Of a DNA stretch of 27,299 nt, positions 1-27,299 are shown piece after piece (position 1 is the first letter of the stretch; the number at the start of each line of letters is the position of its first letter). The translations under genes were made by a program, and so were the position numbers. The stretch is from Candidatus Latescibacterota bacterium. Lineage in GTDB: Bacteria; Latescibacterota; UBA2968. Location of the stretch: positions 1 through 27,299 of the forward strand of contig JAYODI010000078.1 in assembly GCA_038279365.1 (NCBI GenBank). Direction: 5' to 3'. Below the pieces are notes generated by a model. That model had not been told where the DNA came from, made no database searches, and saw only the letters and a list, made by a program, of their open reading frames with translations.

Positions 1-182
1 TAATATTTACATTTCCAATATAGGGTTTATCAATCACATATAACAGCTTAGGTATGGCTTTGAAAAACTTGGTTTTTATATAATGTGGTAAACAGTTGTT
101 TTTAAAAGTGCTATAGGAATTGTAATTTTATGCCCTTTTGTTGCATATGTGCGTGTCATTTTATTTTTTATTTAGAAAAGGC

Positions 183-211
183 TTGACACATTACCCTTGC
201 TGTCCTAATTT
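183..211 (+). promoter_or_regulatory. Putative sigma70 promoter of the STAS-wHTH/nurA/herA cluster
   Basis: Perfect TTGACA at 183-188, a 17-nt spacer and a weak -10 TAATTT at 206-211, in an AT-rich upstream region. Confidence 0.45.
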
Positions 212-219
212 TGACTCAG

Positions 220-239
220 TTTAATGGAATTCTATTAAA
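220..239. promoter_or_regulatory. Near-perfect 20-bp palindrome, candidate operator
   Basis: TTTAATGGAATTCTATTAAA pairs at 9 of 10 positions and lies just downstream of the putative -10 element. Confidence 0.35.
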
Positions 240-335
240 TTAATAAAGAATAAGATGTTCTCCACACAGTATTTGCGATTGTTTCATTTGTTTTCTCATT
301 TTCCTACCCACCGTCCCCTCTTGGAGTTATGCAGC

Positions 336-893
336 ATGTTGAATTTAACCTCTCCCTTTGTCTTTGAAACATCTAATGGTATTTTGAGCGGTCGTGATCG
401 TGGTGAGGCTTTGCTTGGTCAATTGATGGATCATTTGCGTCATGTTGCTGCCGATGCGGTCACACCTTTGGATTTTTCAAAGGTATCTTTTATAGATATT
501 TCGTGCGCCGATGAATTTTTATCAAAGTTGTTAATGCGTATTGGCAGTGGTGAGTTGGGCAATCGTTTTGCATTTATTGAAAATGCCAATGACTCGGTTC
601 GAGAAACGTTGGAAGCCGTTTTAAAATTGCGTGATTTGGCAGCCCTATTTAAGAATGCGGATGGTTCTGTGGTGGTTTTGGGTGTATTAAAAACGCCTAT
701 TCGTGAAACGTTGGATGTGGTGCTTAAAAAGAAAAAAGGTACTTCATCTGAATTTGCTGAAGCCCTTCGCAAGAATATCAATATTGCTTGCAACCGCTTA
801 AATGCGCTTCAAAAGATGGGTCTGGTTTGTCGGGTGCGCGATGGCAGTGTGGATGGGGGGGGAAGGCAGTTTTATTATGAGTCGATTGTTTAG
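336..893 (+). CDS. STAS-like (DUF4325-type) domain fused to a C-terminal winged helix-turn-helix; putative regulator
   Basis: ORF 255..893; ATG at 336 has GGAG 9 nt upstream. N-terminal 'LSGRDRGE...LDFSKVSFIDISCADEFLSKL' resembles the STAS-like DUF4325 pattern. C-terminal 'TSSEFAEALRKNINIACNRLNALQKMGLVCRVR...GGRQFYY' is a wHTH pattern. Confidence 0.65.
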   Translation: MLNLTSPFVFETSNGILSGRDRGEALLGQLMDHLRHVAADAVTPLDFSKVSFIDISCADEFLSKLLMRIGSGELGNRFAFIENANDSVRETLEAVLKLRDLAALFKNADGSVVVLGVLKTPIRETLDVVLKKKKGTSSEFAEALRKNINIACNRLNALQKMGLVCRVRDGSVDGGGRQFYYESIV

Positions 894-916
894 GGGGGAA
901 TAAGCAGTTAGTTTGA

Positions 917-937
917 GGCAAACGGCAAACGGCAATG
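917..937 (+). repeat. Short heptamer tandem repeat (GGCAAAC x2 + GGCAATG)
   Basis: Read directly in the gap upstream of nurA. Confidence 0.6.
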
Positions 938-948
938 GGAGATGATCC

Positions 949-2169
949 ATGTTGGATTTTGGTGCGCTGAAAAAACAGATTGATCAGATGGCTGTGGATG
1001 CCAAAACGATGCAAGATGATTTTTTTGCTCGCATTGCGTTGGCCTTGTCTGAAATGGATCGTTGGGAGGATTCTTGGGAGACATTGGCAACCAAAATTGA
1101 GCGCAGTCGTACCTCTTGGTTGGTGGCCAATACATCGGGTCCGATGACCGAAGTTTGTGCCCGTCCTGAACGCCCTGCACAATTGACGGTGATTGCTGCT
1201 GATGGTTCACAAATTTTTCCTGATCGACATGAAATTGCCAATTGTTTTTTAATTAATGTGGGTTATGTGGTGTTGCATTATGGTTCTGGTGAGCGGCCTA
1301 TTATGTCGAGTGAACCGTCTTTGTTTTATGAAGAAGATGACATGTATCACGAATGGGCAGGCAAACGATCTCCTGTTACACGTGAAATAGTAGGTGTTAA
1401 GCGCAATGCAATGGAGTTGGATAAAGTGGTCGCTTTGGCCACACAAGCCAAAGAAGAAGGGCGCACGGTTGTCGGCTTAACAGATGGCACATTGATCTTA
1501 TGGATGTTGGAGGGCAAACCCTACGATTTTCGTCGTGAAACCTTGCAAATGACATTAACGGGCCTGGAGCAATTGCGCGAATTGCGTGTGCCTATTGCCG
1601 GTTATATCAGTGACCCTGGCAGTGCCGATGTGGTCAATGGGTTGCGGGTGGGGCTTTGCCCCGAGCAACCACCCGACTGTGACCGCTGCCCGTGGAAAGC
1701 GGCAGAAGCGCAAGCTTTGTTAAATTTGGATGGTGAGGCACAAAAACCTGCACAAATTCCATGTGAACCCATTGCGGGTGTGACAGATGATATGTTGTAT
1801 GCTCGCAAGCTGACAAAAGGGGAACGCAGCGGGGTGTTTCGCAGTTCTTCAAAGATTTTAGAAGATTATGGCCCCCATCGCATTTGTTTTTTTTATGTGC
1901 ATACGGGGTGGGAAATTGGGCGGGTGGAAATTCCTGAATGGGTGGCCGATGATGGTGAATTGTTAGACTTGGTACACACCACCATTATCGATCAAGCCGA
2001 AAAAGGACGCGGATATCCTGTGGTGCTTTCCGAGTCGCACGAAAGGGCTGTGGTGCGTGGTGCAGATCGCGATATTTTCTTTAAATTTTTAAAAGATTCA
2101 TTTGTTAAGAACAATGTCAAAGCCGAAAACTCTTTGAAGCAGTTGAAGAAAATGGCGGCGACAGTTTAG
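949..2169 (+). CDS. nurA: NurA-family nuclease (DNA double-strand-break resection)
   Basis: 406 aa with NurA motifs 'IAADGSQI', 'LTDGTLILW' and C-terminal 'GYPVVLSESHERAVV'; adjacent to HAS-barrel and herA genes. Confidence 0.85.
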   Translation: MLDFGALKKQIDQMAVDAKTMQDDFFARIALALSEMDRWEDSWETLATKIERSRTSWLVANTSGPMTEVCARPERPAQLTVIAADGSQIFPDRHEIANCFLINVGYVVLHYGSGERPIMSSEPSLFYEEDDMYHEWAGKRSPVTREIVGVKRNAMELDKVVALATQAKEEGRTVVGLTDGTLILWMLEGKPYDFRRETLQMTLTGLEQLRELRVPIAGYISDPGSADVVNGLRVGLCPEQPPDCDRCPWKAAEAQALLNLDGEAQKPAQIPCEPIAGVTDDMLYARKLTKGERSGVFRSSSKILEDYGPHRICFFYVHTGWEIGRVEIPEWVADDGELLDLVHTTIIDQAEKGRGYPVVLSESHERAVVRGADRDIFFKFLKDSFVKNNVKAENSLKQLKKMAATV

Positions 2170-2181
2170 AGGTAATAAGAC

Positions 2182-2209
2182 GGCAAATGGCAAATGGCAA
2201 ATGGCAGAC
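2182..2209 (+). repeat. Heptamer tandem repeat (GGCAAAT x3 + GGCAGAC)
   Basis: Read directly between nurA and the HAS-barrel gene. Confidence 0.75.
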
Positions 2210-2231
2210 AGAAATTTAAACTGAGGGTATT

Positions 2232-2825
2232 ATGGCATTGTCAAAGGTCGATACGGAAACATATATTGGCGAAGTGATTGAGAGTTCTACCTCGCAATTT
2301 GTGGCAGAAAGCCGAGAATTGAATGGGGCACCTCCTTTTGGTGCGTTTGTGAAAACGAGTGGTGCCATTCCGGTATATGGTTTGGTATTTAATGTGTGTA
2401 CCCATTCCATAGAGCCCAATCGTCGCGCAACGGCTTATGGGTTGACAGAACAGGAGTTGCGCAATGAACAACCTCAAATATTTGAATTATTAAAAACCGA
2501 GTTTGAAGCGGTTATTGTTGGATATGGCGATGACCGAGGCCCTCGCCAAGTGTTGCCCCCTCAGCCACCAGGTATTCATAGTTTTGTGTTGCCCTGTACC
2601 GAGTCAGAAGTGAAAGCGTTGACCAATAATGGCGATTATTTGCGGTGTATCTTAGGTGGCAATCGTTTGCCTGCCGATGATCTGATTATTGCATCGGTGC
2701 GCCATGCTTGGGCGGCGCGCGCGTTTGATATGCCCTATTTGGTTGGCATTGGAAAAGATTTGTGTCGGTTGGTTCGTGATGATTATGATCGGTTGAGTTC
2801 GATTATGCGACGGATTTCACAATAA
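2232..2825 (+). CDS. Stand-alone HAS-barrel domain protein
   Basis: 197 aa; 'YIGEVIESSTSQFVAE...PPFGAFVK...VYGLV' beta-barrel and 'VLPPQPPGIHSFV', as seen in HAS-barrel proteins between nurA and herA. GAGGG RBS. Confidence 0.75.
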   Translation: MALSKVDTETYIGEVIESSTSQFVAESRELNGAPPFGAFVKTSGAIPVYGLVFNVCTHSIEPNRRATAYGLTEQELRNEQPQIFELLKTEFEAVIVGYGDDRGPRQVLPPQPPGIHSFVLPCTESEVKALTNNGDYLRCILGGNRLPADDLIIASVRHAWAARAFDMPYLVGIGKDLCRLVRDDYDRLSSIMRRISQ

Positions 2826-2828
2826 AAA

Positions 2829-2934
2829 GGTCGCAGGTCAGCAAGTCACAAGTCGCAGGTCAAAATCAAAGTGGTTGTAATGTTCTGGTTTTTAAAGGTT
2901 AGGCCTGTGACCTGCAGACCTGAGACTTGTGACC
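2829..2934. repeat. Inverted arrays of degenerate RGTCRCA heptamers (long imperfect hairpin)
   Basis: Left arm 2829-2861 (ggtcgca ggtcagca agtcaca agtcgca ggtc). The right arm 2902-2934 reverse-complements to ggtcaca agtctca ggtctgca ggtcaca ggcc. Confidence 0.75.
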
Positions 2935-2989
2935 GGATTTAAGGGGTTTTGTTTTGAACGAACTTTGGAATGATTTGAATGGCAGACCC

Positions 2990-4630
2990 ATGAACGATTT
3001 GAATAACAACCAAATTGGTGTGGTTACAAAGGGGTCGCTGACTGAGGGTGTGGAGATGAAACTCAACCCCAACCGCAGTGTGGAAGATGTGAAGGCGGGA
3101 AAGTTTGTGGTGATTGAGGGGTATAAAAATCAATTTTTTTCGATGATTACCGACTTAAGCTTAGATGCCACCAATCCCGATATTTTACTGTATCCACCAC
3201 ATGATGGTGATCAATTGTTGCACAGTGTTTTAAATGGTGCCAGTACATATGTCACGGTTGCTTTGCGCCCAATGTTGATGTTGGAGGCTGGTGAAGAAGT
3301 GGTGGATGAACCGCGCCCTGTTAAAACCATTCCGAGCCATTTTTCTAAAGTAGTGGAAGCCGAAGAAGAAGATGTGTCGCGCGTATTTGGCAGTGAAGAC
3401 CGAGATGATCGGTTTTTTAACATGGGTACACCATTGGATATGGATACACCTGTGTGTTTAAATTTGAATCGTTTTGTCGAACGCAGCAATGGCATTTTTG
3501 GCAAAACGGGTACGGGCAAATCATTTTTGACCCGTTTGGTGCTGTGTGGCATGATCAAACAGAAAAAAGCGGTCAATATTATTTTTGATATGCACAATGA
3601 ATATGGCTATCAAGCGATGAAAGAGGGCAGTTCGGGAGACAGTTTTGTAAAGGGTTTGAAACAGTTGTTTGGCAATCAGGTGGCTTTGTTTTCGCTTGAT
3701 CCTGCTTCTTCACGTGAACGGGGTATTCAGCCAGACCATGAAGTGCATATTGCGTATGATCAAATTGCTGTTGAAGATGTGGTGGCCTTACAAGATGAGT
3801 TGCAGTTGAATCCAACGGCGTCGGAATCTGCCTATTTGGTGGCGGCGATGTATAAGAACAAATGGTTGCGCCAATTGTTATCCGTGGATGGACCCGATGT
3901 TGAGAAATTTGCGGAAGAAATTGGGGCCAATAAGAGTTCTTTGTCGGCATTACATCGCAAACTCAAGCGCATTGAAAATTTTCCGTTTATGGTAACCAAG
4001 CTTGAAGGGGCCGACGCGGTAGATACAATGATGGATTATATTGATCGGGGTATTCACATTGTGTTGGAGTTTGGACGACAAACAAGCATGCTGGCCTATT
4101 TGTTGGTGGCCAATATTTTGTCACGTCGTATCCACGAACAATATGTGAAGAAAAGCGAGAAGTATTATGCCTCTCAAAACCCAGCAGACAAACCCAGGCA
4201 GCTGGTAATTACAATTGAAGAAGCACACAAATTTTTAAATCCTACAACTGCCAAACAAACCATATTTGGTATTATTGCGCGTGAGATGCGCAAATATTAT
4301 GTGTCGTTGTTGGTGGTTGACCAACGGCCTTCGGGCATTGATGAAGAGGTGTTGTCTCAGTTGGGTACCAAAATTACGGCATTGCTCAATGATGAAAAAG
4401 ACATTCAAGGTGTGTTGACGGGTGTTTCAAATGCGGCAGGTTTGCGCAGTGTGTTGGCCAGTTTAGATTCCAAGCAGCAGGCTTTGATGTTTGGTCATGC
4501 GGTGCCGATGCCTGTGGTGATTAAAACGCGCAATTACGATGAAGCCTTTTATCGGGCCATGGGTGATTTGACCGCGGAAGAGAAAGTTAAAAAGGCGGCT
4601 TCGGCTTCGGCGGCATTGTTTGGTGACTAA
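2990..4630 (+). CDS. herA: HerA-family helicase/ATPase (DUF87) with N-terminal HAS barrel
   Basis: Walker A 'GKTGTGKS', 'IIFDMHNEY', Walker B 'ITIEEAH', 'REMRKY' and 'VDQRPS'. Start is ATG 2990 or TTG 2954. Confidence 0.88.
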   Translation: MNDLNNNQIGVVTKGSLTEGVEMKLNPNRSVEDVKAGKFVVIEGYKNQFFSMITDLSLDATNPDILLYPPHDGDQLLHSVLNGASTYVTVALRPMLMLEAGEEVVDEPRPVKTIPSHFSKVVEAEEEDVSRVFGSEDRDDRFFNMGTPLDMDTPVCLNLNRFVERSNGIFGKTGTGKSFLTRLVLCGMIKQKKAVNIIFDMHNEYGYQAMKEGSSGDSFVKGLKQLFGNQVALFSLDPASSRERGIQPDHEVHIAYDQIAVEDVVALQDELQLNPTASESAYLVAAMYKNKWLRQLLSVDGPDVEKFAEEIGANKSSLSALHRKLKRIENFPFMVTKLEGADAVDTMMDYIDRGIHIVLEFGRQTSMLAYLLVANILSRRIHEQYVKKSEKYYASQNPADKPRQLVITIEEAHKFLNPTTAKQTIFGIIAREMRKYYVSLLVVDQRPSGIDEEVLSQLGTKITALLNDEKDIQGVLTGVSNAAGLRSVLASLDSKQQALMFGHAVPMPVVIKTRNYDEAFYRAMGDLTAEEKVKKAASASAALFGD

Positions 4631-4682
4631 AATTGTTTCATACCACAGCCCAAAATAAAGAAAATTTATATATGTGGTAAAT

Positions 4683-4708
4683 AAAAGGGTGCGTTGAGCA
4701 CCCTTTTT
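4683..4708 (+). terminator. Intrinsic terminator after herA
   Basis: AAAAGGGTGC-GTTGA-GCACCCTTTTT stem-loop with a T tract. Confidence 0.75.
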
Positions 4709-4827
4709 AAATTGTATGTTTGGATATTTTGTTTAAATTTTGAACTTCCAAATTCATGGGGTTCGTGTTATTATGTTTGGTGTCCTGATGTTTTGATCCA
4801 TTCATGCTTTAAAGAGTGAGGATGTTT

Positions 4828-5790
4828 GTGAAGCTGATTGTGCAAATTCCATGCTTAAATGAAGAAGATACTTTGCCAGCAACGGTAAAGGATATTCCCC
4901 GTGATGTGCCGGGTATTGATGTTGTGGAAATATTGATTATTGATGATGGATCAACGGATCGTACAGCCGAGGTCGCGCGCGAATTGGGCGTCGATCATAT
5001 TGTGCAGTTTCCCAAAAACAGAGGTTTGGGATATGCGTTTAAGGCAGGATTTGATGCGTGTTTGAAGTTGGGTGCTGATATTATCATTAATACGGATGGT
5101 GACAATCAGTATTATGGGCCAGATATTGCTGCGTTGGTGAAACCCATTTTGGAGAATCGGGCACATATTGTCATTGGCGACCGACAAACGGGTGCGATTG
5201 GGCACTTTTCGTTTGTGAAGCGTTTTTTACAAAGCTTTGGCAGCAAAATGATCAGCCGATTGGCGCACGTAAAGGTACCCGATGTGGCCAGTGGTTTTCG
5301 GGCCTATTCTCGTGAGGCGGCTTTGCAGTTGTCTATGTTTACCGATTTTGATCATACGGCAGAACATGTAGTACAAGCAGGACAAGACCGTTTGGCGGTT
5401 GAGATTGTTCCCATTCGCACCAACCCCAAGACGCGTGAATCACGTTTGTTTAAAAATATTGGTGAGTTTGTTTTTAAATCGGGCATGATCAGTTTGCGCA
5501 CGTATGCGCGATACAATGCGTTGCGCATTTTTACGGCTTTTGGCAGTGTGGCGTTTGTTGCAGGTTTTATTTTGGGTTTGCGGTTTGTGTATATTTTCTT
5601 TGCTATGCCCGAGCAAAGTGCTTTGCATGTGCAGTCGTTGATTTTGGCGGCTATTTTATTGTTGGCGGGGTTTCAAATGTTTTTGACGGGTATTGTGGCC
5701 GATTTAATTGCGACCAATCGGGCTTTGTTGGAAGATGTGTCAACACGGGTGAGACGGTTGGAATTGGAAGATGATGGGCCCTCAAAATGA
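4828..5790 (+). CDS. Glycosyltransferase family 2 (DPM/DPG-synthase-like, two C-terminal TM helices)
   Basis: 'KLIVQIPCLNEE', 'IIDDGSTD', 'NRGLG', DxD 'TDGDNQY' and 'DVASGFRAY'. GTG 4828 follows GAGGA; alternative starts are 4816 and 4822. Confidence 0.88.
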   Translation: MKLIVQIPCLNEEDTLPATVKDIPRDVPGIDVVEILIIDDGSTDRTAEVARELGVDHIVQFPKNRGLGYAFKAGFDACLKLGADIIINTDGDNQYYGPDIAALVKPILENRAHIVIGDRQTGAIGHFSFVKRFLQSFGSKMISRLAHVKVPDVASGFRAYSREAALQLSMFTDFDHTAEHVVQAGQDRLAVEIVPIRTNPKTRESRLFKNIGEFVFKSGMISLRTYARYNALRIFTAFGSVAFVAGFILGLRFVYIFFAMPEQSALHVQSLILAAILLLAGFQMFLTGIVADLIATNRALLEDVSTRVRRLELEDDGPSK

Positions 5791-5840
5791 GAAGATAAGT
5801 GAAGGTGGAATCTTGGTGTTTTTGGACGCTATAAATGCAT

Positions 5841-5876
5841 AAAAAAGCCCTGCTGAAACGGTTTCAGCAGGGCTTC
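5841..5876 (-). terminator. Intrinsic terminator between convergent genes
   Basis: AAGCCCTGCTGAAAC-G-GTTTCAGCAGGGCTT inverted repeat; the A6 on its left gives a U tail on the minus strand. Confidence 0.8.
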
Positions 5877-5888
5877 TATTTTAATGGG

Positions 5889-6971
5889 CTAATATGCGGT
5901 GCCATCTCTTTTGATGAGGTCTTCATTCCATTCAATGCCCAACCCCGGTGCATCGGTCATGATGACATGACCATCTTGAAATTCTAAGGGTGCAACCAAG
6001 TCCGTGGAAAATTCGCGCAGATAGTTTTCGACAATGAGGCCATTTTTAACTGCGGCAACCACCACACAACCCAATGCGCCTTGACCGTGGGGGGCCATTT
6101 GTAAATGATGGGCGCTGGCCATGGCGGCAATTTTCATCCATTCGCTGATGCCGCCGCAGTTGTTGGTGTCGGCTTGAACAATGGATACACCGCCGCGTTC
6201 TATGAGATCGCGAAAGCCCCAGCGGGTGAATTCGTTTTCGCCACTGGCAACAGGAAAAGAAAGGGCTGAAGCGACTTTGGCTGATCCTTCTAAGTCGTCG
6301 GCATGAACGGGTTCTTCAAACCAATAGGGGTCGTATTTTTCTATCATATGGCCAAAGCGAATGGCCACGTGTGCATCCCAAGCATTGTTGGCATCTATGA
6401 GAAGTTCAACATCATCGCCAACGGCTTTGCGAACGGCGGCTACACGCTCTGCATCGTGTTTGAGGGTAACGCCGGGCCAGCCCACTTTCATTTTGACGGC
6501 GGTGAAACCTTGTTTGACATAGGTTTCCATTTCTTCGCACAATTCGGGAATGCCTTTGCCGTCTTGGTAGTATCCCCCTGCTGCATAGGCCCAGAGTTTA
6601 TTTTGGACACCACCCAAAAGTTTCCAAACGGGTTGATTAAAGGTTTTGCCTTTGAGATCCCATAGTGCGTTATCAACCGCACTGATGACGGAGATGTAAT
6701 CGCCTTTGGCAACGGGTTTGCGTGCCCCTCCCATGTAGAGATTTTCCCAAATGTGTTGGATACGCAAGGGATCTTCGCCAATGAGTTTGTCACGCAGGCT
6801 GTTGAGGCTGGTGCGCACAGCACCTGAGCACAAAGTCATGCCCACGATGCCTTCGTCGGTATAAATTTCTATGCGGGAGCGACCAGATGATGTGGTTTTT
6901 TTAATGGAATTCCAGAAGGGTTTGTCGAGGGTTTGTTTGACATTGGTGAGTTTGATGTCGGTGATTTTCAT
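5889..6971 (-). CDS. Mandelate racemase/muconate lactonizing enzyme family protein (enolase superfamily)
   Basis: 'SAVDNALWDLKGK', KxK 'KMKVG', metal ligands in 'DANN', 'FEEP' and 'GENE', and 'APH'. GGAGG RBS. Confidence 0.9.
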   Translation of the reverse strand: MKITDIKLTNVKQTLDKPFWNSIKKTTSSGRSRIEIYTDEGIVGMTLCSGAVRTSLNSLRDKLIGEDPLRIQHIWENLYMGGARKPVAKGDYISVISAVDNALWDLKGKTFNQPVWKLLGGVQNKLWAYAAGGYYQDGKGIPELCEEMETYVKQGFTAVKMKVGWPGVTLKHDAERVAAVRKAVGDDVELLIDANNAWDAHVAIRFGHMIEKYDPYWFEEPVHADDLEGSAKVASALSFPVASGENEFTRWGFRDLIERGGVSIVQADTNNCGGISEWMKIAAMASAHHLQMAPHGQGALGCVVVAAVKNGLIVENYLREFSTDLVAPLEFQDGHVIMTDAPGLGIEWNEDLIKRDGTAY

Positions 6972-7060
6972 GGGTAACCTCCAAGAGCCGTTAACGTAAT
7001 TGTGTGACGTTGAATATATGTGGCCTAAAAGGATTCGTCCATTTTTTGTCGATGGGCTTG

Positions 7061-8146
7061 TTATTCGTTGGTTTGGCGACGGCGACTACGGCGTTCTTGC
7101 CGCCAGCGTTCATAGGCTTCTTGATCAAAATTGATGGAGGGTACTGAGCCATTCCAGGCTTGGGCAATAATGGGCATGATGTGATCTGTGGCCAGTTGAA
7201 AATCGCGCCCAAATGGGCGGGGCAATGGAAACCATTTCCAGAGCAAACTGCCCACAATGCGGGGTTCGGATGCAATGGCTTCAAAGGCGATGCGCCAGCA
7301 CATTTCTTGCAATGGGCGTGCACCTTCGTCGTCAACACGATATCCCCAAGGTTCGGCAGCGGCAGAATACGATTGGTTGTAGCCCAGTTCGGTAAAGACA
7401 ATGTTGCGGTTGTGTTTGATGCTGTAAGCACGTAATTCTTGAACGCGCTTTTCCCAACCCAATCGAATGTCTTGTTCGGTTGGGTTTTCTTTGGTGGAAA
7501 TGGGAAAATAGGCTTGAATGCCAATCACGTCGAGGGCATCCCAAAAGGGCACACGTTGGTAATCTGACCAATTGGAAGCAAAGGTAATGGGGCCGTTGAA
7601 GACTTTACGCACATCGGCAATGAGCGCACGCCACTCTTTTTCAAAACGCAATGTTTTGTCGAGTTCGGTGCCAATGACAAATGCGTCGGCATCTTTGCAT
7701 GTTTTAGCAAGGGTGAGAATCCAGTGACGATAGGTGGTCCAAAAGCGTGCCCATTCTTCATCGGTTTGAAATTCGATTTCACCTGCCCATTGAAACCCAG
7801 ATCGCCAATAGGCCAAATGCGGTGTGATGCTGATTTTGAGCCCCAAAGCATGTGCTTCTTGAATCGGACGCGTCCAGTGAATGGGGGCTTCTGATGGGTC
7901 AAAATTGCGCAGGCTTATGGTGCCATCTTTGGAAATGCCGGCATAAGGATGAATGGCGACCCAGTTGGCTCCCAATTGTTTGATGTCGCGTAGAGTGGGT
8001 AAAATTTCATCACGGCCCCAATCTTGTCCTCCGCCGTGGGTGGAAATGATGATGCCACGTACTTCAAGGTCTTCGGAGGCAAAGGTGGCTGGAGCTTGGG
8101 TAAGGATTAAGCAACAAAGAAAAAACAATGTTTTGATATGGCCCAT
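7061..8146 (-). CDS. Secreted TIM-barrel glycoside hydrolase, GH113-like
   Basis: ATG 8146 gives a signal peptide (MGHIKTLFFLCCLILTQAPATFA). 'IGTEL' (acid/base Glu), 'FASNW', 'FWDALDVIGIQAYFP' and 'FTELGY' (nucleophile Glu). Confidence 0.7.
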   Translation of the reverse strand: MGHIKTLFFLCCLILTQAPATFASEDLEVRGIIISTHGGGQDWGRDEILPTLRDIKQLGANWVAIHPYAGISKDGTISLRNFDPSEAPIHWTRPIQEAHALGLKISITPHLAYWRSGFQWAGEIEFQTDEEWARFWTTYRHWILTLAKTCKDADAFVIGTELDKTLRFEKEWRALIADVRKVFNGPITFASNWSDYQRVPFWDALDVIGIQAYFPISTKENPTEQDIRLGWEKRVQELRAYSIKHNRNIVFTELGYNQSYSAAAEPWGYRVDDEGARPLQEMCWRIAFEAIASEPRIVGSLLWKWFPLPRPFGRDFQLATDHIMPIIAQAWNGSVPSINFDQEAYERWRQERRSRRRQTNE

Positions 8147-8302
8147 AAATAAAATACCTGTTGTGGGTGTGTTGAAGTTTATAAATTGTGTTTCTGTTGT
8201 GTTTGGACGAATAAAGGGTGGGATAAGTTTCTGCAAATGGGTTGTGGGATGGGGGTGTTTGGGGTTCATATTTTTAATGTTTGCAATATAGGGAGTAAAA
8301 AA

Positions 8303-9709
8303 ATGAAAAAACCAAATATTATTTATTTGTTGGCAGATGATTGGGGTTATGGCGATGTGGGTTGTTTAAACCCGGAATCAAAGATTTCTACACCGCATAC
8401 AGATCGGTTGGCATCGCAGGGCATGATTTTTAGTGATGCACACAGCAATTCGGCAGTGTGTACCCCTACGCGATATGGCGTTATGACTGGGCGATATTGT
8501 TGGCGATCGGCATTAAAACAAGGCGTTTTGTATGGGTATTCGGAGCCATTGATTGAAGATGGGCGTTTGACGGTGCCTCAGTTGTTGCATGATCAGGGTT
8601 ATAGCACCGCATGTGTGGGTAAGTGGCATTTGGGGTTGGGTTGGCAAACAAAGGCTGGGGCAACAGAGGTGAATCGAGAAACTGTAGATTTTTCGAAGCC
8701 CTTGACTGGGGGGCCTCATACGGTAGGGTTTGATTATTCGTTTATTATTCCAGCATCATTGGATATGGAACCCTATTGTTATATAGAAGACGGTGTGGTG
8801 GTAGAACAACCCAGTGAAGAGATTGGCGATTCGCCTCGTCCTGCATTTTATCGTGGGGGTGCCTGTGCGCCTGGTTTTATGCATGAAACGTGTTTGTTGG
8901 AGTTGACGATTCGGGCAGAAGGGTTTATTCATCACCATGCAAAAGAGAAAAAAGATGAGCCGTTCTTTTTGTATATGCCTGCACCCTCACCGCATACGCC
9001 CCATTTTTCGCGCGAGCGATTTGCTGGTCGGAGCAAGGCTGGTGAATATGGTGATTATGTGACCGAGCACGACTGGAGTATTGGACGTATTGTGGAGGCT
9101 GTTAAGCGCAATGGGCTTTGGGATAATACGTTGATTATTGTGACAAGCGACAATGGATGCCATGCAGGACCTATTGGATTAAAAGAAAAATATGATCATT
9201 TGGGCAATTACATTTATCGTGGCCAAAAATCGGACGCATGGGATGGTGGGCACCGCATTCCATTTATTGCATCATGGCCAGGTGTGATTGAGGCGGGTTC
9301 GACGTGTGATCAGACAATTTGTTTGACGGATTTGATGGCAACAGTGGCGGGTATTTGCGATGTGTCTTTACCACGTGATGCAGGTGAAGACAGCTACAAT
9401 TTGTTGCCTTACTTTAAGGGTGAACATCGCGAAACCATTCGGGAGGCAACGGTGCATCACTCTATTAATGGTGCGTTTGCGATTCGAAAAGATCAATGGA
9501 AATTGGTCGAATGTCGTGGTTCTGGCGGGTGGAGTTTGAAAGAAGCCGATGTACCCGAAGAGGCGCCCTTGATGCAGCTGTATGATATGGTGAATGATCC
9601 GGGAGAACAACACAATATGTTTGATGAAAAGCCAGAAATTGTGGCCAAATTACAAACCCTTTTAAATGGATATCGGGAAGGGAATCGAAGTGCAATCATA
9701 TCGGGCTAA
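8303..9709 (+). CDS. Arylsulfatase (Cys-type, family S1)
   Basis: 'KPNIIYLLADDWGYGD', CxPxR 'CTPTR', 'GKWHLG' and 'SDNG'. GGGAG RBS before ATG 8303. Confidence 0.92.
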   Translation: MKKPNIIYLLADDWGYGDVGCLNPESKISTPHTDRLASQGMIFSDAHSNSAVCTPTRYGVMTGRYCWRSALKQGVLYGYSEPLIEDGRLTVPQLLHDQGYSTACVGKWHLGLGWQTKAGATEVNRETVDFSKPLTGGPHTVGFDYSFIIPASLDMEPYCYIEDGVVVEQPSEEIGDSPRPAFYRGGACAPGFMHETCLLELTIRAEGFIHHHAKEKKDEPFFLYMPAPSPHTPHFSRERFAGRSKAGEYGDYVTEHDWSIGRIVEAVKRNGLWDNTLIIVTSDNGCHAGPIGLKEKYDHLGNYIYRGQKSDAWDGGHRIPFIASWPGVIEAGSTCDQTICLTDLMATVAGICDVSLPRDAGEDSYNLLPYFKGEHRETIREATVHHSINGAFAIRKDQWKLVECRGSGGWSLKEADVPEEAPLMQLYDMVNDPGEQHNMFDEKPEIVAKLQTLLNGYREGNRSAIISG

Positions 9710-9727
9710 AATATTTTAAGGGAAGGC

Positions 9728-11524
9728 GTGTTTATGTTGTCCGAAGACGATAAGCGCATTCAAGATGCACTTGATCATACGGTACTCCATGCGTTTCGCC
9801 CTGTTTTGATGGGTTTGACTGTCTTGTATTTGATTTTTGCAATCAGCCACAAGTTGGTGTTGCCAAAAGATATTGCTGATTTGATGGTTGCTGTTGCATT
9901 TGGATCAAGTGTGGTTTGTGGCATATTGCGGTGGGTTCTCAAACGTGAGTTTTTGCCTGTTCAACATGCGCATTTGTTGGGCACGGGTGTGGCGGCGATT
10001 ATGTTGGGAAACAGTGCCATCCATTTTTTATTAACAGGCGATTGGTTACAAACAACAAATTTTTTGCTTATTGTCATTGGCATTGCGTGTCTTTTTTTGT
10101 CTCGCCTTTGGTTTGGCCTTGTATGTATGATGGCCATTGGGTCTTGGGCACTGGTTGCGTGGGTGTTACCGCCTTCTCCTGCTTTGCTACATTTTGGGTT
10201 TGCGTTTGTCACGACGTTTTTTTTGGCCATAATCATTTTCCTGATTCGCGTACGCAATTTTCGACGTTTGGAAGCGTTTCGGTTGCTTGATGAAAAACAA
10301 AAAAGAGATTTGGCTGCTGCTTTAGAAATTACCAAAACATCAAACGAAGCACTGGAACATAACAATCGCCAGCTGGCCGAGGCGCGTGATGCAGCAGAAG
10401 TTGCCAGCCGTATCAAAAGTGAATTTTTGGCCAACATGAGCCATGAAATTCGCACGCCACTCAATGCGATTATTGGTTTGGCTGATCTGATGTTACAAAA
10501 CGAATTGCCAGATGATCAGGGTGAAAATATAGCAATGATACAAACATCGGGCATCCATTTGCTCGATATTTTGAACAATATTCTTGATTTTGCTAAAATA
10601 GAAGCAGAGCGGTTAGAACTGGAGTATGCACCCTTTTCTGTGCACGAACAAGTTGTGGCTGTGTATGATATATTGCAAATTGGGGCACGAAAAAAGAATT
10701 TGAAATTTCGTTATGAGGTTGCTGATTGTGTACCGAAGGCACTGATAGGAGATGCTGTGCGCATTCGGCAAGTGTTGCTTAATCTTGTGGGAAATGCCAT
10801 CAAATTCACCCATGAAGGTGAGGTTGACATTGCTGTTCATTGTGTGACACAAACATCACAACAGGCGACTTTACATTTTGTGGTGCGCGATACGGGCATT
10901 GGTTTGTCGGCAGATGAAAAAACACGTATTTTTGAGGCGTTTTCTCAGGCGGACTCATCAACAACACGTGAATATGGTGGCACAGGACTTGGGTTGTCTA
11001 TTTCGGTGCGTTTGATTGAAGCGATGAATGGACGGTTTTGGGTAGAAAGTGAAAAAGGAAGGGGAAGCATTTTTCAATTTGAAGTATCATTTGACATGGC
11101 TGACGCTTTGGCCGAAGCTGTGGCGATACACGTAGATCAGAAGATATATCCGCTTAAGATTTTATTGGCGGAAGATAATGTTGTCAATCAGAGGGTTGCA
11201 ATACGGATGCTCGAAAAGGAAGGACATGTTGTGCGTGTTGTTGGAGATGGTCAGCAGGCTCTGCTGGCGTTGTCGGAGGAACAGTTTGATGTGTTGTTAA
11301 CCGATATACAAATGCCAGAGATGGACGGAGTTGAATTGGCTCAAAAAATTCGTGCTTCTGAAAAAGAAGGTGGGCCTCGTCAAAAGATTATTGCACTCAC
11401 AGCTCATGCCAGTGAAGAAGACCGCCAACTTTGCATCGCATCTGGAATGGACGACTATTTGACCAAACCCATACGAAGGCGTGATCTCATGGTTGTCCTT
11501 CAACAGATTGCAGCACAAAATTAA
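9728..11524 (+). CDS. Membrane-bound hybrid sensor histidine kinase (TM helices-HisKA-HATPase-REC)
   Basis: Several hydrophobic helices, H-box '[11 protein letters not shown]', '[10 protein letters not shown]', 'DTGIG', 'GGTGLGL', and receiver 'AEDN...TDIQMP...KP'. The start may be ATG 9734. Confidence 0.92.
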
Positions 11525-11734
11525 TAAATAAGCAGTTATTGTGAGGACGTAACACAACAGATCGAAAGAGAAAATGGGTTAACCCAAAAAGGTATGGTTT
11601 TAGGTCGCAAATAAAGCGATCTGGGAAAAATGGATTGGCATTTTTTTGCAGAAAGTTGTCAGACTTTGTTTTCCTATATTTAGGGATGACAGTAAAGGGT
11701 GATCAATTATTATGGGACATATAGGAGTGTGCAA

Positions 11735-12388
11735 ATGAAGAAATTTTTAGTGGTTATTGTCATGCTGTTTTGGGCCCATTCGGCTTATGCCATTGGTTTG
11801 GGTGTTACGGGAAAAGCGAGTTCTTTGGGTATTGGTATTGAGGTGACCAAGTCTTTGGTGCCAATGGTCAATATTCGAGGTGGCGTCAACTTTTTTAATT
11901 ATACGTTTAATCGCACAAAAAGTGGCAATGATTACGATTTTGATTTGAAATTGAAATCCTTTTCCATTTTGGTTGATTTGCATCCCATACTGGGGCGTGG
12001 TTTTCGAATAAGTGGTGGGGTTGTGTTTAATGACAATCATATGGAAATGTTGGGTTTGGGGGGCGGGAGTTATTCGATTGGGAATCAAACATATACGGCA
12101 GCAGATATTGGTGTGCTAAGGGGCACCGTAGACTTTAAGCCTATCGCGCCTTATTTGGGTATTGGGTGGGGCAATGCAACAAGCGGTCGGTTTGGCATTG
12201 CTATGGATTTGGGCTTGGCGTTTCAAGGATCACCCCAAGTTGCTTTGGTTGCATCGGGTCCCATATCGTCTAATCCGATATTCATTCAGGAGTTGAATCG
12301 AGAAAACCGAGAATTAGAGAATGATACACGTGAGTTCAAATATTACCCTGTTATTGGTGTTGGGTTGAGTTTTAATTTGGGTCTTTGA
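11735..12388 (+). CDS. Outer-membrane beta-barrel protein
   Basis: AGGAG RBS, signal peptide MKKFLVVIVMLFWAHSAYA, alternating amphipathic strands and a C-terminal 'YPVIGVGLSFNL'. Confidence 0.7.
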   Translation: MKKFLVVIVMLFWAHSAYAIGLGVTGKASSLGIGIEVTKSLVPMVNIRGGVNFFNYTFNRTKSGNDYDFDLKLKSFSILVDLHPILGRGFRISGGVVFNDNHMEMLGLGGGSYSIGNQTYTAADIGVLRGTVDFKPIAPYLGIGWGNATSGRFGIAMDLGLAFQGSPQVALVASGPISSNPIFIQELNRENRELENDTREFKYYPVIGVGLSFNLGL

Positions 12389-12408
12389 TACGTTGCGTAA
12401 GTCAAATT

Positions 12409-12453
12409 AAAAAGAGTGGCGATCTGAACCCATCAGATCGCCACTCTTTTTTT
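12409..12453. terminator. Bidirectional intrinsic terminator
   Basis: AAAAAGAGTGGCGATCTGA-ACCCA-TCAGATCGCCACTCTTTTT between convergent genes. Confidence 0.88.
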
Positions 12454-12459
12454 ATGGCA

Positions 12460-13752
12460 TTACAAACACATCTTTAGGAATGGATCTTGTGTTTTATTGC
12501 ACCAATTTTTTAAGAGATCACGATGATTGTCCAATTGTTTTTGAAAGCGGGTGTTGACGGCAAGGTTGACCATTTCGCCACGGTCGTTTTGGAGGTCAAC
12601 AAGTTGTTCGCGATAACGGCCCATCGGGAAGGCACTGTATTTGTATTGATCGGTGATAACGGCGCGCGACGCACCGCCACCGCCTGGGCCATCGCCAATA
12701 TTGATTTCGGTTTCGACAATAAGGTGATCGCGCCAAGAATCAGGTGTATTGCCTTCTGAGAGAGATCTAAGGCTTAAACCTTCAAGCCCATCAGGCACAT
12801 TTGCCTCACCCACGTCACAAAGGGTGGGCAAAAGATCGAGCCCGAGGGAGACAAGGTGGGTATCGTTTACGTGGCCAGCTTTTGTGACGCCTTTGTGACT
12901 GATGATGAATGGGATGTTGATGACTTCTTCATAGAGGCTGGTTTTTTGGTTCCAATTGTGGGCACCATGTCCATCACCGTGGTCTGAGGTAAAAACGATA
13001 TAGGTGTTTTCTTCCAAGCCTAAATCACGCAAGCCGTTTAGCAGGACACCGATTTCGGCATCTACTTTTTCGCACAGGCGATAATAAAGAAAACGAAGTT
13101 TTCGCCAGTCGTCTTCGGTGTACTCGATGGTGGGATAAACTCGGCGATTGACTTGGCGCAGCATTTGTAAGATATCGGGTGAGTAGGGAGGGATGGCGAA
13201 GTTTGCAGGGAGGCTTGGGCATTCTTCGATGGTTGTGGGTTGACGAACGGGGCCTTGGGGCAAGGGTTGGTTGCGAGCTACTTGGCAAATGTCGTGCGGG
13301 TTGAGAAATGAGGTGAAGAGGAAGAAGGGTTTGTCTCGTTTTCGTTTCATAAATTCGATGGCGCGTAAAGGCACTTCGTTGTCACGGTTGCCACAAATAA
13401 CTTCGAGACCACATTCTTCGGGTGTGGTGCCACCTACGTGCCATTTGCCTGAGAGGGCACAATCGTAACCAGCTTCGGTGAGAAAATTGCTGAGGGTTTG
13501 GCCTTTAAGTTCGGGGTGGATAGGGGAGCCGTTGTCTATGGCTCCATTTTGATGGGGGTAGAGGCCGGTCATAAAGCTGGTGCGTTGTGGGCCACAGAGA
13601 GGATGGGTGCAGTAGGCGCGGGTGAAGCGGGTGCCGGTTGCTGCGAGGCTGTCCATGTTGGGGGTGTGTACGTCGGGGTTGCCGGCGCAGGATATGGCAC
13701 CGGCGTATTGTTGGTCGGTGATGATGAAGAGGATGTTGGGTTTTTGAGACAT
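12460..13752 (-). CDS. Sulfatase (Cys-type, choline-sulfatase-like subgroup)
   Basis: 'KPNILFIITDQ', 'CGPQR', 'GKWH', 'NPHD' and 'SDHGD'. GGAG RBS before ATG 13752. Confidence 0.9.
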   Translation of the reverse strand: MSQKPNILFIITDQQYAGAISCAGNPDVHTPNMDSLAATGTRFTRAYCTHPLCGPQRTSFMTGLYPHQNGAIDNGSPIHPELKGQTLSNFLTEAGYDCALSGKWHVGGTTPEECGLEVICGNRDNEVPLRAIEFMKRKRDKPFFLFTSFLNPHDICQVARNQPLPQGPVRQPTTIEECPSLPANFAIPPYSPDILQMLRQVNRRVYPTIEYTEDDWRKLRFLYYRLCEKVDAEIGVLLNGLRDLGLEENTYIVFTSDHGDGHGAHNWNQKTSLYEEVINIPFIISHKGVTKAGHVNDTHLVSLGLDLLPTLCDVGEANVPDGLEGLSLRSLSEGNTPDSWRDHLIVETEINIGDGPGGGGASRAVITDQYKYSAFPMGRYREQLVDLQNDRGEMVNLAVNTRFQKQLDNHRDLLKNWCNKTQDPFLKMCL

Positions 13753-13817
13753 AGAAATCACTCCATAGTGGTATGGGTGGTAGAAACTATTTTGGTTGCT
13801 TGTTTTTTATTTGTGTT

Positions 13818-13874
13818 GCCTGCGGCGCGATACTTTCTTTCAACAGCTAAAGAAAGTATCCAAAGAAAGCCGCC
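13818..13874. repeat. Dispersed structured repeat, copy 1 (core)
   Basis: GCCTGCGGC-GC-GATACTTTCTTT-CAACAGCT-AAAGAAAGTATC-CAAAGAA-AGCCGCC; homologous to the copies at 19589 and 21821. Confidence 0.8.
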
Positions 13875-14046
13875 GCTGCGCGGGGCTTAAATTTTGTTCA
13901 GTGTTTTTACGAACAGAGGCCACCCTTACCTGCCCGTGCCGTTCCCACACCACCACCTCGCGTTCCACGCGCCACCCTGCCCACACATCACCACCACACC
14001 AACTGCACAACGGCCCACCCCACCAGTGGGTGGAGACGAGATTTTT

Positions 14047-16002
14047 TTAGCACAACTTGGAAATTAATGCTTCGTTTGTGAGTCTGTCTGATTGCAAGGT
14101 GAGTGTGGCATTTGCATGCACTTTGTAAGCGGCTTCTGCCCAAGAGGTGTCAAAGTTGTCGCCTGTGTTGTGTATGTGTAAGGTGTTGGGAACAATAAGC
14201 GCGGCGGCGTTTTGTAAACCCCCTGCTTTGAGAATGCCGGGTATGGGCAGGTGGGTGAGGTAATCTGTTTCATCTTCAGTATTGAATCCATTGGCGTCAA
14301 TGAGGTAGCGAATGGATGTGTCAAAATCGTTTGCTGCGGCAGAGACGAGTGTCCAAAGACCAGCGGTGTGGAAACCTACGACGTTGACCACTTTGTGATT
14401 TTGAGATGCGAGATGGCGCAGTACAAGGGTGATGTCGTAAATGCGTTCGGCATCGTCGGTACGGTTATAGGTGCTGAATAGGTTGACATCTCCACGCGGG
14501 TTTTCGGGGTCTTGCTCGCCGATGTTTTGGCCCATGCCAAAAGGATCGATGGCGTAAATGGTGTGGTCTTTTTTGATGAGTGTTTGCACAAGCGGTGAGT
14601 ATAAGGCGTTGATGCCTTGTGGATGAATGAGCAGGGTTGCGGTTTCTGCGTTGGGGTTAAAGGTGCAAAGAGGGACGGTTACATGGCGGCGTTCGCCAAT
14701 GAGCAGACCGTCTTCGCTGGTGAGGTTTTCGTCGGAAGTGTCGTTTTCCATTTGGTAGGTGACTGGTGAGTCGTCATATCCGATGGCAATGCGAAGGGCT
14801 TGGCCGAGGATGTTTCGGTTTTGTGTTAATTTTTCGGTTGTATCTGGGCGATAGGTTTCGATGGTTTGTTGGGATGCTGTGATACACTGTTGAATTAAAT
14901 CTTCGTGGTTGGTGAGTGCCCCTTCTGGTAAGCCGTCCCAAAATGCCAAGAGGTTTTCTTTGGGTTCTGTTTCATAGGGTGGTTCGGTAAAGTCATCTCC
15001 TTGGGGCAAATTAAACCATTTGGCAAACCAGCGATAGACGGCTTCGCGCATGGCCAAGTTGTATCCGTGGGGTGCGTCTATTTGCACTTGTGTGACATGG
15101 TCGGCAGCGTCGTAGAGGTCGTAGATTTTTTTGATGGCAGGATATTCAACGTCGGGTGTGTGTTGGGTCCAATCTTGTGCGGAGTTGACGAGAATGAGGG
15201 GTTTGGGTGCAAAGGTGGCACCAATATCGACGTTGTTGGTGTCGATGCGGAGTAAGGGTGCATTTTCACACACACATCCACCTTGCATATAGGCCGAGAC
15301 CATGCAAACGGGTGCGGCAACATGGAGCCGATCGTCAACGGCATAGAGATTATAGGTTTGGGTGCCGCCACCTGATTCCCCCGTGCAACCCAACCGGTTG
15401 GTGTCTACTTCGGGCAATTCGCATATAAAATCGAGGGCACGAATGCTGTTCCAGAGTTGAAAACCAAGAATGTTCAAGTTCCATAACATGCGGTTGTCTT
15501 GTTTGTGTACCCAAGGTGCGCGGTGAACATTGCTGTAGTTTTTTTCTTCGTAGGCACCTGAAAGATGACGGGCGCTGTCGTTGTAATCGACCATGTCCCA
15601 CATAAAGGTGGTGCATCCCATGCGGGCAAAGGTGAGACCGCGGGCTTGATAAGAGGCGGCTTCGCTTTCGTTGAGACGGCCCAATCGGGCATGTCCGTGA
15701 GGGCTGATGATGCCGGGGTGGCTTTTGGGTTGTGGGTTGATGGGGCGATAGAGTGTGCCGCCCACATAAAAGCCGGGTAAACTTTGGAAATAGACTTTTT
15801 CAATGGTATATCCATCGCGTTCGAGGCGGTTCCAAATTTTGAAGTTAAGGGGAGGTTTTTCGGGTAAGGGCCACAGGCCAGCGGCAAAGAGGATTTGCTT
15901 GCGAAGGCGGGCTTTTTCGGCTTCCCACGTGTCACGGTTGGGATATTGGGTAGGGGTGAATGTGTGGTGTATGTGTGGGAGGTTTTGCCAGCGGGTGTCC
16001 AT
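14047..16002 (-). CDS. Acetylxylan-esterase-like alpha/beta hydrolase with a second, degenerate hydrolase domain
   Basis: ATG 16002 with AGGAGA RBS. 'GYTIEKVYFQSLPG', 'SPHGH', nucleophile elbow 'TGESGGGTQT', 'GGCVCEN' and 'PHGY'. The upstream ORF extension is only the tandem repeat. Confidence 0.8.
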   Translation of the reverse strand: MDTRWQNLPHIHHTFTPTQYPNRDTWEAEKARLRKQILFAAGLWPLPEKPPLNFKIWNRLERDGYTIEKVYFQSLPGFYVGGTLYRPINPQPKSHPGIISPHGHARLGRLNESEAASYQARGLTFARMGCTTFMWDMVDYNDSARHLSGAYEEKNYSNVHRAPWVHKQDNRMLWNLNILGFQLWNSIRALDFICELPEVDTNRLGCTGESGGGTQTYNLYAVDDRLHVAAPVCMVSAYMQGGCVCENAPLLRIDTNNVDIGATFAPKPLILVNSAQDWTQHTPDVEYPAIKKIYDLYDAADHVTQVQIDAPHGYNLAMREAVYRWFAKWFNLPQGDDFTEPPYETEPKENLLAFWDGLPEGALTNHEDLIQQCITASQQTIETYRPDTTEKLTQNRNILGQALRIAIGYDDSPVTYQMENDTSDENLTSEDGLLIGERRHVTVPLCTFNPNAETATLLIHPQGINALYSPLVQTLIKKDHTIYAIDPFGMGQNIGEQDPENPRGDVNLFSTYNRTDDAERIYDITLVLRHLASQNHKVVNVVGFHTAGLWTLVSAAANDFDTSIRYLIDANGFNTEDETDYLTHLPIPGILKAGGLQNAAALIVPNTLHIHNTGDNFDTSWAEAAYKVHANATLTLQSDRLTNEALISKLC

Positions 16003-16020
16003 GGTGGGTCTCCTGTGTTT

Positions 16021-16112
16021 GAATAGGCGAATAGGCGAATAGGCGAATAGACGAATAGGCGAATAGGCGAATAGGCGAATAGGCGAATAGGCGAATAGGC
16101 GAATAGGCGAAT
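16021..16112 (+). repeat. 8-bp tandem repeat (GAATAGGC) x11.5
   Basis: 11 full units (the 4th is GAATAGAC) plus GAAT; one inverted unit CCTATTCG at 16118-16125. Confidence 0.95.
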
Positions 16113-16225
16113 CAAAACCTATTCGTTGATTATTCATTACGCTCGTTGTAGCCTTTGGCTGTGCGTAGATTCACAACAAGATCCAAATTACGTTGTGGAA
16201 GGTGTGAGCGCAAATAATATAAACA

Positions 16226-16254
16226 TTGTCTCAAGACGCGGTCTTTGTTACACT
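16226..16254 (+). promoter_or_regulatory. Putative sigma70 promoter for the UbiD-family gene
   Basis: TTGTCT, a 17-nt spacer and TACACT with the extended -10 TG, 27 nt before the GTG start. Confidence 0.5.
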
Positions 16255-16281
16255 ATATCGAACTTTTATGAGGGGTATATT

Positions 16282-18111
16282 GTGCGCTATAAATCACTTA
16301 AACAATGTGTCGACGATCTGGATCGGCATGGGCACCTTGTTCGGATAGAACAAGAGGTGGACCCGTATCTTGAGATGGCCGAAATTCATCGTCGGGTGTA
16401 TCAGGTGGGTGGGCCTGCCATTTATTATGCGCGGGTGAAGGGCAGTCCATTTCCGGCGGTGTCGAATCTTTTTGGTACAATTGATCGCTCACGGTTTATG
16501 TTGCGCTCAACCATCAAGTGGGTGAAGCGTTTAATTGAGATTAAGGCCGATCCACCTGCGTTTTTGCGCGCGCCCTGGAAGGCGTTGGGTGTTGGAAATA
16601 TTGTATTTAACACGTTGCCAAAACGCGTTCGGTCGGGTCCGGTGATGAAATATAGCACGACCATTGGGCAGTTGCCCCAAGTGCAATGTTGGCCCGATGA
16701 TGGCGGGGCATTTGTTTTGTTGCCGCAAGTGTATACCGAAGACCCCGACAAACCGGGGGTGATGCAGTCGAATTTGGGGATGTATCGGATTCAGTTGGGT
16801 GGGAATGAGTATGTGCAAAATAGGGAGATTGGCTTACATTACCAGATTCGCAGAGATATTGGCATTCATCACAGCAATGCGCTCAAACGGGGTGAACCGC
16901 TTAAAGTGAGCATTTTTATTGGGGGGCCTCCAGCGCATACATTTGGTGCGGTGATGCCGTTGCCAGAGGGGTTGAGCGAGCTGATTTTTGCAGGTGGGCT
17001 TGCGGGGCGTCGTTTTCGATATGCACGCCAAGATGGGCATGTGATTTCGACGGATGCCGATTTTGTGATTACGGGCACGGTGCAACCGGGTGAAACCAAA
17101 CCCGAAGGGCCTTTTGGGGATCATTTGGGGTATTATAGTTTGGTTCACGATTTTCCTGTTTTGAAGGTGGATCAGGTGTATCATCGCAAAGATGCGATTT
17201 GGCCGTTTACGGTGGTGGGTCGCCCACCTCAAGAAGACACGGCTTTTGGCGATTTGATTCATGAAATTACTGGGCCAATGGTGCCGGTTGAAATTCCGGG
17301 CTTAAAGGCGATTAATGCGGTGGACGCGGCTGGGGTTCACCCTTTGTTGATTGCGATTGGTTCTGAACGGTATGTGCCCTATCGAGAACGCCAACCGCAA
17401 GAGATTTTGACATTGGCCAATGCGTTGCTTGGTTTTGGTGCATGTTCTTTGGCCAAGTATTTGTTTATTTGTGCCCATGAAGATGCGCCCCATTTGGATG
17501 TGCATCATATTGACGATTATTTTGTGCATGTGCTGGAGCGGGTCGATTGGCAACGCGATTTGCATTTTCAAACGCATACGACCATAGATACATTGGATTA
17601 TTCGGGCACGGGGTTTAACCAAGGGTCGAAGGTGGTGATTGCGGCGGCGGGGGCTAAAAAACGCGATCTGTTAAAAGCTGTGCCGTCCAATTTGTCTTTG
17701 CCCGATGGTTTTGGGAATATGGCAGTGGTGATGCCGGGGGTTTTGGCAGTTGAGGGGCCTGCGTTTGTTGAAGCAGATGGGGCTGCGCGAGCAATTCAAG
17801 GTTTGGCAGAGCGGTTGGCATCTCAATCTTTGGATGGGTTTCCGCTGATTTTGGTGGTGGATGACAGCGATTTTGTGTCGCGCACGTTAAACAATTTTCT
17901 GTGGGTGACGTTTACGCGTTCTAACCCGTCTCATGATATTTATGGTGTGAATAGTTTTGTGGAACACAAACATTGGGGGTGTCGGGGTGCGCTTATCATT
18001 GATGTACGATTGAAACCCCATCATGCGCCTCCGTTGATTGAAGATCCTGTTGTGACAAAAAAAGTGGATGCACTGGGTGTTTCGGGTGGTCCTTTGCACG
18101 GTATCATATAA
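16282..18111 (+). CDS. UbiD-family (prFMN-dependent) decarboxylase
   Basis: GTG 16282 after GAGGGG. 'QEVDPYLEMAEIHRR', 'WPDDGG', 'NLGMYR', 'EGPFGDHLGYY', 'TVVGRPPQED' and 'DTLDYSG'. Confidence 0.9.
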   Translation: MRYKSLKQCVDDLDRHGHLVRIEQEVDPYLEMAEIHRRVYQVGGPAIYYARVKGSPFPAVSNLFGTIDRSRFMLRSTIKWVKRLIEIKADPPAFLRAPWKALGVGNIVFNTLPKRVRSGPVMKYSTTIGQLPQVQCWPDDGGAFVLLPQVYTEDPDKPGVMQSNLGMYRIQLGGNEYVQNREIGLHYQIRRDIGIHHSNALKRGEPLKVSIFIGGPPAHTFGAVMPLPEGLSELIFAGGLAGRRFRYARQDGHVISTDADFVITGTVQPGETKPEGPFGDHLGYYSLVHDFPVLKVDQVYHRKDAIWPFTVVGRPPQEDTAFGDLIHEITGPMVPVEIPGLKAINAVDAAGVHPLLIAIGSERYVPYRERQPQEILTLANALLGFGACSLAKYLFICAHEDAPHLDVHHIDDYFVHVLERVDWQRDLHFQTHTTIDTLDYSGTGFNQGSKVVIAAAGAKKRDLLKAVPSNLSLPDGFGNMAVVMPGVLAVEGPAFVEADGAARAIQGLAERLASQSLDGFPLILVVDDSDFVSRTLNNFLWVTFTRSNPSHDIYGVNSFVEHKHWGCRGALIIDVRLKPHHAPPLIEDPVVTKKVDALGVSGGPLHGII

Positions 18112-18136
18112 ATAGACTTTTTGCTAAAGGTGTTTT

Positions 18137-19318
18137 ATGGATCCTATTTTTGCTGATCGTATTACAGATGTGCCCCGTTCATTTTTGCGCGAAATCTTAA
18201 AGGTGGCATTGGAGCCCAATATGATTTCGTTTGCGGGGGGGTTGCCAGATCGCGACTTGTTTCCGCTTGAGGAGTTGCGCGCTGCGACCAATAAGGTTTT
18301 TGATATTGCAGGTGCCGATGCCTTGCAATATGCCAATTCGGAAGGGTTTGCGGGGCTTCGGGAATGGATTGCCAAACGTTATGCAGATAAGCATGGTTTG
18401 GATATTAACCCTGAGCATGTTTTGATTACGAATGGGTCACAACAAGGGTTGGATTTGATTGGCAAAACATTGTTGAATGATGGGGACGATGTGGTGCTTG
18501 AAGCGCCGGGTTATTTGGGGGCCATTCAAGCGTTTTCTTTGTATAAGGCCACGTTTCGACCTGTGCAGTTGAACGATGATGGCATTGATGTTCCCCAGTT
18601 GGCAGAAGCACTAAAGACGTATAACCCTAAAGTTTATTATGCGGTGCCCAATTTTCAGAATCCGTCGGGCATTACGTATGAAGAGGAAAATCGTTTAAAA
18701 GTTGCCGAGTTGGTTCGAAATACACGAACGTATTTGGTTGAGGACAATCCGTATGGTGATTTGCGGTTTATGGGGACGCATAAAACGTCGTTTAAAAAAT
18801 TGATTCCTGACAATACACTTTTGTTGGGCACGTTTTCAAAGACGGTGGTGCCTTCTTTGCGTATTGGGTGGATTGTGGCACCGCCACATATTTATGATAA
18901 GTTGCTTATAGCCAAACAAGCGTCAGATTTGCATACCAATAGTTTTGGTCAACGGGTGGTGTATCAATATGTGATGGATAATGATTTGGATGCGCATGTG
19001 GAGACGATTCGAAAAGCGTATGGGAAAAAGCGCGATGTGATGATTGCGGCCATTCGTGATTGTTTTCCCAAGTCGGTGCATCATACAGAACCTGAGGGCG
19101 GGATGTTTGTGTGGCTGACGTTGCCAGATGGGGTTTCGGCGATGACGGCTTTTGAGGCGGCCATTAAGGAGAAGGTGGCTTTTGTGCCGGGGCATCCATT
19201 TTATATTGATCGGGCAGATTGTCCAACATTTCGACTTAATTTTTCGTGTATGGATGTGGAGACGATTGAGATGGGGATTGAACGGTTGGGGCGTGTTTTA
19301 CATGGGATGTTGGATTAG
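18137..19318 (+). CDS. PLP-dependent class I/II aminotransferase (LysN/ARO8-like)
   Basis: 'ISFAGGLP', 'TNGSQQGLDL', 'PNFQNPSG', 'EDNPY', PLP-lysine motif 'TFSKTVVPSLRIGW' and 'PEGGMFVW'. Confidence 0.92.
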   Translation: MDPIFADRITDVPRSFLREILKVALEPNMISFAGGLPDRDLFPLEELRAATNKVFDIAGADALQYANSEGFAGLREWIAKRYADKHGLDINPEHVLITNGSQQGLDLIGKTLLNDGDDVVLEAPGYLGAIQAFSLYKATFRPVQLNDDGIDVPQLAEALKTYNPKVYYAVPNFQNPSGITYEEENRLKVAELVRNTRTYLVEDNPYGDLRFMGTHKTSFKKLIPDNTLLLGTFSKTVVPSLRIGWIVAPPHIYDKLLIAKQASDLHTNSFGQRVVYQYVMDNDLDAHVETIRKAYGKKRDVMIAAIRDCFPKSVHHTEPEGGMFVWLTLPDGVSAMTAFEAAIKEKVAFVPGHPFYIDRADCPTFRLNFSCMDVETIEMGIERLGRVLHGMLD

Positions 19319-19332
19319 GAGGGGTGGGGGTA

Positions 19333-19506
19333 TCACTCTTTTTGGGGTGGCTTTTTCTTGGTGGGTTCTTTTTGGGAATAGAGATGGTACGCCGTGTCTG
19401 GGCCGATGAGTTTGACGGCGGTTTGGCGGGTGAGTTTGACTTTGCCTTTTAGGATCATTTGGCGATAGGCGTATTTTTTTCGGATGTCGTCGGCTTTTTC
19501 GTTCAT
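19333..19506 (-). CDS. Small basic hypothetical protein (57 aa), not in the ORF track
   Basis: MNEKADDIRKKYAYRQMILKGKVKLTRQTAVKLIGPDTAYHLYSQKEPTKKKPPQKE*. AAGGAA RBS 4 nt upstream; its C/A-ending codons match other minus-strand genes. Confidence 0.6.
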   Translation of the reverse strand: MNEKADDIRKKYAYRQMILKGKVKLTRQTAVKLIGPDTAYHLYSQKEPTKKKPPQKE

Positions 19507-19588
19507 GGTGTTCCTTTTTAAAAAGGGGAGATTTTGGAGAACCTTTTTAAGAACGTTTAACGTAAGATTGTTCTATTTTGCTTGTTAT

Positions 19589-19782
19589 GCCTTCGGCGAC
19601 TTACTTTTTTTCAACAGCAAAAAAAAGTAAGCAAAAAATGCCGTCCCTCAAGTGCCGGGAGGGCTGATTTTCCGCAAATCTCTTTAGAGGACGCACAACA
19701 CCATATAGCCTGCAAACGCAAAGCCATAAAATATATATAGCTGGACGGAATGGTGCGGAAAATCATGGTTGTTTTGTGTGAT
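19589..19782. repeat. Dispersed structured repeat, copy 2 (core + extension)
   Basis: GCCTTCGGC-GA-CTTACTTTTTTT-CAACAGCA-AAAAAAAGTAAG-CAAAAAA-TGCCGTCC, then TGATTTTCCGCA (19665-19676) pairing with TGCGGAAAATCA (19754-19765). Confidence 0.85.
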
Positions 19783-19811
19783 GGGTGGGTGTGATTTTTT
19801 GCGTGAAAAGA

Positions 19812-20276
19812 TTAGGTGGTATGAAATACGACGTGGTGATCGATGAGTTGTTTGTTTTTGTAGATGAATTTGCCGGAGAAAAAACGATCTTCTTCGAGCC
19901 ATTTGAGGAAGATGCGGTCGCCGGGCCAGAGGTTGAGGTTTAAGACATCGTTATCGTTGATCCATTGTAGGTTGCCTTCGGGTGAGTCGATGAGGGCACC
20001 TGTAAAGTCTGAGGCGGTGAAGACAAAGGCCATCCAATCGTCTATGCCGTCAAACATGGGGAAGGTGAGGATGCCTTTGAGTTGGGGGTTTTGGATGGTG
20101 AGGCCCGATTCTTCTTTGACTTCGCGTATGATGCATTCTTCGGGTGTTTCGCCAGGATCTAATTTGCCACCTAAGCCATTCCATTTTCCTTCGTGCATGT
20201 CGTTTTCTTTTTTGATACGGTGTAACATGAGGGTTTGGCCATTGTGTTTGATGTAACAAAGTGTGCCAATTTTCAT
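19812..20276 (-). CDS. Nudix hydrolase, 8-oxo-dGTP diphosphatase (MutT/MutX-like)
   Basis: Nudix box 'GGKLDPGETPEECIIREVKEESGL', with 'TLCYI', 'GKWNGLGGK' and 'LWPGD'. Confidence 0.9.
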   Translation of the reverse strand: MKIGTLCYIKHNGQTLMLHRIKKENDMHEGKWNGLGGKLDPGETPEECIIREVKEESGLTIQNPQLKGILTFPMFDGIDDWMAFVFTASDFTGALIDSPEGNLQWINDNDVLNLNLWPGDRIFLKWLEEDRFFSGKFIYKNKQLIDHHVVFHTT

Positions 20277-20410
20277 GGGTTTTCCTTGTGGGTTTTGATA
20301 AGCAATCGCATGGTATTTTTATTGTGCGATTTTTTTGTTTTTTGCTGAGTGGTTGATGGGTTATAATATACACAATTCAGAATGATCTTACAGCCTTTAG
20401 GAGGGGGTTG

Positions 20411-21754
20411 ATGGAAAAACCCAATGTGATTCTCGTGTTTGGTGATCAGTGGCGACAACAGGCTTTTGGGTATGCGGGTAACCGTGTTGTGCAGACGCCT
20501 CATATTGATCGGTTGGCTTCACAAAGTCTCAATTTGACCCATGCGGTTTCGGGGTGTTCGGTGTGTTGCCCGGCACGTTCTTCACTTTTGACAGGGCAGT
20601 ACCCTTTGAAACACGGGGTGTTTGTGAATGATGTGCATTTGGATGATGAGATTCCAACGGTTGCGCATGCTTTTAAGGGGGCGGGTTACGATACGGCTTA
20701 TGTTGGGAAGTGGCATGTAGATGGTCAGGGTCGGTCCAGTTATATTCCGACCGAACGGCAAAAAGAATTTGAATATTGGAAGGTGTTGGAGTGTACGCAC
20801 AATTATAACAAGTCGTTTTATTATGCCGGTGATTCGGATGAAAAATTGGAATGGGACGGATATGATGCCATTGCACAGACGCGGGATGTGCAACAGTATA
20901 TTCAAAATCATAACCAAGACCATCCCTTTTTTATGGTGCTTTCTTGGGGGCCACCGCATGCACCTTATGAGACGGCGCCTGAAAAATATCGGGCGATGTA
21001 TAAACCTGAGGATGTTGTGTTGCGACCCAATGTGCCTGAAGAGAAGGCGGATGAGGCGCGTAAGTGGATTGCTGGGTATTATGCGCATTGTACGGCGTTG
21101 GATGATTGTATGGCTGATTTGCTTCAGACTTTGGACGATAAGGGTATTGCTGATAATACCATTGTGCTTTTCTTTTCAGATCATGGCGATATGCTGGGAT
21201 CGCAAAATTCGGCAAAAAAACAACAGCCATGGGAAGAGTCAATTCGCATTCCTTTTTTGGTGCGGTGGCCAGATAAGTTTGGTGTAAAAGGTAAGGTGTT
21301 GGATGCACGCATTGATATTCCAGATATTATGCCGACGGTGTTGGGGTTGTGTGATATTGATATTCCCGATACGGTGCAGGGGTTGGATTTTTCGGGTTAT
21401 TTTAATGGGGAGGATGATCCTTCAGATGGGGCAGCGTTGTTGCAGTGCCCGCATCCATTTGGACAATGGCATCGGGGTGTGGGTGGGCGTGAGTATCGGG
21501 GGTTGCGTACGGATCGGTATACGTATGCACGGTCTTTGGATAGGCCGTGGTTGTTGTATGACAATGAGGTTGACCCGTATCAACAGCATAATTTGATTGA
21601 TGATCCTTCGTATGCGGGTTTGCGGGCCGATTTGGATGTGTGGTTGCAACGGCGGTTGGATGCGATGGGGGATGAATTTTTGCATGGGTTGGAATATATA
21701 AAGCAGTGGGGATATACGGTTGATGAGAAGGAGACGGTGCCGTATACGAATTGA
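20411..21754 (+). CDS. Sulfatase (Cys-type)
   Basis: 'KPNVILVFGDQWR', 'CCPAR', 'GKWH', 'GPPH' and 'SDHGDM'. GGAGG RBS. Confidence 0.92.
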   Translation: MEKPNVILVFGDQWRQQAFGYAGNRVVQTPHIDRLASQSLNLTHAVSGCSVCCPARSSLLTGQYPLKHGVFVNDVHLDDEIPTVAHAFKGAGYDTAYVGKWHVDGQGRSSYIPTERQKEFEYWKVLECTHNYNKSFYYAGDSDEKLEWDGYDAIAQTRDVQQYIQNHNQDHPFFMVLSWGPPHAPYETAPEKYRAMYKPEDVVLRPNVPEEKADEARKWIAGYYAHCTALDDCMADLLQTLDDKGIADNTIVLFFSDHGDMLGSQNSAKKQQPWEESIRIPFLVRWPDKFGVKGKVLDARIDIPDIMPTVLGLCDIDIPDTVQGLDFSGYFNGEDDPSDGAALLQCPHPFGQWHRGVGGREYRGLRTDRYTYARSLDRPWLLYDNEVDPYQQHNLIDDPSYAGLRADLDVWLQRRLDAMGDEFLHGLEYIKQWGYTVDEKETVPYTN

Positions 21755-21820
21755 AGGGATTTTGTGAAACAAATTGGAGAGGCATGAAGCTTTGGCTCTC
21801 AATTTAAGTTTTATCTTTAT

Positions 21821-22017
21821 GCCTGCGGCGCATTACTTTTTTTCAACAGCTAAAAAAAGTAATCAAAAAAAGCCGTCCCTCAAGTGCCGGGAAGGCTGAT
21901 TTTCCGCAAATACCCTTAGTGGGTACATATAAAGAGAATAGCCTATCAGGGCTATAGCATTTACAAAGTAAATAGCTGGATGGAACAGTGCGGAAAATCA
22001 TGATGGGTTTGTGTGAT
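21821..22017. repeat. Dispersed structured repeat, copy 3 (core + extension)
   Basis: GCCTGCGGC-GC-ATTACTTTTTTT-CAACAGCT-AAAAAAAGTAAT-CAAAAAA-AGCCGTCC, then TGATTTTCCGCA (21897-21908) pairing with TGCGGAAAATCA (21989-22000). Confidence 0.85.
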
Positions 22018-22050
22018 TAAATAAAACAGGTTATTTAAAAAGGATGAATC

Positions 22051-23295
22051 ATGAAACCAATTAAAATTCTTTCGATTGCAGCGGGGAGTCGTGGTTCGGG
22101 TTATGCGACGTATGCAGAGAAACACCCTGATCGGGTACAGATTGTGGGTGTGGCTGAGCCGCGCGATTTTTATCGTCAGCAAATGGTGGGCAATTATGAC
22201 ATTCCGATGGCGAATACGTTTACCGATTGGCGAGAGGCCGTGAAGCGTGAGAAGTTTGCCGATGCGGTGATTATTGCCACACAAGATGCGATGCACACCG
22301 AGCCAGCTATTGCGTTTGCAGAGAAGGGGTATCACATTTTGTTGGAAAAGCCGATGGCACCGACAGAAGAAGAATGTATTCGGATTGCCGAAGCGGCGAA
22401 GAAGAACAATGTGATTTTGGCGGTGTGTCATGTGATGCGGTACACGCGATATACGCAGATGTTGAAAGAGGTGGTGGCATCGGGTGCGATTGGCGATGTG
22501 GTGAATTTACAGCATTTGGAGCCTGTGGGATATTGGCATCAGGCGCATTCGTTTGTGCGGGGCAATTGGCGCAATGAGGCCGAGTCTTCGTTTATGTTGT
22601 TGGCCAAGTCGTGTCATGATTTGGATTGGATTCGGTATATTATGGGTGTGCCTTGTCATTCGCTTTCCTCTTTTGGATCGCTAAAGCATTTTCGCAAAGA
22701 AGAGCAGCCTGAAGGGGCGGCAGATCGGTGTTTGGATTGTGGGGTAGAAGCGGAGTGCCCATATTCGGCAAAGAAGATTTATTTGGGTCGGTTGGCCAAA
22801 GGGCAAACGGGGTGGCCAAGCAATGTGCTGACGCCCAATGTGACAGAAGAAAGTGTGATGGATGCGCTTCGCAATGGGCCTTATGGGCGATGCGTGTATG
22901 CCTGTGACAATGATGTGGTGGACAATCAGGTGGTGAATATGTTGTTTGATGGTGGGCGAACGGCTTCGTTTACAATGACGGCATTTAATGAGGCGGGGCA
23001 TCGCAAGACACATATTTTTGGCACGAAGGGTTCGATTTATGGCGATGGTACGAAGATTACACGGTTTGATTTTTTGACGGATGAAACGGAAGTGATTGAT
23101 ACGGCGGTAACGGATGGGTCTATCTTGGGTGGCCATGGAGGTGGGGATTTTGGAATTATGCAGAGTTTTGTTGAAGCGGTGAGCAGTGGTGATCCTTCAA
23201 AAGTCCTTTCGGGGGCAGATGAATCATTGGAAACCCATCGGATGGTTTTTGCGGCTGAACGTGCTCGGAAAGAACATTGTGTGGTGGATTTATAA
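22051..23295 (+). CDS. Gfo/Idh/MocA-family oxidoreductase
   Basis: Rossmann-like start 'IAAGSRG', 'AVIIATQD', 'LLEKPMA', 'KSCHDLD' and C-terminal 'GHGGGD'. Confidence 0.9.
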   Translation: MKPIKILSIAAGSRGSGYATYAEKHPDRVQIVGVAEPRDFYRQQMVGNYDIPMANTFTDWREAVKREKFADAVIIATQDAMHTEPAIAFAEKGYHILLEKPMAPTEEECIRIAEAAKKNNVILAVCHVMRYTRYTQMLKEVVASGAIGDVVNLQHLEPVGYWHQAHSFVRGNWRNEAESSFMLLAKSCHDLDWIRYIMGVPCHSLSSFGSLKHFRKEEQPEGAADRCLDCGVEAECPYSAKKIYLGRLAKGQTGWPSNVLTPNVTEESVMDALRNGPYGRCVYACDNDVVDNQVVNMLFDGGRTASFTMTAFNEAGHRKTHIFGTKGSIYGDGTKITRFDFLTDETEVIDTAVTDGSILGGHGGGDFGIMQSFVEAVSSGDPSKVLSGADESLETHRMVFAAERARKEHCVVDL

Positions 23296-23300
23296 AGAAT

Positions 23301-23382
23301 GGTCGCAAGTCTCTGGTCAACAAGTCGCAAGTCAAAGTCAGAAGCTCTTGGCATTTGACCTGCGACCTTTAGACCTGCGACT
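23301..23382. repeat. Inverted arrays of degenerate RGTCRCA heptamers (second copy)
   Basis: ggtcgca agtctct ggtcaaca agtcgca agtcaa agtcaga ... ttgacc tgcgacc tttagacc tgcgact; same family as 2829-2934. Confidence 0.75.
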
Positions 23383-23398
23383 GTTAGAGAGGTTATTC

Positions 23399-23767
23399 AT
23401 GAATCGTGGCAGAAATGTTTTGGGTGAAGAGATGGAAGATTGTGGCACCAGCCCCATGACAGGTTTTTTTCGGGATGGGTGTTGTCGCACTGGGCCAGAT
23501 GATCAGGGTTTGCATATTTTATGTGCAGAGATGACGGAAGAGTTTCTCACGTTTTCAAAAATGGCAGGTAATGATTTAAGTACGCCCATGCCAGAGTATC
23601 ACTTTCCGGGGCTTCAACCGGGTGACAGATGGTGTTTGTGTGTGTTGCGTTGGAAAGAGGCGTTGGAAGCAGGAATGGCACCGCCCGTGGTGTTGGCGGC
23701 GACGCATGTTTCGACACTTGAGTTTGTTGATTTGGATGATTTGAAAGCGCATGCAGTGGATCTTTAA
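23399..23767 (+). CDS. DUF2237-family protein
   Basis: ATG 23399 after GAGAGG. 'NVLGE...PMTGFFRDGCC', 'GNDLSTP', 'FPGLQPGDRWCLC' and 'APPVVLAATH'. Confidence 0.85.
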   Translation: MNRGRNVLGEEMEDCGTSPMTGFFRDGCCRTGPDDQGLHILCAEMTEEFLTFSKMAGNDLSTPMPEYHFPGLQPGDRWCLCVLRWKEALEAGMAPPVVLAATHVSTLEFVDLDDLKAHAVDL

Positions 23768-23776
23768 GGGATTGTT

Positions 23777-24868
23777 ATGAATTTTACACCGAGTGATCAG
23801 CGCATTTTAATTGTGGATGATACCATTAAGAATCTTCAGGTTTTGGGCACGATTCTTGAAAAAGAAGGGTATCAAATTAATGTGGCGCAAAATGGTACAC
23901 AAGCCTTAGAAATTACCCAAAAAGTACAACCCGATTTGGTTTTGTTGGATGTGATGATGCCCGATTTGAATGGGTTTGAGGTGTGCCAGCAACTGAAAGC
24001 GGATGAATCGGTTGCGCATATTCCCATTATTTTTTTGACGGCGCGTACCGAAACTGAAGATTTGGTCAAAGGGTTTGAAATGGGCGCGGTAGATTATGTG
24101 ACCAAACCTTTTAATGCCACAGAATTGTTGGTGCGTGTGCGCACGCATTTGAGCATTCATATGCTTCAAGCGGCACTACGAAAAAGTCTTGAAGACAATG
24201 CGCGATTGCGGCGTGAACAAGAAGCTTTTTTTCGCCATGAACTTAAAAATCGCATTACACCCATTATGGGTTATTCTGATGCATTGCAACATACACAACT
24301 GGATGAGATGCAAAAGCGATGGGTGACGACCATTTGTAACAGCACACAGGATATGTCTGATTTGATAGATGTCTTAAAAGATTTGCAAGATATTGAAGCA
24401 GGCACAATAACGTTGTCTAAGGTTGCTTTGCCATTGAATGATCTGATTCAAAATGCGATTGCTGATGTAGAAGCTTCTTTTGATTTGCCCAATATTCAGT
24501 ATACGCCCCCTGAAGCATCCGTTGTGGTGCAGGTGGATGGTAATTTGGTACGCGGTGTTTTTTATAATCTGGTTAAAAATGCCGTAGAACATGTTGAAAA
24601 ATGTGCTGATGAAGCAGATCGTGTGGTAAAGATTGCGGTGGTGGATGCACCTTTTGCGGTTACAATTACGATTCAAAATGGTGGCAAACCCATTCCTGAA
24701 GATTTGTTGGCAGTGTTTTTTGAAAAGTTTAATACCCATGGTAAACAGGGTGGAACGGGTTTGGGCACGACCTATGCATTTTGGGTTATTCGTGCTCATG
24801 AAGGCGATATTATGGTGAAATCAACAGAAGCAGAAGGTACCACTGTGACCGTAGTTTTGCCAAAGTGA
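23777..24868 (+). CDS. Cytoplasmic hybrid response regulator-histidine kinase (REC-HisKA-HATPase)
   Basis: 'ILIVDD', 'LLDVMMP', 'TKPF', H-box 'RHELKN', 'NLVKNAVE' and 'GGTGLG'. Confidence 0.9.
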   Translation: MNFTPSDQRILIVDDTIKNLQVLGTILEKEGYQINVAQNGTQALEITQKVQPDLVLLDVMMPDLNGFEVCQQLKADESVAHIPIIFLTARTETEDLVKGFEMGAVDYVTKPFNATELLVRVRTHLSIHMLQAALRKSLEDNARLRREQEAFFRHELKNRITPIMGYSDALQHTQLDEMQKRWVTTICNSTQDMSDLIDVLKDLQDIEAGTITLSKVALPLNDLIQNAIADVEASFDLPNIQYTPPEASVVVQVDGNLVRGVFYNLVKNAVEHVEKCADEADRVVKIAVVDAPFAVTITIQNGGKPIPEDLLAVFFEKFNTHGKQGGTGLGTTYAFWVIRAHEGDIMVKSTEAEGTTVTVVLPK

Positions 24869-24892
24869 TTCAAAGAGAAAATTAAAAAAATC

Positions 24893-24921
24893 TTGACATC
24901 ACGATGTTACTGGGCTACATT
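24893..24921 (+). promoter_or_regulatory. sigma70 promoter of the ilv leader/ilvBN transcript
   Basis: TTGACA (24893-24898), a 17-nt spacer and TACATT (24916-24921). Confidence 0.7.
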
Positions 24922-24960
24922 TTGCCCAGTCGAAATACAAATACATTTTTGGAGTTTATT

Positions 24961-25071
24961 GTGACACAATCATTCACCACTGTAAATACCACAATTGTAC
25001 GCCTTGTAACCACAGGCGTAGTAGTCGGTATTGTACGTCTTGTAAAGAGGCAACAGTGGGGTGATTGTTAA
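24961..25071 (+). CDS. Attenuator leader peptide 1 (36 aa, Thr/Val/Ile/Leu-rich)
   Basis: GGAG RBS and GTG start: MTQSFTTVNTTIVRLVTTGVVVGIVRLVKRQQWGDC*. The 3' end contains AACAGTGGG, complementary to the 5' arm of terminator 1. Confidence 0.85.
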   Translation: MTQSFTTVNTTIVRLVTTGVVVGIVRLVKRQQWGDC

Positions 25072-25095
25072 ACTGATTTGAAATAGATGTTCATC

Positions 25096-25127
25096 AGCCC
25101 ACTGTTTAAAAACAGTGGGCTTTTTTT
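25096..25127 (+). terminator. Attenuator terminator 1
   Basis: AGCCCACTGTTT-AA-AAACAGTGGGC followed by T7. Confidence 0.88.
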
Positions 25128-25146
25128 ATTTTGGGGAGGTTATGAA

Positions 25147-25257
25147 ATGAAGCAAACATATCAAACATTTACCACGACCGTAACGCTTGTAACGACTATT
25201 CTTGTAGGCGTAGTAGGTATTGTACGCGCTATTCGAAAATCAGAGGCAGCGTTGTGA
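25147..25257 (+). CDS. Attenuator leader peptide 2 (36 aa, Thr/Val/Ile/Leu-rich)
   Basis: GGAGGT RBS and ATG start: MKQTYQTFTTTVTLVTTILVGVVGIVRAIRKSEAAL*. GGCAGCG near its end is complementary to CGCTGCC in terminator 2. Confidence 0.85.
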   Translation: MKQTYQTFTTTVTLVTTILVGVVGIVRAIRKSEAAL

Positions 25258-25278
25258 TGGGTCACAAATTGGAATTTT

Positions 25279-25318
25279 AAACCCCGCTGCCGAGATGGTC
25301 TCGCAGCGGGGTTTTTTT
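25279..25318 (+). terminator. Attenuator terminator 2
   Basis: AAACCCCGCTGC-C-GAGA-TGG-TCTC-GCAGCGGGG followed by T7. Confidence 0.88.
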
Positions 25319-25337
25319 ATTGATAGAGGAAAATGAG

Positions 25338-27017
25338 ATGGAAATGACAGGTGCAGAAATCATTATCAAATTGTTGGAACGTCAAGGCATTACACATATT
25401 GCAGGGATGCCTGGGGGGGCAAATTTGCCGATGTATGATGCGTTGTATCACAGTGCGATCAAACATGTGTTGGCACGCCATGAACAAGGTGCTGGGTTTA
25501 TGGCACAAGGGATAGCGCGAACGACGGGCAAACCGGCAGTGTGTTTTGCAACGTCGGGGCCTGGGGCAACCAATTTGATTACGGCCATTGCCGATGCCAA
25601 GTTGGATTCGATTCCACTCATTGCCATTACGGGGCAGGTGCCGCTTTCTATGATTGGCACCGATGCGTTTCAAGAGGTGGATACATATGGTTTGACGGTG
25701 CCAATTACGAAGCACAATTTTTTGGTGCGTTCTGCGGCAGAGTTGTTGGAGGTGATTCCCGAAGCATTTCGCATTGCGATGTCTGGTCGGCCTGGGCCTG
25801 TGGTGGTGGATGTGCCCAAGGATGTGCAGTTGCAAAAGGCTGTGTTTGACGCGTTGCCAGAACCTGTTATTGCGGGTGAGGCTGAGACGATTGATGAAAC
25901 GGTAATAGATGCGATGGTGGCGATGATTGAATCGGCCAAACGGCCTCTCTTTTTTGTGGGTGGGGGGATTGTGGCTGCGGGTGCATCGGAATTGGTTTGC
26001 CAGGTGGCAGAAAAAGCGCATTTGCCTACGGTTTCGACTTTGATGGGGTTGGGTGCCATGCCTTGTGACCATCCTTTGTTTTTGGGCATGTTGGGGATGC
26101 ATGGTGCGCGTTATACCAATATGGCGCTTGAGGTGTGCGATTTGATTTTTGCTGTGGGGGTGCGGTTTGATGATCGGGCAACGGGTAAGGTGGCACATTT
26201 TTGCCCTCAGGCTAAGATCATTCATATTGATATTGACGCGAGTGAATTGGGGAAGATCAAACAACCCGTGTTGAGCTTGGTGGCCGATGCCAAAGTGGCA
26301 TTGCAGATGCTTTGTGATCGGTTGCCCAATATTGCTCGGCCCGATTGGGTTGCAAATATTCACAAGTTGAAGATGGATTATCCATTGGCGACACCTGGGG
26401 ATGATGATGTGTTTCAACCGTATGGGGTGATTGCTCATGTGGCAAACGCATTGGATGAATGGACAATTGTGACCACCGATGTGGGGCAACATCAGATGTG
26501 GGTGGCACAGGCGTTTCCATTTCAGAAGGCTGGGCAGTTGCTCACATCGGGTGGGTTGGGGACGATGGGGTTTGGGGTGCCAGCGGCGATTGGTGCGGCT
26601 TTGGCACGGCCCGATTGTACGGTGGTGTGTTTTAGTGGGGATGGTAGTTTTTTGATGAATGTGCAGGAGTTGGCAACCTTGGCAGAGGAGAATTTGAATG
26701 TGAAGATTGTGGTGATGAACAATGGATATTTGGGGATGGTGCGACAACAGCAAACGTTGTTTTATGGGGGGCGTGAAGAGGGGTCTTTTTTTCAGGCACA
26801 GCCCAATCCTGCGCATATTGCGCGGGCATTTGGTGTGCCGGCTTGTGATTTGGGGGATGTGGATGATCCGGTGGGGATGTTGCAGGAGATGTTGCGTGCA
26901 CCTGGGCCGTGTGTGATTAATGCGCCGATTGGTGAAGATGAGATGGTGTTTCCGATGGTGCCGCCGGGTGCGGCGAACAAAGATATGATTGCGGGGGTGG
27001 CTCATGCAAACGCTTGA
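25338..27017 (+). CDS. ilvB: Acetolactate synthase (AHAS) large subunit
   Basis: 'RHEQGAGF', 'TSGPGATN', 'GTDAFQE', 'RFDDRATG', 'DVGQHQMW', 'SGGLGTMG' and ThDP motif 'GDGSFLMN...NNGYLGMVRQQQ'. AGAGGA RBS before ATG 25338. Confidence 0.95.
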   Translation: MEMTGAEIIIKLLERQGITHIAGMPGGANLPMYDALYHSAIKHVLARHEQGAGFMAQGIARTTGKPAVCFATSGPGATNLITAIADAKLDSIPLIAITGQVPLSMIGTDAFQEVDTYGLTVPITKHNFLVRSAAELLEVIPEAFRIAMSGRPGPVVVDVPKDVQLQKAVFDALPEPVIAGEAETIDETVIDAMVAMIESAKRPLFFVGGGIVAAGASELVCQVAEKAHLPTVSTLMGLGAMPCDHPLFLGMLGMHGARYTNMALEVCDLIFAVGVRFDDRATGKVAHFCPQAKIIHIDIDASELGKIKQPVLSLVADAKVALQMLCDRLPNIARPDWVANIHKLKMDYPLATPGDDDVFQPYGVIAHVANALDEWTIVTTDVGQHQMWVAQAFPFQKAGQLLTSGGLGTMGFGVPAAIGAALARPDCTVVCFSGDGSFLMNVQELATLAEENLNVKIVVMNNGYLGMVRQQQTLFYGGREEGSFFQAQPNPAHIARAFGVPACDLGDVDDPVGMLQEMLRAPGPCVINAPIGEDEMVFPMVPPGAANKDMIAGVAHANA

Positions 27018-27299
27018 AGAAAAATGTGAGAAGACGGTTTTGGAGTTGACGGTTGCCAATCATGCGGGGGTGATGTCGCATGTGTGTGGTTTGTTTGCGC
27101 GGCGGGCGTATAATGTGGAGGGGGTTTTGTGTATGCCGGTGGGGAATGGGCAGTGTAGTCGGATTTGGTTGATGGTGAATGAGGTGGATCGGTTGGATCA
27201 GATGATTGCGCAGTTGAGAAAGTTGGAGGATGTGTTTGAGGTGGGAAGGCATGGGGCGGATCATGCGGTGTTTTTGCGATTGGAGGGTTTTTTTCAATA
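27004..27299 (+). CDS. ilvN: Acetolactate synthase small (ACT) subunit; the likely stop codon is cut by the window edge
   Basis: MQTLEEKCEKTVLELTVANHAGVMSHVCGLFARRAYNVEGVLCMPV...LRKLEDV...EGFFQ followed by TA at the window end; overlaps the ilvB stop; not in the ORF track. Confidence 0.92.
   Translation, partial: MQTLEEKCEKTVLELTVANHAGVMSHVCGLFARRAYNVEGVLCMPVGNGQCSRIWLMVNEVDRLDQMIAQLRKLEDVFEVGRHGADHAVFLRLEGFFQ

Follow-up and report, generated by a model that had tools for sequence, protein, structure and literature searches.

In Bacillus subtilis, thrZ encodes a second threonyl-tRNA synthetase and lies behind tandem T-boxes, a case in which a spare enzyme is silenced by same-signal switches, with the T-boxes binding uncharged tRNA directly and needing no translation. 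Among leaders that are read by the ribosome, the two attenuators of the mefA-msrD operon precede different genes. For acetolactate synthase itself, the Escherichia coli ilvBN operon is preceded by the ivbL attenuator, a leader of 32 codons with twelve Val/Leu codons (PMC11187965, available excerpt). Salmonella mgtCBR carries two tandem attenuators, mgtM and mgtP, which its authors describe, in the accessible part of the paper, as a singular example; the two are unrelated, sense ATP and proline, respectively, act additively, and form hairpins unlike intrinsic terminators (PMC3641672). Two ribosome-stalling leaders per resistance gene are described for ermA (ermAL1/ermAL2) and ermB (excerpt of PMC8274638), and the “double-lock” of mefA-msrD places two stalling leaders in a resistance operon (excerpt of bioRxiv 10.1101/2021.11.29.470318). 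Finally, pseudo-cooperative tandem riboswitches line up complete switches for the same signal, every one of them with a terminator, and give a steeper and more digital response, and the available text of the review describing them contains neither “attenuat” nor “leader peptide” (PMC9481103). The accessible portions of PMC5794164 and PMC8632094 describe single attenuators only.

Here, we analyzed a window (the whole 27,299-nucleotide stretch of DNA under study) from a Latescibacterota genome in which two leader-peptide attenuators had been predicted in tandem ahead of ilvBN. Like ivbL, each unit combines a short Val/Leu-rich leader open reading frame (ORF) with a terminator before an AHAS-I-type ilvBN; unlike ivbL, there are two complete units, their leader and terminator sequences differ from the enterobacterial ones, the leaders are Thr-rich with Val codons skewed to GTA, and the operon encodes the second AHAS of its genome. 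As in the available account of mgtCBR, two short ORFs per leader are translated and steer RNA structure and transcription elongation (predicted in our case), but here the units are homologues of each other that would sense the same amino acids, and both come with an intrinsic terminator. The erm and mefA-msrD leaders, as far as the excerpts describe them, differ further in needing antibiotic-induced arrest, and erm control is translational. By analogy, pseudo-cooperative tandem riboswitches appear as the closest functional analogue, with the difference that the predicted sensor here is a translating ribosome and not an aptamer. The original prediction took no tandem of ribosome-stalling attenuators to be known, which is too broad given mgtCBR (PMC3641672) and ermA (PMC8274638); what stands is that neither of these, in the parts available, has duplicated amino-acid leaders with intrinsic terminators. 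Our literature searches returned no doubled classical amino-acid attenuator in series, although comparative-genomics surveys of attenuators (Vitreschak 2004, Lopatovskaya 2010) may list such cases, and nothing on attenuators in Latescibacterota.

Anatomy of the ilvBN leader

The predicted order of one promoter, two complete leader units, and ilvB is borne out, with all coordinates in agreement with the sequence, and both units contain the 36-codon Thr/Val/Ile/Leu-rich ORF, ribosome-binding site, and T7 terminator attributed to them. The features are as follows (all on the forward strand; G000 is this genome, G001, G002, G078, and G079 are phylum relatives, and L-numbers are individual loci).

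24893..24921, +, sigma-70-type promoter TTGACA-17-TACATT, with transcription inferred to start near 24928
24951..24954, +, Shine-Dalgarno-like GGAG of leader 1, kept in G002 and L133
24961..25071, +, leader ORF 1, GTG start, 36 codons (V8 I2 L2 T7), last Val at codon 28
25052..25065, +, antiterminator 1, codons 31-35 of leader 1, partner 25093-25106
25096..25127, +, intrinsic terminator 1, 11-bp stem (25096-25121) and T7 tail (25121-25127), from folding and covariation over 17 units
25133..25139, +, Shine-Dalgarno GGGGAGG of leader 2, kept in G002
25147..25257, +, leader ORF 2, ATG start, 36 codons (V6 I3 L3 T8), last Ile at codon 29
25245..25251, +, antiterminator 2, 7 bp, codons 33-35 of leader 2, partner 25285-25291
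25279..25318, +, intrinsic terminator 2, 12-bp plus 4-bp stem (25279-25314) and T7 tail (25312-25318), from folding and covariation
25338..27017, +, ilvB, acetolactate synthase large subunit (PRK08155), ATG start, 871.8 bits against a cut-off of 870
27004..27299, +, ilvN, small subunit (PRK08178), 148 bits against a cut-off of 128, its stop codon cut by the contig end

We take PRK08155 and PRK08178 to represent the E. coli AHAS I type. The ilvB at 25338 is the second AHAS large subunit of the genome, the paralogue lying on contig C9. Each unit shows those features of an ivbL-type attenuator that can be read from sequence, namely a codon-rich leader led by a Shine-Dalgarno sequence, an intrinsic terminator, an antiterminator that excludes it in folding models (more weakly so in unit 2), and a cognate downstream ilvB/ilvN. 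A four-codon ORF (25333-25347) overlaps the ilvB start out of frame and recurs in G002 and L123 but not in L133; it lies too close to the Shine-Dalgarno sequence for a likely start.

Both terminators fold far better than shuffled sequence (z −6.8 and −6.3, reached by 0 of 200 shuffles each), while the antiterminator fold is at z −2.9 in unit 1 (2/200) and −1.8 in unit 2 (7/200); antiterminator 2 is the statistically weaker, being matched by 15 of 200 shuffles in a separate pairing test, and leader 1 has a GTG start and only a 4-base Shine-Dalgarno match. Equal richness in Val, Ile, Leu, and Thr is found in only 9 of the 4465 short, Shine-Dalgarno-led ORFs of the genome, and across both leaders 13 of 14 Val codons are GTA, against 13.9% in its long ORFs (p 9e-11). 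Searches of Rfam gave 21 weak matches (the best 27.3 bits against a gathering threshold of 65) and no T-box. Metatranscriptome contigs from two runs fall on the upstream gene only, and such contigs show presence, not absence. An assembly artefact was considered and rejected, because 24500-26000 is covered in full, without gaps and with 14 substitutions, by a contig that a different study had assembled; a second contig covers 24764-26000. The tandem feature is real and, as described below, conserved, and it is very probably functional.

Conservation and origin of the pair

IlvB of this type (E ≤ 1e-185) occurs in five of 168 phylum genomes, and two units precede it in all four that retain upstream DNA (G000, G002, G078, and G079); in G001, the ilvB leader is missing from the assembly. 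Metagenomes were searched with a pattern that demanded just one unit, and of the 16 matching loci eight were unrelated, seven lay before ilvB, and one (L132) stops after unit 1. Two terminators are present in 7/7 of the ilvB-linked loci, including L123, which starts within terminator 1 and has leader 1 out of view. After removal of redundancy (L126 repeats G079; L128 and L132 repeat G002), nine distinct loci remain, in three lineages of or near Latescibacterota. G078 belongs to the same class as G000; by source labels, the protein identical to its IlvB is assigned to Ca. Latescibacteria and the one identical to that of L121 to Ca. Handelsmanbacteria. Through its class-level kinship with G078, the window would itself come from Latescibacterota. 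The closest grouping for L130 IlvB is with a protein that its source assigns to Gemmatimonadota. The comparison of related ilvB upstream regions that was proposed with the original prediction hence finds both units in 4/4 genomes and in all seven informative metagenome loci.

The units have been kept as units. Orthologues of leader 1 (31-40 codons) are open in all eight loci that hold it, and those of leader 2 (36-46 codons) occur in nine loci. Over these 17 units, the leaders are 31-46 codons long, the antiterminator lies at the end of the ORF (reached by 0-15 of 200 shuffles), and the spacer from stop codon to terminator is 21-34 nt throughout. Pairing in the terminator stem reaches 97.3%, against 34-57% in slid controls, and at 6 of its 11 pairs both partners have changed, the structure being drawn from the same 17 sequences. 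Start codons are GTG in 7/8 of the first units and ATG in 9/9 of the second, antiterminator 2 has an identical 7 bases in G000, G002, L123, and L133, and in the G000/G002 alignment indels within the leader ORFs are all multiples of 3. An SD-like match was not found for leader 2 of G078. Loci keeping both ORFs, antiterminators, and terminators share only about 67-70% identity in IlvB, in line with the claim that both units are maintained. Because the 20-146 nt that separate the units hold no gene in any of the relatives, a deletion scar was rejected. In G078 and G079, palindromic repeat-like insertions lie between the units and also between unit 2 and ilvB:

L119:1075-1188 and 1366-1500; L120:250-395 and 581-815, palindromic repeat-like insertions of G078/G079

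Elsewhere, ilvB is preceded by one unit or none. Among 80 ilvB-family loci from other taxa, one unit was called in 22, none in 57, and two in one (L039), where the upstream match was judged to be the end of the preceding gene. Closer AHAS-I-type loci (27, from the class of a Binatia genome) gave one unit in 16, none in 11, and two in 0, and single ivbL-like units precede enterobacterial and Desulfobacterota ilvB. The ordinary ilvB of the relatives has one coding-strand model match in 25 of 27 loci and two in 0/27; among five further ordinary ilvB loci the model matched one, and G001 has a single terminator. In G000, the ordinary ilvB on C9 has one unit behind identical promoter hexamers (TTGACA-17-TACATT), and no small-subunit gene adjoins it among ORFs of at least 140 codons:

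L138:2775-2925 (G000:C9), single Val/Thr-rich attenuator before the ordinary ilvB

The best promoter site lies upstream of unit 1 in all eight loci scored, at the same position in relatives, with a score of 18 in six of them. Sites between the units score 11-13.5 in 7/8 loci, and consensus scans found none there that beats shuffles in these seven, which speaks against the independent promoter that had been named as a possible refutation; the eighth locus (L133) has a promoter-like site overlapping terminator 1 (score 16.5, 1% of shuffles). As far as consensus scans go, the arrangement is one promoter and two complete same-signal switches with no gene between.

Sequence comparison finds units 1 and 2 to be homologous, which agrees with the proposed origin by duplication. 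One ancestral tandem, with all first units related, was rejected (AU test, p 0.0046), whereas a unit tree grouped by lineage was not (p 0.28). Such a tree fits repeated duplication or gene conversion, as far as sequences of this kind can suggest; independent duplications are not proven, because the sequences are short, G+C content differs, and gene conversion gives the same tree. In an IlvB tree built from 44 homologues (of 120 listed) together with 16 proteins of the loci and one outgroup, support for a single clade of tandem-bearing IlvBs is 0.44, too low to decide for or against one.

Predicted switching and the relation between the two units

Folding with ribosome masking, which had been suggested as a check, returned a position-dependent switch in 8/8 units tested. 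With the RNA truncated just ahead of the terminator 3′ arm and the ribosome masking 10 nt beyond its A-site codon, the 5′ arm of terminator 1 is captured at P 1.0 for ribosomes at codons 1-27 of leader 1 and at 0.24-0.43 for codons 29-34; for leader 2, capture is at P 0.88 for codons 1-30 and 0.20 at the stop. In all eight units, the arm is captured while the ribosome is in the Val/Ile/Leu/Thr run and released at the last 6-8 codons. On full-length RNA at equilibrium there is no switch, as the terminators win at every ribosome position (P 0.87-0.96), and the decision would therefore have to be kinetic and co-transcriptional. A protector hairpin of the trp type was not found in the eight units; the terminator arm of a ribosome-free leader is still captured upstream (P 0.64-1.0), so that in this model an untranslated leader would still antiterminate.

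We propose that a ribosome reaching the last leader codons would cover the antiterminator, allowing the terminator to form and RNA polymerase to stop. When charged tRNA-Val (probably also tRNA-Ile and tRNA-Leu, and perhaps tRNA-Thr) runs short, the ribosome would stall in the codon run, the leader tail would capture the 5′ arm of the terminator, and transcription would continue. Polymerase would reach ilvBN only after passing both checkpoints, giving a leak close to the product of two leaks and a steeper response, and the two-unit ilvBN would be a back-up AHAS kept in reserve until branched-chain starvation is severe; the ordinary ilvB, by comparison, has a single attenuator. The leader anatomy, its conservation, the computed response to ribosome position, and the recurrence before second-copy enzymes are direct results of this analysis; that the leaders are translated, that transcription ends at both terminators, that the units act independently and sense these amino acids, and that the second AHAS is a back-up are inferences.

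Two independent classical attenuators in series, reading the same signal on one transcript, are probably what this leader contains. The multiplied read-through and tighter repression of the original prediction remain the best reading of homologous, maintained units with no gene or consensus promoter between them. Its other suggestion, an AND-type response to different signals, we abandon: the codon make-up of the leaders is near equal, and this points to one signal checked twice and not to a two-input gate. The 7-8 Thr codons per leader may or may not count in sensing. In the available part of PMC11187965, E. coli ivbL, with at most five Thr codons, shows no response to Thr, and an excerpt of PMC1262725 reports that changing similar codons in a Streptomyces coelicolor ilvB leader had no effect.

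Independence of the units is the less assured part of this, because equilibrium models let antiterminator 1 pair with terminator 2 as well. The prediction that each antiterminator matches only its own terminator holds for antiterminator 2 (own −15.3, cross −7.4) but not for antiterminator 1, which pairs with the terminator 2 arm (−18.2, via a G-U pair) at least as strongly as with its own (−15.8). The units could thus be coupled: after read-through, terminator 1 would refold and the freed antiterminator 1 would capture the 5′ arm of terminator 2, so that stalling on leader 1 would let polymerase through both terminators, with cooperative or OR-like logic. In G000 and in G078-type loci, arm 2 is as good a partner for antiterminator 1 as arm 1, or a better one, and upstream capture reaches 0.86-1.0 in all eight loci when neither ORF is allowed to fold. 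In a model with the first ribosome stalled and the second at its stop codon, capture by antiterminator 1 is at P 0.36-0.97 in G078, G079, L121, and L135, but the same model gives only 0.01-0.04 in G000, G002, L130, and L133. The pairing would also have to bridge 190-330 nt as well as a ribosome and outcompete a local hairpin. The near-identical terminators of G078-type lineages, whose leaders are only about 70% alike, might be read as a sign of coupling, but a stem of identical sequence is found ahead of leuA and valS too, and shared ancestry with a three-way pairing constraint accounts for it. On balance, we regard coupling as unlikely.

Less probable still is that each unit has its own promoter, or that one unit is active beside a neutral duplicate, with terminator 1 mainly ending an upstream transcript. 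Weak or non-sigma-70 promoters escape a consensus scan, and L133 does have its promoter-like site on terminator 1, but in the other seven loci the between-unit site fails to beat shuffles. A response-regulator/kinase gene on the same strand ends upstream (stop at 24868), and no strong terminator was seen between it and the promoter; the upstream genes, however, are not the same in G000 and G078. Against a single active unit stand the preservation of both ORFs, antiterminators, and terminators across loci with diverged IlvB and the recurrence of doubling in seven other gene contexts. That the ORFs are functional small hydrophobic peptides whose mRNAs are simply ended by the terminators is very improbable, for although both peptides run from a hydrophobic core rich in Val, Ile, and Leu into basic residues, no family match was found, length and sequence drift freely over the 31-46 codons, Val codons are skewed to GTA, and sister tandems change their enriched residue with the downstream gene (Lys, Asn/Asp, Trp), unlike a membrane peptide.

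Tandem units before other enzymes

The doubling is not confined to ilvBN, a recurrence that the original prediction did not note. A strict genome scan gave 15 candidates and missed the leaders of the C9 ilvB and of trpS, so its counts are lower bounds. In G000, an extra leuA follows two Leu-rich leaders of 29 and 28 codons, both equipped with a terminator; this second tandem is also present in G001 (L236) and G002 (L142), terminator 2 of the latter being weak (−8 kcal/mol), and the ilv-unit covariance model had no match at 28 other leuA loci. A third tandem in G000, of two Trp-Trp-Trp leaders that both have terminators, precedes a second trpS; roughly 150 nt ahead of the other trpS of this genome (C184) there is a hairpin that resembles a terminator. 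A covariance model of the 17 ilv units matched at least 88 of 132 class genomes, counted among 150 of its 187 matches listed. Same-strand unit pairs less than 500 nt apart occur in 10 of 38 loci chosen from those listed matches and from loci already examined, which were picked and not sampled, include kin that are not independent, and come in part from genomes with 4-11% contamination. The ten pairs precede leuA (three), archaeal-type valS (three), ileS, class II lysS, non-discriminating aspS, and asd (one each), the asd gene itself lying upstream of a class II lysS and its tandem having Lys-rich leaders.

L137:1361-1710 (G000:C142), leuA tandem, leuA at 2233
L262 (G000:C151), trpS tandem, trpS at 9807
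L220, L222, L233, L234, L235, L237, and L247, valS, ileS, lysS, aspS, and asd tandems in five other class genomes

Leader codons match the downstream gene: Leu with leuA, Trp with trpS, Val with valS, Ile with ileS, Lys with lysS and asd, and Asn/Asp with aspS. A second enzyme for the same step is encoded in the genome for every tandem examined (ilvB, leuA, trpS, valS-like, and ileS), with a class I LysRS accompanying the tandem-led class II lysS and other Asp/Asn synthetases accompanying the tandem-led aspS, a count that covers all tandem-led genes except asd. At the loci examined, none of the tandems preceded an enzyme gene known to lack a second copy in its genome, and a single unit is all that precedes some of the second-copy valS genes (e.g., L210). 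In G113, valS and lysS are each in two pieces, and a similar palindromic repeat lies between the units at valS and at ileS.

Other units of this kind were noted in passing. In L122 (1461-1611) and L131, a Cys-rich 30-codon ORF and an intrinsic terminator lie 31 nt before a nitrite/sulfite-reductase-family gene, and this looks like a cysteine-sensing attenuator. His-rich leaders with the same terminator family (L218, L221, L223, L242, L243, and L245) precede a methyltransferase-like gene or one that is presumably hisI-like, with no NCBIfam match at 1e-40. Single units in L211, L216, L219, L238, L251-L253, and G000:C115 precede ABC-transporter, methyltransferase-like, acetyltransferase-like, and transporter-like genes; their leaders have no clear amino-acid bias and may be antibiotic- or stress-stalled.

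Tentatively, and as a possibility that falls a little short of an even chance, one class of Latescibacterota may use a single portable leader-peptide/terminator module, recoded per amino acid and repeatedly doubled before spare isozymes and synthetases, with the number of units setting the starvation threshold. Such a module, recoded for Val, Leu, Ile, Lys, Asn/Asp, and Trp, would resemble the use of T-boxes by Firmicutes, and would mean none or one attenuator for the everyday copy and two for the back-up.

Classical attenuators are usually treated as one-per-operon devices of limited range, and a conserved natural pair would sharpen a ribosome-read switch, making the serial pair a ribosome-based equivalent of tandem riboswitches. 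With its one-unit ilvB and its two-unit ilvBN behind identical promoter hexamers, this genome would provide a ready-made test of multiplication and of the independence of two ribosomes on one nascent RNA, and the units are possible low-leak parts for amino-acid biosensors. For the organisms themselves, the arrangement predicts how isozymes would be ranked under starvation in an uncultured phylum.
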